From Planctomycetota bacterium (GTDB lineage: Bacteria; Planctomycetota; GCA-002687715; CAIWVZ01), in the NCBI GenBank assembly GCA_044222185.1, contig JBGANV010000004.1, forward strand, positions 128,001 through 192,000: a stretch of DNA of 64,000 nt. The letters run 5' to 3'. Each line of letters opens with the position of its first letter. Position 1 is the stretch's first letter. Below, piece by piece: positions 1 to 64,000 of this stretch. The position numbers and the translations under genes were made by a program. The notes below the pieces were generated by a model. It worked only from the letters and a program-made list of their open reading frames with translations, had not been told where the DNA came from and searched no databases.

Positions 1-11
1 CCACAGCCCGC

Positions 12-375
12 TCACTGGACGAACATCAGCCGCCCATCCGATCCCGCAGAGGCTATCGGCGACGCCGATTGCGGCCGATAACGCGAATGCGACGCCGGAC
101 GGTGCGGTCCTACTGATGGGCGCCAAGATCGGGTTACCTCCCCGGCCCGCGCGCCGCCTCCCCAGCTGGATTCGACTTGGTCTTCAGCAGCGTCGGTTGT
201 CGCCGTCGTGGTTACGCCACAATGGCTCGTCGTTCAGAACAGCTCGAGGGCGACGAGGAGCGACGCGGTTTCCCCGCTCTTCGGTCCGCTGATCGCCGCG
301 GTGAACCGCATGAAGCCGGAGCCAAGGACTCGGCCGCGGAACCCGGCGCCGATCGGGCGAAAGTAGTGCCCGTTC
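12..375 (-). pseudogene. Frameshifted relic of the 3' end (C-terminal domain) of a paralog of the FG-GAP protein at 1809-4391
   Basis: Minus-strand fragments SASPIASAGSDGRLMFVQ* and TAPSGVAFAL match DSASPIAFAGSNGLLMFVQ* and ATPPGLVFAM of the 1809 protein. DNA at 12-70 resembles 1809-1867. The upstream boundary is approximate. Confidence 0.65.
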
Positions 376-403
376 CCCTTCGGCAGTAGCGGCATCGCCG
401 ACC

Positions 404-982
404 TCAGTTCCCGGCTTCGCCAGGAAGCAGCCACCAGCCGGCGACCGTGAATTCGCCGTTTGGGGACGCTGGAGGTGCCAGCTGCCCCCAACCCGTGTTT
501 CCGCTGCCCTCGATGCGGCCAGGAAGGATGTCGATTGTGAGTGCCTGACCGGGCTTGACGATCACCGGTGGGTTGAACTCATACCGGTCCGAACCGACGG
601 AATTCAGATTCGGGATGCTGAATATCCGCCTCCTCACGCCGTCGACAAGTACGATCACGCGCACCGCGAGAGTCGTGCCACCTATTTGTTGATTGGGGAT
701 CCCGGAGATCTCCGTAATCGCAGCGCCTGTGTCCGTCGGAAACTGTGTCGTGCATGAACACTCATTTCCGAAGAACTGCGTCGTAGACGAAGACCATGGG
801 ATGGGCGCTGGCAGCGGAACGGCGTAGTTGAAGGCGCGGTCCAACGTGAGGTCCGACAGACGGACTGGGAGCGTACGCACCGAATTGGCGACGCTGCCGA
901 GGGTTCGGCGGGGCGCCCCAGGCGAGTCGATCCAAGAGAGCGACACGAGCGTGAGCAGGGCGCCGACCGTAATCTTCATCAT
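404..982 (-). CDS. Hypothetical exported beta-rich protein
   Basis: 192-aa ORF with signal-like N-terminus (MMKITVGALLTLVSLSW) and normal protein-like composition, unlike the Arg-rich shadow ORFs. Confidence 0.6.
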   Translation of the reverse strand: MMKITVGALLTLVSLSWIDSPGAPRRTLGSVANSVRTLPVRLSDLTLDRAFNYAVPLPAPIPWSSSTTQFFGNECSCTTQFPTDTGAAITEISGIPNQQIGGTTLAVRVIVLVDGVRRRIFSIPNLNSVGSDRYEFNPPVIVKPGQALTIDILPGRIEGSGNTGWGQLAPPASPNGEFTVAGWWLLPGEAGN

Positions 983-1009
983 CTTGCTATCTCTTGACCG
1001 TACAATTAT

Positions 1010-1511
1010 TCACGAATTGAGTGTGTTGGCTGTGACCGCGATTGTGGCGGAGGAGCCCGCAGTGGCCTCCACTCGAACTCGCACGAACGCTGCGCCTTTG
1101 CGCTCGGGGTCGATCAGGTTGCTCTTGATGACACTCGGAGTCGATGTTGCGACGTCGATGGCCATCAACCCGCAGCGCCAGCCGAAGCCACCGACCACCG
1201 GCGGCAACGTTGAACGGCGAGGGACTGCTGGGCGAAATGGAACCCTGTTTCGACTCGACACCGGTGAAATCGAGCAGGCGCGTCATCGGCGAAGGGGCGC
1301 CCGCCAGCCAGTTCCAGGCATCGAGCGTCGAGCTCCATTGGACGTACAGCCCAACGGACGGCGAGCCACTTGTCACGGACATCGCCAGCACCGTCGCGCT
1401 CACGTGGACGCCTGAGAGCCCACCCGCTGGGAAGCCCTGCGTGTAGAAGAACTCCGGCGTTGCCGCGCTGCCCGCGACGATGAACTCACGTGCGACCTGG
1501 ATGGTCGGCAT
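1010..1511 (-). pseudogene. Small beta-sandwich-like hypothetical gene, frameshifted or fused near 1165
   Basis: MPTIQVAREF...GGRWLRLALRV is protein-like, then that frame degenerates. A second frame continues MAIDVATSTP...AFVRVRVEATAGSSATIAVTANTLNS* to 1010. Confidence 0.5.
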
Positions 1512-1808
1512 GGCCTGTTCACGCCCGTTGCGTGCCCGATTGCCTGTGTCGGCCGCGACGCCACGCACGCGCGTGAACTCCATCGCGGAGGCGGCAGTCT
1601 AGTCCCGCCGCCTAGTTTGGTGCAAGAGCGCACCGACTTCTCTTCGCCGGATGCAGGCGGTCTGATTCGAAACCGCGAAAGCCTCCGGCGCCACCGAGTT
1701 TGGCGTTTCGCGGCGGGGCACGATCGACGCCAACGCCTTCGCCGCGGGCAAGTGACGGCGATCGGGAGGTTTCGGCGCACCGCGCGCGCCGATCGCCGCG
1801 CGACATCG

Positions 1809-4391
1809 CTACTGCACGAACATCAGCAGGCCGTTCGAGCCGGCGAATGCGATCGGCGATGCCGAGTCGGCGACGGCGATCTGCATAGCGAACACGAGAC
1901 CCGGCGGCGTGGCGGCGCCGAGGGGAATCGAGAGCGTGTGATGGCCCTGGCCTGCAACCGGAAGCCCAAAGGTCGTGATGGGGAAGAGCGCGAGGCCGTT
2001 CGGGTCGACGTAGAGGCGGCAGCCGGAACCGAGCGAGATCGAGGTCGATCCCGTCCCTGCGACGAGCCAGGCGGGTGCGCCGCCGAGGACGCCCTCGACG
2101 TGGAGGACCATCGTCCCTCCTGGGGTCGCGCAGCCGTCGGCCCACAGCGTGGGAACGAATCCACCGCTCCCCGGACAGCCGACACCGTAGGGGACGGCGT
2201 GGCCTGAGCAGCCCGTTCGATTGCGGTAGATGACGACGGCATCCGACGCACCATCGAGCGTCACCGCATCGAGCTGCATGTCGCGATCGGCATCCACGAG
2301 CCGGATGCGCAATCCATTGGCACTGACGAACGGGCCGTCGAACGTGAACGTGCCGGCGCCGTCGTTGAGGATCACCGCGCCCGTCGCGACGACCACGTCG
2401 ACGTCGCCATCACCGTCGATGTCCCCTACGCTAGCGACCCCACCGAGCCCGGTGACGAGGTTCGAGGGCGCGAACTGCGCCGCCGGGCCGAACGTGCCGT
2501 CGCCATTTCCGTGGCGGACCCACAGCCCCAAGAGGCACTCGATCACGTCGAGGCTGCCGTCACCGTCCACGTCGGCGAGATGCGGCTGCGAGACGGCCGA
2601 ATCGGGAACGGACGGCATCACGGTGAACGTTCCATTGCCGTTGCCGCGGGCGAAGGTGATGGAACCCGCCCCATAGGCCGGCGGCGTCGTGAAGACGAGA
2701 TCGAGGATCCCGTCACGATCCACGTCGGCCACGGCCGGCACCGACGGCGGCGCGATCGGCGGGCAGTTCCCCGTGCAGATCGGCGCGACGATCGGCGCAC
2801 CGAAGCCGGCGATACCGTTCCCGAGCAGCACCGAGACGGCGGCGTCGCGAACCACGAGATCAAGATTGCCATCGCCGTTGACGTCGGCGACGGTCAACGC
2901 CGAAGGCGCGCCATTCGTGGGCACGAAGCTCGGCGCCAGGAACCCGCCCTGGCCGTCACCCGCGCGAACCGAGATGCCGTTGAACGTCCCGACGGCCGCG
3001 AGCAGGTCGAGCGCGCCATCGTGATTCACGTCGGCGAGCTTCACGTCGAAGATGGGAACGGGCGCTTGGATCACGGTCGTGATCGGAGCATCGCGCAGCG
3101 ACCGCACGATCGTGTACGTCCCCGCGGTGCCGGAACGCGTGGAGATCACTGCGTCGAGTCGCCCGTCGCCGTCGAGGTCGCCGAGGTCGAATGCCGACGT
3201 CGGGTCGATCGTGCCTACGGGGATGACCTCCGGCGCAACCAATCCCGCGGCGCCGCGGCTCGGATAGAGCCTGGCCTCGGTGGCGCTGAACCAGACGACG
3301 TCGCGGAGCCCATCGCCCGTGAAGTCGCAGGTCCCAACCCCCCAGAACGTGGAGCTCTCGCGTTGATCGATCAGTTGCGGGGCATTGAATGTGCCCGAGC
3401 CGTCGTTCACGCAGCACACGAGGACGGCGCCGGGCGCGCCACTGCCGTCGGGGTCGAACAGGAGGACGTCTGGTCTCCCATCGCCACTGACGTCGGCGAG
3501 GATCGGCCCGCTCGAACATGCGCGGGGAACGAGGAGCACGGACCCGACGGGAACGAATCCGCCTGCTGGCTGACGCGTGAGCGTTTGCACGCCCGTCATG
3601 GCGGAGTTCGCCACCGTGCCGGAGAGCACGTAGTCGTCGAGCCCGTCGCCGTTCATGTCGCTCACGGCCAGGGCATAGGCATTGGACCATCCGGTGGCGA
3701 CGACGAGCGGCGCGCCGAACGTGCCGTCGCCAGCATTGCGCCGCACGGTGACGATCCCGTTGGAGACTTCGTGGAGATCGTCATCGCCGTCGTGGTCGTC
3801 GTCGGAGAGGACGGCATAGCTCGAGGTGACGGGCCACTCGATTGGGGCCGAGAACGAGCCGGTGCCCGTTCCGAACACGATGGACGAGCTGAGGCCGTCA
3901 CCGAGGACGAGGTCGCCAATGCCGTCGCCGTTCAAGTGCCCGAGCGACGCGCGGGTGTAATTCGCCGGAACCGGGATGACGATCGACGCCGTGAAATCGA
4001 GTGCGCCATCGTTGAAGTGGATGCGGATGTGCGGACCGAGGGCGCCGTCGCCGTGGCAGACGAGGACGACGTCTTCGTCGCCGTCACCGTCGACGTCGTC
4101 GAGGAACGCGTGCGTCGGATACTGGGACGAGGGGAACGCGACCCCGGGGCTTTGGAACGACCCGCCCGTGGCACGGCAGAGGATGAGGGCGCTGCCGCCC
4201 CAACTCGGGCCGATGCAATCCGCCGCGCCGTCATGGTCGAGGTCGACCAGAAGGCCGCGGCTCATGCTCACGACGGATCCGCCGGGCAAGACCCCGCGGA
4301 GGGGAACGGTGGAACCGGGAAACACCGACGCCTGGGCACTCAGCACGCCACTGAGCGCAAACACTGCCAGAAGGGAGCGACGTGTCGTCAT
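1809..4391 (-). CDS. Secreted FG-GAP/VCBS repeat beta-propeller protein with a conserved C-terminal domain
   Basis: Many DxDGDGxxD repeats (DVDGDGDED, DLDGDGRLD, DVNGDGNLD). Signal peptide MTTRRSLLAVFALSGVLSA. GGAGGA RBS upstream of ATG 4391. Confidence 0.9.
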   Translation of the reverse strand: MTTRRSLLAVFALSGVLSAQASVFPGSTVPLRGVLPGGSVVSMSRGLLVDLDHDGAADCIGPSWGGSALILCRATGGSFQSPGVAFPSSQYPTHAFLDDVDGDGDEDVVLVCHGDGALGPHIRIHFNDGALDFTASIVIPVPANYTRASLGHLNGDGIGDLVLGDGLSSSIVFGTGTGSFSAPIEWPVTSSYAVLSDDDHDGDDDLHEVSNGIVTVRRNAGDGTFGAPLVVATGWSNAYALAVSDMNGDGLDDYVLSGTVANSAMTGVQTLTRQPAGGFVPVGSVLLVPRACSSGPILADVSGDGRPDVLLFDPDGSGAPGAVLVCCVNDGSGTFNAPQLIDQRESSTFWGVGTCDFTGDGLRDVVWFSATEARLYPSRGAAGLVAPEVIPVGTIDPTSAFDLGDLDGDGRLDAVISTRSGTAGTYTIVRSLRDAPITTVIQAPVPIFDVKLADVNHDGALDLLAAVGTFNGISVRAGDGQGGFLAPSFVPTNGAPSALTVADVNGDGNLDLVVRDAAVSVLLGNGIAGFGAPIVAPICTGNCPPIAPPSVPAVADVDRDGILDLVFTTPPAYGAGSITFARGNGNGTFTVMPSVPDSAVSQPHLADVDGDGSLDVIECLLGLWVRHGNGDGTFGPAAQFAPSNLVTGLGGVASVGDIDGDGDVDVVVATGAVILNDGAGTFTFDGPFVSANGLRIRLVDADRDMQLDAVTLDGASDAVVIYRNRTGCSGHAVPYGVGCPGSGGFVPTLWADGCATPGGTMVLHVEGVLGGAPAWLVAGTGSTSISLGSGCRLYVDPNGLALFPITTFGLPVAGQGHHTLSIPLGAATPPGLVFAMQIAVADSASPIAFAGSNGLLMFVQ

Positions 4392-4528
4392 GACGGAATC
4401 CTCCAACGAGTGCACGGGATCGTCCGGGCACCGGCGCATGATTGCCGCAGGATACCGCCGCGTTGCGGATTCGGGGGAACTGGCCGGGGATCGTGTCGCC
4501 ATCGGCGTCCGAACCCCGGCCGCGCCCT

Positions 4529-5155
4529 TCAGTTCAACAGTTCGTCATGCATGGACGAAACCAGGAACAGCACGCAGCCGGTGTCCGTCGACTGAACCAC
4601 GTGCTCGGAGCGGTGTTCCGCCCGCTGGTAGTCGCCGGCGCGCATGAGCAGGCTGCCCACGCGGAGCTGGCCGGAGATCACGTAGCACTCCTCCACACCC
4701 CCGTGACGGTGGCTCGGGTAGGCCGTTCCGGGCGCCATGCGGACGAGCATCGTCACGCGCTCGGCGACGGGGTCCACGAACAGGCGGCGGGCTTCGATGC
4801 CCTCGATCGCCGTGCGCTCCCACCCCGTCTCGTCGGAGGCGACGAACGTCATGTCCATGGGCGTGCCCGTGTCCTTCCAACCCTTCCAGGGCTGGATCGA
4901 CTTGGGCTCGGCGTCCGCGTCGCCGCGGATGCGATCGAAGATCCGCCGCTCGAGCTCCGCCGGCGGCTCGGCCTCCGGCGCGAGGAACGCGAGTTGGGCT
5001 GCGGCCGCGAGCTGGGCGTCCGCCTCGGCGCGGCAGGCATCGCAGCGATCGAGGTGCCCCTCGTATGCCGACGCTTCCGCCTGACCCATGCCTCCGAGCG
5101 CGTAGAGCACGGCCTGGTCACGGAGCGCGTCGTCGATCTTCACATGCGGGGTCAT
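4529..5155 (-). CDS. ChrR-like anti-sigma factor (zinc-binding anti-sigma domain plus cupin)
   Basis: HLDRCDAC (HxxxCxxC) and cupin motif PSHRHGGVEECYVISG. ATGA overlap with the stop of the upstream sigma gene. Confidence 0.88.
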   Translation of the reverse strand: MTPHVKIDDALRDQAVLYALGGMGQAEASAYEGHLDRCDACRAEADAQLAAAAQLAFLAPEAEPPAELERRIFDRIRGDADAEPKSIQPWKGWKDTGTPMDMTFVASDETGWERTAIEGIEARRLFVDPVAERVTMLVRMAPGTAYPSHRHGGVEECYVISGQLRVGSLLMRAGDYQRAEHRSEHVVQSTDTGCVLFLVSSMHDELLN

Positions 5156-5769
5156 TGCGGCCCCTCCTCTTCCTCGGTGCCAAGCGCTCGGCGAAGTTCG
5201 CAGAGCGCCGCTCGGATACGCGTCTTGACGGTTCCCACGGGCACGCCGAGAGCGGCGGCCGTTTCCGAATAGCTGAGTCCGCCGAAATAGGCGGTCTGGA
5301 TCGCTTCGCGTTGGACGCTCGGGAGTCGGCCCACGGCTTCCCGGACCTGGCGCGCGGACTCGGCGCCGAGGCACGTGGATTCTGGGGTGGTCGACCCGCA
5401 GGCCTTGTCGGCGCAGGTGTCGAGCGATTGGCGCCGCGCGGCGTGGCGCGCCCGCGATCGCAAGAGATCCAGGCACCGCGAGCGCGCGATCGAGAGGATC
5501 CAGGTCCAAGCGTCGCCGCGCGCGGGGTCGAAGGTCTCGGCCGTGCGCCAGATCTGCGTGAAGGTTTCGAGCGTGGCGTCATCCGCCGAATTGGCGTCGC
5601 GGCAGATGGCGAGGGCCAATCCGTAGACGCGGCGCTTCGTCAAGTCATAGAGCCGGGAGAACGCCGACTCATCCCGCCCGGCGGCTGACGCGAGGAGCCG
5701 TGCGAGGAGCTTTTGCTCGTCGACGGGTCGCGGGGATTCGTCGGGTGATGGTCGCGCGGTTCGGGTCAT
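5152..5769 (-). CDS. ECF RNA polymerase sigma-70 factor (RpoE/SigK-like)
   Basis: Region 2 AFSRLYD...WTWILSIARSRCLDLLR; region 4 AYFGGLSYSETAAALGVPVGTVKTRIR. Confidence 0.92.
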   Translation of the reverse strand: MTRTARPSPDESPRPVDEQKLLARLLASAAGRDESAFSRLYDLTKRRVYGLALAICRDANSADDATLETFTQIWRTAETFDPARGDAWTWILSIARSRCLDLLRSRARHAARRQSLDTCADKACGSTTPESTCLGAESARQVREAVGRLPSVQREAIQTAYFGGLSYSETAAALGVPVGTVKTRIRAALCELRRALGTEEEEGPQ

Positions 5770-5780
5770 TCGGTCGGGTG

Positions 5781-5806
5781 TACGTCGCGGGTTGCGGATC
5801 GGATTT
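5781..5806 (-). promoter_or_regulatory. Putative ECF-dependent autoregulatory promoter AAATCC-N16-CGTA
   Basis: Lies just upstream of sigma ATG 5769; same motif and spacing as the divergent copy at 5852-5877. Confidence 0.6.
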
Positions 5807-5851
5807 CCGGGCGGCGCAAATCCTAACGGCGGGCGGTTCGAGGCGAGGATC

Positions 5852-5877
5852 CAATCCGCGGACCCGCGTCGCGCGTA
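5852..5877 (+). promoter_or_regulatory. Putative ECF-dependent promoter CAATCC-N16-CGTA for the DUF4331 operon
   Basis: CAATCC at 5852-5857, 16-nt spacer, CGTA at 5874-5877. Resembles the ATCC/CGTA-type promoters of RpoE/SigK-like ECFs. Confidence 0.6.
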
Positions 5878-5929
5878 ATGGCCCCGGCCGGATCGCCTTT
5901 CCCCGGCGACCGCCAGGAAAACCACCCTC

Positions 5930-7426
5930 ATGAAGATGAAGATTCCCTCCACGCGCATCCTTCCGCTGCTTGGGGTTGCGTCAGTCGTCGCGTTGCTGAT
6001 CGCCGCCGGAATGGCGCCTTCCAGCCACCGCGAAGCCCCGTTCGTGACCCTCCATCCCAAGATCGACGGCACGGACTTCTACATGTTCCGCAGCTACGAG
6101 CCGGGCCGGTCGGACTTCGTCACGATCGTGGCGAACTACCAGCCGCTCCAGGCTCCTTACGGCGGGCCCAACTACTTCTCGTTGGACCCGAACGCCCTGT
6201 ACGAGATCCACATCGACAACACGGGGGACTGCAAGGAGGACCTCACCTTCCAGTTCAAGTTCCAGAACAACGTCCAGGACCTGGCGCTGCAGATCGGTCC
6301 GCCCGGCCAGGAGAAGACGGTGTCCGTGCCGCTCATCAACACGGGTCCGATCGCGGCGGGGAGCACGAGCTCGCTCAACGTCATCGAGACGTACGAGGTG
6401 ACGCTCGTGCGCGGCGACCGCCGCACGGGCCAGCGGTTCCCGATCACGAACGCGTCGACCGCCGCCACGACGTTCACCAAACCCGTCGACAACATCGGGA
6501 ACAAGTCGATCCCCAATTACGACGCCTACGCGGCGACGCACGTCTACGACATCAGCATCCCCGGATCGCCCGTGCCGGGCCGCATGTTCGTGGGCCAGCG
6601 CAAGGATCCGTTCGTCGTGAATCTGGGCGAGGTGTTCGACCTGGTGAACCTGGATCCCGTCGGCGCGCCCAACGCGAAGCCTGATCTCCTCGCCGACGCC
6701 AACGTCACGTCGCTCATCCTCGAGCTTCCCATTTCGTTCCTCGCGTCGGGAACGAGCGGGAGCGTGATCGGCGGCTGGACGACGGCGAGCATGCGGCAGG
6801 CGCGGGTCTTGAACCCCGCACCGAACACCGCGCGCGGTCCGTCGCTCGAGGGCGGGGCCTTCGTCCAGCAATCGCGGCTCGCGAACCCGTTGTTCAACGA
6901 GGTCATCGTTGGACTGAAGGACAAGGACAAGTTCAACGCCAGCGAACCGAAGGACGACGCGCAGTTCATCGACTACGTCACGCATCCGACCGTGCCGGCG
7001 ATCCTCCAGGCGTTGTTCGGCGTGACGGCGCCGACGCTCTTCCCGCGGGCCGACCTCATTCAGGTGTTCTACACGGGCGTGCCCGGCCTGAACGCGACGA
7101 CGGGATGCCAGGGCGAGATGATGCGCCTCAACACGGCGACGTTGCCGACGCCGGCGGGATCGCAGAATCGCCTCGGTGTGATCGGCGGTGACATGGCGGG
7201 CTATCCCAATGGTCGTCGCCCGGGCGACGACGTGGTGGACATCTCCCTCCGCGCCGTGATGGGCGTGCTGCTTCCGCTGGCCGACGCGCCGTCGGGTCAG
7301 CTGCCGTACACGGACGGAGCGTTCGTGGACGACACGGCGTTCGATTCCGTGTTCCCGTACTTGAAGACGCCGCTGCGCGGTTCGCCGAACCCCGTGGGAC
7401 CGGGCAACACCCTGCAGGGAAAGTGA
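5930..7426 (+). CDS. DUF4331 family secreted protein
   Basis: Signal peptide followed by SSHREAP; D.YMFRSYEPGR; GYPNGRRPGDDVVDI; FPYL. Confidence 0.9.
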   Translation: MKMKIPSTRILPLLGVASVVALLIAAGMAPSSHREAPFVTLHPKIDGTDFYMFRSYEPGRSDFVTIVANYQPLQAPYGGPNYFSLDPNALYEIHIDNTGDCKEDLTFQFKFQNNVQDLALQIGPPGQEKTVSVPLINTGPIAAGSTSSLNVIETYEVTLVRGDRRTGQRFPITNASTAATTFTKPVDNIGNKSIPNYDAYAATHVYDISIPGSPVPGRMFVGQRKDPFVVNLGEVFDLVNLDPVGAPNAKPDLLADANVTSLILELPISFLASGTSGSVIGGWTTASMRQARVLNPAPNTARGPSLEGGAFVQQSRLANPLFNEVIVGLKDKDKFNASEPKDDAQFIDYVTHPTVPAILQALFGVTAPTLFPRADLIQVFYTGVPGLNATTGCQGEMMRLNTATLPTPAGSQNRLGVIGGDMAGYPNGRRPGDDVVDISLRAVMGVLLPLADAPSGQLPYTDGAFVDDTAFDSVFPYLKTPLRGSPNPVGPGNTLQGK

Positions 7427-7433
7427 GGCGCAG

Positions 7434-7688
7434 ATGAAGATTCCACGCCGTACTACCGAGCGCTGGGCCTTCGGACTCGCGTTGTCGTCGCTGCTCGCTC
7501 TCTCGAGCTGCGGCGGCGGCGGACGTGACGAAGTGACCAACGCGGTGGACTACGCCTCGTTCGTACGCAACCAGGTGACGCAGCCCTCCGACACGGCGCC
7601 ACCGGTGGACGTGAACGAGATCGTCTTCCTGAACCAGGACAGCGAAGACCCGCACCTGTTCGACTCGCTGTTCGATGCGGGCAACTGA
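7434..7688 (+). CDS. Small hypothetical lipoprotein
   Basis: Lipobox LSSC followed by GGGG; 7 nt after the DUF4331 stop. Confidence 0.75.
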   Translation: MKIPRRTTERWAFGLALSSLLALSSCGGGGRDEVTNAVDYASFVRNQVTQPSDTAPPVDVNEIVFLNQDSEDPHLFDSLFDAGN

Positions 7689-7716
7689 CGACGGAACGGA
7701 TTCCTTGGAGACTTGC

Positions 7717-8565
7717 ATGAAGATTCCGGGCAGGGGCGCAGCGTCGCTGATCGTGCTTGCAGTGGGCACGGCCGCGTTCGCGCACGACTTCTGGATCGAG
7801 CCTCTGGACTTCCGTCCCGCGGCGAACGCGATCGTGAAACTCCGGCTCCTCGTCGGCGACTTTTTCATCGGGGAGGGCGTCGCTCGCGACGCGAAGCGGA
7901 TCCGCGAGTTCGTGCTGATCGATCCTGCGGGAAAGAAGAAAGAGATCGTGGGCGTCGAGGGGGCGGACCCCGCTGGCATGGTCCGGCTGGGCGACGCCGG
8001 GCTCTACATCGCGAGCTACCGCAGTCAGAATGCGCGCGTCGAACTTTCCGGACCCAAGTTCGAGTCGTACTTGCGCGAGGAGGGGCTCGAGTTCGTCTCC
8101 GAACTCCGCAAGTCCCAAGGCAAGTCTGATGCCGGCGCGAAGGAGACGTACTCGCGCTGCGCGAAGACGCTTCTTCGCGTGGGATCGGGCGGGGGCGGCG
8201 ATCCGGCGCGGCGGCTGGGCCTGCCGCTCGAGATCGTCGCCGAGGCGGATCCGTACGCTCGCACCGCCGGCGACGCGCTGGCGTTCCGCGTGTTCTTCCA
8301 GGACGCCCCGCTGAAGAACGTGAAGGTCACGGCGCTCAACCGGACTGCGCCGGATCATTCGCTGTCGACGACCGAGGCGCGGACGGACGCCGAGGGGCGT
8401 GCGTCGCTGGTGCTGTCGCGACCGGGGACCTGGCTCGTGACGGCCGTCCACATGATCGAGGCCGCCCCGGAGAAGGACGCCGACTGGGAGAGCTTCTGGG
8501 CGTCGCTCACGTTCGACCTCGCGCCGGCCGTCGAGTCACGCCCCGCTTCGCGGCCCGCGCGCTGA
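7717..8565 (+). CDS. DUF4198 family periplasmic protein (metal-uptake associated)
   Basis: Signal peptide then HDFWIEP; YSRCAKTLL; LGLPLEIV; RTDAEGRA; WESFWASLTF. Confidence 0.88.
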   Translation: MKIPGRGAASLIVLAVGTAAFAHDFWIEPLDFRPAANAIVKLRLLVGDFFIGEGVARDAKRIREFVLIDPAGKKKEIVGVEGADPAGMVRLGDAGLYIASYRSQNARVELSGPKFESYLREEGLEFVSELRKSQGKSDAGAKETYSRCAKTLLRVGSGGGGDPARRLGLPLEIVAEADPYARTAGDALAFRVFFQDAPLKNVKVTALNRTAPDHSLSTTEARTDAEGRASLVLSRPGTWLVTAVHMIEAAPEKDADWESFWASLTFDLAPAVESRPASRPAR

Positions 8566-8605
8566 GCGAGCGCGCGAGCCGCATTCGTCTCGAGCGCGGC
8601 GCGTC

Positions 8606-9676
8606 TCACTTCATGTAGCCGGCGAGACGGGCCGCGACGAGATCACAGCACTTCGCGATGGAGTCCGGCTTGATCCGCGCGAAGTCGTCGTGGTGGTCGT
8701 TTTGGAAATCCACGATCACCCACTCGCCGTCGGGCGCGACGAGGTACGTGTGGACGGCGCCGGTGGTGCCATTGGGCGTCATCATGAAGTCCGTGAACAG
8801 GGCATAGTTCGTCGATCCCTTCTGCGTCTTCATCGCGCTGCGAACCGCCTGCGCGCCGCTCCACAGCACGCGCTGCTCGTTCGCGCTCGCCTCGACGCTG
8901 AACGGGAGCGGTTGCTCGGCGGCCGTCGCGCGCATCGAACCCTGCGCTTCGAGCAACATCGCGAGACGCGACGCCGCCTCGCCGGACCACCCCGTTCCCA
9001 GACGCGATGGGTAGACCGTGACCGATGGCTTGGGATTGGCTGCGCGGAGTTTGGCGAGCCGGCCTTGCATGGCGTCCACCTCGGCCCTGGGGGGAAGACC
9101 CGACTTCTGCTCCATTCGCGCCGCCAGCTTGCCGGTCGGCGCATCGGGACGCATGGGATCGGCCATCTTCAACGGCGATCGGAGGCGCTTCACGAGCAGG
9201 ACACAGCAGTCCATGGGGCAGGTCGGCGGGTTCTCGTCGAAAGCGGCGTCACCCTTGCGATGGCTCTCACGCCAGGTGATCGCGCCCGTTCGATCGACCA
9301 TGACGCCGCGGACCTCGTCAACGCCGTCTCCGGGCGTTCCGAGGAATTCCGCGTAAAGGGCGCCGTCGGTTGCGATGCCGCTCTTGGCGACGTGGGCGCC
9401 GAACGCAGCCGTGCGCTCGGCAAAGTTCATCGCCGGATCGGCGACGAACGGCACGCTGGCCGTTTGCACGTCCTCGACGCCGCCGCGCTCGAGGAACATC
9501 CCGACGACGGTGGCCACGTCCTCGCTCGTCTTCGAGGCGAGGAGAACCGGGTAGACGGTCACCGATCGCGTGGCGACGGCGGAGGCGGTCGGCGCTGGCG
9601 AGGTCTCACGACAGCCGCCGAGCAGGGTGAGCAATGTCAACGTGGTGATGGGGGCGTGGACCAGGGATCGGCGCAT
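8606..9676 (-). CDS. Hypothetical two-domain lipoprotein
   Basis: Lipobox LGGC; internal duplication (SVTVYP occurs twice); Cys clusters CPMDCC and KCCD. Confidence 0.8.
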   Translation of the reverse strand: MRRSLVHAPITTLTLLTLLGGCRETSPAPTASAVATRSVTVYPVLLASKTSEDVATVVGMFLERGGVEDVQTASVPFVADPAMNFAERTAAFGAHVAKSGIATDGALYAEFLGTPGDGVDEVRGVMVDRTGAITWRESHRKGDAAFDENPPTCPMDCCVLLVKRLRSPLKMADPMRPDAPTGKLAARMEQKSGLPPRAEVDAMQGRLAKLRAANPKPSVTVYPSRLGTGWSGEAASRLAMLLEAQGSMRATAAEQPLPFSVEASANEQRVLWSGAQAVRSAMKTQKGSTNYALFTDFMMTPNGTTGAVHTYLVAPDGEWVIVDFQNDHHDDFARIKPDSIAKCCDLVAARLAGYMK

Positions 9677-9694
9677 GAGGATGTCTCCGGATTT

Positions 9695-9720
9695 GTTGTG
9701 TTAGTGAACGCTAACGCAAC
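9695..9720. promoter_or_regulatory. Palindromic putative TetR operator
   Basis: GTTGTGTTAG-TGAACG-CTAACGCAAC, 9/10 inverted repeat. A related site (12/16 match) lies at 10370-10385, upstream of the TetR gene body. Confidence 0.6.
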
Positions 9721-9766
9721 GGGGGAGACGTTCGGAAGCCCGACTATTTCTGAGGAGGGTGGCGGA

Positions 9767-10387
9767 TCAGGGCTGACGCTTGCCGAGGAGCTGCGGTGCG
9801 ACTTGTTCCCAAAGACGGCGGCGCTGCGCGGGAGTGAGGAGGCCCAGCTCGCGACCGACGCTGCCGATGGTGCCCATGCCGATGAGGGCCCAGGCGGCCA
9901 TTTCCGCGTCGGTGCCCCGCGCGGTGCCCCGGTGTTCCACCAGCCGCCGGACGATGAACTCGTGGTATCGCAAGTACATGCGGCCGAGCGCTTCACGGAC
10001 CTGGGAGTCGTCCGTCTCGCTCAGCCCCGCGAAAACGATGCGGTAGAGGCCGTGTTCTCCGTGGTGGCGGGACTCGAACGCAACCAACCGCTCGGCGGTC
10101 GAGCGCTTGTCGCCGGGCGCCATGAGGTCTTCCCATGCCATCGTGGATGCGTCGTAGACGTGGTCGATCACGGCGATGAACATGGCCTTCTTGTCGGGCC
10201 AGAGCCGGTAGAGAGTGACTTCCTGAACCTCGCAGCGCTGGGCGAGCTCGGCCGTCGTCGTTCGGCGGTAGCCGAGTTCGGCGAAGGTCCTTGCCAAGCG
10301 GGGGAGCAGTTCCTTGCGGCGTTCGACCGATCGGTTGGGGCGTGGAATGGTGCACCTCGAGGGCGTTTTGTGGGTGAACACTGACAT
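9767..10387 (-). CDS. TetR/AcrR family transcriptional regulator (start uncertain: ATG 10387 or ATT 10348)
   Basis: FAELGYRRTTTAELAQRCEVQEVTLYRLWPDKKAMF helix-turn-helix. Confidence 0.9.
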   Translation of the reverse strand: MSVFTHKTPSRCTIPRPNRSVERRKELLPRLARTFAELGYRRTTTAELAQRCEVQEVTLYRLWPDKKAMFIAVIDHVYDASTMAWEDLMAPGDKRSTAERLVAFESRHHGEHGLYRIVFAGLSETDDSQVREALGRMYLRYHEFIVRRLVEHRGTARGTDAEMAAWALIGMGTIGSVGRELGLLTPAQRRRLWEQVAPQLLGKRQP

Positions 10388-10449
10388 TCGGGTGCGGTTG
10401 CCGTCAAGCCGTGGCTCCGGACTTTCCGCAGACGATGTATCCTTCCGCC

Positions 10450-10824
10450 ATGCAACGCCGCACGGATCCGCCGACCGAGGACGAGGTGAAGGGCTACTAC
10501 GAGACCCTGCAACAGATCACCTGTGATGACCTGAAGCGGTGGCTGGCGGAGGGGCGGCCGTGCTCGATCCTGGACGTCCGGACCGAAGGCGAATGGCTCG
10601 CGCACCGCATTCCCGGGGCGACGCTCGTTCCCATCCAGGTCCTCGACGAGCGCCTCGAAGACGTGCTTGCGATCCCCGGGCCTCTCGTCGTTCACTGCGA
10701 GCATGGCGTTCGCTCGATGGACGCCTCGCTCTACCTGCTCTGGCAAGGACGCCGGGACGTCGTGAACGTGATCGAAGGCCTGTGCGCGTGGACTGGCCCG
10801 TCCGAGCACGGCCCGAAAACGTAG
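10450..10824 (+). CDS. Rhodanese-like domain protein
   Basis: ILDVRTEGEW..HRIPGA and active-site loop CEHGVRS. Confidence 0.9.
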   Translation: MQRRTDPPTEDEVKGYYETLQQITCDDLKRWLAEGRPCSILDVRTEGEWLAHRIPGATLVPIQVLDERLEDVLAIPGPLVVHCEHGVRSMDASLYLLWQGRRDVVNVIEGLCAWTGPSEHGPKT

Positions 10825-10924
10825 CCGCGCGTCGAAGGGAACCGCGCAAGAGCGCCGGTTTCTCGACCGCCCGAGGGGCGAGAACCGGAGCGCCCGAGCG
10901 ACGAGCAGGCGAGCGACGAGCGAC

Positions 10925-11155
10925 GGAGCGCCAGTTCACCGCCGTCTCGGCGGGAACTGGCCGGATCGCCGCGCGTCCCGCGCGGTCCAACGGGCGTGGA
11001 TTGGGGTTCAGTGCGAGATCACTGACATCGGCATGATCCTCGAATGCAAACCCCCGATGTCGCATCGGCCGGACCGGACTCCTCGGCTGCGCCTCGGTAG
11101 TCCGGCGATCCTGCCGGTCGCGTCGTCGCTGGCGCGACGAGTCGGCCGGCGCTCC
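10925..11155. repeat. 231-bp structured repeat, copy 1 (GGAGCGCC...GGCGCTCC ends)
   Basis: Direct repeat of 11254-11484 with 8 differences counted by eye; terminal inverted repeat and nested hairpins. Confidence 0.95.
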
Positions 11156-11253
11156 TCGCGGCGGCTCTTCGATTGCGGGGTGATTGGAGGCTTTCCGACG
11201 GACTCCCGCGTTCCTTTGCCGACGGCCCGCCTGCGCGCGCGGAGGTTCGCGTC

Positions 11254-11484
11254 GGAGCGCCAGGTCACCGCCGCCTCGGCGGGAACTGGCCGGATCGCCG
11301 CGCGTCCCGCGCGGTCCAACGGGCGTGGATTGGGGTTCAGTGCGAGATCACTGACGCCGGCATGATCCTCGAATGCAAACCCCCAATCTCGCATCGGCCG
11401 GACCGGACTCCTCGGCTTCGCCTCGGTAGTCCGGCGATCCTGCCGGTCGCGTCGTCGCTGACGCGACGAGTCGGCCGGCGCTCC
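11254..11484. repeat. 231-bp structured repeat, copy 2
   Basis: Starts 329 bp after copy 1; ends 2 nt before the stop codon of the convergent gene. Confidence 0.95.
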
Positions 11485-11486
11485 GA

Positions 11487-13778
11487 TCATTTCACTCGTT
11501 CCCAGCCGGCGGGCCAGACGATGTCCTTCGCACGTTCAGGCGGCGACACGTCGAGGCGGACGATCCGGCCCCCGGCGGCCTCGCAGGTGACCGTCGTGTT
11601 CGCCGCAGCGTGAAGCGTGAACGACACGTCCCACTCCTTCGGCCACGCGGGAAGCAGCGCAATCCGCCCACCGGCCTCGATCGACTCGCCCTGGAGCAGC
11701 ATGAGCTGCGTCGTGTTCAGCAAATTCCCGCCGTGGTTCTGATCAGGCAGCCAGTCGTAATTGGGCCCCCACGTCGCCGGCCACCGATACGCCTTGTGCG
11801 AATTGGCGCACTTCACCTTCAGGATGCGCGCCGCTTCGTTCGCCATGCCGAGAGTCGCCGCTACGTTCCCGTCATAGCCCCAGCCGGAATCGAGATGGTT
11901 CTTGCGCGTGTCGTAAGCCGTCATCGCCTCCGGCATCCATTTCGGATCGAGCGTCGACACCAGCCGGAACGGCCACACGGCATACAACTGCCCATTCTCG
12001 CAGTTGCTCTCCGTCTTGTCGTATCGCGAAGCCGGCGCGAGAGCGCGCTTCGTCCCTGCGGGAACCGCGACGTCCTGGATCGGCAGTTCCGGGCACGCAT
12101 CCCGCATGTGTCGGAAGAACGCCCGCTGCTCGACGGTCGTTTCCGACTCCGGCAACGCGACGAGCCGCCGGGTCACGGCGATCAACCCCGCGACCGACGG
12201 CATGTCGTCGACGACTCCCGACCAATACGTCTCCACCACCTGCGTGGGATCGAGGACGATCCGCCCTCGATCGTCCTTCCTGAACCGCGTGTCGAACCAA
12301 GTGAGCACGTCCTGCGCCATGGGCAGTGCCCGTCGCCGCAGGAACCCCGTGTCTCGCGTGAAGTCCCATCGGTCGAGCATCAACGCCACGAGCTCAGGCC
12401 CCTGGTTCCAGGCGTCGTCCCACCACGGGCACTGAACGTCCTTCGGCTTCAACCCCTCGCGCTTCCATCCGTAGTCACCGCCCGAGTACGTGCCGAACAG
12501 CGTCATGGTCTCGGGGAAGTATGCGCCTGCGCATCCGTGATAGATCGCGGACCGATTGTTCGCGAGCGCCCGCGACGCCTCATACAGCCGAAATAGCGGA
12601 TTCATCATCTCCACGTCGCCCGACGTGAGCATGGGGTGATACATGTGCCGCACGTTCTGCCACCAATGGCAATCGCCCCAGTTGCGGTAATCCGGATCGA
12701 AGTTCTGTCCCAGCGCGACCGGCTCGACCGTGTAGAACCCACCGTTGAACTTGATCGGCCACGCGCCGCGCCCCTGGCAGGCCTGCACGAAGCGCTGAAG
12801 CATGTAGCCCCGCGTGATCGACGCGCCCACCTCCGGCGTCGCCGGACTGGAGACGAACACGCTCGCGCGCCGCCAGAATGCGTCCCACCAGGCTCGCGTG
12901 CGCGCGACGGCCGCCCGCGAATCCCGTGACCGCGCCGCCTCGCGCTCGAGGCCGCGCTTCCAAGCGTCGACCGACTCCGTCACGTCCGTGTGCGTGGCGA
13001 CCCGGAGCTCGAACGTCGTCATGGGATCGCGACTGTGGATAGTCCGCGCATCCGATCTCACGAATCCCTCTCCCTCGAGGCACCCGCCGAACGTCCGCCG
13101 GTAGATCGGATCGAACGTGCCGACGACGCCCGTCAGCGATTGCAGTTCGAGGAGACGCGGTACGACGGTCGTCTCGTTGCGGTGGTACCAGGTGATCGCG
13201 TTGCCCGTTTCTTCGAACACGTCCGCCGATTCCACGAGGTCGAAGGGCGCATCGTGGACGGCCCAAGCCGATCGCTGCTCCGCTCCCGTGATCTTTCGCG
13301 GCGCATTGCGCCAGCATTCGACGGAGGCCGTGATCGATCGCGCCACGGGCGACTCTCCGGCGACGTGAACGACGCCCGCGTCACTGTCGACGAAGATCGC
13401 GAGGCGCGTGCTGCGCCCCGAGATCGTGATCATTCCCGTCCGGAGGTGGACCTCCTGGACGAAATCTCCTGCGTTCCTGAACGGCGCCCGCTCGATCGTC
13501 AGCCGGATCCGTCCGAGTTTCAGGACGCGGCTGATCTCCGAAACCGAGTCCGTTCGCGCGACGAGGATCAGCACGTCGCCGGTCGCCGCTTCGACCCAGA
13601 CGTTGAGCACGACCTCGCCGTTGCCGAGCGGCATGGAGCCGGCGGCGTCCTTGGACGGCGATTCCCAGCGCACGTTCTGCCCGTCGAGGCGCGACTCCCA
13701 GCTCGGTCTCGAGTCTTGTGAGGCGCTCATTCGCGCGGCGGCGAGAAGCACCATGGCGATGAGGACTGGCGATCTCAT
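11487..13778 (-). CDS. DUF5703 / GH95-like glycoside hydrolase
   Basis: Signal peptide; GSMPLGNGE; PIKFNGG; DYRNWG..WWQNVRHMY; NYDWLPDQNHGG; LLPAWPKEWDVSFTLHA. Confidence 0.85.
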   Translation of the reverse strand: MRSPVLIAMVLLAAARMSASQDSRPSWESRLDGQNVRWESPSKDAAGSMPLGNGEVVLNVWVEAATGDVLILVARTDSVSEISRVLKLGRIRLTIERAPFRNAGDFVQEVHLRTGMITISGRSTRLAIFVDSDAGVVHVAGESPVARSITASVECWRNAPRKITGAEQRSAWAVHDAPFDLVESADVFEETGNAITWYHRNETTVVPRLLELQSLTGVVGTFDPIYRRTFGGCLEGEGFVRSDARTIHSRDPMTTFELRVATHTDVTESVDAWKRGLEREAARSRDSRAAVARTRAWWDAFWRRASVFVSSPATPEVGASITRGYMLQRFVQACQGRGAWPIKFNGGFYTVEPVALGQNFDPDYRNWGDCHWWQNVRHMYHPMLTSGDVEMMNPLFRLYEASRALANNRSAIYHGCAGAYFPETMTLFGTYSGGDYGWKREGLKPKDVQCPWWDDAWNQGPELVALMLDRWDFTRDTGFLRRRALPMAQDVLTWFDTRFRKDDRGRIVLDPTQVVETYWSGVVDDMPSVAGLIAVTRRLVALPESETTVEQRAFFRHMRDACPELPIQDVAVPAGTKRALAPASRYDKTESNCENGQLYAVWPFRLVSTLDPKWMPEAMTAYDTRKNHLDSGWGYDGNVAATLGMANEAARILKVKCANSHKAYRWPATWGPNYDWLPDQNHGGNLLNTTQLMLLQGESIEAGGRIALLPAWPKEWDVSFTLHAAANTTVTCEAAGGRIVRLDVSPPERAKDIVWPAGWERVK

Positions 13779-13868
13779 GACGATCTCCGTCGGCGGCGGC
13801 GGTGCCGCAGGTGCATCGTACAGGCGTCGGGTCGGGACGGCCGCGAGACGGTGCTGTAGACTTCGAGC

Positions 13869-14618
13869 ATGGCTCTCGCGGACGACTACGAGCGGCAGTT
13901 CGGGTGGCGCAGCTGGGATGTCGCGATGGACGCGCTTCCACCGACGCATGGCGCGCTGATCCTCGATCTGGGTTGCGGCATCGGAGACCAGGCCGCCATG
14001 CTGGCCGCGCGCGGAGCGCGGGTCATCGGCATCGACGGGAACGAGGAGTTGCTGGCGGCGGCGCGCAAGCCCGCGCGGCCCGGCGTCGAGTTCCGGCTCC
14101 ATGACCTCCGCGCGATCCCCGAGTCCGCCGTGCTCGCGGACGGGATCTGGGCGAGCTTCAGCGCGGCGTACTTCGTGGACCTCGTGCCCGTGCTTCGGTC
14201 GTGGACGACCCTCCTTCGACCGGGCGGCTGGGTGGCGCTGACCGAGATCGACGACCTCTTCGGGCACGAACCTCTGAGTGCGGAGGCCAAGGCCGCCTTC
14301 GAAGCCTATTCCGCCGATGCGCTGCTGCACGCGCGATACGACTTTCACATGGGACGGAAGCTCCGCCGCAACCTCGAGGCGGCCGGGCTCCGCGTCGAGA
14401 AGGAACTGGTGCTTCCCGATCGCGAGCTCGCGTTCGACGGCCCCGCGGCCTCCGACGTCCTCGCTGCATGGAGCGCGCGCCTCGACCGGATGAAGCTGCT
14501 TCACGACCATTGCGGCGCGCGCTTTCCGGCGATTCGCGACGAGTTCCTCGCGTGCCTCGGACGCGGCGATCACCGATCGACGTCCGCAGTGCGTTTCTGC
14601 CTCGCCACGCGCACGTGA
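13869..14618 (+). CDS. Class I SAM-dependent methyltransferase
   Basis: ILDLGCGIG motif I; LLRPGGWV. Confidence 0.88.
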   Translation: MALADDYERQFGWRSWDVAMDALPPTHGALILDLGCGIGDQAAMLAARGARVIGIDGNEELLAAARKPARPGVEFRLHDLRAIPESAVLADGIWASFSAAYFVDLVPVLRSWTTLLRPGGWVALTEIDDLFGHEPLSAEAKAAFEAYSADALLHARYDFHMGRKLRRNLEAAGLRVEKELVLPDRELAFDGPAASDVLAAWSARLDRMKLLHDHCGARFPAIRDEFLACLGRGDHRSTSAVRFCLATRT

Positions 14619-14630
14619 CGCGCCGTCCGT

Positions 14631-15476
14631 TCACATCCGCGCGAGGAACAGCAGAACGCCCGCGCCGACGAGCAAGCGGTAAAGCGCGAACGGGATGAAT
14701 CCGCTGCGTCGCACCCACTTCGTGAACCACTTCACCACGAACACGGCGACGAGGAACGACACGAGAAATCCGATTGCGAGCGCAGTTTTCTGGTGGAACG
14801 TCATGGCCGGGTGCGGCGCCTCGCCGGCCGACGGCTTCAGATCCTTCACGAACGCGAACACCGTGGCGACGAGCATGGTCGGAAGCGAGACGAAGAACGA
14901 GAACTCGAGCGCTACCGATCGCGAGAGGCCGAGCATCTGGCCGGCGGCGATCGTGCACATGGACCGGCTCGTCCCGGGGAACACCGCCGACAGCGTCTGC
15001 ACGAGGCCGATGATCAGCGCCTGTCGGATCGTCATGTCCTCGAGTCGCTCGACGCGTGGCGCGCGGAACTGCACGTCAACGAGCCACATGATGACACCGC
15101 CGACGACGAGGGCGATGCCGATGACGGTCAGGCTTTCGAGGTTCGTGTCGATGAGCTTGCGGAGGGCGAACGCGGGGACTGCCGTCCCGAGGAAGGCCAG
15201 CATCACGAGGCCGACCGGATGGGCCAGTGCGCTATCAGCGCGAAATGGTCGCGGAAACGTCTTCGCGAACCCGGCGATCCGTTCCCAGAAGCAAAAAGGC
15301 AGCGCGAGGACGGCGCCGAGCTGGATGACGATCGAGAACATCTTCCAGTACGGCGAGTCCAGTTCGAGACTGAACAGCTTTTCGAAGATCCGCAGGTGCG
15401 CCGTCGAGCTGACGGGGAGGAACTCGGTGAGGCCTTCGACGATCCCGAGGATCCCGGCCAGGAAGTTGATGTTCAC
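14631..15476 (-). CDS. uppP: Undecaprenyl-diphosphate phosphatase
   Basis: GIVEGLTEFLPVSSTAHL and PGTSRS BacA motifs; multiple transmembrane segments. Confidence 0.95.
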   Translation of the reverse strand: MNINFLAGILGIVEGLTEFLPVSSTAHLRIFEKLFSLELDSPYWKMFSIVIQLGAVLALPFCFWERIAGFAKTFPRPFRADSALAHPVGLVMLAFLGTAVPAFALRKLIDTNLESLTVIGIALVVGGVIMWLVDVQFRAPRVERLEDMTIRQALIIGLVQTLSAVFPGTSRSMCTIAAGQMLGLSRSVALEFSFFVSLPTMLVATVFAFVKDLKPSAGEAPHPAMTFHQKTALAIGFLVSFLVAVFVVKWFTKWVRRSGFIPFALYRLLVGAGVLLFLARM

Positions 15477-15587
15477 GGGCGCTCCGCGCCGCCGACGCGG
15501 CGGCGGCGCCACGGTATCGGCGGCGGGCCGTCAGGCAATGGCACTTTGAGCTGGAGATGAGTGCGCGCGTGACGCGACGATGTCGCG

Positions 15588-17273
15588 TCAGAGATTGATC
15601 GTCGCGAGCGTGGAGTAGTCGTTGCCGAAGACGTCTTTTCGAATGAAGACGAATTGCGTCGGGCCGTTGGAGAGGAACGGCGTGCACAGCGTGAACGATT
15701 GAGTGGCCCCGGGGAGGAGCGGGAGGCTCTCCTGGCCGGTCGTGTAACCGTTGGATTGCGAGAGCTGCACTTCGAGCGAGCCGTCGAGTGCCGCGTTCAC
15801 GAGGCTTCCGCCGGTGAACGACGCGGCGCACGTCGCGAAGGGGCTTCCGGCGTTCGACAGCGTCACAGTCGCACCGGGAGCGAAATATCCTGGGCACGCG
15901 GCCAGCACCTGCGATGGGTTCGTCGCCACGTCGACGGCGCCGCGGAGCGGGATGTTCGTCAGCGTCAGCGGCGTGCTCGCGTCGTTCCAGTTGATCGTGA
16001 TGGTGTATTGATCGACGGGCAGCGCGCCCGACTCGATCCGCGGCAGCCGGGAAGTGCCTGACGCGGCCAGTTCCACGTTGAGGTTCCAGTATCCGCCGTA
16101 GGAGGTGAGCGATTGGGTGCCGGAACTGGCCGACGTCGACTGGTTCGTGCCGTTCACCGTGAGGAGTTGCGGCCCCGTGCATGTCACCGAGCTGATGCCG
16201 GCATGCAGATTCCTCTCGTCGAAGATGTCCACGTTGAGAAACGCGCTGACGCCTTGGTTCGCTGCCGTGGTCGTTGCTGCCGGCCCGAGCTGCAACCGCA
16301 CTTCGACGTCGACGGGGAGCTGGTCACCGTCGAATCGCCACACGCCACCCTGCTCGATCGCGCGGAGGTTGAAGAGCCGGCTGCGCGAACTGAGCGGCGG
16401 CAGCGGCGAGCACGATGGCGTGAGGTGTTCACGAAGTTCCATGTAGGCCGTCACTGCCTGGCCGGCAGTGGGTGCGCCGCTCGGCAGCGACCCCGAGGAT
16501 GCCGTGTTCGGACCGAGTCCAAGGAAGTCGGCCGGGCCGGGCACTCCATCCGACGAGGGGAGATTCTCCTGGATCGACGACGCGAGGAACTGGCCCCCGT
16601 TGCTCCCCGCGATCATGAAGCCGGGCGTGAGCAGGCTCATCAGATAGAGCGGGTTCGTCGGGGACGTCGAATACGCATCGACGGTGTTGCGGAAGAGCAC
16701 GTCGAGCGTGGGGTCGGTCTGGACGCGCACGGTGCCGGTCAGGCGGACTCCCGATGCCACGGTCGGGTCGAAGACCGCGGCCTGGAGATTCAGCGCGGGC
16801 GTGCCGGCGGGCAGTCCCGACGCCGCCACGAACGTCCACGCGCCCGACGAGCCCGTGTTTGCACCGAGGCTCAAGAAGTTCGGCGGAATGGGTGAGTATC
16901 CGTCGGCGATCAACTGGGATTGGAGGAGGTCCAATTCGATGCGCTGCGTTCCCACGATCGTCGGACTGGCTGCGATGGGTCCCAGCAGCAGCACGACCGG
17001 TCGTCCCGTATTGCCCTGCACGCGGAATTCGAGCGAGGTCAGCGGTGCCGTTCGATGTGTGTAGGCCGGCGCCACCGTCGATGGCGTTCCTGCCGTCTGT
17101 GAGTTCGTTGCGATGAGCGCACCGACCGGGTTCACGCGGCCCGTGCCGTTGATCGACAGCGCGCCCTGTGCCGAGTTCAATTGCGCCTGGCCCGAAGCGA
17201 TGGTGGTGCACACGCACAACGTGATCACCGATGACACGAACGCAGCACACTGGCGGTTGGAGCTTCTGACCAT
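15588..17273 (-). CDS. Secreted multidomain hypothetical protein
   Basis: Signal peptide ending IASG/QAQ; Ser/Thr/Gly-rich beta content; internal copy of the shared domain (LQAAVFDPTVASGVRLT). Confidence 0.8.
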   Translation of the reverse strand: MVRSSNRQCAAFVSSVITLCVCTTIASGQAQLNSAQGALSINGTGRVNPVGALIATNSQTAGTPSTVAPAYTHRTAPLTSLEFRVQGNTGRPVVLLLGPIAASPTIVGTQRIELDLLQSQLIADGYSPIPPNFLSLGANTGSSGAWTFVAASGLPAGTPALNLQAAVFDPTVASGVRLTGTVRVQTDPTLDVLFRNTVDAYSTSPTNPLYLMSLLTPGFMIAGSNGGQFLASSIQENLPSSDGVPGPADFLGLGPNTASSGSLPSGAPTAGQAVTAYMELREHLTPSCSPLPPLSSRSRLFNLRAIEQGGVWRFDGDQLPVDVEVRLQLGPAATTTAANQGVSAFLNVDIFDERNLHAGISSVTCTGPQLLTVNGTNQSTSASSGTQSLTSYGGYWNLNVELAASGTSRLPRIESGALPVDQYTITINWNDASTPLTLTNIPLRGAVDVATNPSQVLAACPGYFAPGATVTLSNAGSPFATCAASFTGGSLVNAALDGSLEVQLSQSNGYTTGQESLPLLPGATQSFTLCTPFLSNGPTQFVFIRKDVFGNDYSTLATINL

Positions 17274-17514
17274 GGCACGACCTCGCGGACGGAGCCTGCG
17301 ACCTGGAACTTCGAATGGGAGATCATAGGGCGAGACTCGCGCGTCTCGCAACGGCGAGCTCGCCGCTCGTGAGGCCATTTGCCGTGATTTCGCAACTCGA
17401 CGTCAACGCGCGCCTTCTTGGCGGTGGTCGACGACGGGAACGGTCGGGTGGCTTCACTGTCTTCGGCCGAAACCCCGTGATCTGAGTGGCAGGCGAGGGT
17501 GTAGGATCTGCCGC

Positions 17515-18414
17515 ATGCCCGTCGTGCGATGGCTTCCGTGGTTCGCCGGTTTGCGAGTCGCACCGCTCATGGCGATGTGTTGCCTGGCGATCGCCATGGG
17601 ACTCGGAGCCTGCTCGAAGCCGCCCCCGGACGCCACGCCAAAGGACGATGCGGCGCCCCTGCCGATCCGCGTGCCAGTCGTCGACTTCGGTGAGGACGAG
17701 CCGACAGCGCAACCGGGGATCCAGATTCGCGTCGAGGTCTTCCACCTGCCGCGGCTCCGCGTTCGGTGTGATGCGTGTGATGCGGGTCGGTGCTGTCTCG
17801 AGGAGTCGCATCATCGGACTCTCGTCAATGGTGTTGAGAGGACCTTCGCTGACCTCCGTGATGGCGTTGAGGCGACCTTCGCGGACCTCCGTGCGCGCGT
17901 GGCGGCGCGCGCCAACCCGCATGCCGAGGTGGGGCGGCTTGAATGGCTGCCCCGCACGGTGATCGTGCGCATGGACGAAGGATGTGCGTTTGAATGGTTC
18001 GAGCGAATCGCCGAAGCGGCAGCGTCGGTGATCCGGGATTGCCCCTGCATCGCAGTCGAAGCGGTAGCGCGAGACAGTCGGAAGCCTGTCCTGGTCTGGC
18101 TTCGCACGCCCCCAGACTGCATGGGCATCGGTCGCCTGCATATGATCGCCGGCATGACCGGGCCGGGACCCGACGCGCACGTCTGGCGGTACTTCGGCAG
18201 TGAGACGATCCCGGACGGCGAAGTCAGTGACTCGCAGCTACGGGCTTCCCTCCAGCGGGAATTGGCCGACCCCGACGTTCGCGAGCCGCGGCTCGTCCTC
18301 GATATTTCGCCACGCGTCGCCATGAAGGAGGTCGTTCACCTCATCGACATCGCTCGATCCGCTGGGTTCAAAGGCGAAATCAGTTTCGTGTGGCCGTCGC
18401 GCCCAATCCGGTAG
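17515..18414 (+). CDS. Lipoprotein with two ExbD/TolR-like domains
   Basis: LGAC lipobox; VIVRMDEGCAFEWF and LVLDISPRVAMKEVVHLIDIARSAGF resemble the ExbD periplasmic motif. Start uncertain. Confidence 0.6.
   Translation: MPVVRWLPWFAGLRVAPLMAMCCLAIAMGLGACSKPPPDATPKDDAAPLPIRVPVVDFGEDEPTAQPGIQIRVEVFHLPRLRVRCDACDAGRCCLEESHHRTLVNGVERTFADLRDGVEATFADLRARVAARANPHAEVGRLEWLPRTVIVRMDEGCAFEWFERIAEAAASVIRDCPCIAVEAVARDSRKPVLVWLRTPPDCMGIGRLHMIAGMTGPGPDAHVWRYFGSETIPDGEVSDSQLRASLQRELADPDVREPRLVLDISPRVAMKEVVHLIDIARSAGFKGEISFVWPSRPIR
17828..17893 (+). repeat. In-frame 33-bp tandem duplication
   Basis: atggtgttgagaggaccttcgctgacctccgtg followed by atggcgttgaggcgaccttcgcggacctccgtg. Confidence 0.85.
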
Positions 18415-18484
18415 ACGTGCGCCGCAAGCCGTCGAAGCCCGGGTCGATTGAAATCAGTCAGCTACTCGAACGTCGTGTCGAACG

Positions 18485-19828
18485 ATGAGTGACGAGCGAT
18501 CGGTGAGCATGGCTTCACTGCGCGCTGCGGCGGTGCAACCTCGCGCTCCGCGGCGGGCCACCGCACTCGCTCGCCTCGCCGTGTTCGTCGCGGCGACAGC
18601 GACGTTCGGTCTGTGGAGCTCGGTTCTCATCCACGAAGCCGTCGGTCACGGCCTGACGGCCTGGGCCGTCGGAGGCACGTTCGATGGATTCTCGGCGGGG
18701 TGGGGAGGCGACGGGGTCGCCTTCGCGTTCGCTCCGCCGGGAGCACCACCTTGGAAGGACCTCGCCGTTCGCGCCGGCGGTGTCGTCGTGGTGCTGCTCG
18801 GCGGAATCGCGTGTTTCATTGGCGCCCGCCGTGCGCGCCCGGGGTCGGTGCGCGGGCTCGCGCTCGTGATCACGGGCGCCGTCTGGTCGATGTCGACGAT
18901 CGAATCGGTGTTTTGGTGTGCTTGGACGAACGATCTGCCGAGCGACACCATGCAGGTCCTCTCGATCGTCGCCGGGGACGACCCGGCTGTCGTGGAGTCG
19001 GCACGAATCGCGGTTTCCGTCGTCGCCGGGGCGATCGGCGTGGTCGTCCAGTGGGCGTGCTTGAGATCCTTCATCCGACGCGTCGAGGCGTCGTTTGGGG
19101 GCGATCCCGGCCTCTCGGCGCCGCGCGCAGCCGTCGTCCTCCTCACGATGTACGGGCTCCCCGCGGTCGCCGGGGCGTACGTCGCGGACTTCGTCCACGG
19201 CGGTGGCGTCGGCATCAGTGCAGCGGGCCACGCGGCCGCACTGATTTCAGTAGGCATCGGTCTCATGACCTGGTGGCGGCGCGCGGTCCCGCATCCGGTC
19301 CCCGTGAACCTGCGATGGCGCGACGTGATCTTTGCAGCCGTCGCCGTCGTCGCGGTTGCGATCGCGATCCATGCGTGGTTTCGCGACGGCGTGCGTTGGT
19401 CACGGTCGTCTGCCGCCGCGTCAGCAACTGAGGCTTCCGCTCCGTCGTTCGATGAGCTGCTGGCGGAAGCGCGCGAGGTCAAGAAGTCGGGCGTTCCCGG
19501 CCTCGCAGCGCGCCTCCGCCGTCTCGGCGATTCACCGACCGATGACGCACGGTTCCTTTGCCTCCTCAGCGTGCTCGGGCCGGACGACGCGTAGCTTGCG
19601 CCGACCTTCGTCGAACGCCTCTCCTCGCCGCGCGCGACCGTCCGACGCTACGCTGCACTCGCGTTGGGAATGATCGGACCTGATGTGGCCGACGTGGCTT
19701 CGGCGCCCTTGCGAACGACCGCCGACTCGGATCCAGACGGCGAGGTGCGGACGGTGGCTCTCGTCGCGTGGCGCCGGGTCGCGAAGCCTCCGGCAGGAAC
19801 CGATACCGCGGCGACGGAATCGAGGTGA
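18485..19828 (+). pseudogene. M50-like membrane metallopeptidase plus HEAT repeat, interrupted by an in-frame TAG at 19592-19594
   Basis: IHEAVGHG motif and many transmembrane segments. After the TAG the frame continues LAPTFVERLSSPRATVRRYAALALGMIG...DPDGEVR to TGA at 19826-19828. Confidence 0.75.
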
Positions 19829-19832
19829 CCAC

Positions 19833-20507
19833 ATGACCGACACGAAGCTCGGCACCACGGAAGCGCCGGCCGATACGGCGCCAGGAGGCGCGGGCGTCCC
19901 ATCGCGAGGACGGACGAGGCGCTGGGCCTGGCTGTTCGCGGGTGTTGCGATCGGAGCGATCGCCATGTGGACGTACTGTGTCTTCGTTCGACCTTGCTCC
20001 ACGACTGCGTGGAGCGTCGACGACTGCGTCGCGCGGATCGAACGGAGCGGGGCGAACGCAGATTCCGGCCGCGATGCAGAACGCCGCGGCAGCGACGCGC
20101 TCGACGCCGCGATCGGGTCGCATGCCTGTCGCGCGTGCCTCGCGGAGATCTACCGCCGTCGTGATTCCCGGGTGCGCTCGCTCGACCGGGAGGATGCGGC
20201 TGCGACGCGCGGCAGCGGGGCAGGACGAACCGCCGGCTCCCATAGTGCGCTCTGGGGCGCATGTGACGCGATCCTCGAGCGTGTGTGTTGTCTTCGTTCG
20301 AGCGAGCGCATCCACTTCGCGATCTCGTTGATCACGGACCCGAGCGTGGGCGTCGACGGTTGGGTCGCCGAGTTGCTGCTCGAGTGGCTCGAAGCCGCGC
20401 CGGACGAGGCTATCGCCGCCCTCCGCGCCCGCGCGGCGGAGTTTCCGAGTGAAAGCCGCCCAAGGCGAATCGAGACGTTCCTGACGGCACTCTCAGCGCG
20501 TCGGTGA
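19833..20507 (+). CDS. Membrane-anchored helical hypothetical protein
   Basis: GAGGTG RBS before ATG 19833; single transmembrane segment WAWLFAGVAIGAIAMW. Confidence 0.6.
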   Translation: MTDTKLGTTEAPADTAPGGAGVPSRGRTRRWAWLFAGVAIGAIAMWTYCVFVRPCSTTAWSVDDCVARIERSGANADSGRDAERRGSDALDAAIGSHACRACLAEIYRRRDSRVRSLDREDAAATRGSGAGRTAGSHSALWGACDAILERVCCLRSSERIHFAISLITDPSVGVDGWVAELLLEWLEAAPDEAIAALRARAAEFPSESRPRRIETFLTALSARR

Positions 20508-20575
20508 CGAATGGCGGAAGGTTCCGCGACGCCGAGAATCTGCTCGCCAAATCGGCACTGCGGTATCCTCAGCGC

Positions 20576-20878
20576 ATGCCACTGCTGTCTCCCACACCTC
20601 CGGAGCATCTGGTCGATTGCCAGGGTCGTCCCTACTTCCTCTGGGATCAGGACATGACTCTCGACCAGTTCAAAGCCGCGATCCGGGCCGGTGATCGCGT
20701 CATCCGGGCATGGTTGGTCGGGAAGATGATGCGCGAGGCGAAGCCTGACGACGTGTACACGTTCGTCACCTTGCGTGAGATTGCCGACCTCTGGCCAGAC
20801 CTCCAGCCTCACCTCGGCCGGTCGAAGCCGTTCTGGACCTGGATCCTCGGCGAGTGGGGAGTGATTCCTCGTGGATAA
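20576..20878 (+). CDS. Putative antitoxin partner of the AbiEii-like nucleotidyltransferase
   Basis: RPYFLWD...GKMMREAKPDDV...HLGRSKPFW; overlaps the start of the toxin gene. Confidence 0.7.
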   Translation: MPLLSPTPPEHLVDCQGRPYFLWDQDMTLDQFKAAIRAGDRVIRAWLVGKMMREAKPDDVYTFVTLREIADLWPDLQPHLGRSKPFWTWILGEWGVIPRG

Positions 20879-21536
20879 TGGACGTCTTTCAACGCTCCAA
20901 GTTCGCGTGCTGGAAATCCTCGCCGGCGTCACACCCCGGTGGACGTTGTCGGGTGGCGCCGCGCTCGCGGGCTTCCATTTGCGACATCGCGCCACGCGCG
21001 ACCTATAACTGTTCTGGCACGGCGCCCGGGAGATCGAGACCGTTCGAGCGGCGGTTGAGCTCAGACTGGCGGATGCCGGCCTTTCGGTTCGCGTCGTGCG
21101 TGCTTCACGAGGCTTCTGTCGCCTCGCTGTCGGCGACGGATCCGACGGCGTCGTGCTGGACCTCGTGGCCGAGCCGGTGCCGTTCGTCGATGCACCACAG
21201 GAACTCACGATCGGGTCGGTGAACATTCAAGTCGATTCGCCTCACGAGGTGCTCGTGAACAAGCTCTGCACCCTGCTCTCCCGGCAGGAGATCAGGGACT
21301 TGCAGGACGTGCGTCACCTCGTCGATGCCGGCGGAGACCTGTGGCGTGCCGTGGCCCAAGCGGATCGCAAGGACTCCGGGTTCTCGCCGCAGATGCTCGC
21401 CTGGCTCTTGCGCGGTTTTCCAGTGAGGGCGCTCGCGGGAGCTGAGTCGATCCCCGACGACGAGGTCGGCGAACTCGAGGCCTTTCGCGACCAGTTCGTG
21501 TCGGAGCTGCTCCGCCGCGGCAACCCTGGCGGCTGA
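20871..21536 (+). pseudogene. AbiEii/AbiGii-family nucleotidyltransferase toxin with a TAA at 21006-21008
   Basis: LSGGAALAGFHLRHRATRDL*LFW...NKLCTLLSRQEIRDLQD, all in one frame from GTG 20871. Confidence 0.85.
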
Positions 21537-21681
21537 TGGCGCGCAGCTCCGTTGCGTGCTCTCCGCGGCGCCGGCCCGGCCGGACACGAGGTCGGCGAAT
21601 CAGCGCGGGCGTGCGCAACTTCAAACCAGCTTCGCAGGGAGATCACCCGAGGTGCGTCGCATCCGATAGGATTCGAGCGCG

Positions 21682-22365
21682 ATGGACTTGCCCGCGTCTT
21701 CACCCTCCACGGGAGAGAACCCATTGCGGAGCGGTTCGCCGCACGCGTGGGATCGGCTGATCGAGGCCGTCGGTCCACCAGGAATCATGGTGGTCATCCA
21801 GTCGCGGATGGGGAGCGACTTGCGCGCGCGGGTCGAGCCCCAGGACGTCTGGCAGGAGGCCCTCCTTCACGCGTGGCGCGACCGCGAAGCGTTCGAATGG
21901 CGTGGGATCGCAAGCTTTCGACGGTGGCTCATCAAGCTCGCCGAAAACCGGATCCGTGATCTCAGCGACGGCTTCGGCGCTGCGAAGCGGGGGAGCGGCG
22001 TCACGGTGGCCGCGTTCGACCGTGATGGCGACCTCGTCGACGGAACCTACGCCGGGCCGGTTGCATCGACGACGCCGAGTCGGGCGGCAATGGATCGAGA
22101 ACGGGCAGAGATCATGAACTCTGCCCTGGGAGCCTTGCCCGAAGAGCTGAGAGACGTCGTCCGGCTGCGATTGTTCGAGGAGCTCACGATGGAGGAGGTT
22201 GCGAGCGCACTCGGGATCACCTTTGCCGCTGTCCGGCATCGGTTTCGCAAGGGTGTCGAGCTCTACCATCGCCGATTGAAGGCGCAGCTGTCGGTTCCGC
22301 CATTTCCTGATCCACCGCAGCAAACGAAGCCGCGGAATCCTCTCGAACGAGGGGACGCCCAGTGA
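21682..22365 (+). CDS. ECF sigma factor (kinase-associated, planctomycete type)
   Basis: LRARVEPQDVWQE; FRRWLIKLAENRIRD; AAKR; region 4 LTMEEVASALG. Confidence 0.9.
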   Translation: MDLPASSPSTGENPLRSGSPHAWDRLIEAVGPPGIMVVIQSRMGSDLRARVEPQDVWQEALLHAWRDREAFEWRGIASFRRWLIKLAENRIRDLSDGFGAAKRGSGVTVAAFDRDGDLVDGTYAGPVASTTPSRAAMDRERAEIMNSALGALPEELRDVVRLRLFEELTMEEVASALGITFAAVRHRFRKGVELYHRRLKAQLSVPPFPDPPQQTKPRNPLERGDAQ

Positions 22366-22372
22366 GCGGACC

Positions 22373-25300
22373 GTGACCGCGTCAGCCGGAACCAAGCGTG
22401 AGATCGGACGAACACACGTGACGGAGGCGGCTCTGTTCCAAGACGACGAGGCGTTCCTCGACGGCATCCTCGACGAGGCGTTGGAGCGCCTCGCAGCGGG
22501 GTCCGACGTCTCCGTCGATGACCTGATCGCCGGCCGATTCCACCTCCGCGGCCACGTTGCCCAAGTGCTCGCGATGGCGCAGGCCGTTGCCGTGCGCCAC
22601 GCACCGACGACGGCGACCGTCACCGGGTACGACGTCATCCGAGTCGTTGGCGAGGGCGCCATGGGCATCGTCTACGAGGCGCGGCATCTCGCCCTCGATC
22701 GACACGTTGCCCTCAAGGTCCTACCTCCCGCCGCAGCTCGATCGCGGTCGGCGCGGGAGCGTTTTCTTGCCGAGGCACGAGCCCTCGCGAGCCTGCGCCA
22801 CCCGAGCGTCGTGCAGATCTACGACGTGATCGATGAGGGGGCCGTGTGCGCTTACGCCATGGAGCTGGTCGATGGCTGGTCGCTCGCCGAGATTCTCAGA
22901 GCGGCCGAGGACTCCGTCCCGCTCGAAGACGTCTGGCGAGGTCTCGCCGCGGAGCCGCCACCGGGGCGGGGCGGTGACTCGATCATCACGTTCGTTTGCC
23001 GCGTCGGTGTCGCCGTGGCACGCGCGCTCGGCGAGGTTCATCGTGCGGGGCTCCTTCATCGCGACGTCAAGCCGTCGAACGTCTTGATCCGGCGCGACGG
23101 AACGGCGCTTCTCTCGGATTTCGGTCTGGTGCGCGACGTCGACGCGGCGTCGCGTACCGAGAGCGGGCAGTTCCTCGGAACGATCGCCTACGCCGCGCCC
23201 GAGCAGCTTCGCGGCAATGCGGCGGAGATCGGCCCTGCGACGGACGTGTACGCGCTCGGCGTCACCCTCTACCACGCGCTGACGCAGCGATTGCCGTTCC
23301 GCAGTGATTCTCCCATGAGCCAGCTCCGGGCGATCGAGTCTGGCGCGTTGACTCCAGCTCGCCGCGTCAACCCGAGGTTGCCGCGCGACCTCGAGACGGT
23401 CGTTGCGAAGGCGATGGAGCCCGACCCAGCGGCGCGCTACCGGTCGGGCGACGATCTCGCCGACGAGCTCGAGCGCGTCCTGCAGCTTCAACCCATTCGC
23501 GCTCGCCCTCCGGGGCTTGCTGCGCGGGCCCTGAAATTCTCCCGCCGGAACCGGCTGGTGCTCCTCGCCGCGGCCCTCGGGGGCATCGTCGTGATGGTCG
23601 TGGCGATGGCCTTGTGGTTGCGCGCCGAGGAGTTGCGCGCACGGCCTGCTCGGCTCGGCCAGCAGTTGGCGCTCGCCCGCACGGCGCTGCTCGACCCCAG
23701 GTTCGGGGAGCGCACGTTCGTCGCGGAACACGGTGGCGCTGACCCCGGCACGCTTCTCCTTCCCGTCGCGGCGGCCGATGAGGCGCTCCGCCACTACGAG
23801 GCCGCACTCGAGCTCGATCCGACGCAAATCGATGTGCGCCGCGAGCGGGACGTCGTCGCGTTCGCGCGTGCGAGGTTGGGGGCGGCGACTCCTCTGGCCG
23901 AGCGTGAGATCTCCGATGCCACGGGCGGCGATCGCCGGGCCGCCGGACTCCTCGCGTTTCTCGTCGGACGTGCCGATACGTGCACGCGCTTCTGGGACGG
24001 CTTGGACCTTGCTCCGAGTCCTGGCGACCCGCTCGTCGACCTCGCGCTGGGCGAGCTCTACCTGATCCGCGATCGTGGGCCGGCGGCCTATCTCCGGCTC
24101 TTCCGAGCCCATGAGGCGTTTCCCAAGGCGGGTTTCATCGCCGTGGATCTGGCCGACGCCGCACGGATGAGCGGGGACCTCTCGACGGCAGAGCGCCTGC
24201 TGGGCCGAGCGCGTCAGCTGATGCTTCAGGATCCCTACGACACGATCGTTCGCGTCGAGGCCGACTTGCGCGCGGCGCAGGGACGTCGTGCAGAGGCCCG
24301 GGAGCGATACGAGTCCATGGCCAAGAACCACCGGGCACCGACTTCGCGCTATCGGTACGCCCAGTTCCTCGAGCAGCAAGCGAACCCCGTCGACACCGAG
24401 CGTGCCATCGAGATCTACCGCCGGTTGGTCGAAGCTCATCCCGCCATCGCGACGTATCGCGCGGCACTCCGGCGTTCGGCAACGACGTGGTGGAATGGAC
24501 TGAGCTTCGACGGACGAAGCGACGTGGTCGCCCGTGGCTTGCTCGGGAGGTGCGAGGTGAGTCTCCCGGCCCTCGTGGCCAGCCTCTCGGCGGTCGACGA
24601 CGTCCACGCCAACGATTCTGCAGCAGTCCCGGTCGGCGAATCCTCTCTCGACTCCAGACACGTCGTTCCCATGGACATTTCATTCACGCTGGAGGTCTCG
24701 AGCATGACTCGTTCACACCTGGCAGGGCTCACGAAGCCCATGGCGCATGCGCTCGGCCGACTCGCCCTCTTGGCCGACTCCGTGCCAGCTGCGCCCATCA
24801 TCGAGCGCCTGATTCCTTTGGGGCGGCGGGGGCTGGCGTTTTGTGTCGTGTGCCTCGTCTCCGGGTTGATGGCGCCGCGCGCCATGCCACAGAACCAGGC
24901 GTGGTGCTACGAGTTCGAGGCCTGCCAGGGCGCGTCACTGCCGAATGCGCTCGATCCCACAAACATCGGACTGCTCAACAACACGGGTAGCTCGGCAGGC
25001 TCGCTCTACTCCGTTTCGAATGGGGCGCTGCATCAGACGACCATCGGTGCCAGCGCCGGCTGGGCCGAGTTCTATGGTGGGGACATCAGCTATTGGGTGC
25101 CCGCGATCAACCCACCCGCGACGTCCGTGAGTCTGAACTTTGCACAAGACTTCATCATGGAGGCGCGGATACGGGTTGCGACCCCGCCGGCCCCACCAAG
25201 CGGGACGCCGTACGGCGGTGTCTTCATGGAGTTCCTGGATGGTCAACGCCAGTACGCGCTGGGGATCGGGGCGTCCGGAATCACGGTGACGACGAGTGCC

Positions 25301-25957
25301 TACACGCTCTTCTCGCAGACGGTGCTCGGGAGCGGATGGAATCCGGCGACGTTCCATACCTACCGCTTGAGCAAGGTCGGTGGCCAAAGTGTCTACTCAG
25401 TGGCTATCGACGGAGTCGTCGTGCAGTCGTCCATCCCGGGCGCCGTGGTCGCGGCCAATCGATACTTCGGTTGGGGGAAGGGCGCACAGAGCACCAACCA
25501 GAACGCGCAGGCGGATTGGGATTTCGTCCGAGTCTTCAACGGACCCGGCATCATCGCGCTTTCGGCGCCTCCGTCCGTGGTCGTCAGTGGCCCCGGTTGC
25601 GGCGGCATCGGCTCTTGGCCCATGCTTGGTGCCAGCGCTCCCGTGCTCGGTGCTCCGATCGAGTTCGCGCAGAGCGGGGCGCCTCCGGGATCCGTGAGTT
25701 CCCTCGTAGCGAGCTTGACGCCAGCCGGCCCACTCAGCTTGCCCGGAGGCTGCGCCGTCTACGTCGACGTTGCGACGATGACCTCCCTCGGCAGCCCGTC
25801 GTCGAACGCCGCCGGAGCCTGGTCGATGTGCACGAGCCTCCCGTTTCTTCCCGGTCTCGCCGGGGGCGCTGTCGTCGTTCAGGCCGTGACGATCGACCCG
25901 TCGACGCCCGTGGGCTTTCAGTTGTCCAACGGCCTCAGCGTGACCCTCGGGTTCTGA
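22373..25957 (+). CDS. Ser/Thr protein kinase with a transmembrane segment and TPRs, fused to a secreted-type beta domain and the shared C-terminal domain
   Basis: GEGAMGIVY, VALK, HRDVKPSN, DFG, GTIAYAAPE; TPR-like helices; C-terminus QAVTIDP...LSNGL. Confidence 0.92.
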   Translation: MTASAGTKREIGRTHVTEAALFQDDEAFLDGILDEALERLAAGSDVSVDDLIAGRFHLRGHVAQVLAMAQAVAVRHAPTTATVTGYDVIRVVGEGAMGIVYEARHLALDRHVALKVLPPAAARSRSARERFLAEARALASLRHPSVVQIYDVIDEGAVCAYAMELVDGWSLAEILRAAEDSVPLEDVWRGLAAEPPPGRGGDSIITFVCRVGVAVARALGEVHRAGLLHRDVKPSNVLIRRDGTALLSDFGLVRDVDAASRTESGQFLGTIAYAAPEQLRGNAAEIGPATDVYALGVTLYHALTQRLPFRSDSPMSQLRAIESGALTPARRVNPRLPRDLETVVAKAMEPDPAARYRSGDDLADELERVLQLQPIRARPPGLAARALKFSRRNRLVLLAAALGGIVVMVVAMALWLRAEELRARPARLGQQLALARTALLDPRFGERTFVAEHGGADPGTLLLPVAAADEALRHYEAALELDPTQIDVRRERDVVAFARARLGAATPLAEREISDATGGDRRAAGLLAFLVGRADTCTRFWDGLDLAPSPGDPLVDLALGELYLIRDRGPAAYLRLFRAHEAFPKAGFIAVDLADAARMSGDLSTAERLLGRARQLMLQDPYDTIVRVEADLRAAQGRRAEARERYESMAKNHRAPTSRYRYAQFLEQQANPVDTERAIEIYRRLVEAHPAIATYRAALRRSATTWWNGLSFDGRSDVVARGLLGRCEVSLPALVASLSAVDDVHANDSAAVPVGESSLDSRHVVPMDISFTLEVSSMTRSHLAGLTKPMAHALGRLALLADSVPAAPIIERLIPLGRRGLAFCVVCLVSGLMAPRAMPQNQAWCYEFEACQGASLPNALDPTNIGLLNNTGSSAGSLYSVSNGALHQTTIGASAGWAEFYGGDISYWVPAINPPATSVSLNFAQDFIMEARIRVATPPAPPSGTPYGGVFMEFLDGQRQYALGIGASGITVTTSAYTLFSQTVLGSGWNPATFHTYRLSKVGGQSVYSVAIDGVVVQSSIPGAVVAANRYFGWGKGAQSTNQNAQADWDFVRVFNGPGIIALSAPPSVVVSGPGCGGIGSWPMLGASAPVLGAPIEFAQSGAPPGSVSSLVASLTPAGPLSLPGGCAVYVDVATMTSLGSPSSNAAGAWSMCTSLPFLPGLAGGAVVVQAVTIDPSTPVGFQLSNGLSVTLGF

Positions 25958-26003
25958 ATTCGTCGCGTCCCGCGCCGCGGCCTGGATTGCCACAGGCACG
26001 AGG

Positions 26004-26317
26004 GTCGACTCGGTCTGCGATCTCGTCAACACATCGAGTCCGTACCCTGCGTCGATCCCGATTCTGGCGGCCCATCCGTCTCGCAACGAACCCGATCGGG
26101 TTCGATGAGGCTTCGCGCGGGCGCCCGCGGCGCGTGACGCGCGCACCGCATGGCCCGAACTCGTGAGGCACTTCGGAGCGGCTCCTGACGACGCCGGATT
26201 GGCGGCCCCGTCGGGGAATCCACGCTCCGGTCACTGGAGGACGATCCTGACATCGGGGCCGAGGCCCAGCGGATCATGCGGCGGCGCCGCCAGCGTGCCG
26301 ACAAGCGGGCGCACTGA
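26004..26317 (+). pseudogene. Decayed HEAT-repeat-like gene fragment
   Basis: VDSVCDLVNTSSPYPASIPILAAH...DRVR*GFARA...WPELVRHF with TGA at 26106; a shifted frame then gives LEDDPDIGAEAQRIMRRRR. Family recognised from memory only. Confidence 0.5.
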
Positions 26318-26824
26318 CCCTCGTACGCCGCGGCGTACGGGATGTGTCGTGGGGCTCCGCGGCCGACGTTTCGGCAACCAGTCCTCGAGATCGCGACCGC
26401 GCGTCCGGCTGCGTCATGCCGTCCACGATCCGTCGACGGCGGGCCTGTGGCCGTCCGTGCGCGTCGACGGGCGTCGATCCCGGTGTAGATTGCTCGAGAT
26501 GGCCAAGCCTGCGGGGTTTCTCGAGTCGTTCGTGATCGTCGTCGTGCATGGGCTTTCCGTTCACGCCCAGGAGTCGCGTGGCGTGCCGCCGGGCGAAGGC
26601 CCTGCGCAGTCGCGACCCCGAGTCGACGTGCTCGAGGTCGACGTCCGATTTGCGCGGGCAGAGTCACGGCACTCGGCCGTGCAATCCGCAGAGGCGCCGC
26701 GCACATCCTTCCGGGTCGCGACGACGCCGCGCGTCGCGCGGCCGGTCGAGCACGCCGGGGGCAGACGTCCCGCGGAGCCGAACGCGATCGTGATGCGATC
26801 GTTCGGCAGATTTGGGGGTGGTCG

Positions 26825-27376
26825 ATGGCGCTGACGTTTGCTGGCTACTTTCCGAAGCGAATCGCGCTTCGAGAGGATTGGCTCAAGGCCCCTGGCGTTC
26901 GGGAGATCTGGTCGGTCAGCGACTGCATCTCCAAGGGTCCATCCGACTGGATCGACAAGCGGCGCCACAACGACGTCGGCTTCTTCGACACGTACGAGCT
27001 CGCCGTCTCCGTGCTGCCTTCTGAAGATGCCGCGCTCTTCGCCGTAGTCGGCTATCGCATCTGGGATCGCATGTTCGATGAGGGACGCGATATTGAGCTG
27101 CCGGTCACTGTTCCGCTCGTGCCCGAGCCCGGCGGCGAGTTCGTCAGCATGGGGTTCGATGCCGTCGCGCGCTCGGACGATTTCTTCGAATGCTCGCCCC
27201 TGTCCTGCAACGGTGGTGCGTCTACGTTCGCCACGAACGACGCGTGCCTGTTTCGCACCCTCGATGAGGCACTTGCCGGCGCGAAGGCGTTCTCCACTGG
27301 CAACTGGGAACCCGGACCGTACTGGGTCCTGGAAGTCCTTTCGAAGCGGCGGGGCACTGCCGAACCACGGGTGTAG
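26825..27376 (+). CDS. Hypothetical protein
   Basis: Good coding composition; GYFPK, SVSDCIS, ECSPLSCN, EPGPY motifs. Confidence 0.8.
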   Translation: MALTFAGYFPKRIALREDWLKAPGVREIWSVSDCISKGPSDWIDKRRHNDVGFFDTYELAVSVLPSEDAALFAVVGYRIWDRMFDEGRDIELPVTVPLVPEPGGEFVSMGFDAVARSDDFFECSPLSCNGGASTFATNDACLFRTLDEALAGAKAFSTGNWEPGPYWVLEVLSKRRGTAEPRV

Positions 27377-28355
27377 CGGGCCAGGCTGCGCCTGGCCGCT
27401 GAACGCGATACCGTTCGACGAGGTCGGGCGCGACGGCGCGTGGCCCGACGGACGTCGCAGCGAGGGCGTAGTCGGCGATGGGGTCGATTGCTGGTTCGTC
27501 ATCGACCGCGGATGGAGACGCGCGGCACCAGACGAAGTTGACTCCGGCTGTGAAGGTCGCGACCACGACGAGGCCCTCGACGAAGTGATGGCGGCGGATG
27601 ATCAGGGGCGTGAGGAGCGGCGATGGCCCGCGGACGACGACGCCGACCGCGACTATCACGGCTGCGAGGGCGACGCTGATGGTCGCCGGGCCCATGTGAT
27701 GGAGCGGGTCATACCCTCGAACGCGATACCACGCGCTGAAGACCACGGGAGCGACATACAACGCGGCGAGAGCAGCCAGATGACGCACCCGTGACGCGTC
27801 GCCGTTGTCGCCCAGCGCCGGCCCAATTCGCGAAAGCAGCTGGCGGACACAGTGCCGGTGTGTCGCGATCCCGGCTGCGCCTGCGATGGCGACCACGATC
27901 CACCGCGGCCACGCGACCGTTCGATCGTCGAAGACGTCGCCGAGCGTGTGCATGACGGTCACGGCATCAATTCGCGCATCATCGCTCCAGGCGCTGAAGT
28001 ACACGTAGAGAATGGACTCGTGCAGCGCAACGGCACCGAGGACGAGCGCGACGAACGCTGCGACCGAGTTGGCCCGCCGCCGACGCGACCAGCGAAGCAG
28101 CCCGATGCCGACGAGAACGTCGATTCCCACCCCGGCGCCGTAGACCATGCGGTCAGCAAGCGGCGGGCTCTCGGGCGAGGTTACGAATGCCGTGCCGGTG
28201 CCCGTCCACGACATCTCGAATCCTTCGAACGAGCCACCCACGACGATCGCCATCAGGCCGTGTCCGATGACCTCGTGCAGAATCGTGCCCAGCACGACAC
28301 CGAAGTAAGCGACGAGAGCTCCAAAGAACCAGGTGCGTAGAAGCGATTTCACCAT
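27222..28355 (-). CDS. M50-like membrane metallopeptidase paralog, probably truncated at the 3' end
   Basis: ILHEVIGHGL..VGGSFEGF matches the 18485 gene. The tail runs 155 nt antisense into the 26825 gene. Confidence 0.7.
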   Translation of the reverse strand: MVKSLLRTWFFGALVAYFGVVLGTILHEVIGHGLMAIVVGGSFEGFEMSWTGTGTAFVTSPESPPLADRMVYGAGVGIDVLVGIGLLRWSRRRRANSVAAFVALVLGAVALHESILYVYFSAWSDDARIDAVTVMHTLGDVFDDRTVAWPRWIVVAIAGAAGIATHRHCVRQLLSRIGPALGDNGDASRVRHLAALAALYVAPVVFSAWYRVRGYDPLHHMGPATISVALAAVIVAVGVVVRGPSPLLTPLIIRRHHFVEGLVVVATFTAGVNFVWCRASPSAVDDEPAIDPIADYALAATSVGPRAVAPDLVERYRVQRPGAAWPATPVVRQCPAASKGLPGPSTVRVPSCQWRTPSRRQVPHRGCETGTRRSWRT

Positions 28356-28408
28356 GCCGACGGCGTTCCGGTCCGAATGGTGCCAAGGCGACGCCATCCA
28401 ATCCGGTG

Positions 28409-29017
28409 TCACTTCCTCAACGCGGCCACCTCCCGCTGAATCCCGTCCAGCCGCCGCAGAGCCTCGTCCAGGCGTGAATCGGCCGGCAGGGAGCGCTTGC
28501 CGTGGAGGTAGACGTTTCCGTCGGGAGACATCACGGCGCGATCCACTTCGTCGAGGGAATCGAAGCCACGCTCGTGCGCTTTCAGCAGGATCTCCGTGTG
28601 ATTCATGCGCAGGCGGCTCAGGAGCGCGTCGTTCACGCGACCTTCGCTGATCAGCACGACGTCACCGCCCGCCTCGGCGGCGAGCGCGCGCCGTGGACCG
28701 CGATAGGAGAGGCGGAGGGCGATGGCATTGGTCGCAAAGAGCGTGGCGACGCCGATCATGCCGCCGACGAGCGAGGTGTCATTGCCGATGATCGCGTTCT
28801 GGACCGTGTTCGAGAGCATCAACAGGATCACGAGGTCGAACGGATTCAGTTGGGCCAGGACGCGTCGGCCGAACGCGCGCAGGCCGATCAGGAGCACGGA
28901 ATAGACGACGACGGCGCGAATGACCTTCTCTGTGACCGTCACCGGCGAGACGGTCGAATCCACCGTGCCCAGGTGCACGAGGTTTTGCCAGAGGTTCGTC
29001 CAGAACGCGTGATCCAT
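28409..29017 (-). CDS. DUF421 / YetF family membrane protein
   Basis: GRRVLAQLNPFDLVILLMLSNTVQNAIIG.DTSLVGG. Confidence 0.88.
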   Translation of the reverse strand: MDHAFWTNLWQNLVHLGTVDSTVSPVTVTEKVIRAVVVYSVLLIGLRAFGRRVLAQLNPFDLVILLMLSNTVQNAIIGNDTSLVGGMIGVATLFATNAIALRLSYRGPRRALAAEAGGDVVLISEGRVNDALLSRLRMNHTEILLKAHERGFDSLDEVDRAVMSPDGNVYLHGKRSLPADSRLDEALRRLDGIQREVAALRK

Positions 29018-29249
29018 GGTCGTCGCTCCTCGATCGAGCGTCGGCCGCCGGCGTCCGGTGGAAGCCGGCCGGCCAGTTGCCCGACGCGTCGTGTGACTCC
29101 GGTTCTACCTGCCAAGCCTCGGGTGCACGGGCCCACGGCGGGTCGTTCCGCGTCCGCCCGTGGTTACCGTCACGGCGCGGATCCGGTTGGCGGGTCCGGC
29201 GATCGCCCATCGATGCCTGACGCGAGCCCTTCGGCCGGAGCCCCTACGC

Positions 29250-29855
29250 ATGAGCTTCTGGGACACCCGATACAGCGCCTCCGAGTTCGTGTACGGCAAG
29301 GAGCCGAACGACTTCCTGCGACAAAGCGCCCCGCAGATCCCAAAGGGACCCGTGCTCGCGCTCGCCGACGGCGACGGCCGCAACGGCGTATTCCTCGCGA
29401 AATGCGGCCATGACGTCCACGCGGTCGACCTCTCCGCCGTCGGACTGAAGAAGGCCAGCGCCTACGCCCTCGCCGAGGGAGTCCGCATCACGACCCAAGT
29501 CGCCGATCTCGCCGACTACGCCATCGAGCCCGCAGCCTGGAGCGGCATCGTCTCCATCTCGGCGCACCTCCCGGCCCCGGTTCGTCGCGCCTTGCATCGC
29601 CGGGTCGTGAGCGGCCTCCGTCCCGGCGGCCTCTTCATCCTGGAAGCGTTCACCCCGCGACAACTCGAGATCGGTGGCGTCGGCGGCCCCGGACCGGCGC
29701 ACCCTGACTTCTACATGTCCCTGGCGGATCTCCGCGTCGAACTCGCCGGCCTGGAGTTCATTCACGAGGAGGAGCTGGACCGAGACGTGAACGAGGGAGC
29801 CTTCCATCGAGGCCGGGCTGCCGTCGTGCAAGTGATCGCGCGGCGACCTGCCTGA
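29250..29855 (+). CDS. Class I SAM-dependent methyltransferase (TehB-like)
   Basis: FWDTRY...YGKEPNDFL; VLALADGDGRNGVFLA; LRPGG. Confidence 0.9.
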   Translation: MSFWDTRYSASEFVYGKEPNDFLRQSAPQIPKGPVLALADGDGRNGVFLAKCGHDVHAVDLSAVGLKKASAYALAEGVRITTQVADLADYAIEPAAWSGIVSISAHLPAPVRRALHRRVVSGLRPGGLFILEAFTPRQLEIGGVGGPGPAHPDFYMSLADLRVELAGLEFIHEEELDRDVNEGAFHRGRAAVVQVIARRPA

Positions 29856-30074
29856 CGTCCGATCCTTCGTGTCGCCTCGAATGCCGTTCGGACCCGCGGC
29901 TTACTTCCACCGCCGGCGAGCGTCTCCAGTGCCGGCGTTCCCGCCGCCGCCGTCCCGGGGGAATTGGCTTGCCAGCTTCGCCGTCATGCCCTTAAGCTCT
30001 TGGCTCAAAGGACTGAGCGAAGATCGCCGACGACGGATATGCGATTCGGTCGAACGATCGGAACGGACAACGAC

Positions 30075-31301
30075 ATGAGATCAATCCAATCGGCCTTGCG
30101 GATCGGGCTCTGGCTCACCGCGGCCGCCGGAGCGAGCTGGGCCCTGGGGTGTCCTCAGGGTGACGGCGCGACGAGCGGCAGCGCAACCTTCGAGCCACAC
30201 GCGGTCAGAACCTGGGACATCGTTCTCCCGGAGGAGCGCTTCCCCGATCTCGGTGCCGGCGTGGTGCTGCCTCACGACGGCGGCGATCGCTTCGCGGCGG
30301 TCGACGACGGCGGGCTCCTCAAGGTCGACATCAACGGCGACGGCACGCCGGAGGCGCGCGTCGAGGGGACGGCAGGCCACGTCACCTTCAGCGCCAAGAC
30401 GAAGGAAGGCGCGCCGTTGTCGTACTCGGTCCGCCTGACGCGCATGTCGGATGGTCCGTGGAAGTACGGCGTCGGCGGCGTCATGTCGGGCATGGTCGAC
30501 GGCGTCCAGGTGCGCCTCATCGACCAGAACCTGAATGGATCGTTCAACGACGTGGGCGAGGACGCCATCGTCGTCGGCCGCGAGAACGTGGCGAGCTATC
30601 TGTCGTCGGCGATCAACGTCAACGGCAAGCTGTACGCGATCGAGGTGGCTCGTGACGGTGCCAAGCTTTCGTGGAAGCCGTTCGAGGGCGCGACCGCCAA
30701 GGTCGACTTCACCGGAAGCTTCACGTGCAAGGCCCTGCTGCGCGCGGCGATCGTGAAGAGCGCTGACGGCAAGTTCTCCTTCAACGTCTCCAAGTCCGCC
30801 GGCGGAATGCTCGTTCCGGCCGGCGACTACACCCTGACGTCAGGGCAGCTCGCGCTTCACGACAGCGTCGCCACGTTGAAGCGCGGTCGCTCGAAGCCAT
30901 TCGCGGTGAAGGCCGGCGAGACGTTCACGCCCAAGTGGGGCGGGCCTGTGACGGCGGAGTTCGGCTTCTCCCGCATGGGGGACAAGCTCGTCTTCACGCC
31001 GTGGGACATCTGGTACTACGGCGAACTCGGCGAGGAGTACTCGAACTTCCTGCCGCTTGGCACGTCGCCCGAGTTCACGATCAAGAAGAAGGAGGGCGGC
31101 GAGACGATCGCCGTCGCCAAGTTCCCCGGGAACTGTTGAGGCTTCGGATTCACGCGGGTCGCCGTGAGCGTCCCCACCAACACCGAAGTCACGATCACGA
31201 TGAAGGCCGACAACTGGGCGTTCGGAACCGTCGAAGGGTCGCCGCGTGGCGCTGGATCCACCTCGGATCGCCCGCTCGGGACGGAGAAGCCTTCGCGCTG
31301 A
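30075..31301 (+). CDS. Secreted hypothetical protein, candidate selenoprotein (Cys-Sec at TGA 31137-31139); 30075-31139 if there is no read-through
   Basis: Signal peptide; Ca-binding-like loops DINGDG and DQNLNGSFND; KFPGNC-TGA-GFGFTRVAVSVPTNTEVTITMKADNWAFGTVEG; SECIS-like hairpin follows the TGA. Confidence 0.78.
31149..31168 (+). promoter_or_regulatory. Putative bacterial SECIS element
   Basis: UUCACG-CG-[GGU]-CG-(C bulge)-CGUGAG hairpin; the GGU loop begins 17 nt after the UGA. Confidence 0.65.
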
Positions 31302-31327
31302 TCGGACCGCCCGTTCGAGAATCGCTC

Positions 31328-31350
31328 CGCGGCGGAGTCGCTCCGCCGCG
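31328..31350 (+). other. Perfect 10-bp GC hairpin downstream of the extended ORF
   Basis: CGCGGCGGAG-TCG-CTCCGCCGCG. No U-tract, so not called a terminator. Confidence 0.6.
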
Positions 31351-31451
31351 CCGACGTACGGAACCGCGCACTCTTCAGTCCCATGCTCGCCGCTGACCGA
31401 CGTGCCGTCGGTCGTCCATCCGTGTCACCAACCTCACTCAACGTGCCCGCG

Positions 31452-33836
31452 ATGCGCGCGCTTCGCTCCGGGCCAGGGATCGCCTCGTCGCTCGCCGCGG
31501 CGTTCCTCCTGGCCATCGTGTTCGGGCTGCTCGCATGGTCCGCTCGCGCCCAGGAAGAGGACCCTCCTCCTCCGCCGGCGGATCAGTCGACCGAGGACGT
31601 CAACACGTCCAAGACGGGGATCGCGAAGATCCCCGTGCGGGTCGTCAACGGCCGCCTCGTCGTCAACTGCCAGCTCGCCGCGCGTCGCCGCGTCCCGGTG
31701 AATCTGTTCATCGACCTGGAGGCGCCCGTGGGGCTGCTCCTCCACAACCGGGCCGCATCCGGCATCGTCGCCGAAGAGGACGACGGCACGCCGAACGTGA
31801 TCACGATCAACCTGCCGGACTTGAACATGAAGGTCCCGCAGCGTGAGGTCGGCGAAGAAGAACCCTTCGAGCGATTCACCAAGTGGTACTCGAAGGAGCT
31901 CGGGGAGCAGGCGGTCGTCGGAACGCTCGGCGCGAAGGTGCTGTCCCAGTACCACGTCGTCCTCGACCTCCGTCACGGGATGATGGAGCTGTCAGCGCCC
32001 CACGACCCCGATCCGAAGGCCGCCGAGCCGATCAAGGGTTCGTACGTGACGCCGGTGACGCTCGTGAACGACGTGGTTTGGGCGTCCGTCTCCTACGGCG
32101 CCGGCCGCCGTGGCGCGTTCGGCGTGGGAACCGCCAAGTATGACACCTGGATCGATGCGGGTATCTGCGACGAGCTGCACAAGCCCGCCGGGGACGTCGG
32201 CGAGGTCAAGTTCGGTCCGTTCGACCTCGCGAAGTTCGTCCCCTTCCGCCCCGAGGAGATCCGCCAGATACACCCCGACGGCGTCTTCGGCATGTCGGGT
32301 CTGAACCTCCTCCAGCACTTCCGCGTGGAGATCGATCGCGTCAATCGCGTCGCGCGCTGGACGAACACCGCGCCGCCGCGTTTCCCGAAAGCCGATCTGG
32401 CGTACTTCATCGCGCGGGCGAAACACGAGCCGGGTGCCATCGAGGGCTGGCTCGACGCCAACCAGAAGGAACGTCTCGCGCCCGAGGCGGCGGACCTGCT
32501 CGTCGACATGCGGCTCGATGCGCTTGCCGACGACGGCGCCATGCGCAAGGCGATGGACTGGGTGATGAAGACCCGACCCGAGGACCTTCAGACGACTGGC
32601 GCCCTCGAGCTCATGAAGAAGATGTTCCAGTCCGCGCGGCCCGACTACGTCCTCGCCGCGGCCACGCTCGGACTGAAGAACCCCCGCGCGGACCGGTATC
32701 CGGATTCCGTTCACAAGGTCCACGCGCGCATGGGGTCCGTACTTCTCGACCAGGGCAAGGGGCTCGAGGCCTGGCGGCATCTGCTTTCCGCGGCGTTCGG
32801 GATGCCCGACGATGGACCGCTGAACCTGGACCTCGCCCGGTACTACGAAGGCGAGAAGCGCTGGTTGCGGGCCTACTCGCGCTACGTGCAGGCGCTGCTC
32901 TCCGCCGACAGCGGCCCGCGTGCGATCGACGGGCTCGAGCGTGTCGGGCAGAAGCTCGACGAGCCGTTCTCCGTCGACGCCATCGAGAAGCTGATCGAAG
33001 GCAAGGTCGAGGGGTTCGGCGCCGCAGCTCGCTACAAGCCCGAATCCCGCCGATCCACGAAGAAGATCCCGCTCGTCGAGATCTTCACCAATGCCCACTG
33101 GATCGGGGAGAGCGGCATGGCTCTCGGAGCCGACGGCGTTCGGGATCACTTCGGCGACCACGCGATCCAGCTCGTCTACCACGTTGCGGAGGGTGAGCTG
33201 GAGCCCGAGCCTCTCGTCAACGCGGCGAGCGTCGCGGCGTTGGACGCGGCCCGTGAACGCAACGAATCCATGGACGCGTTGGCCGGGTTCGTGGATGGAG
33301 TGGTCCCCATCCCGCCGGGCGCCCCCGCGCGGTTCAAGGCGAAGGTGTTCGACGCCTACAAGAGCGCCGTGATGTCGCGCATCGACCTGCCGACCGACTA
33401 CACGATCGAGCTCACGGGTGAAGCCAACGCGCGCGGACTCACGGGGAGGGTCGTCGTCCGCGGCGAGCAGCGGCCCGACGTCCACCTGGAGATCCTCCTC
33501 GTGGAGCGGGGCGTGCTCTTCCCGGGGAAGAGCAAGGTCGTCATCCAGCGCAACGTCGTGCGCGCCCACCTGCTCGGCGATGGCGAAGGCGAGCCGCTCG
33601 CGATCAAGCAGGGGACCATGACCGTTCCATTCTCCGCCGTGTTCGCCGACGTCCAGAAAGCCAACGCCGACTTCCTCGAAGCGCAAGAAAAGGCGGGCAA
33701 GGCGAGGACGCCGCGCTCGCCGGTGAGGATCGACCCGCGGCAGGCAACGATCGTCGCGCTCGTGCGTAACGCGGGGAGCGGCGAGGTCTACCAGGCGGCG
33801 AAGCTCGTCCCCACGTTCAAAGAGGATGCGAAGTGA
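31452..33836 (+). CDS. Secreted protein: tandem degenerate retropepsin-like domains, TPRs, and an Omp28/DUF1223-like thioredoxin-fold domain
   Basis: FIDLEA...GTLGAKVLSQYHVVLD and GMSGLNLLQHFRVEID; TPR helices; LVEIFT...LVYH...FVDG...RNVVR. Confidence 0.75.
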   Translation: MRALRSGPGIASSLAAAFLLAIVFGLLAWSARAQEEDPPPPPADQSTEDVNTSKTGIAKIPVRVVNGRLVVNCQLAARRRVPVNLFIDLEAPVGLLLHNRAASGIVAEEDDGTPNVITINLPDLNMKVPQREVGEEEPFERFTKWYSKELGEQAVVGTLGAKVLSQYHVVLDLRHGMMELSAPHDPDPKAAEPIKGSYVTPVTLVNDVVWASVSYGAGRRGAFGVGTAKYDTWIDAGICDELHKPAGDVGEVKFGPFDLAKFVPFRPEEIRQIHPDGVFGMSGLNLLQHFRVEIDRVNRVARWTNTAPPRFPKADLAYFIARAKHEPGAIEGWLDANQKERLAPEAADLLVDMRLDALADDGAMRKAMDWVMKTRPEDLQTTGALELMKKMFQSARPDYVLAAATLGLKNPRADRYPDSVHKVHARMGSVLLDQGKGLEAWRHLLSAAFGMPDDGPLNLDLARYYEGEKRWLRAYSRYVQALLSADSGPRAIDGLERVGQKLDEPFSVDAIEKLIEGKVEGFGAAARYKPESRRSTKKIPLVEIFTNAHWIGESGMALGADGVRDHFGDHAIQLVYHVAEGELEPEPLVNAASVAALDAARERNESMDALAGFVDGVVPIPPGAPARFKAKVFDAYKSAVMSRIDLPTDYTIELTGEANARGLTGRVVVRGEQRPDVHLEILLVERGVLFPGKSKVVIQRNVVRAHLLGDGEGEPLAIKQGTMTVPFSAVFADVQKANADFLEAQEKAGKARTPRSPVRIDPRQATIVALVRNAGSGEVYQAAKLVPTFKEDAK

Positions 33837-35337
33837 GCGGAGGTCCGGGCGATCGTCGAGGAGAGTTCGAGCGCGTCGGCGAACGCGCGTCGCGCGAGAT
33901 CCTTCGTCATGAGGTGTGGGCTGCAGCGCTGAGAGCCATCCGCGTGTCGAGCCCTTGGGTCGTCGTCGGGCCCGCCGTCGCTCTGCTCGTGCACGCGGGC
34001 GAACGCCTCGTCGGCGCGGGACAATTCGCCGTCCCGCTCGAGGTGATGATCGGCTCTGCGGTGTTGCCGTCGCTGCTGTTTGCAGGCATCGCCGTCGCCA
34101 CGCACCTCATGCGCAGCGCCGACCCGATCTCCGGCCTCGAGATTCTCGACCACGAACTTCGTGCCGCTGACCGCATGCGGACGGCGCATGACTTCCTCGG
34201 ACATCGCGACCTGACACCGTTCGAAGCTGCCGCAGTCGAGGACGGTGAAGCGATGATCGAACGCGCGCGGGCGCACGCGCTCGCTCGATCGGCGGCGGGG
34301 GAGTGGGACCTCCGCGTGGTGGCATTCTGGGCGCTGGCCGCGCTCCTCGTCGTGTTCGGCATGAGCACGGCGCCGCGCGGTGAACGCCCGGAGCCGCGAC
34401 CGACGGTCGGGGGCGGCGGCACGAAGGTCGCCGAGGCGTCCTCGCCGCGAGCCGACTCCCGCAAGGTCCCCGCGCCCGACAAGTCGACGGAGGTCGCTCG
34501 CGACGCGCGCACCGATCGCAAGTCGGAGGCCGCGACCCGACCGGCTGCGACGAGTCGTCCCACGAACCCCGAGCCCGAGCTCGCCGAACGGAAGAGCTCC
34601 GGAAAGACGGGCGACGGGAAGTCGTCCGCGGCCGCGACGCCCGCCAATCAATCGACGCAGAGCCAGGGGTTCCCGTCGTCCCCCAGCGAGACGAACGACA
34701 AACCGACGCCGACGAAAACCGTGGCGAAAGCTCCCAAGCCGAAACCACCGCCGAAGCCCGGCGACCCGCCGAAGAAGAAGGTGGACGAGCCATCCGGCTC
34801 GACGGCCGGCCGCGGCGTCGGAAGCGGCGCCAGCAAGAACCCGGGCGCCACCGAATGGGCGAGCAAGGATCAGGTCACGGACGACCGCGAGGATCCGCCC
34901 GAGGACGAAGTGGACGTCGACGAGGAGATGGACGAGTCGGAGAACCGGGGCGGCGTCCAGCCGAGCTTGCGCGATCGTCGTCCAGCGGTGAATCGCGACC
35001 TCACCATCGGGTTCGGAAACCGTCCCAGTCCCGACGCCAACGGTCGCGGTGGCCCGTCGCAGGAACAGAAGAAGTCCCGCGGCGTCGCGTCACTCGTGCT
35101 CGGCGTCCCCATCCCCGATCACGTCAAAGGCAAACCTGGTCCCGGTAGGACCAAGATCACGCAGGAGCGGGTCGAGCCGCGTCCCGAAGACGCCGCGCCC
35201 GCCGATGCTCTCGCCCGCGCGCCGCGCGCGGGGAAGTCCGGTCAGCTCGCGCACCCGGACCTCGCGCCGTGGATGCGCGAGGTCGTCCGTCGGTTCTTCG
35301 TCTCGCAACGTCAGCTCACCAAGGAGCAGGAACGTCC

Positions 35338-35341
<4 letters not shown>
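33833..35341 (+). CDS. Membrane protein with a low-complexity Pro/Ser/Lys-rich tail (MoxR operon accessory)
   Basis: Three hydrophobic segments; LD..L...DRMRTA; C-terminal REVVRRFF; GTGA and ATGA overlaps with its neighbours. Confidence 0.8.
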
Positions 35342-36366
<1,025 letters not shown>

Positions 36367-36380
36367 GCCTGGCGACTCCA

Positions 36381-37283
36381 TTGAACGCAGCCCGAACGAT
36401 CTCGCGCGACGATCTCTGCGACCCCGCGTTCCTCGCGGCGTTGCAGAACCTCCAACTCGTCGCCCGCCGCGTGGCTCCCCGCGGACGCTTCGCCGAGCAG
36501 CGCTCGCGCGCCATCGGCGGCGGCATCGAGTTCAAGGACTTCCGCCCCTACGCGCCGGGCGACGACCTGCGCGGCGTCGACTGGAACATCTACCGGCGAC
36601 TTGGCCGCGTGTTCCTGCGGCTGTTCGAGGAGACGGAGGACCTTCCCCTCTATCTCTTGCCCGACGTCTCCGAGAGCGCGTGGTTCGAGACCCCGCCGCG
36701 TGCGCTCGCTGGGTTGCGGTGCGCGCTCGGCCTCGCCTCGGTGAGTCTGGGGCAACACGACCGCGTCGGCGTCTTCCCGTTCGCGGACGATCTGGCGACG
36801 CTCATCCGGCCACAGGCCGGGAAGGGGCGCATCCTCGACATCGCACGCCGCGTGGCGGAGGTAAAGCCCGGCGGAGCGACCGATCTCCCGAAGGCGCTCG
36901 ATCGATTTGCGGCGCTCGGGCTCCGCGAGGGCCTCGTTTGCGTGATCTCCGACTTCTTCGACCCGCAGGGGATCGACGCCATCGTCGAGTCACTCATGCG
37001 CGTTCGCCATCGCCTGTTGCTCGTGCAGCTCTTCCGCAAGAGCGATGCCGAGCCGGTCGCGGGCGGTGACGTTCGCATGGTCGATTGCGAGTCGGGGGCG
37101 ATCGTCGACGTTTCGGTGACGCCCACCGTCGTCGAGCGCTACCGCGCTGCCGTGGCGCGATTCCAGGAGAAGCTCGTCACGTTCTCCCGTGCGCGAGGCG
37201 TGGGGCTCCTGCGCCTGGACGTGGAAGTCGACGTGCTCCACCAGCTCTCCGTCCTGTTCGAGAGCGGGAGGCTCGTCGTATGA
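36381..37283 (+). CDS. DUF58 domain protein
   Basis: EFKDFRPYAPGDDLRGVDWN; DVSES; ISDF. Confidence 0.93.
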   Translation: MNAARTISRDDLCDPAFLAALQNLQLVARRVAPRGRFAEQRSRAIGGGIEFKDFRPYAPGDDLRGVDWNIYRRLGRVFLRLFEETEDLPLYLLPDVSESAWFETPPRALAGLRCALGLASVSLGQHDRVGVFPFADDLATLIRPQAGKGRILDIARRVAEVKPGGATDLPKALDRFAALGLREGLVCVISDFFDPQGIDAIVESLMRVRHRLLLVQLFRKSDAEPVAGGDVRMVDCESGAIVDVSVTPTVVERYRAAVARFQEKLVTFSRARGVGLLRLDVEVDVLHQLSVLFESGRLVV

Positions 37284-38947
37284 CTTTCGGGCTCATGCCC
37301 CTCTGGGCGGTGTTCGCCGGGACGGCCGTTCTGGCCGGCCTCTTGTTCCTGCTCCAACGACTGCGCGTGCGCTACCAGGAGCGCCGCGTCGTCACGACGA
37401 TCTTCTGGAAGGAGGCCGTCGAGGAGGCGCAGGCGCGCGTGCTCGTCAAGCGCTTCCGCCATCCCTGGGCGTACGCCCTCATCCTCGCGATCGCCGCGGC
37501 GATCTGGCTGTCGGCCGGGGCACCGGAACTCGACGCGAGTCACGAACGCACCACCGTTCTCGTTCTCGCCAACGCGATGGCACCGCAGGGTCCCCGCGCG
37601 CGGCTCGCTCACGACGCCGTCATCGAGAGACTCGCCAGCCTTCCCCGCGATCGCGCGCGCGTCGTCGCCGCCGCGGGGGGCCGGGTCAAGACCCTGCTCG
37701 ACTTCGGCGAGGAGATCCCGCTCCTGGACCGCCGACTGGCGGCAACGACGAAGGAGCCGGCGGCTTCGTCCGTGCGGGATGCGGTCCGGGACGCACTCCT
37801 CTCCGCCGATCCGACGCATCCCGTCGACGTGCTCGTCTTCGGCGACGACCCGTTCGAGGCCTCGACGGTCTCGGTGCCGCCCGCATTCGCAACGGTGCGC
37901 CGCGTGCCGCTCGCTGGCGCGGCGATCGCCGATGGTGGCGTGACCGCGCTCGGCGTTGGCGAGGCTCGATCGGGCGCCTGGTCGAAGGTCGACGTCGTCG
38001 CGCACCTGCAGGGCACGGACGCGGCGGCCTGCCGCGTGCTGCTCGACGGCAAGCCGCTGGGCGAGGCTCGCATCGAAGCTGACGGTGGGGGTGTGCGTAT
38101 CGCCGTGCCTGACGTGGAGGCCCGCGGCGGCGTGCTCGAAGTGCGTCGCGAAGGCGCACCCGATGCGGTGCCGGCGAACGACTCGGTGCGCATTCGCCTG
38201 CCCGATCGCCCGCGCATCCACGTCGCGGTCGCGCCTTCCGTCCCGGCCGTCGTCAAGGCGGCGCTCGTCGCCGACGAGTCCGTGCTCGTCACGGACGATG
38301 CTCCGGCCGTCCGCGTGCGAGCGGCGGGCGACTCGTTCGGCGGTGCGGGTCCGGCGTTGGAGCTCGTTCCGGCGGTCAATCAGGACGCGGCGTTCCGGGT
38401 CCAGGTGACGGGCGATTCGGACGCCGATGCGGAACTCCGCCACGCGTTCGACGAACTGGGCCTGGGCGAGATCGACGGGACGTCACTCGCGGATCAAGCC
38501 CGTCGCCCCGTGACCGTCGATCTCGTCCGCGGACCGACGCCCATGGTTTCGATCTGGTCCGAGCTCGTGGGCGACGGATTCGACTTCACCCAGTCGCGAG
38601 CCTTTCCCCTGTTCCTCTCGCGCGCGGTGCGCATGCTGGCGGGGCAGCCGCGGCTTCGGGAGACTGCGGCCGCGGGTGACGTCATCGTCGAGCCCTGGAC
38701 GAACCCCCAGGGGCGCAGGATCGATCCGCTTCGAGGCGTCGCCCACATCCCGAGCGTCGGTGAGTACGCCGACGCTGGCGGGCGGCCGTTCACGGCGTCG
38801 CTCGTCGGAGTGCAGGAACCCACGGCGGCTGCTCCGCTGACGCAGAACGGAACGTCGAGCGTGTCGCTCTCGACGTGGATCGCGGCCTTCGCGATCCTCC
38901 TTCTCGTGGCCGAGTGGAACCTGCTCCGGAAGGGACGGATTCCGTGA
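37280..38947 (+). CDS. BatA-domain / degenerate VWA membrane protein
   Basis: N-terminal BatA-like LLQRLRVRYQERRVVTTIFW; AFPLFL; C-terminal transmembrane segment LLLVAEW. Confidence 0.85.
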   Translation: MTFGLMPLWAVFAGTAVLAGLLFLLQRLRVRYQERRVVTTIFWKEAVEEAQARVLVKRFRHPWAYALILAIAAAIWLSAGAPELDASHERTTVLVLANAMAPQGPRARLAHDAVIERLASLPRDRARVVAAAGGRVKTLLDFGEEIPLLDRRLAATTKEPAASSVRDAVRDALLSADPTHPVDVLVFGDDPFEASTVSVPPAFATVRRVPLAGAAIADGGVTALGVGEARSGAWSKVDVVAHLQGTDAAACRVLLDGKPLGEARIEADGGGVRIAVPDVEARGGVLEVRREGAPDAVPANDSVRIRLPDRPRIHVAVAPSVPAVVKAALVADESVLVTDDAPAVRVRAAGDSFGGAGPALELVPAVNQDAAFRVQVTGDSDADAELRHAFDELGLGEIDGTSLADQARRPVTVDLVRGPTPMVSIWSELVGDGFDFTQSRAFPLFLSRAVRMLAGQPRLRETAAAGDVIVEPWTNPQGRRIDPLRGVAHIPSVGEYADAGGRPFTASLVGVQEPTAAAPLTQNGTSSVSLSTWIAAFAILLLVAEWNLLRKGRIP

Positions 38948-41424
38948 GCGACGTCATCTTCCTCTCGCCAGCCTGGCTGTGGCTGCTGCTCGGGACGCCC
39001 CTGTTCTTCGTCAACCTGCGGCGAAGCGCGCCACGGCTTCATCCACTTTGGCGGGCGTTCGCCGTCGCGTGCCTCGTGCTCGGACTCGCCCGGCCGGGTC
39101 TGTGGACGGCCGACGAGCATGCGCGCGTCGTATACGTCATGGACGGGTCCGCGAGCGTCGCGCCCGACGAGCTTCGAAGCGCGGTCGCGGCCATCGACGA
39201 TGCCGTCGAGCGGGCGCCATCATCAGTCGACCCGTCGATCGTGATGGTGCACGCCCGCGTGTTCCGATCGTCGCGGGCACGCGTCCGCGGGATCGTCGAG
39301 CGCAGCGGCGACTCTCCGCTGGGCGCGGCCCTCTCCGCCGGGCTTCGGTCGATTCCCGATGGCAGCAAGGGCTCGCTGGTGTTCGTGACGGACGGACTGG
39401 CGACGGATCGGCGCTTCGGCGACGCGATCGCGGAGGCCCAGGAGCGCGGGATCCCCGTTCACGTCACGCCGCTGCGGGCTCCCCGGCCGGAGCCGTCGAC
39501 CGTCGCCATCTCCACGAGCGACACGCTGCGCGTGGGACACGAGTCACGGATCTACGTCGACGTCGCGGCCGACGGAGCAGACGCTACGGTCACGCTCGCG
39601 GGGCCCGGCGGCGACGTGGGCCGTCAGTCGGGTCGCGTCGAGGGCCGGCGGCGTTTCGAGTTCGCGTTCGAACCGCGCCAGGCCGGGTTCGCGACGATGA
39701 CGGCGACCCAGGGTCCCCGGGGCATCGATCGGCCGTACACGCGCACGTTCGCGGTTCAGCCGGCGTTGCGCGCGTTGTACCTGGGCGGGCGCATGGTGGG
39801 CGGTCGGGATCGGCTGGCGCAACTCGTCGGTCGAGGGATCGACTTCGAGTCCCTGCCGGCCCAGGAAGGCGCCGCCCTTCCCGACTTCTCGCGATACGAC
39901 CTCGTCGTCCTCGACGACGCGCCGAAACCCACGGACCCGATCACGCAGGCCATCACGCGCGCCGTGCGCGAAGACGGCCTGGGGCTCTTCGCCTGCGGAG
40001 GCGAGGCGGCCTTTGGTCCTGGCGGATGGCACGAGACTCCGCTGGCCGACGTCCTTCCCGTCACCGCACGACAGAAGGAAGAGAAGCGGGACCCGAGCTC
40101 GGCGCTCGTCGTCATCATCGATACGTCCGGCTCCATGGGCGGCGAGCGCATCCAACTCGCCAAGGAGACGGCGCGGCTCGCGATCAATCGCCTGCTGCCG
40201 CACGACAAGGTCGGCATCGTCGAGTTCTACGGAACCAAGCACTGGGCCGCGCCACTCCAACCCGCGTCGAACGCCATCGACATCCAACGCGCACTCAACC
40301 GGCTCGACGCTGGCGGCGGCACCGTGATCCTGCCGGCGATCGAGGAGGCGTTCTACGGGCTGCAGAACGTGCAGGCTCGCTACAAGCACGTTCTCGTGCT
40401 CACCGACGGCGGCGTCGAGAACGGAGCGTTCGAACCGCTCCTTCGGCACATGGCCGACGACGGCATCACCACGTCGACCGTGTTGATCGGCCCCGAGGCG
40501 CACAGCGAGTTCCTCGTCAACCTCGCGAACTGGGGCAAGGGCCGGTTCTACGCCGTGCCGGACAGATTCAACCTTCCCGAGATCCTGCTCAAGCAACCCA
40601 AGAGTTCGCGGCTCCCCGCGTACAAGCCCGGAACCTTCGCCGTGTCGACGCGAGGCGGCGCCGGCTGGTGGGGGGAAGTCGATCGCACGACGATCCCGCC
40701 TCTCGCCGGCTTCGTGGAGACCCAGCTCCGACCTGGCGCCGAGGTTCTCGCCGAGGTTCGAGGTTCGCGCGAGCCGATCCTCTCCACGTGGAACGTCGGT
40801 CTCGGTCGCGTGACGGCATTCACGTCGGAGCCCGTGGGCCGCGGAACGGAGCCCTGGAACGAGTGGGCAGGGTTCGGGCCCTGGCTCGCGCGCGTCCTCA
40901 CCCGTACTGCCGACGATGGGCGCCGGCCGTTTTCAGCCGAACTCGTACGCGACGGGGACGCCGTCACCTTGACCGTGCGGCGACGGCGTCCCGGGAACGA
41001 GCGCCCGCGCGCGGTCCGCGTCGATGCGTCGGTCGCGGATCCAGCCGCGGCGCTCCCGCTGCAGGTGCGGTCACCCGACGTCTTTCAGTGCACGTTCGCG
41101 TGCGAATCGACGCACGACGTGCGCGTCGCCGTGAGCGTGGACGGTGCGACGGCCGACCCGGTGGCGTTCGCGGCTTCCGATCACCAGTCCGACGTCGCCG
41201 CCGAGTCGGAGGTCGACCCGGCCGACGCCATCGACCTTCCAGCCGTCGCGCGCGCGACGGGCGGCGACGTCATTACCCTCGACGCGCTGGCCGCGGCGAA
41301 CCCGCGGTCCGGCGGCGACGGCCGTCCGAGCCGCCTCCTCGACCTGACACCGTTTTGCTTCCTTCTCGCGCTCGCGACCTACGTCTTCGAGATCTTCCAT
41401 CGCCGGCGCGACCGGCGCGCCTGA
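38944..41424 (+). CDS. VWA domain membrane protein with a glutamine-amidotransferase-like domain
   Basis: MIDAS motifs DGSAS and DTSGSM; LTDG; GGEAAFGPGGW; GLGRVTAFTS; C-terminal transmembrane segment. Confidence 0.9.
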   Translation: MSDVIFLSPAWLWLLLGTPLFFVNLRRSAPRLHPLWRAFAVACLVLGLARPGLWTADEHARVVYVMDGSASVAPDELRSAVAAIDDAVERAPSSVDPSIVMVHARVFRSSRARVRGIVERSGDSPLGAALSAGLRSIPDGSKGSLVFVTDGLATDRRFGDAIAEAQERGIPVHVTPLRAPRPEPSTVAISTSDTLRVGHESRIYVDVAADGADATVTLAGPGGDVGRQSGRVEGRRRFEFAFEPRQAGFATMTATQGPRGIDRPYTRTFAVQPALRALYLGGRMVGGRDRLAQLVGRGIDFESLPAQEGAALPDFSRYDLVVLDDAPKPTDPITQAITRAVREDGLGLFACGGEAAFGPGGWHETPLADVLPVTARQKEEKRDPSSALVVIIDTSGSMGGERIQLAKETARLAINRLLPHDKVGIVEFYGTKHWAAPLQPASNAIDIQRALNRLDAGGGTVILPAIEEAFYGLQNVQARYKHVLVLTDGGVENGAFEPLLRHMADDGITTSTVLIGPEAHSEFLVNLANWGKGRFYAVPDRFNLPEILLKQPKSSRLPAYKPGTFAVSTRGGAGWWGEVDRTTIPPLAGFVETQLRPGAEVLAEVRGSREPILSTWNVGLGRVTAFTSEPVGRGTEPWNEWAGFGPWLARVLTRTADDGRRPFSAELVRDGDAVTLTVRRRRPGNERPRAVRVDASVADPAAALPLQVRSPDVFQCTFACESTHDVRVAVSVDGATADPVAFAASDHQSDVAAESEVDPADAIDLPAVARATGGDVITLDALAAANPRSGGDGRPSRLLDLTPFCFLLALATYVFEIFHRRRDRRA

Positions 41425-41436
41425 GAGCAGCTCCTC

Positions 41437-44400
41437 ATGACACTTCGATCGCACGGGTTCGTCGCTTGGACTCTCGCGGGGATCGTCGCCACAGGCTGTC
41501 TCGGGCAGGAAGACACTCGGCCCACGGTGCTCCCCGAGGGTGTGCGCCTGGCCATGGATCGCGCGCTCGCGGATCGCACGGCGGGCCAGTCGCAGTGGGA
41601 AGACGTGGTGACGAAGTGCCTGGGAGGACTCGGCGACGCGTCACTGCTCGTGCACGAACTCGAGTCCGCGGCGGAGGCATCCGACTCTGCGAGGTCGTTC
41701 GCAGCACACCGGGGCCTCGTGTGCGTCCTCAAGCGCGAGGGACGTCTCCAGGACGCGCTGCGGCACGCGGACCGCGCGCTCGCGCTCGTTCCGGATCCTG
41801 CGCTCGAGCTGGATCGCGCGCACCTCCTGGATGCCACCGGCGATGCCGAAAAGGCGCTCGCGGCGTACGACAAGCTCCTCGCGTCGGCGAAGGATCGCGA
41901 GACGCTGGAACACGTGGGGATTCGCCGCGCGCTGTTGAAGGCCTCGATGTCGCCGCCGGTTGCGCCGGACTCACGCCCAACGAAGGACGAGCCTTCCGAG
42001 TTCTTCACCTTCGCATCGCAGCCGGGACGCGACGAGGAGTTTCGCAACCGCGCGGCCGTCGTCCTTGCGATGCTCGGCCGACCGAAGGAGGCCATCCAGC
42101 TGTACACGGCTCACGGCGACGGCCGCGACCGATTCCGTCAAGAGGTGCGGCTTGCCGAATGGAGCCTCGCCGCGAAGGCAGCGGCCGACGCGCAGGTTCA
42201 CGCGTGGAACGCCTACGAATCCGCCACGGTGAAGCGGGACCGTCTCTTCGCGCTCACGATCCTCGTGGAGTCTCACCGCGCCGACAAGTCGCTCCCCAAG
42301 CTCATCGACCGGTTCGCCGCCAAGACCACGATCGACGCGGAGGCGCGCCAGACGTGGATCGACCTCCTGCGCGAAACGTCGCGCGTGGACGAGGCCATGC
42401 GGCTGTTCCGCGCGTCCGCCGACGGAGCGTCGTTCACGCCCGACATGCGGCGCCAGCTTCTCGAGATGTGCCGCGAGGCCGGACGCGAGACGGAGCTCGT
42501 CGCCACCTATCGCCAGCTCATCACGGACGAGCCCGAGCGGATCGAGTGGCGTGAGGGGCTGTCGCGGTACCTCCTCGAGCGCGGCGACCGAGACGGCGCG
42601 CGCAGCATCTGGAAGGACTACGTCGCCAGGTTCACGGACATCGCGCACCGGATGGAGGCGGCCCGGACGGCGCGCATGCTCGGCCTCGAGGACGTCGCGC
42701 GCGCGACGGTCGAGACGTGTCTCGCGGCCGACGCGTTCCACGCGGGAGAAGCGCGGCTCTTCCTCGCGGAGATGGAGCAGAAGGGCGGTCACGCCGAGAA
42801 GGCTCTCGCGCAGCTCGACCTCCTCGACAAGGAGGCACCGGCCGATTCTCCCGAACGCGTGCGACTGGCCGAGGCCCTCGAGCGCGTTGGGGAGAAGAAG
42901 CGCGCGGCGGACGTCCTGAAGGCCCTTTGCGACCGGCGCGGCGGCGATCAGGCTGAAGAGGATCTGGAGATGCGGCTCGCGTGGCTGCTCTCGGAGACCG
43001 GCGACGAGAAGGCGGCGCTCGATCGCTGGAAGAACTTGTGGCGACGCGTCCAATCCGTGCCGCGGCGCCGCCAGGTCGAGGATCGCCTGATGGCGACGGC
43101 GTCCCGGCTGGGAGTGCTCGGCGACATCGCCGTCGAGCTCGAGGAGAAACTCGTGAACGGGACCGCGGATGATCGCGAGTCCGGCCTCCTCACGCGGCTC
43201 TACGGCAAGGTCGGCGATGCCGTGTCGGCCGCGGAAGTCGTCGAAGAGCACCTCAAGCGGAAAGGAAAGGACGAGATCGCGGTCCTCGAGGAGAAGGCCC
43301 AGGTCTATCTTGCGGGCAAGGACTACTACCGGTTCGAGAAGTCGGTCAAGCGGCTGATCGAAGTCGACGTGGACCGCCGCGGCGATCACATGCGCCGGCT
43401 CGCCATGAGCAACCTCGAACGCGGCCGCCCCGCTGAGGCGAAGGCCGTGCTCGACTCGCTCGCGCAGGAAGAGGGCGCCGCGGATGCCGCCGAGTTCGAG
43501 GCCGGCGCGTTGTCGCTGTCGGGATTGAAGGACGACGCCGTTCGCGCCTATCGCCGTGGTCTCGCACTGCGGCCCGAGCGGATCGACGGCTGGCTGCTGC
43601 TCGCCAACGTCATGCGAGACCTCGGGGAGGCGCGCGCGGCGACGGGCATGTTCCAGCACCTGGCCGAGACGGCGGACAAGGACGATCTCTTCACGATCGC
43701 CATCGACGGCGTGCTCAACATGCGGGCCGACGCGACGGTGATGAAGTGGGCGCGCCGCGTGACGCTCGAGCGCCTCGCGCGCAAGCACGATCGCATGTAC
43801 CTGTTCCAGCTCTATGCAGACCTCTCGGACGAAGTGAAGGACACCGCTGGCGGCGCTCGCGCACTCGAGAACGCGCTGCCCGTCGCCGGTGAGCAGCGCG
43901 GCGCGCTCCTTCGCGAGCTGATGGACTCGACCAAGGGCCGTGAGACGGGCGGCTACATCATCGTCAACGGCATGCTCCAGCCCATGCGGAAGAAGGGTGG
44001 CGAGGAGCGGATGCTGGCCTACGGCCGGCGCCTCATCGGCCTCGGCGACGTGCTTCCGCCCCAGGTGTTCCTGGAACTGGGGCAGTCGTTCCTCGGCCTG
44101 AAGGACGTCGTGAGTGCGTCGAAGACCTTCGATCGGGCGCGCGACGTCACCGACTTCGGCGCCTTTCGACGGCAGGTGGCGAGCACCTTCGAGCAGGCAG
44201 GTTATGCCAAGGCCGCGTTGTCGGAGTACGAGCGCGTGATGGCCAGCGAGGCGCAGTCGCCCGCGCTCCTCGTGAAGACCGGCGAGCTGAACGAGACGCT
44301 CGGCAAGGACGAGCGGGCGGCGGAGCTTTATGCGGAGGGCCTTCGACTCCTCCTCGCCGGGCACCCGTTGTTCGGCGACGCCGTCCCGAAGAAGGACAAG

Positions 44401-47400
44401 GAGCAGGAGGACGACTCCGACGAATGGGCAGCGCGGAACCTCAACGACTTCCAGCAGTACTTCTCCCGGCTTCGGGAGGGCTTCTTGTGCGCGGCGGCGG
44501 ATGCGCGGATCGACCGCCTGATCGATGACGAGCGCGCGCTCCTCGACGCCGACCTGAAGGCTCTCGACGCGAAACCCGTCAGCGGCGACGAGGTCCGGAC
44601 ACTGAAGAGTTGTCCACGTGTCGAGCATCGTTCTGGGTTGTTGCGGACCGCGCTGCTCACGCGCGGACGGATCGCCGATGCGGAGGCGATCGACCTCGCC
44701 GTCCTCGCCCGGTTCCCGAAGGACGAGGACGCGGTTACGGCGATCCTGGATCCGCGCAAGACGCGTGGCTTGCGTGACGGCATCCGGCGATTTCTCGAGA
44801 GGTCGCCCCTGGAGGGCGAGGCCCGGGAGAAGGCCGCTGCGCGATACGGCGTTGCGGCAGTTGGAAAGGACGAGGGACAACTGGGGCTGCGGGACGTCGT
44901 CTCGAGGCTCGGTCCCATGGTGATCTCGGGCGACACGTCGCGCGCGGCGCCGTTGATCCGAAGCCTGGGGCCCGTGGTGGCGACGAAGGACGACCTTCCA
45001 TACCTGGAGCTGCTCACCTCGGTTGCCGTTCACCTGGGAGATGAGACTGCCGTTCTCCAGACGGCTCGGACGGCTCTCCTTGGATTCATGAAGCTCTCGA
45101 AGAGCTGGGAGGATCGCAACCGCGCCATGAATCTCATCGAGTCGGCGCGGCGTGTTCTCTCGAAGGAGAACTTCGACGCGCTCATCGATCAGTGCGTCGC
45201 CATCGTGTCGAACGACGACAAGCTGATGCGGGACCTCGACTACTTCCTCGTCGAGCTGCAGGAGAAGGCGAAGCGTCCGCTCTTCAGCACGGACGTGATC
45301 AAGAAGCGGATCGAGGCTTCCTTGGCGCAGAACCCGTGGATGCTCAACACGCTCGCCAGTCTCGCGCCACCGGAGTCGAGGGTTGCTCTGTTGCGGCAGT
45401 ACCTTCCGAAGGTGCCCCAGTCCGAGCAGGCGATGATCGTCCGGCAGCTCTTCTACATGGACGAGGAGGGCGACGGACCCGCCAAGGATGTTCTCGAATT
45501 CGCCACGGAGTTCATCGAGGACGATCGATCGAACACTGATCCGAACGAAACTCGATATCTCCTGTCCGAGCTGCTCGACATGGACATGCTCGCGCCGGCC
45601 GTCGTCCTCCGCGTCATCACCAAGCTTGCGGCGAAGTCGGCGAGCGACCCTGGCATTGGGATGATCCTGGCGGCTGCGCGCGTTCGTGCCGGCGACCAGG
45701 ATGGCGCGATCGCTGCGATCAAGGCGTGCGCCGGAACGAAGGTCGAGCGCAACATGCGCTGGACGGTGACGAGCGGGATCGAATCCATCGCGACGACGAT
45801 CCGGGCGAAGGACCGCGCCGCGTTCATCGCGGCGCTGGAGAAGATCCGAACCCAGGAGACGGCAGATCTCGTCGGGCAGATCGAGACGGAGCTCGTGAGC
45901 CGGATCCAGGACCCGTCGGAGCGGGCGCGCGTCATGGACGAGTTCGCCAAGATCGATCCCAATCGCGTCGAGGTCGTCGAGTTCCGCTCGCGTGACGTGT
46001 ACGAGCGGGGAGACGCGCGCGCGATCCTCCGCGTCCACGAAGAACTGCTCGGCCTCGACAAGGACAAGGCTCGCCAGCAGCGCTCGTTACAGGGGTTCTG
46101 GTCCGGCCGACGCAATCCGATCCGGGCCGAGGCCGCGAAGACCGCCGCCGACCAGGGCGGGGATGCCGCGAATGCCGACGACTTCACGGTCGGCATCACG
46201 GCCGATGCCGCCGCCGACGATCAGGTCGATGGTCCCATGCTCCCCGGCACGAGCACGAAGACGATCGAGAAGGCCGTCGAACAGAAGCGGGAGGATCTGG
46301 CGCGTGCCATGTACCGCCGGTCGTGGCGTGGGCTCGGGTTCGGTGGCGACGGAGCCGGGCGCGTCTTCTACTCGCGGAGGTATGGCGGGTGGGGCGGTCG
46401 GGCGTCGACTCCCTTCAAGGGCGGTCTCGACCCCTATCTTCGCGATGACGACAAGCCTGAGTCCCGACCGGCGACGCTGGACGAGGTCATCCTGGATCGG
46501 CCGTGGGGTCGCGAGGAGATCTCCCGCCGCCTGCGGGCGCAATCGGAAGACGTTGGGTCGGACAAGGACCTGATGCGCGTGGCATATCAGGCGGAGACGC
46601 GCCCGAGCGGGGCTGCCGATGCCGTTCGGCGTTGGAATGAGCGTCGTCGCTCGGGTGAAGCCGGCGTTCTGGAGTCGCGCCTCATCCTCGAGGATTTCGA
46701 CGTCCGGCCCGAGTCGACGTCGGCGGAAGGTCGAGCGCTGTTCGAGGACGTCGCGGCGGCGGTCGATCCGCTGGATGCCAACCAGCTCCGCATCGTGGCT
46801 CGCATCCGCGCCCGCCTCGGCGACGAGACCCGGACGGCTCGGATCCTCGAATGGTGCGGGTCGATCAACAGTGGCTACGACCGGTACTCGTACTACGCTG
46901 ACGAATCGGACGCAGGCAGCCTGGTCGACGAAGCCATCCGCCTCCTCAAGGGCGACGCACTCGTCAAGACCGTCGACGCGCTGCTGAAGAAGACCGCGAC
47001 CGTCGAAGACGAATCGGAGCGGGATGGCGTGGGCGCCACCGCCATCGACACGTGGGAGAAGGTCGGCGGCCCCGAACTCGCACTGAAGAAGTGCGAGAGC
47101 CTCGTGCGCCGCGCGCAGTCCGACAAGCCCGTCCGACTTCGCAACCTCGCCATCCGGGCCGCGCGGCTGCTCGCGCATCTCGGCCGAACGGACGAGGCAC
47201 TCGCGCTCGCCGAGCTGGCGCTGTGCAATCCGCCCGCCGGCGACGCGCCGGAGTCGCGCCCGCACCTGCCGCGCAGGCTCCGCTGGCTCAGTCAGTCCAC
47301 GGGAATCAACGGCGACATCGCCACCGTGCTGCTCCAGGCCAAGCCCAAGGCGAAGGTCGATCTGACGTCGTTCTACCTGGCGTTCGTTGCCAAGGCCGAC

Positions 47401-47868
47401 GACTGGCAGAAGCGCCGCTACATCGAGGAGGGGACGGCGGATCGCTATCGCGCGGTGGCATTCGTGCGGCTCGTGAAGGCCGGCAAGGTGGAGGAGGCCC
47501 GTGCGACGATCGCACCGCTGACGGCGAAGGCGGCGGCGTCCAATCACGCCGCCCACGTCGCCATCGACGCCGCGCGCCTTCTCGGCGACGAAGCCGGCGC
47601 GCGCAGGCTCGAGGACGAACTGCTCCAGTCTCATCGGCTGTACGTGACGCGGATCTGCGACGTCCTGAAGCGGGTTCGGACGATGGACGGAGATGAAGCG
47701 ACCCTCGCACGAGCGGAAGACATCGCGACGACCACGCTCCACCCGGACCTCGTGGCGTTGCTGATCGACCTCTCCGACAAGCTGAAGAAGCCCGACCGTC
47801 TCGAGCACTGGAAGGCGACGAAAGTCGCAGCGGAGGCCGCTGCGAAACGCCTGAACATGACGTGGTGA
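41437..47868 (+). CDS. Giant (2143 aa) secreted TPR/helical-repeat protein
   Basis: Signal peptide; extensive Ala/Leu/Glu/Arg-rich TPR-like helices; high GC at third codon positions. Confidence 0.9.
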   Translation: MTLRSHGFVAWTLAGIVATGCLGQEDTRPTVLPEGVRLAMDRALADRTAGQSQWEDVVTKCLGGLGDASLLVHELESAAEASDSARSFAAHRGLVCVLKREGRLQDALRHADRALALVPDPALELDRAHLLDATGDAEKALAAYDKLLASAKDRETLEHVGIRRALLKASMSPPVAPDSRPTKDEPSEFFTFASQPGRDEEFRNRAAVVLAMLGRPKEAIQLYTAHGDGRDRFRQEVRLAEWSLAAKAAADAQVHAWNAYESATVKRDRLFALTILVESHRADKSLPKLIDRFAAKTTIDAEARQTWIDLLRETSRVDEAMRLFRASADGASFTPDMRRQLLEMCREAGRETELVATYRQLITDEPERIEWREGLSRYLLERGDRDGARSIWKDYVARFTDIAHRMEAARTARMLGLEDVARATVETCLAADAFHAGEARLFLAEMEQKGGHAEKALAQLDLLDKEAPADSPERVRLAEALERVGEKKRAADVLKALCDRRGGDQAEEDLEMRLAWLLSETGDEKAALDRWKNLWRRVQSVPRRRQVEDRLMATASRLGVLGDIAVELEEKLVNGTADDRESGLLTRLYGKVGDAVSAAEVVEEHLKRKGKDEIAVLEEKAQVYLAGKDYYRFEKSVKRLIEVDVDRRGDHMRRLAMSNLERGRPAEAKAVLDSLAQEEGAADAAEFEAGALSLSGLKDDAVRAYRRGLALRPERIDGWLLLANVMRDLGEARAATGMFQHLAETADKDDLFTIAIDGVLNMRADATVMKWARRVTLERLARKHDRMYLFQLYADLSDEVKDTAGGARALENALPVAGEQRGALLRELMDSTKGRETGGYIIVNGMLQPMRKKGGEERMLAYGRRLIGLGDVLPPQVFLELGQSFLGLKDVVSASKTFDRARDVTDFGAFRRQVASTFEQAGYAKAALSEYERVMASEAQSPALLVKTGELNETLGKDERAAELYAEGLRLLLAGHPLFGDAVPKKDKEQEDDSDEWAARNLNDFQQYFSRLREGFLCAAADARIDRLIDDERALLDADLKALDAKPVSGDEVRTLKSCPRVEHRSGLLRTALLTRGRIADAEAIDLAVLARFPKDEDAVTAILDPRKTRGLRDGIRRFLERSPLEGEAREKAAARYGVAAVGKDEGQLGLRDVVSRLGPMVISGDTSRAAPLIRSLGPVVATKDDLPYLELLTSVAVHLGDETAVLQTARTALLGFMKLSKSWEDRNRAMNLIESARRVLSKENFDALIDQCVAIVSNDDKLMRDLDYFLVELQEKAKRPLFSTDVIKKRIEASLAQNPWMLNTLASLAPPESRVALLRQYLPKVPQSEQAMIVRQLFYMDEEGDGPAKDVLEFATEFIEDDRSNTDPNETRYLLSELLDMDMLAPAVVLRVITKLAAKSASDPGIGMILAAARVRAGDQDGAIAAIKACAGTKVERNMRWTVTSGIESIATTIRAKDRAAFIAALEKIRTQETADLVGQIETELVSRIQDPSERARVMDEFAKIDPNRVEVVEFRSRDVYERGDARAILRVHEELLGLDKDKARQQRSLQGFWSGRRNPIRAEAAKTAADQGGDAANADDFTVGITADAAADDQVDGPMLPGTSTKTIEKAVEQKREDLARAMYRRSWRGLGFGGDGAGRVFYSRRYGGWGGRASTPFKGGLDPYLRDDDKPESRPATLDEVILDRPWGREEISRRLRAQSEDVGSDKDLMRVAYQAETRPSGAADAVRRWNERRRSGEAGVLESRLILEDFDVRPESTSAEGRALFEDVAAAVDPLDANQLRIVARIRARLGDETRTARILEWCGSINSGYDRYSYYADESDAGSLVDEAIRLLKGDALVKTVDALLKKTATVEDESERDGVGATAIDTWEKVGGPELALKKCESLVRRAQSDKPVRLRNLAIRAARLLAHLGRTDEALALAELALCNPPAGDAPESRPHLPRRLRWLSQSTGINGDIATVLLQAKPKAKVDLTSFYLAFVAKADDWQKRRYIEEGTADRYRAVAFVRLVKAGKVEEARATIAPLTAKAAASNHAAHVAIDAARLLGDEAGARRLEDELLQSHRLYVTRICDVLKRVRTMDGDEATLARAEDIATTTLHPDLVALLIDLSDKLKKPDRLEHWKATKVAAEAAAKRLNMTW

Positions 47869-48222
47869 GCGCCGCGGCACCGTCGCGATGGTGCCAGCGC
47901 CCGTGACGTGGACCGCAGACGCGTTCGGGGGCCAGCTCGCGTCGGCGGTGTCGGACCTCGGGTCTACGGCACAGAGCCCAAAGAGCGGGCCCGTCCCCAG
48001 TCCGGTCGTGGGCGCCTCGGCGCTGGAGCGCGTTCGCGTGACCGCGCCCCGCGACCATGTGCGAGAACGCGATGTGTCCTTTCGATCCGCCGCCGCCCGA
48101 TGATCGACCCGCCCACCTGCGACGGCATGCGCGCCGACCTGTGACCGGTCTGCATGGGGCGTTGGACTGCCGCGATGCTGGATCGCTACACTCCTCACGC
48201 CCTTCGGAAGGAAACTCATCGC

Positions 48223-50973
48223 ATGACCAGAGTCCCTCTCTCGATCGCCCTCTGCGTTCTCGTCATGACTGCGGTCGGTGCCCAGTCGGTCGCGCCTCCG
48301 ACGAGCGCTGGCGGCGGTTCTGGCGGGGCTTCCGGTCAGATCCTCTGGCAGCGCTCGCTCGAGGATGCCCAGGCGCTGGCGAAGGCTCTCGATCGGCCGA
48401 TCCTCATCGCCGTGAACATGGATGGAGAGAGCGCGAGCGATCGCATCACGCGCGAGATCTACCGTGACCCCGAGTTCGTGGCGGCGACGCGCAAGTGCGT
48501 GTGCCTGATGTCGAGCGCGTTTCGCCACAACCTGCGCGACTACGACGACGATGGTCGCCGCATTCCCTGCCCGCGTTTCGGCGAGATCACGTGCGGAGAG
48601 CACGTCGTTCTCGAGCCGATCATCTACAAGCGATATTTGTCCGATGCGGACCGCGTCGCGCCGCGCCACGCGCTGATCCTGCGCAACCGACAGAAGGCCT
48701 GGGATCTCTTCCTCAACTTCGATCTGCGGGACGTCAAGACGCAGTTCCTCGAGTCGATGAAGTCCGAGCCGGCCGTCGTCGAGCCCGAAACGAATCCGGT
48801 GAATGCACCGTGCACCGACGACGATTGGGCGCGATTGGCCTCGTGTCGCGACTGCAAGGGTCGCTCCGAGCTGGAGGCCGCGATCGCAGGCTGCCGCGGA
48901 CCGTCTCTCGTCATGGCGCTCGACGGCCTGCGCAAGCACGGCGATCCGGGTGCACTGGGCGCGTTCCGCGTGCTCGTCGCGAGCTTCGCCGATCGGGACG
49001 AGGACGAGCGTGAGCGGATCCTCGGCGCCGCTCACGATCTGGTTCTCGACTCGCAGGTCGCGGACGTCCTGCGGGAGCAAGTCCAATCGCTCGGGCGCAT
49101 CCCCTTCGACGGTCTTTCAGCCGGGCGCGATCTTCTCGTGTCCGCCATGGCACGCCTCGATCCGACGGCGCCGGAGGTCCGGCGGCTGGTCATCGCGGGT
49201 CGTGGGCTCGGCGGCTTGGATCGTGCAACGTCCGCCGTCATCACGCGCACGCACGATCCGGCAGTCGCGGCCCTGGTCGACGCGACGGTCGCTGCCCACG
49301 GCGCCGCGTTCTCGCTGGAGGCGGCGTTGCGTGCGGCGCGATCCGTCAGGGCGTCCGCCGCGCCCGGGACATTCCCGAAGCCGGGGCGGATCTCGGACGC
49401 CATGCCCGAACTCGCTGACCTCGAGCGCCTGGTCGCGGAGTGCAAGGCTGGCGCGCTGGCGCCCGGAGCCGAGCCCGGCGTCATCGCCCGGTACGCCAAG
49501 GCCTGTCTCGACCTCGGCCGGCGCAAGACGGAGGCGCAGGATCCCGCGGCCGACGCGTCGCTCGCGGACGCCGAGGCCGCATTCGCACGCGCGGTCGCGG
49601 CGAAGGCCGATGAGCCCGACTGGTGGATCGAGCGCGCGCGTACCGCGTACTTCCTCGGCCGCTACGACGACGAGGCGCGATTCGGCCGGCGCGCATTCGG
49701 GTTGATCACGCATGGGGATGGGTTCGATCTGCCAAGCGTCGAGAGGCCGCGGATCGACGACGCGACGCGCCGGATCCTCGGCGATGCCGACGCGGTCGAG
49801 GCGCTCCGGTGGATCGGTGACGGCCTGGCTCGGACCGTCGCCGAGCCGTCGGACGACAACCCGCCCGCCAGGGTCGGGGCCATCGTCGAGGCGTCGCGCG
49901 CGCTCGCGTGCGTGGCTGCGAGCGTCTACTCGGACGCCAACGACTGGCTCGGATTCGCCTCGTTTTTCGCGCGGCTCGGTTTTCAGCGCGAGCAGCTGGC
50001 CGTGATCATCGAGGCCGGTCGACGGTTGCCCGCATCGGCCGAGATCCGCGACGCCATGAATCGAGCGCTTTGGGATGGCGGTCGCATCGAACTCGCCGGC
50101 GAGCTGGCCGATGGACTCGAGAAGGTCCTCGGAGGCGGGGCCGAGGCCGCCTGGTTCTCGGGATACGCCTGGATGCTGGTGGCGGAGAACCAACGGCGCA
50201 CCGAGGCGTCGGATGCGGCCATCACGACCTACCAGAAGGCGATGGACCGTTTTGCGGAAGCTGCCGCGCACGCGGCGACGCAGGCGTCAGCGCGCCTGTT
50301 CACGGCTCTCTCCTGGTTCGGCCGTGGCATGGCGTGCGTGCGAGAGGATCGGCGCGACGATGCCGCGGAGTGTCTCGTGAAGGCCGTCGAGTCGGATCCC
50401 GCGGTCTCGTCGGGCCACGATGGGATGGGTTGCGACGTGCTCGACCTCACGGATCGGATCTTCGAGTGGCGGCAGACCGGTGCGAGCCGCGTCGACTCCG
50501 ACAAGCTCCTCGGTCGTCTCGAGGCGGCGAACCCGGGCAACCCGTTCTGGGCCGTGGCGGTCGCGGATGCAGAGCTCCGCGAAGCCCTCCGCGCGGATGG
50601 CCGCAACCCGGAGAAGGTCGAGCGCGAAACCGTCGACGCCGGGGGAAAGCCGATCCGAATGCTGATGGGTTTGCCGACCGAGGAGGGCGACGTCTACCTG
50701 AAGGCTTCGATCGCAGCCGCGCGCCGCGCGCGTGCGGCCACCGACACGGACGAGACGCGGCGTACACTCGCCCAATCCCTCACGATCTGGGGTGAGCGCA
50801 TGCTCGATCGCAAACGGGCGCTCGACGGGAAGGATGCGTTGATCGAGGCCGCCGAGGTCATGTCCCTGGACAAACCGTCCGACCCGACGGACCCGAAGGC
50901 GCTCACGGACGTGGCCGCGAGCCTGCGGTTCCTCCTGGGCGATGCGCGTCCCAAGCTTCGGCCAAGACGGTAG
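48223..50973 (+). CDS. Secreted thioredoxin-like (no CxxC) plus TPR protein
   Basis: ILWQRSLEDAQALAKALDRPILIAVNMDGESASD...IYRDPEF (Thioredoxin_7-like); CPRFG.ITCGEH; TPRs. Confidence 0.82.
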   Translation: MTRVPLSIALCVLVMTAVGAQSVAPPTSAGGGSGGASGQILWQRSLEDAQALAKALDRPILIAVNMDGESASDRITREIYRDPEFVAATRKCVCLMSSAFRHNLRDYDDDGRRIPCPRFGEITCGEHVVLEPIIYKRYLSDADRVAPRHALILRNRQKAWDLFLNFDLRDVKTQFLESMKSEPAVVEPETNPVNAPCTDDDWARLASCRDCKGRSELEAAIAGCRGPSLVMALDGLRKHGDPGALGAFRVLVASFADRDEDERERILGAAHDLVLDSQVADVLREQVQSLGRIPFDGLSAGRDLLVSAMARLDPTAPEVRRLVIAGRGLGGLDRATSAVITRTHDPAVAALVDATVAAHGAAFSLEAALRAARSVRASAAPGTFPKPGRISDAMPELADLERLVAECKAGALAPGAEPGVIARYAKACLDLGRRKTEAQDPAADASLADAEAAFARAVAAKADEPDWWIERARTAYFLGRYDDEARFGRRAFGLITHGDGFDLPSVERPRIDDATRRILGDADAVEALRWIGDGLARTVAEPSDDNPPARVGAIVEASRALACVAASVYSDANDWLGFASFFARLGFQREQLAVIIEAGRRLPASAEIRDAMNRALWDGGRIELAGELADGLEKVLGGGAEAAWFSGYAWMLVAENQRRTEASDAAITTYQKAMDRFAEAAAHAATQASARLFTALSWFGRGMACVREDRRDDAAECLVKAVESDPAVSSGHDGMGCDVLDLTDRIFEWRQTGASRVDSDKLLGRLEAANPGNPFWAVAVADAELREALRADGRNPEKVERETVDAGGKPIRMLMGLPTEEGDVYLKASIAAARRARAATDTDETRRTLAQSLTIWGERMLDRKRALDGKDALIEAAEVMSLDKPSDPTDPKALTDVAASLRFLLGDARPKLRPRR

Positions 50974-50988
50974 GGCTCCGCCTCCGAC

Positions 50989-52119
50989 TCACCCGCGCCC
51001 GTCCGCGAGCCAGAGCCCCAGGTAGAGGAATTGGGGCACCCAGTGGGAGACGGTGACGAACGGCCCCGCCCACGCCTCTTCCCGTTCCATGCAGAGGCGG
51101 AGCCGGGCCTGGAACGCGGCGCGCGCCGCGTCCGCGCCGCCACCCGCATCGAAGCCGAGGGGCCAGAGGACGGAGATCTGCGCGCCGAGGAGGTGGCAGT
51201 TCCCGAGGGTGATCGTCGCGGGCGGCGGAACGAACGCGGGGGGAACGAACGGGCGAACGCTCGCGTTCGCGGCGTCGGATCCACTGAGGCGTGCGCCGAG
51301 CGCCGCGACGGCGGGCAGATGAAGGAACTCGTAGGTGTTCACCGGGCGTGACGTCGTGGCCCGCGCGGCGAGCACCGCCGCGATCTCCGGCAGCCGGCGC
51401 TGGAAGATGGCGCGCACGCGCGCCGCCGTCTCGGGGCGTGTCGGATGACCGAGCTGAACGAGGATCAGCGGCCACAGCGCGGAGTCGTACGTTCCGCTCA
51501 TCCATTGGTCGCGCGGGATGCGCCGCGTTGCGACGCGAGTCGTGGTTCGCGATGCCGGGCGTGACGCCGGTCGAGATGCGCCGTCGTCGACACCGGGATC
51601 CGGTGCCTGCTCCGCGAACGTGAGCAACCGATCCTCGATGCTCGCCGCGAATCCCCGGGCCGACATCCGCAAGTCGTCGGATGCCGTGTCACGGGCAACC
51701 TCGTCGAGGAGGAGGAACAGCCACGCCTCTGCGTATGCGCCCAGCAGGGCCTTCTCCCGACTTCCCTCGACGTACGCGCGTTCGTTCGCGAGGGAGGCGA
51801 TCGTGAACTGCCCCATCAGCCTGTCGAGTTCCGCCCGGTCGCCGATCCTGCGTGCCCAGTTGAGGAGCGCCCACCACGCGGCGATGTTCGAGTGCCGGTC
51901 GTAGGAACCGGTGAACATGGTGGGGTGCCCCTCGACGACCGGGTCATTCCGCAGTCGGCCCGTGGGCTTCTCCTGGTGCAGCGCGTCGGCCATGAGCGTT
52001 CGCAGTCGCGGGACGCGCGCCGCGAGATCGGCGTCGAGCCACGAGCAGAACGGCCGCGAGTCCTGCGCCAGCGCAACGCACGAAACGACCGACATCAGTA
52101 AGAAGTACCGGCTGCGCAC
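50989..52119 (-). CDS. DUF2891-like secreted protein
   Basis: HPTMFTGSYDRHSN..WW and C-terminal SHWVPQF resemble DUF2891 motifs; signal peptide ending ALA/QDSRP. Confidence 0.65.
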   Translation of the reverse strand: MRSRYFLLMSVVSCVALAQDSRPFCSWLDADLAARVPRLRTLMADALHQEKPTGRLRNDPVVEGHPTMFTGSYDRHSNIAAWWALLNWARRIGDRAELDRLMGQFTIASLANERAYVEGSREKALLGAYAEAWLFLLLDEVARDTASDDLRMSARGFAASIEDRLLTFAEQAPDPGVDDGASRPASRPASRTTTRVATRRIPRDQWMSGTYDSALWPLILVQLGHPTRPETAARVRAIFQRRLPEIAAVLAARATTSRPVNTYEFLHLPAVAALGARLSGSDAANASVRPFVPPAFVPPPATITLGNCHLLGAQISVLWPLGFDAGGGADAARAAFQARLRLCMEREEAWAGPFVTVSHWVPQFLYLGLWLADGRG

Positions 52120-52402
52120 GGGGGTCTCCGCTCGTGCCCGGCGACGCCGGCAGGGGCCCGACGGCAGCGGGGACGGCTCGTTGCGGCTTGTCAGATGCGA
52201 GCTTAGGAGCGGACGGGGGGGAGCGGAACGGGATTCGCCCCACCGTTCGCCCGGCCACCCGGCTGCTGCGTCCGACAATCCATTCCTCGCGGCACAGGCC
52301 TCGGGATTCCTCCGTACAATGCCGCCTCGGTTGGAATTCGCGCGCGCATTCACCTGGTGGTCGCTGCGTGCGCGTCGGCTCGCTGGTCTCGAGGAAGTCC
52401 GC

Positions 52403-53905
52403 ATGATTCGTTTCCATCTCGTCGTTCTGACGGCGCTGCTTTGCGCCGCGCTCCCTCTCCATGGACAGTCCACGCTCTACGTCACGGCGGGCGCCGCGTC
52501 GCCGGGAACTGGATCGTTGGCGTCTCCGTTCCCGTCGATCCAAGTGGCGATCAACGCTGCAACCAGCGGTGACACGATCGAAGTGTCGGCTGGAACCTAC
52601 GCCGAGCACGTGAACTTCCTCGGCAAGCGTCTCGTGCTGCGGGCGTCCGATCGCGCGCGTCGAACCGTGATCGACGCGGGTGGCACGGGAACGGCCGTCT
52701 CCCTGGTCAACGGCGAGGCGCCCGGTACCACGATCGAAGGGTTCACGATTCGCAACGGGCTCGGGGCCGCGGGCGCGGGTTCGCCCCCGGCTCCCGGGGT
52801 TGCTGGCGGTCTTGCGCTGTCCGGGGCCACCGTGCTGGTTCGCGGCTGCGTGTTCCTCGACAACACGGGCGGGCGCGGCGGTGATGCTCTCGATGAGTTC
52901 ACGTGCGCAGCGCCCGGGGCCTCGGGCGGCATCGGAGGATTCGGCGCGCTGACGCTCGTGAACTGCGGCTTCGTTCGCAACCACGGCGGCGCGTCCGGGA
53001 TCTCCGGGATTCCGTGCATGACGAGCGGCAGTGCCGGCGCCGTGCAGGTGCAGGGGTCGGTCTTGATCGTGCACTGCACGTTCTCGGCGAACGTCGGCGG
53101 GACGTCGCAATGGTGCCCTGGCGGAGCCGGCGGCGTCGTCGCCGGTCCGTCGTCGATCGTGACGATCGAGAACTCGATCCTTTGGGCGGATGCCGGTGGT
53201 GCAGGCACGACGGTCGGGGCGGGCGAGGTGGCTGGACCGGCCACCGTCGCGTGGAGCGACGTGGCGGGCGGGTTCTCGGGGCTGGGCAACATCGACTCCA
53301 ATCCCATGTTCGTCGCCGGGCCGCTCACCCTCGCACCGGGGGACCCGTCATGGGACATCCATCTGCGCCTCGACTCGCCGTGCCGCGACAGCGTGTTTCC
53401 GCCAACCGGCGGATATCCCGAGCGTGACCTGGACGGCGATGCGCGCGTCGCGAACCAGGCCGCGGACATGGGAGCTGACGAGGTCCTCGGCGGCAACGGA
53501 ACGTCGCCGGCCGCCACCGCTCTCACGTGCTTCATCAACGGCAACGACAACCCGAACGTCCTCCAACGCGTCGTCAACGCCGGCGACACCATCGCCGTGA
53601 GCTTCACATCGCCCATCTTCGTCGGGTATCCGGCCCTGCTCGCTCTGCAGATCTACGTCGACGGACATCCGCCGGCGGGAATCGCCGGGGTATTCCACCT
53701 CGATCCCGCGGTGACGATCCCGTTCTACGGAGCCCTGGCGCCGAACTTCGGAGGAGCGCTCATGACACCCTGGGGCGTCAACTTCAGCTTCGCGGCGCCG
53801 CCCGGCGTCGCGGGCCTGGACGTTCGGGTGCAGGGCGTTTCGTGGGTGCCGGATCCGCAGGCGCCGTTCTGGCCGACCGTCGCGCTCGATCTCCAGTTCC
53901 GTTGA
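52403..53905 (+). CDS. Secreted DUF1565 / right-handed beta-helix protein
   Basis: GTGSLASPFPSIQVAI..A.SGDTIEVSAGTYAE; IEGFTIRNG; NIDSNPMF; DMGADE. Confidence 0.87.
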   Translation: MIRFHLVVLTALLCAALPLHGQSTLYVTAGAASPGTGSLASPFPSIQVAINAATSGDTIEVSAGTYAEHVNFLGKRLVLRASDRARRTVIDAGGTGTAVSLVNGEAPGTTIEGFTIRNGLGAAGAGSPPAPGVAGGLALSGATVLVRGCVFLDNTGGRGGDALDEFTCAAPGASGGIGGFGALTLVNCGFVRNHGGASGISGIPCMTSGSAGAVQVQGSVLIVHCTFSANVGGTSQWCPGGAGGVVAGPSSIVTIENSILWADAGGAGTTVGAGEVAGPATVAWSDVAGGFSGLGNIDSNPMFVAGPLTLAPGDPSWDIHLRLDSPCRDSVFPPTGGYPERDLDGDARVANQAADMGADEVLGGNGTSPAATALTCFINGNDNPNVLQRVVNAGDTIAVSFTSPIFVGYPALLALQIYVDGHPPAGIAGVFHLDPAVTIPFYGALAPNFGGALMTPWGVNFSFAAPPGVAGLDVRVQGVSWVPDPQAPFWPTVALDLQFR

Positions 53906-53976
53906 TCGCGTGAGCGTTCGCGACGGCCACGCTCGGCCGTCGCGGTGACGCATGGTGTGGTAACCTGCCGCCCGCC

Positions 53977-55257
53977 ATGCGCGCCCTCTTCAAGATCTCC
54001 CTGACGAAACAGATCCTCATCGGCCTCGTCGTCGGGGTCTTGTTCGGGTGTTTCATCCACTACGGCCTCGACGGAAACGAGACCGTCATCGCCTGGACGC
54101 GGGTTCTCTCCCGCGTCTTCCTCAAGCTCATCAAGCTGATCATCGCGCCGCTGATCTTCTCCACGCTCGTCGTGGGAATTGCGGGCGCGGGGCACCTGAA
54201 GGAAGTGGGCAGGATCGGGGTGAAGTCCCTGATCTACTTCGAAGTCGTCACGACCGTGGCGCTGTTCATCGGGCTCGGGGCCGTCAACCTGACGCGTCCT
54301 GGCGTGGGCGTGAACATCCCGAACGAGCTTTCGGTGGAGGCGAAGGAGATCGCGTCGACGGCGAGCCACGTCACGCCGCAGGATCACATCGTCAACATCT
54401 TCCCGTCGAGCGTCGTCGATTCCATGGCGCGCAACGACGTCTTGCAGATCGTCGTCTTCAGCCTCCTGTTCGCCGCTGGTCTCGCGGCGTTGCGGGAGCG
54501 GGGCAAGCCGCTTCTCGCGGTGTGCGAGGGGCTCTCCGAGACCATGTTCAAGATCACGAACTACGTGATGTACATGGCGCCCTGGGGCGTCGGCGCAGCC
54601 ATGGCCGTGACCGTCGGCGGACGCGGGCTGAGCGTGCTGAAGAACCTCGGATGGCTCGTCGGCACGCTCTACGGGGCGTTGATCGTCTTCATCGTCGTCG
54701 TGCTCGGAACCGTCGCCTTCATCGTCAAGCTGCCCGTGCGGGAGTTCCTGCGGCAGGTGAAGGAACCGTTCATCCTGGCGTTCACGACGACGTCGAGCGA
54801 GTCGGCCCTGCCGAAGGCGCTCGAGAACATGCAGAAGCTCGGCGTACCCAAGCGCATCGTCGGCTTCGTGCTGCCCATGGGCTACAGCTTCAATCTGGAT
54901 GGCTCCACGCTCTACTTGTCGCTGGCGACCGTCTTCGTCGCGCAGGCCGCCAACGTCGACCTGAGTCTGGGGCAGCAGCTCACGATCCTGCTCACGCTCA
55001 TGCTGACGTCGAAGGGGATCGCGGCCGTGCCGCGCGCGTCCCTGGTCGTGCTCTCGGGAACTCTCGCCACGTTTCATCTGCCGCTCGAGGGCGTGGCGCT
55101 CATCCTCGGCGTCGACGAGTTGATGGACATGGCGCGCACGGCGACCAACGTGCTCGGCAACTGCCTCGCGTCGGTCGCCGTCGCGAAGTGGGAGGGGCAG
55201 TTCCCCGACCCGGAGGCGAAGCGGTTGGTCGCGAACGGTGAGGGTGGGGCGCGGTAG
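53977..55257 (+). CDS. Dicarboxylate/amino acid:cation symporter (GltP/DctA family)
   Basis: AFTTTSSESALP, GYSFNLDGS, TSKG.AAVPRAS, DMARTATNV. Confidence 0.95.
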   Translation: MRALFKISLTKQILIGLVVGVLFGCFIHYGLDGNETVIAWTRVLSRVFLKLIKLIIAPLIFSTLVVGIAGAGHLKEVGRIGVKSLIYFEVVTTVALFIGLGAVNLTRPGVGVNIPNELSVEAKEIASTASHVTPQDHIVNIFPSSVVDSMARNDVLQIVVFSLLFAAGLAALRERGKPLLAVCEGLSETMFKITNYVMYMAPWGVGAAMAVTVGGRGLSVLKNLGWLVGTLYGALIVFIVVVLGTVAFIVKLPVREFLRQVKEPFILAFTTTSSESALPKALENMQKLGVPKRIVGFVLPMGYSFNLDGSTLYLSLATVFVAQAANVDLSLGQQLTILLTLMLTSKGIAAVPRASLVVLSGTLATFHLPLEGVALILGVDELMDMARTATNVLGNCLASVAVAKWEGQFPDPEAKRLVANGEGGAR

Positions 55258-55272
55258 CCGACCGCACGCGGA

Positions 55273-55788
55273 TCAACCGTGCGGCGTGGCGCGAACCTGG
55301 ATCGCCTGGAGGCCGAACAGTCCGATGGCGGACAGCGCGGCGATCATGCGGACTGGCGTGACGCCTGCCCTCCGCGAGCGATCGACGGGTGGGGCGAGCA
55401 TCAGGCCGAGGCTCACGATGGCGAACACGAACGAGAGTGCCTTGCAGCCGACCACGAGTACGCCGCGGTAGGAGTCCTCCGTCGCTGGCCCGAAGTCGTC
55501 GAAAGAGCCGGGATGCCATGAGGCTTCGCCGTGCGCGCCCAACATGGCACCCGGCAGGAGGGCGAGCAGGATCGCGATGGCGCACGCGCGCATGCCGACG
55601 CGCTTGGGCGGGTCTTCCAACGTCTCGCGGGCGATCGTGCTGCCCACTCCGGTCGCGATGGCCGTGGCGACGCCGATCCCCGACCACGCCCACCACCAGG
55701 ACCCGGTCAGGTCGCGCGAAGCGATCACCGTCGCCGCGCCGATCGGTGCCGCTGAACTGGCGACGGCCCGGAGCCTCTGCGCTGACAT
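55273..55788 (-). CDS. Small membrane protein, paralog of 56199-56711
   Basis: ASRDL..SWW...GIG...FDD...GL.GLQAIQV shared with the neighbouring gene. Confidence 0.65.
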   Translation of the reverse strand: MSAQRLRAVASSAAPIGAATVIASRDLTGSWWWAWSGIGVATAIATGVGSTIARETLEDPPKRVGMRACAIAILLALLPGAMLGAHGEASWHPGSFDDFGPATEDSYRGVLVVGCKALSFVFAIVSLGLMLAPPVDRSRRAGVTPVRMIAALSAIGLFGLQAIQVRATPHG

Positions 55789-55884
55789 GGCCGCCAGTAT
55801 AGGCGCATCCGTTGTTGCGCGGCGTGGCGAGGGTGGTTTGGTGGGATGTGGTGAACGTGTGGCGGTTGCGGGTTCGCGCAAGCC

Positions 55885-56196
55885 GGACCGCGCGAGGACG
55901 CGCGGCAATCCGGCCAGTCGCCGCCGCGACGGCGGTCGACGTGGCGCTCCGCGACGCGATCGAGGAAGGCGGCGAACGAGGAGGGCCGTCGATCCAGTCG
56001 CCCGGGGAAGATCGCGAAGGAGCGCCGATCGACCCGCCGCGTCAGCGGCGGCGCGATCGGCCGGGTCGCCGGACGACCGCGGCGAAGCCGAGGCGTCCGG
56101 TCCCGCCGGCGTTGATGCGCCGCGGGCCATTCGAAGATCAAGCCGTCGTTCCGGAACGCGCACCGAATCGTCTCCCTCGCCGCCGCAACGACCGCA
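55885..56196 (-). repeat. Diverged third copy of the 10925/11254 repeat family
   Basis: ggaccgcgcgaggacgcgcggcaatccggccagt...ggcgctcc (55885-55950) and ggagcgcc...ggtcc (56019-56103), plus the spacer cattcgaagatcaagccg, match the reverse complement of the 11-kb repeat. Confidence 0.8.
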
Positions 56197-56198
56197 CC

Positions 56199-56711
56199 TC
56201 ACTCCGTCGCCGCATCGAGCGCCTGGATCTGAATCGCGATCAGGCCAGCGAGGCCGACGAGCGAGAGAAGCCAGCACCACCCGAGTCGTGCGTGGCGTGC
56301 CCGTTCCATCGCGTCGTTCAGCGGGACGAGCATCATGAGACAACCCGACCCGAGGGCGAGGAAGCCGCCGAAGGAAAGACAGGTGCACCACGGAAACCAC
56401 CACGCCGAGTCGTCGAAGGGAGACGTCGGCTGACGCAGGGACTGCTCACACCCACCGAGCAGGAGGGCTGGGAGCTGGCCGAGTGCAAACGGCGACACGC
56501 AGAGCGCCGTCAACGCGGCAAACTTCGGCGAGGTGTGGATCTCACGACCCCTGCCCGTCGAGAGCACGGCGGCGATGCCCAGGCTGATCGGGATGCCGAC
56601 GCCGATCCAGATCCACCAATGGCTCTGGCGCAGGTCACGGGATGTGATCAACACGATCGCCGCGAGTGGAGTTGCAGCGCGCGCGACGCGACCGAGGACG
56701 GCAGGCAGCAT
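56199..56711 (-). CDS. Small membrane protein, paralog of 55273-55788
   Basis: ITSRDLRQSHWWIWIGVG...PFDD...GLAGLIAIQIQA; several transmembrane segments. Confidence 0.7.
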   Translation of the reverse strand: MLPAVLGRVARAATPLAAIVLITSRDLRQSHWWIWIGVGIPISLGIAAVLSTGRGREIHTSPKFAALTALCVSPFALGQLPALLLGGCEQSLRQPTSPFDDSAWWFPWCTCLSFGGFLALGSGCLMMLVPLNDAMERARHARLGWCWLLSLVGLAGLIAIQIQALDAATE

Positions 56712-56821
56712 GCGCAGAGCTTAGCCCGCAGCGAGGGGTCTGGGGCCGCTCGAGCGCGGCTTGCGCGACGGCGCGGACGCCCCGTCGGCGGAGCCTCCGC
56801 GGGCACCCGCGGGGCAACACG

Positions 56822-57595
56822 TCACACCGGCGTGACCTTGCGGCACGCTCGGAGCTTCACCGGGATCTGCACTTCGAACCACTTCTGGCCGTTGCGCACG
56901 TCCGGGCCGTTGTAATGGAGCACCCGAACGGGGCCCGCCGCCTCGAACCCGTCGAGTTCGGCAAGCGCCTGCTTCAGCGTCGCGAGGACCCGCTTCGTGT
57001 CGCGCATGCCGTAGCTGCCCTTCGCACCGACGGAGAGGTAGGTGAGCGGCGTCGAGTCGGCGACGCGGACGTCGCCGGCCTGCCCCGCGTCTCCCAGAGT
57101 CGGATTGCGGTAGAGGAACGCCATGGACCACGCGCCGTTCTTCATGTCACCGTCGAGGTCGAGGCCCGGGTAGTCCATCTCCACGGGTGACGTCATGGCG
57201 ATCTGCCGCGATTGGATGTGGTTGAAGAGCTTCCAGAACCCGAGGTTCGAGGCCATGTCGGGCAGCATCGAGCCTGAGACCTCTGCACGCCGGAGGCTCG
57301 GATAGGACTTCAGCTCGATGGCTCCCGGCGCTGTCGGGTCGGCGTACCCGACGGGGAGAGGCGTCGTGATCCGCGCGTCTCCGCAGATCCACAGGTCGGC
57401 TCCGATGCGAGAGGCCTCGAGTTCAGGCTTGCGCCCGACGGGGATGCTCACGCCCGGGGCCGGGAGCGCGGTCGGGGAGAAGACCACGAGCCCACGCGGA
57501 ACCTCCGTCGGGCGTGCGGTGCGAACCTGCCCGACGCCGATGACGCATCCCGCGGCAGCTGAAAGAGCGACGATGAGGACCGTGGTGACGTTCAT
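56822..57595 (-). CDS. SOUL heme-binding family protein
   Basis: IELKSYPSLRRAE, FWKLFNHI...IAMTSPVEM, MAFLY. Confidence 0.85.
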   Translation of the reverse strand: MNVTTVLIVALSAAAGCVIGVGQVRTARPTEVPRGLVVFSPTALPAPGVSIPVGRKPELEASRIGADLWICGDARITTPLPVGYADPTAPGAIELKSYPSLRRAEVSGSMLPDMASNLGFWKLFNHIQSRQIAMTSPVEMDYPGLDLDGDMKNGAWSMAFLYRNPTLGDAGQAGDVRVADSTPLTYLSVGAKGSYGMRDTKRVLATLKQALAELDGFEAAGPVRVLHYNGPDVRNGQKWFEVQIPVKLRACRKVTPV

Positions 57596-57669
57596 GACCC
57601 GACTCCTGGTTGAGGTTTCGCAAGGGCTCGGCGCGCGGCCGAAGCCGCGGCGCCGAGTGCGCGCGTCGA

Positions 57670-58587
57670 TCACTTCGGCAGGATCATCGTGTCGATCACG
57701 TGGATGATGCCGTTCGACGCGTTGATGTCCGCCGCGAGCACCTTGGCTCCGCCGACCGTGAGGCCTCCGTCCGCCGACACGATCGCGAGCTTCCCGCCTT
57801 GGAGACTCGCGGCCTCCTTGACCTTCGCCGCCGCCGTCGAGTCGACGCGCCCGGCGAGCACGTGGAGCTTGAGGATGTCTGCGAGCTTGGACTTGTTCTC
57901 GGGCTTCAGGAGATCCTGGACCGTACCTTTCGGCAACTTCGCGAACGCCTCGTCGGTCGGTGCGAAGACCGTGAACGGCCCGCCCGTCCCGAGCGTGTCG
58001 GCGAGCCCGGCTGCCTTCGCCGCCGCGAGCAGGGTCTCGAACTTCCCGGCACCTGCGGCGACGTCGACGATGGACTTGTCGGTCGGCAGCAGCACGCGAT
58101 CGACGACGTGGATCACGCCATTCTTCGCCGCGACGTCGGCCTTCGTGACGGTCGCTCCGTCCACGGTCACCTGATCGCCACTCACCTTGAAGGCGAGGCG
58201 TTGCCCTTGGAGGGTCAGGGCGCCGGTGGATTTCGTGACCTCGGCCGCGCCGAGGCGGGCGCCCACGACGTGGTAGGTGAGGATCGACGTCAGCCTGGCC
58301 TTGTTCTCCGGCTTGAGCAGATCCTCGACGGTGCCCTTGGGCAGCCGGGCGAAGGCTTCGTCCGTCGGCGCGAAGACCGTGAGCGGACCGTCGGCCTTGA
58401 GCGCGTCGACGAGGCCCGCGGCCTTGGCAGCGGCGAGCAGCGTGCCGAAATTCCCGGCGGCCGCGGCCGTCTCGACGATGTCTCCTTCGCTACGGGCGCA
58501 CGCGGCCGCGCCGCCGTGGGATTGGGCGACGACGGAGGTCCCGGCGATCGAAAGAGTTGCGATGCAGGCGAGTGCGAGCGTTCTCAT
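57670..58587 (-). CDS. Tandem fasciclin (FAS1) domain protein
   Basis: [10 protein letters not shown] occurs twice; NGVIHVVD and NGIIHVID; signal peptide. Confidence 0.95.
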
Positions 58588-58642
58588 GGGTTGCAGCTCC
58601 ATTGCGGGTGATGTGGCGTCTCGGACGGGCCATCGTATGAAA

Positions 58643-58678
58643 CGTCCACAAAGTTCAAAGCGTCCATATCGTCCACGA
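58643..58678. promoter_or_regulatory. Four tandem 9-bp direct repeats, putative operator
   Basis: cgtccacaa / agttcaaag / cgtccatat / cgtccacga at 58643, 58652, 58661 and 58670. Confidence 0.6.
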
Positions 58679-58793
58679 TGGCGAGGGATGAGACGGCGGG
58701 TGCCCGGAATGGCTCCAAGAATTCTTGCGAGTTTTTCTCTTGCCTTCGCGACGAGGCGGCTCAGAATCGGTCAAAACGTCCGGACAAACTCCA

Positions 58794-59645
58794 GTGAAGC
58801 CCGACTTCTACCTGAGCCCCGCCGATCTCGCCGAAGCCTTGGGGCTCTCCGTCTCGACGCTCAAGCGCTGGACCGACAAGGGGCTACTCGCGGTGGAGCG
58901 AACGGCTGGCGGGCATCGCCGCATCGCCATGCCCGAAGCGCTCCGGTTCGTGCGCGATTCAGGCATGAAACCCGTCATGCCGCACCGTCTGGGGCTCGCG
59001 CCTGTGGAGCGCGGCGCTCCCGGCGGCGCCGAGGACCGTGCCTCGCGGATGTGCGAACTCCTCGTTTCAGGGAACGCCGAGGACGCACGCCGGGTCCTGG
59101 TGAGCGCGTTCTTGTCGGGCATGGAGGTGGCGCAGATCGCGGATCGTTGGCTGCAGCCCGCGTTCCAGCGGATCGGCGAGCTATGGCGTCACGGGGAGGA
59201 CGGCATCGCCATCGAGCATCAGGCGACGGACTCCGTGCTGCGCGCGATCGCCGAGATGCGGGCGCTGATCGAGACGCCGACCTCGGCACCAGTTGCGATC
59301 GGTGGCTCCATCGCAGGCGACCCCTACACGATTCCCACGGCGCTCGCCGGTCTCGTGCTGGCCGTGTGCGGGTTCCACGCAATCAACCTGGGAGCCGACG
59401 TTCCCAAGTCCGCGCTCCTCGCTGCCGTCGATCGCACGAAGCCCCGGATCGTCTGGCTGAGCATCTCGACCGACGGGTCGAAATCCGCCAGGCCGTCGGC
59501 GCTCGTAAAGCTCGGCGCGGACGTGGCGGCGCGAGGCGCGGCGTTCGTCGTGGGGGGGCGCTGCGCACCCCAGCGCATCCGCGGTGTGACCGTGGGGCGT
59601 GACCTGGGTGCGCTGGCCGCGTTCGCGCGCGGGATCCTCGCATGA
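58794..59645 (+). CDS. Excisionase/MerR-like HTH plus cobalamin-binding domain regulator (CarH/LitR-like)
   Basis: LSPADLAEALGLSVSTLKRW...RTAGGHRR; Wx9EH motif (WRHGEDGIAIEH); NLGADVP. Confidence 0.87.
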   Translation: MKPDFYLSPADLAEALGLSVSTLKRWTDKGLLAVERTAGGHRRIAMPEALRFVRDSGMKPVMPHRLGLAPVERGAPGGAEDRASRMCELLVSGNAEDARRVLVSAFLSGMEVAQIADRWLQPAFQRIGELWRHGEDGIAIEHQATDSVLRAIAEMRALIETPTSAPVAIGGSIAGDPYTIPTALAGLVLAVCGFHAINLGADVPKSALLAAVDRTKPRIVWLSISTDGSKSARPSALVKLGADVAARGAAFVVGGRCAPQRIRGVTVGRDLGALAAFARGILA

Positions 59646-60685
59646 ACCGAATGCTCGAAGCGGGCCCGACCGACCCGTTGGTGAGTCGCGCGAGTGCGCG
59701 TTTGGGTCGCAGTCGCCCCATCTGGCACGTCGTCCGCGGCTGGTTCGATGCCGGCTTCGGCCCCGCATCGACGCAGGCGCCAGAACGGGTCGACTGGCCG
59801 CGCCTTTGGCCTTTCATCGGCATGCACCTGGGGTGTCTGCTCGCGATTCCCGCCGGGATTTCCACGACGGCGGTCCTCGTGGCGCTCGCCCTCTACGCGA
59901 TCCGCATGTTCGCGATCACGGGCTTCTACCACCGGTATTTCTCCCACCGCTCGTTCCGCACCTCGCGAGCGTTTCAGTTCGTCATGGGATTCGTCGGCGC
60001 GCTGTCGGCCCAGCGAGGTCCGATCTGGTGGGCCGCTCATCATCGTCGCCATCACCGGTGCGCCGACACACACGACGACTTGCACTCGCCCATGCGGCGC
60101 GGGTTCTGGCAGAGTCACATGGGCTGGTTCGCGACCGTCGAGGGGTTCACGACGCACACGGAGCTCGTGCACGACCTCACACGCTTCCCCGAGCTGCGAC
60201 TCCTCGATCGGTTCAACACGGCCCCGCCGCTCTTGATGGGCGCCGCGCTGTGGGGTGTGGGGGCGATCCTCGAGGCCAGGGCCCCGGGGCTCGGAGTCGA
60301 TGGATTCCAGTTGTTCGTCTGGGGGTTCTTCGTCTCGACGGTGGTTCTCTACCACGCCACCTACACCATCAACTCGCTCGCGCACCTGATCGGCTCGCGG
60401 CGCTTTCCGCTGCCGGATACGAGTCGCAACAACCTGGCGCTCGCGCTCCTGACCTTCGGCGAGGGCTGGCACAACAATCACCACCGCTATCCCCACTCGG
60501 TGCGGCAGGGATTCCTCTGGTGGGAGGTCGACATCACCTGGTACGGGCTGAGGCTGCTGGAGGCCGTGGGGCTGATCTCGGACCTGCGCCCGGTCCCGAC
60601 GGAGTTGCTGGCCGAGGCGCGCCGGCTCGCCGCCTCGCGCATCGAAAGGCGGGCGTCGTCGCCCGAGGCTGCCGGCGCGCGATGA
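59642..60685 (+). CDS. Delta-9-type acyl-CoA desaturase
   Basis: His boxes HRYFSH, HRRHH and WHNNHH. Confidence 0.93.
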   Translation: MNRMLEAGPTDPLVSRASARLGRSRPIWHVVRGWFDAGFGPASTQAPERVDWPRLWPFIGMHLGCLLAIPAGISTTAVLVALALYAIRMFAITGFYHRYFSHRSFRTSRAFQFVMGFVGALSAQRGPIWWAAHHRRHHRCADTHDDLHSPMRRGFWQSHMGWFATVEGFTTHTELVHDLTRFPELRLLDRFNTAPPLLMGAALWGVGAILEARAPGLGVDGFQLFVWGFFVSTVVLYHATYTINSLAHLIGSRRFPLPDTSRNNLALALLTFGEGWHNNHHRYPHSVRQGFLWWEVDITWYGLRLLEAVGLISDLRPVPTELLAEARRLAASRIERRASSPEAAGAR

Positions 60686-61440
60686 ACAGCGCGCTCTATT
60701 TCGGGTCGGTGCGGCATCGGCGGCAGGTCCCCGTCGTGCACGAGTTTTCCTACCGCCTGTTCATGGTGTGGCTCGACCTCGACGAGATCGACCGTGCCTT
60801 TGCCGGCCGCTGGCTGTGGTCTTCGCGGCACGCCGCCCCAGCATGGTTCCGGCGACGCGATTACCTGGGCGATCCCAGCGAGCCCCTCGCGGATTCGGTG
60901 CGCCGCGCGGCGGCCGCGAAGATCGGCGTCGCCCCGCAGGGCCCGATCCGCATGCTGACGCACCTGCGCTACTGGGGGTACGTCCAGAACCCGGTGACGT
61001 TCTACTACTGCTTCGATCCCTCGGGCGACACGCTCCAGTGCGTCGTCGCCGAGATCACGAACACGCCGTGGGGCGAGCGGCACGTCTACGTCACGCCGCG
61101 CGCACCCGGCGGCGGCGTCGCCGGAACTTTCGACAAGGAGTTCCACATCTCGCCGTTCATGGACATGGGGCAGCGGTACTCCTGGGTGTTCGGTGCGCCG
61201 GCCGAGCGCTTGCACGTCGCCATGCGAAACGAGTCCCACGGCGTGACGACGTTCGATGCCACGCTCGACCTCGAGCGGGCGCCGCTCGACGGAATCCACT
61301 GTGCGAAGGCACTGGCGCTGCACCCGTGGATGACGTTGAAGGTCTTCTTGGGGATCTACTGGAATGCGCTTCGACTCCGACTGAAGGGGTGCCCGTTCCA
61401 TCCTCATCCCAAGCGATTGGTGAAGGGCGGCACGGCGTGA
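60682..61440 (+). CDS. DUF1365 family protein
   Basis: VRHRR...HEFSY, NPVTFYYC, EITNTPWGERH.Y, KEFHISPF. Confidence 0.92.
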   Translation: MNSALYFGSVRHRRQVPVVHEFSYRLFMVWLDLDEIDRAFAGRWLWSSRHAAPAWFRRRDYLGDPSEPLADSVRRAAAAKIGVAPQGPIRMLTHLRYWGYVQNPVTFYYCFDPSGDTLQCVVAEITNTPWGERHVYVTPRAPGGGVAGTFDKEFHISPFMDMGQRYSWVFGAPAERLHVAMRNESHGVTTFDATLDLERAPLDGIHCAKALALHPWMTLKVFLGIYWNALRLRLKGCPFHPHPKRLVKGGTA

Positions 61441-62732
61441 CCGCGGCGAGTCGCACCCGCGTCGCTGCAACGCCGGCGGCAGTCCCGTCTCTCGTGGACG
61501 GCGTGGCACGCCGGCTCGTGTGCGCCCGGTTCTCGGCGCTGCGCCGAGGGGCCGTCACCGTGATCGACGACCGTGGCGCGTCGCGATTCGGTGCACCCGA
61601 ATCGGGAGAGGTTCCCAGCGGGACCCTGCGCGTCGTCGACCCCCGCGTCTGGCGTCGAGCCGCGCTCGGCGGAGCCATCGGGCTGGCCGAAAGCTACGCG
61701 GACGGCGATTGGACCAGCGACGACCTCGTCGCGTTCATGCGCGTCTTCGCTCGTGAGGCGGCCGTTTCCGACGGCGTCGAGCGCCTCGGCGCACGCCTGG
61801 CGAAGCCCCTGCGACGTCTGCGCCACGCCATCCGTCGGGATACGCGCGCGGGCTCCCGCCGGAACATCCACGAGCACTACGATCTCGGCAACGAGTTCTT
61901 CCGACTGTGGCTCGATCCGACCATGACCTACTCGTGCGCGGTCTTCCCGCGCCCCGATGCGTCGCTCGAGGACGCCCAGATCGAGAAGATCGATCGCATC
62001 TGCCGCAAGCTCGCCCTGAAGCCGGGGGAGAGCCTGCTGGAGATCGGCACGGGATGGGGAGCCCTCGCACTCCACGCCGCACGCCAGTACGGCGTGAACG
62101 TGACGACCACGACCATCAGCGACGAGCAGTACCGGCACGCGACGGATCTGGTGGCGCGCCAGGGTCTCGGCGATCGCATTCGCGTGCTCTCGTGCGACTA
62201 TCGCGACCTCGCGGGGACGTTCGACAAGCTCGTCTCCGTCGAGATGATCGAAGCGGTGGGCGCCGCGTATTTCGACGCGTACTTCGCCGCCTGCTCGCGG
62301 CTCTTGGCACCGCATGGTCGGATGCTCATCCAGTCGATCACCATCGCCGAGAATCGCTACGACCACGCCCTCCATTCCGTCGACTTCATCCAGAAGCACA
62401 TCTTCCCTGGAAGTTGCATCCCGTCGCTCGCGGCGATCATGCGATCCGTGGCGAAGGCGACGGACCTGGGACTGGCCCACCTCGAGGACATCACGGCGCA
62501 CTACGTCCGCACGCTCTCGGAATGGCGGCGGCGGTTCCTCGCCGCGCGGGCGCGCGTCACGGACCTGGGATTCTCCGAGCGGTTCGTCCGCATCTGGGAC
62601 TGGTACCTCGCCTACTGCGAAGCCGGGTTCGCCGAGCGTCGCATCGGTGACGTCCAGCTCCTGTTCGTGAAGCCCGGTTTCCGGGAGGATCCGATCGGCA
62701 TCGGCGCGGCAGCCGAGGGCGTGACGCCTTGA
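61437..62732 (+). CDS. cfa: Cyclopropane-fatty-acyl-phospholipid synthase family methyltransferase
   Basis: NIHEHYDLGNEFF.LWLD.TMTYS, LEIGTGWG, EMIEAVG, YLAYCEAGF. Confidence 0.88.
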   Translation: MTAASRTRVAATPAAVPSLVDGVARRLVCARFSALRRGAVTVIDDRGASRFGAPESGEVPSGTLRVVDPRVWRRAALGGAIGLAESYADGDWTSDDLVAFMRVFAREAAVSDGVERLGARLAKPLRRLRHAIRRDTRAGSRRNIHEHYDLGNEFFRLWLDPTMTYSCAVFPRPDASLEDAQIEKIDRICRKLALKPGESLLEIGTGWGALALHAARQYGVNVTTTTISDEQYRHATDLVARQGLGDRIRVLSCDYRDLAGTFDKLVSVEMIEAVGAAYFDAYFAACSRLLAPHGRMLIQSITIAENRYDHALHSVDFIQKHIFPGSCIPSLAAIMRSVAKATDLGLAHLEDITAHYVRTLSEWRRRFLAARARVTDLGFSERFVRIWDWYLAYCEAGFAERRIGDVQLLFVKPGFREDPIGIGAAAEGVTP

Positions 62733-63514
62733 GCGTCTTCTCCACGCTCGGCTGCGTCTGGCTCGCGGCTTCGGTCTACATGACGCTTGCCTGGGTCGTC
62801 GCGCGGCGCATCGGCAAGGCCGGGATCGTGGATGCCTTCTGGGCGTTCGGGGTCGGCGCTGCAGGAGCTGTTGCGGGACTCGCCGGCGATGGGCTCCTCG
62901 CCCGTCGGGTCGCCGTCGCCGTGGTCGTCGCCGTGTGGGCTTGCCGGCTCGGGGCGATGCTCTTTCGGCGCGTCCTCCAGTCGGCGGAGGATGGGCGGTA
63001 CGCCGCCATGATGAACGCGTTCGGCGCCAAGGCGTGGCCGCGGATGTTCGTGTTCTTCCAGGTCCAGGCGTTCTGGATCGCGCTGTTCGCGGCGCCGGCA
63101 GCGGCAGCGGGGCGCGACACGAGCCCGCTCCGGGTCCTCGACGCCGTCGCGATCCTGATCGGGCTCGGTGCCATCGCGGGAGAGGCGATCGCCGATCGAC
63201 AGCTCGCGGAGTTCCGGGCCCAGCCGGCCCATCGCGGCAAGACGTGCCGCTCGGGACTGTGGGCCTGGTCACGTCATCCCAACTACTTCTTCGAGTGGCT
63301 GCACTGGTTTGCCTATCCCGTTTTCGGGTTCGCCGCGCCGCAGGCGTGGCTCTGCCTCGCGGGGCCGTTCGTCATGTTCGTCTTCCTCTACCGGGTGACG
63401 GGCATTCCGTGGACGGAGAAGCAGGCGCTGCGCTCGCGTGGCGACGACTATCGGCGGTATCAGGCGGAGACGAGCGCATTCATCCCGCTGCCGCCGAGGC
63501 GGAGGATGGTGTGA
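62729..63514 (+). CDS. DUF1295 family membrane protein (steroid 5-alpha-reductase-like)
   Basis: EDGRY, ADRQL, GLWAWSRHPNYFFEW, YQ.ETS.F.P. Confidence 0.92.
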   Translation: MSVFSTLGCVWLAASVYMTLAWVVARRIGKAGIVDAFWAFGVGAAGAVAGLAGDGLLARRVAVAVVVAVWACRLGAMLFRRVLQSAEDGRYAAMMNAFGAKAWPRMFVFFQVQAFWIALFAAPAAAAGRDTSPLRVLDAVAILIGLGAIAGEAIADRQLAEFRAQPAHRGKTCRSGLWAWSRHPNYFFEWLHWFAYPVFGFAAPQAWLCLAGPFVMFVFLYRVTGIPWTEKQALRSRGDDYRRYQAETSAFIPLPPRRRMV

Positions 63515-64000
63515 TCGGCGAATTCGTCACGCGCGCGCTGATCTCCCAAGCCGAGGCGGGGCGGCTCCCCGACGCCTGGATCCGGGCCGGCATCCGCCGA
63601 CTGCTCCGGAAGCGACTCGAGCAAGAGTGCGTGGGGAACCCCGCCGCCGTGGCGACGCGGACGGCTGCGTTCGAGCACGCGCTGCGCAGCGCGACCGTCG
63701 CCGTGGAGACCGCTGCCGCCAACGTGCAGCACTACGAGGCGCCAACCGAGTTCTATCGGATCTCGCTTGGTCCGCGGATGAAGTACAGCGGCTGCCTGTG
63801 GTCCGACGGCGTCGTCGACCTCGCTGGCGCGGAGCTCGCCTCCCTCGAACAGGTCGCGGCGAGGGCGCGATTGGTCGATGGCCAGGACGTGCTCGAGCTG
63901 GGCTGCGGATGGGGTTCGTTCACCCTGTGGGCCGCGGAGACGTTCCCGAACTCGCGCTTCACGGGCGTGTCCAACTCGCGGACGCAGCGGGAGTGGATCG
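63511..64000 (+). CDS. Second Cfa-like SAM methyltransferase (runs off the window)
   Basis: From GTG 63511: LPDAWIRAGIRRL...ANVQHYEAPTEF...LGPRMKYSGC...LELGCGWGS...VSNS. Absent from the supplied ORF track. Confidence 0.9.
   Translation, partial: MIGEFVTRALISQAEAGRLPDAWIRAGIRRLLRKRLEQECVGNPAAVATRTAAFEHALRSATVAVETAAANVQHYEAPTEFYRISLGPRMKYSGCLWSDGVVDLAGAELASLEQVAARARLVDGQDVLELGCGWGSFTLWAAETFPNSRFTGVSNSRTQREWI

Follow-up and report, generated by a model that had tools for sequence, protein, structure and literature searches.

A probable exported selenoprotein of an unnamed family at the head of a MoxR/Bat-like operon in Planctomycetota

An interrupted gene and its surroundings

The window, a 64,000-nt stretch of planctomycete DNA, contains an open reading frame called from an ATG at position 30075 to position 31139, where it ends in the residues KFPGNC followed by a TGA (31137–31139). 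The same frame then stays open for 53 codons (31140–31298, starting GFGFTRVAVSVPTNTEVTITMKADNWAFGTVEG) up to a second TGA. The original prediction interpreted the whole as a new secreted selenoprotein of an unrecognised family, in which the internal TGA encodes selenocysteine (Sec), and on checking, its coordinates for both the called frame and the open extension were borne out. The features of the locus are listed in Table 1.

Table 1. Positions in the window of the candidate selenoprotein gene, its elements, and the genes downstream.
Feature	Position	Strand	Description
Full candidate selenoprotein gene	30075–31301	+	408 residues, predicted Sec = residue 355; true stop TGA 31299–31301; homologs align past the internal TGA to about residue 393–408
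Probable signal peptide (MRSIQSALRIGLWLTAAAGASWALGC...)	30075–30152	+	Predicted from the hydrophobic N-terminus; A-x-A/Q-type ends in homologs
Putative Cys-Sec dyad	31134–31139	+	TGT TGA = C354-U355
SECIS-like hairpin	31156–31174	+	GGG-U-CGC / loop CGUGA / GCG-U-CCC; −9.4 kcal/mol; covariation on 51 Sec loci
Perfect 10-bp GC hairpin, 3-nt loop (CGCGGCGGAG-TCG-CTCCGCCGCG)	31328–31350	+	27 nt past the true stop; z −1.90; 6/200 shuffles fold as well
Partner gene, 817-aa ORF	31383–33836	+	No Pfam family; signal-like N-terminus, one invariant Cys, several invariant His
502-aa ORF	33833–35341	+	Hydrophobic (probably membrane-spanning) segments, long Pro/Lys-rich linker; C-terminal ~180 aa conserved
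MoxR-type AAA+ ATPase	35269–36366	+	AAA_3, 1.9e-60; kept in 10/10 long loci
DUF58 protein	36381–37283	+	2.3e-33; weak VWA_2
BatA-like membrane protein	37085–38947	+	Sub-threshold matches only: VWA_2 E 0.18, BatA N-terminal E 2.9

Taken by itself, the 53-codon extension is within chance: base composition gives such an extension a 31% chance, and one of this length follows 48% of 75 long frames in this 68%-GC window. The fold around the UGA is also within chance by itself, a 101-nt segment folding no better than shuffles (z −0.57). What raises the observation above chance is the in-frame GC3 periodicity past the TGA and, above all, the comparative evidence given below. GC3 in the extension is 0.83 in frame compared with 0.55–0.62 at the other two positions (0.89 in the upstream ORF).

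As to secretion, signal-like N-terminal sequences are present, and these are the sole basis on which the protein looks exported. Downstream of the true stop, the anticipated hairpin at 31328–31350 is indeed perfect; no T-run follows it, and it may serve to terminate or attenuate transcription ahead of the next gene. Two RNA libraries, X16 and X18, contributed contigs that cover only 30075–30315 and 30459–30607, short of the TGA, and do not show transcription.

The TGA column and the hairpin downstream of it

For comparison we used 56 homologous loci found in 45 Planctomycetota genomes. They fall into two subgroups, that of the window (34 loci) and a second one (22 loci) that includes the host genome's own paralog. 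The TGA stands exactly at the same column in 52 of the 56 loci and one residue earlier in another, giving 53 TGA-form loci in 43 genomes, and three loci (L043, L048, and L074) carry Cys; the column is common to all of the first 20 loci examined. The codon is embedded in the motif F-(P)G-x-C-U-G-x-G-[FM], and protein conservation starts at the very next codon (G-x-G-F-x-P-V) and extends about 40–55 residues beyond the TGA through the block G-x-G-F-x-P-V-A-V-S-V-P...W-A-F-G, with 36–61 residues between the UGA and the next stop. The proposed check, which looked for conservation past the TGA and for TGA or Cys at that column in homologs, thus gave a favourable answer. Two full-length homologs carry Cys-Cys (P0004, FPGNCCGFGF; P0006, FPGNCCSIGF). 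We also compared the 150 best-matching of 1756 library representatives: 94 end precisely at the column, 13 have Cys there, 5 have another residue, and the remaining 38 are fragments, in keeping with the expectation that standard gene callers would truncate the protein. The family is large and mis-annotated, most of its members being cut at the Sec codon, and these genes should be annotated by reading through the TGA.

Members of the family normally carry Sec and only rarely Cys, the reverse of most selenoprotein families. The residue pairs in the 56 loci are CU (41), SU (4), UU (3), TU (3), AU (1), UC (1), CC (2), and SC (1). The Cys-Sec dyad of the original prediction is accordingly the commonest state, with C in 41 of the 56 loci, but it is not invariant: 8 loci have S, T, or A as the neighbouring residue (S-U-U in two of these), and 3 have U. 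A Cys-Sec redox dyad is thus the common state of the family and not its defining one. Five relatives contain two adjacent UGA codons.

A stem-loop with a GGU loop had been predicted 17 nt after the UGA. The position was correct, since the hairpin begins at the 17th nt and 23 nt separate the UGA from the apical loop (alignment columns 4–26), but the loop was not: it reads CGUGA, which contains GU. On the 51 Sec loci, pairing occurs in 88.8% of cells, compared with 20.7–53.2% when the 3' partners are slid, and the covariation score was reached by 0 of 500 shuffles. Pair 25:33, which links a first codon position (Ala/Thr/Ser) with a synonymous third position, is GC in 31 loci, AU in 16, UA in 3, and CG in 1, and is never unpaired (0/51). 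In L075, the locus with Sec one residue earlier, a one-codon deletion preserves the distance from UGA to hairpin; in L064, a one-codon deletion leaves a UGA-to-loop spacing of 20 nt.

We compared the hairpin with Zhang and Gladyshev's bacterial SECIS model in the form given by PMC13188914 (Fig. 2 legend), which calls for an apical loop of 3–9 nt with G as either its first or its second nucleotide and usually G or U next, a distance of 16–37 nt from UGA to apical loop, an upper stem of 4–16 bp, and a minimum free energy of ≤ −7.5 kcal/mol. The loop, C-G-[U/G]-G-[A/C] in nearly all 51 loci, agrees with this model, as do the spacing and the energy of the window's hairpin; most loci lie between −7.2 and −17.7 kcal/mol, and in two Sec loci (L050 and L055) the lowest-energy fold differs from the SECIS-like hairpin. 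Like bacterial SECIS elements of the E. coli fdhF type, this is an in-coding hairpin just 3' of the UGA, with a small apical loop carrying G then U/G at positions 2–3, comparable spacing and energy and, in most members, a bulged or mismatched stem U. It differs from them in being unrelated in sequence to any Rfam family (a search of 31050–31400 at permissive E gave three chance-level matches only, none at the hairpin), in that SelB binding is here putative, and in the upper stem of the window's subgroup, which is interrupted by the U mismatch or bulge after only 3 bp (in the window itself, 3 bp, a U-U mismatch, and 3 bp), whereas the second subgroup has 6 continuous bp. The SECIS-like hairpin of the original prediction thus shows covariation and fits the published loop, spacing, and energy constraints. 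Part of its conservation could be protein-driven, because it overlaps conserved codons (P-V-A-V-S-V-P) and persists in two of the three Cys-form loci (L043 and L048).

The host genome encodes selA with an adjoining tRNA-Sec (74.7 bits), selB, and a Sec-type selD that has an in-frame TGA of its own, so that selA, selB, selC, and selD, which the original prediction had proposed to look for, are all present, each matched above its curated cut-off. Of 401 genomes sampled from the phylum, 290 have SelA, and a cross-check by hand placed all 43 genomes with the TGA form among these 290. With Sec so common in the family and SelA so widespread, the family may be one reason for the retention of Sec in the phylum. 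Another study's sequencing run (X2) yielded a contig over 30313–31190 with no difference listed at 31137–31139; neither TGC nor TGG, which would have counted against Sec, stands in this independent contig. The TGA/Cys column, the hairpin covariation, the sel genes, and the X2 contig together support the interpretation of the locus as a new exported selenoprotein, and judging from these sequences the gene is very probably decoded with Sec.

An unnamed family and the MoxR/Bat-like operon of one subgroup

The selenoprotein matched no family in Pfam or NCBIfam (release 20) at E values up to 1. A list of 119 prokaryotic selenoprotein families compiled in May 2026 is available (PMC13188914, Table 1), and among these none of the Pfam- or NCBIfam-defined entries matched, the CDD- and PANTHER-defined entries lying outside the comparison. 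The same inventory includes several selenoproteins with a CU motif, namely SaoC, SaoL, HgcA, MbdU, KCU-star/DUF466, and the Csac_0668 family. The window's protein shares with these a Cys-Sec dyad in a bacterial protein but has another size and another context. NCBIfam models define five of the six, and none of these five matched at E up to 1; the Csac_0668 family is defined by a CDD model. A profile search returned 220 clusters (50% identity) at E ≤ 1e-30 and 1756 at E ≤ 1e-3. The selenoprotein is either the founder or a member of a large family to which neither Pfam nor NCBIfam gives a name.

The named origins of family members (NCBI titles and Atlas taxa) are all Planctomycetota, most sampling having been within the phylum, and a related-locus search with the single protein gave four loci, all from Planctomycetota or Planctomycetaceae MAGs. 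We did not find a description of the family in the selenoprotein literature, including that on Planctomycetes/Planctomycetota, MoxR, and tandem UGA codons; supplementary lists might include a member (Table S2 of PMC12013277, and S9 Table of PMC4807772 on candidate selenoproteins of two planctomycetes). In the Atlas, the nearest clusters to homolog P0020 are unnamed Planctomycetota proteins. In rows 4–7 of its structure matches (TM 0.45–0.51), the proteins additionally contain AhpC-TSA, Redoxin, or Thioredoxin domains, which we note as a lead only.

Two distant relatives, P0153 and P0156, have an N-terminal zf-HC2 anti-sigma domain and a C-terminal match to the family profile (72–363 and 66–347, respectively). 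The resemblance to ECF anti-sigma factors with an extracytoplasmic sensor thus lies in the C-terminal region, which matches the profile from about position 70 to or just past the Sec column, whereas the window's protein has a probable signal peptide in place of zf-HC2. Other distant relatives of 760–780 and 474–497 aa had no Pfam domain among those fetched. Against PDB sequences, the family profile gave weak matches only, between its positions 297–380 and the V domains of antibody light chains (best E 4e-4); these hint at an Ig-like beta-sandwich for the C-terminal domain. Sub-threshold matches to FG-GAP_3 (6 of 50 members), EF-hand_5 (4 of 50), and FG-GAP (2 of 50) fit the D-x-D-G-D-G and D-Q-N-x-N-G loops and prove nothing.

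In 32 of the 34 loci of the window's subgroup, the next gene downstream on that strand is the partner gene; the other two loci stop at contig ends. The partner's five invariant His residues are H45, H368, H371, H390, and H513, some of them within a D-R-Y-P-x-x-x-H-x-x-H motif. The 502-aa ORF that follows had no match in Pfam or NCBIfam, and the real start of the BatA-like gene is probably a Met near 37280. In all 10 long loci of the subgroup, which span nine family codes, the genes for the selenoprotein, the 817-aa protein, the 502-aa protein, MoxR, DUF58, and a 620-aa BatA-like protein occur together on one strand and in that order. The second subgroup (22 of the 56 loci) lacks this operon, and in the two of its loci that were scanned we found no conserved neighbour of known function.

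The adjacent MoxR (AAA_3) and DUF58 genes are those of Bat (Bacteroides aerotolerance) or MoxR-DUF58-vWA operons, and the likeness extends to a membrane protein with weak BatA/VWA signals and to exported proteins alongside. The window's operon differs in that BatB–E were not identified in it and in that the selenoprotein, 817-aa, and 502-aa genes have no counterpart named in the Bat literature consulted (PMC3557215). Proposed functions of the Bat proteins are the reduction of oxidised proteins in the periplasm and the export of reducing power (PMC3557215). They have no proven redox role, and their deletion in Leptospira biflexa left oxidative-stress survival unchanged (PMC3557215). We found no literature report of a selenoprotein in a Bat/MoxR-type operon. 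The selenoprotein is likely to be part of a MoxR/Bat-like module, and a selenol at the head of the operon would provide a chemical handle on what Bat/MoxR-vWA envelope systems do.

Decoding of the UGA and possible roles of the selenol

We consider it highly likely that 30075–31301 is one gene for a 408-residue exported protein, with the UGA at 31137–31139 read as Sec, and that it is the first gene of a MoxR/Bat-like operon in its subgroup. The coding-sequence hairpin at 31156–31174 (loop CGUGA, 17 nt downstream) would direct decoding of the UGA, presumably bound by host SelB carrying Sec-tRNA(Sec), and translation would then proceed through a conserved, beta-rich C-terminal domain (...G-x-G-F-x-P-V-A-V-S-V-P...N-W-A-F-G...) to the stop at 31299. 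The selenol would lie in a loop rich in Gly, in most cases next to a Cys that could join it in a selenenylsulfide; both the fold and the placement of this loop are guesswork. The 8 loci with S, T, or A in place of that Cys speak against such a vicinal bond being obligatory.

The redox centre of mammalian thioredoxin reductase is Gly-Cys-Sec-Gly. The present family likewise has a vicinal Cys-Sec flanked by Gly, literally G-C-U-G in the second subgroup and N/T/S-C-U-G in that of the window. The resemblance is at the level of the motif only: here the dyad is internal, about 40–55 residues from the C-terminus, the Cys is not invariant, the protein looks exported, and there is no Pfam match to a flavoprotein or pyridine-nucleotide disulfide oxidoreductase domain. 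Tentatively, we see in the Sec the reactive centre at which a Bat-like complex would perform a redox step outside the cytoplasm. No electron donor is evident, because the partner alignment has a single invariant Cys and lacks a thioredoxin motif. A more specific proposal, which we regard as doubtful, is that the protein would be a selenium-dependent reactive subunit of MoxR/DUF58/BatA-type envelope complexes, with the 817-aa partner and the AAA+/vWA machinery holding or servicing its Cys-Sec loop (Sec-Sec in some species) for extracytoplasmic redox or metal handling, and that the tandem UGAs of the five relatives would both be decoded via one SECIS hairpin. If true, decoding of two UGAs through one hairpin would be an unusual tandem Sec insertion in bacteria.

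MoxR-vWA pairs also serve metal centres of other enzymes, as in CoxD/E and NorQ/D. The Sec, with its neighbouring Cys or second Sec, might accordingly be a metal or metalloid ligand rather than a redox centre, with MoxR/DUF58/vWA loading or remodelling the site, a possibility that we rate as rather unlikely. The conservation of MoxR and DUF58 in the operon and the partner's invariant His residues would suit such a role, as would the variable neighbour (C, U, S, T, or A), since a single selenolate ligand would suffice; several CU-motif selenoproteins of the inventory are also named or predicted as metal-related (MbdU, SaoL, and HgcA; PMC13188914, Table 1). However, MoxR is cytoplasmic and the selenoprotein apparently exported, and no known metal-binding domain was found with Pfam or NCBIfam in any of the three uncharacterised proteins.

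It is very improbable that the UGA acts mainly as a stop, yielding a 354-residue product, with the downstream conservation reflecting rare read-through or a separate small protein. Gene callers do end at the UGA, extensions of such length are common in the GC-rich DNA of the window, and an internal GTG ORF spans 31164–31301. Conservation, however, begins at the codon right after the TGA, ahead of any start codon, and the Cys forms are single continuous proteins, for which reasons we rejected a separate small ORF. A plain stop would also be expected to drift among TGA, TAA, and TAG, as do the real stops of these genes (TGA in 17 and TAA or TAG in 3 of the first 20 loci), whereas TGA is kept in 53 of the 56 loci.

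Sequence alone does not reveal the inserted residue. That a suppressor or near-cognate tRNA places Trp, Cys, Arg, Gly, or another standard residue at the UGA we nevertheless hold to be scarcely credible. The genome has a complete Sec machinery, SelA occurs in all 43 host genomes, and the SECIS-type hairpin stands at a fixed distance. Where the codon is replaced, the residue is Cys in 3 of 3 loci and in 13 of the 18 representatives that cover the column among the best 150 of 1756. Moreover, TGA is a working stop in these genomes, since most of these genes also end in it. A sequencing or assembly error or a pseudogene, in favour of which nothing speaks except the in-frame stop itself, is refuted by the same codon in 53 loci of 43 genomes and by the independent contig from another study.

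The in-frame TGA and its column in homologs

The original prediction described a frame that stays open past the TGA with typical codon usage, a perfect hairpin beyond the second TGA and a stem-loop 17 nt past the UGA, and we recovered each of these features (see table), with a stem-loop that starts at the 17th nucleotide and a GC3 past the TGA of 0.83 in frame vs. 0.55-0.62 for the two remaining codon positions. The loop of this stem-loop, given earlier as GGU, is CGUGA. A 53-codon open run has a chance expectation of 31% from composition in this 68%-GC window and was found after 48% of 75 long frames within it, and the 101-nt fold around the TGA (z -0.57) was not better than shuffles. Since open runs are common and the fold is at shuffle level, the open frame and the stem-loop are not convincing alone.

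Coordinates of the selenoprotein gene, its neighbours and Sec-related genes (window positions unless a contig is named; G000 is the window's own genome)
Feature	Position	Strand	Remarks
Ser/Thr protein kinase ORF	22373-25957	+	1194 aa
SAM-methyltransferase ORF	29160-29855	+	231 aa; weak TehB-like match
Selenoprotein ORF	30075-31301	+	408 residues; ATG at 30075
Probable Sec codon (TGA)	31137-31139	+	residue 355; follows AKFPGNC
Outer helix around SECIS-like hairpin	31140-31191		GGCUUCGG paired with CCGAAGUC
Stem-loop past the UGA	31156-31174
Second TGA	31299-31301	+	ends 53-codon open run
Perfect hairpin	31328-31350		10 bp, 3-nt loop
817-aa ORF	31383-33836	+	first gene after selenoprotein
502-aa ORF		+	hydrophobic segments (probably membrane-spanning), Pro/Lys-rich linker
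MoxR AAA_3 ATPase		+	after 502-aa ORF
DUF58 protein		+	after MoxR
620-aa membrane protein		+	after DUF58; BatA and VWA signals sub-threshold
SelA			396.9 bits; window's genome
tRNA-Sec			74.7 bits; directly after SelA gene
SelB			330.4 bits; window's genome
SelD, Sec-type	G000:C14:427704-428624		outside window; one in-frame TGA of its own
Second copy (locus L072/L095)	G000:C13:52767-53894	-	contig 13

When we compared the read-through protein with 41 related genomes by six-frame search, strong matches crossed the TGA to about residue 393, each with an in-frame TGA. With TGA translated as U, all 20 aligned loci had it in one shared column, at and after which the motif F-(P)G-x-C-U-G-x-G-[FM]-x-P-V-[AT]-V-S-V-P was found. 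The real stops of these first 20 genes vary (17 TGA, three TAA/TAG). A phylum-wide set, built from 401 searched genomes and fetched regions, comprised 56 loci from 45 genomes; TGA was kept at the site in 53 and replaced by Cys in three, matching the expectation of conservation past the TGA with TGA or Cys in its column. The dyad, that is, Cys354-Sec355 and its counterparts, reads CU in 41 loci, SU in four (two being S-U-U), UU in three, TU in three, AU in one, UC in one, CC in two and SC in one. Two adjacent TGAs occur in five of the 56 loci. Each of these tandem-TGA relatives (U-U in L026, L059 and L073; S-U-U in L031 and L056) has only one hairpin, which keeps its usual spacing to one of the two TGAs.

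On a quick, unrooted tree of 67 rows, from which we claim no direction of Sec/Cys change, the Cys state requires at least four changes, three of which concern lone tips or pairs that sit within groups of Sec forms. The window's copy clusters with copies from other family codes (f25, f8) and not with its own order, which hints at old paralogy or transfer.

A word-indexed search of predicted proteins returned 21 matches, only two of which, P0004 (407 aa) and P0006 (397 aa), were long enough for the whole query. Among six matches inspected, these two continue through the site with Cys-Cys, and the other four stop at the dyad Cys or just short of it. Searching 1.84 billion representatives with a profile yielded 1756 proteins at E <= 1e-3 and 220 at E <= 1e-30. 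Among the best 150 of the 1756, 94 have their C-terminus exactly at the Sec column, bearing out the predicted truncation by gene callers, while 13 have Cys there, five divergent ones have other residues and 38 are fragments. The family is large, mostly cut at its Sec codon by gene callers, and Sec forms dominate it.

A covarying hairpin and the Sec machinery

We examined covariation in 51 Sec loci without indels, omitting L064 and L075 (indels) and the three Cys forms. Paired cells made up 88.8%, vs. 20.7-53.2% with the 3' partners slid, and the covariation score was matched by none of 500 shuffles. Pair 25:33 is GC in 31 loci, AU in 16, UA in three and CG in one, and never unpaired; the pair on either side of it is C-G in 50 of 51. 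To this pair an Ala/Thr/Ser codon contributes its first base, and a Ser/Arg codon two codons further along its synonymous third base, so the pairing is not explained by constraint on the protein alone. At the hairpin, the second subgroup, which is the other branch of the family, has different residues (E-Y-S-G-R-V-P), yet a perfect 6-bp stem with a CGGGA or CGGGC loop. In L075 (G134:C38), the order of the dyad is reversed from C-U to U-C, so that Sec comes one residue sooner, and the loss of one codon downstream restores the UGA-to-hairpin distance; a distance 3 nt shorter is tolerated in L064. As a caveat on hairpin conservation, the stem is still present in two of three Cys-form loci. In its loop, spacing and energy the hairpin agrees with the bacterial SECIS model as worded in the Fig. 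2 legend of PMC13188914; it agrees with the upper stem of at least 4 bp listed there only with a U mismatch allowed. Rfam contains nothing similar. Most other loci show no clear counterpart of the window's outer helix.

All four Sec genes named in the original prediction (selA, selB, selC and selD) were found in the window's genome (7.08 Mb, 16 contigs). SelA was present in 290 of 401 sampled phylum genomes, and Sec use appears to be very common in Planctomycetota. By hand cross-check, all 43 genomes with the TGA form are among the SelA-positive ones, a co-occurrence to which we attach no probability because kin are not independent. A change of the TGA to TGC or TGG was not seen: a contig from a DNA run of another study spans 30313-31190 and has nine differences, none listed at the TGA, in a table that does list, elsewhere, differences 40 letters from a contig end.

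The UGA is conserved and has Cys homologs, the hairpin covaries at a fixed distance, and the gene lies in an operon in a genome with Sec machinery. We consider it very likely that the gene truly encodes Sec. SelB would bind the hairpin, directing Sec insertion at the UGA. Since Sec decoding by bacterial SECIS is already known, the selenoprotein is not a new kind of system.

Protein family, operon and proposed role

The selenoprotein had no Pfam or NCBIfam (release 20) match at E <= 1 and so is not among the inventory families defined by those models in PMC13188914, a May 2026 review that lists 119 prokaryotic selenoprotein families, each under a Pfam, NCBIfam, CDD or PANTHER identifier. Relatives are annotated "hypothetical protein" in their sources; one record carries the name Planctomycetes bacterium, and four named MAG records and the Atlas clusters belong to Planctomycetota. 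The N-terminus is signal-like by sequence. Two acidic loops, D-x-D-G-D-G and I-D-Q-N-x-N-G...D-x-G-x-D-A, carry invariant Asp and give sub-threshold FG-GAP and EF-hand matches; the C-terminal stretch weakly resembles Ig V-light domains, with the dyad falling at VL G-S-G-S-G. The family alignment contains no conserved Cys besides the dyad. In the distant relatives P0153 and P0156 (613-621 aa), this module is preceded by an N-terminal zf-HC2 anti-sigma zinc finger, so it is also used as the extracytoplasmic part of signalling proteins.

In the window's subgroup (34 loci, delimited on the 67-row tree), the 817-aa gene lies directly 3' of the selenoprotein gene in 32 loci, the other two reaching contig ends, and the six-gene order is kept in 10 of 10 18-kb loci from nine family codes. 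In the second subgroup, the partner was found in none of 22 short loci, and none of the operon genes in any of 6 long loci. Alignment of the 817-aa partner revealed one invariant Cys (G-R-L-V-x-x-C) and five invariant His (in L-H-N, D-R-Y-P-x-x-x-H-x-x-H and A-W-x-H, and as residue 513 in the first sequence). Its match to an Omp28-related selenoprotein model was at chance level (E 0.048), and by eye its N-terminal half gives the impression of two degenerate retropepsin-like repeats.

According to PMC3557215, proposals for the role of Bat operons are the reduction of oxidised periplasmic proteins or the export of reducing power, and Bat deletion in Leptospira gave no oxidative-stress phenotype, the function being one that "remains elusive". 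Apparently no link of this family to MoxR/Bat systems has been published, none having come up in a literature search of main texts. The reading to which we commit is that the selenoprotein would be exported and its selenol would act as the reactive centre of a Bat-like complex outside the cytoplasm. The neighbouring Cys would, in most members, protect the selenol as a selenenylsulfide, by analogy to thioredoxin reductase, where such chemistry is known at the Gly-Cys-Sec-Gly terminus. The main functional rival is that Sec serves as a metal ligand rather than a redox centre, which would suit the replacement of the dyad Cys by S, T or A in some loci and the His-rich partner.

The kinase and methyltransferase ORFs upstream were not kept beside the selenoprotein in the loci compared. 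The second copy in the same genome belongs to the second subgroup (GGCUGGGF, 32-35% identity), lies outside any MoxR operon and adjoins a Na+/H+ exchanger gene, with a TGA and hairpin of its own.
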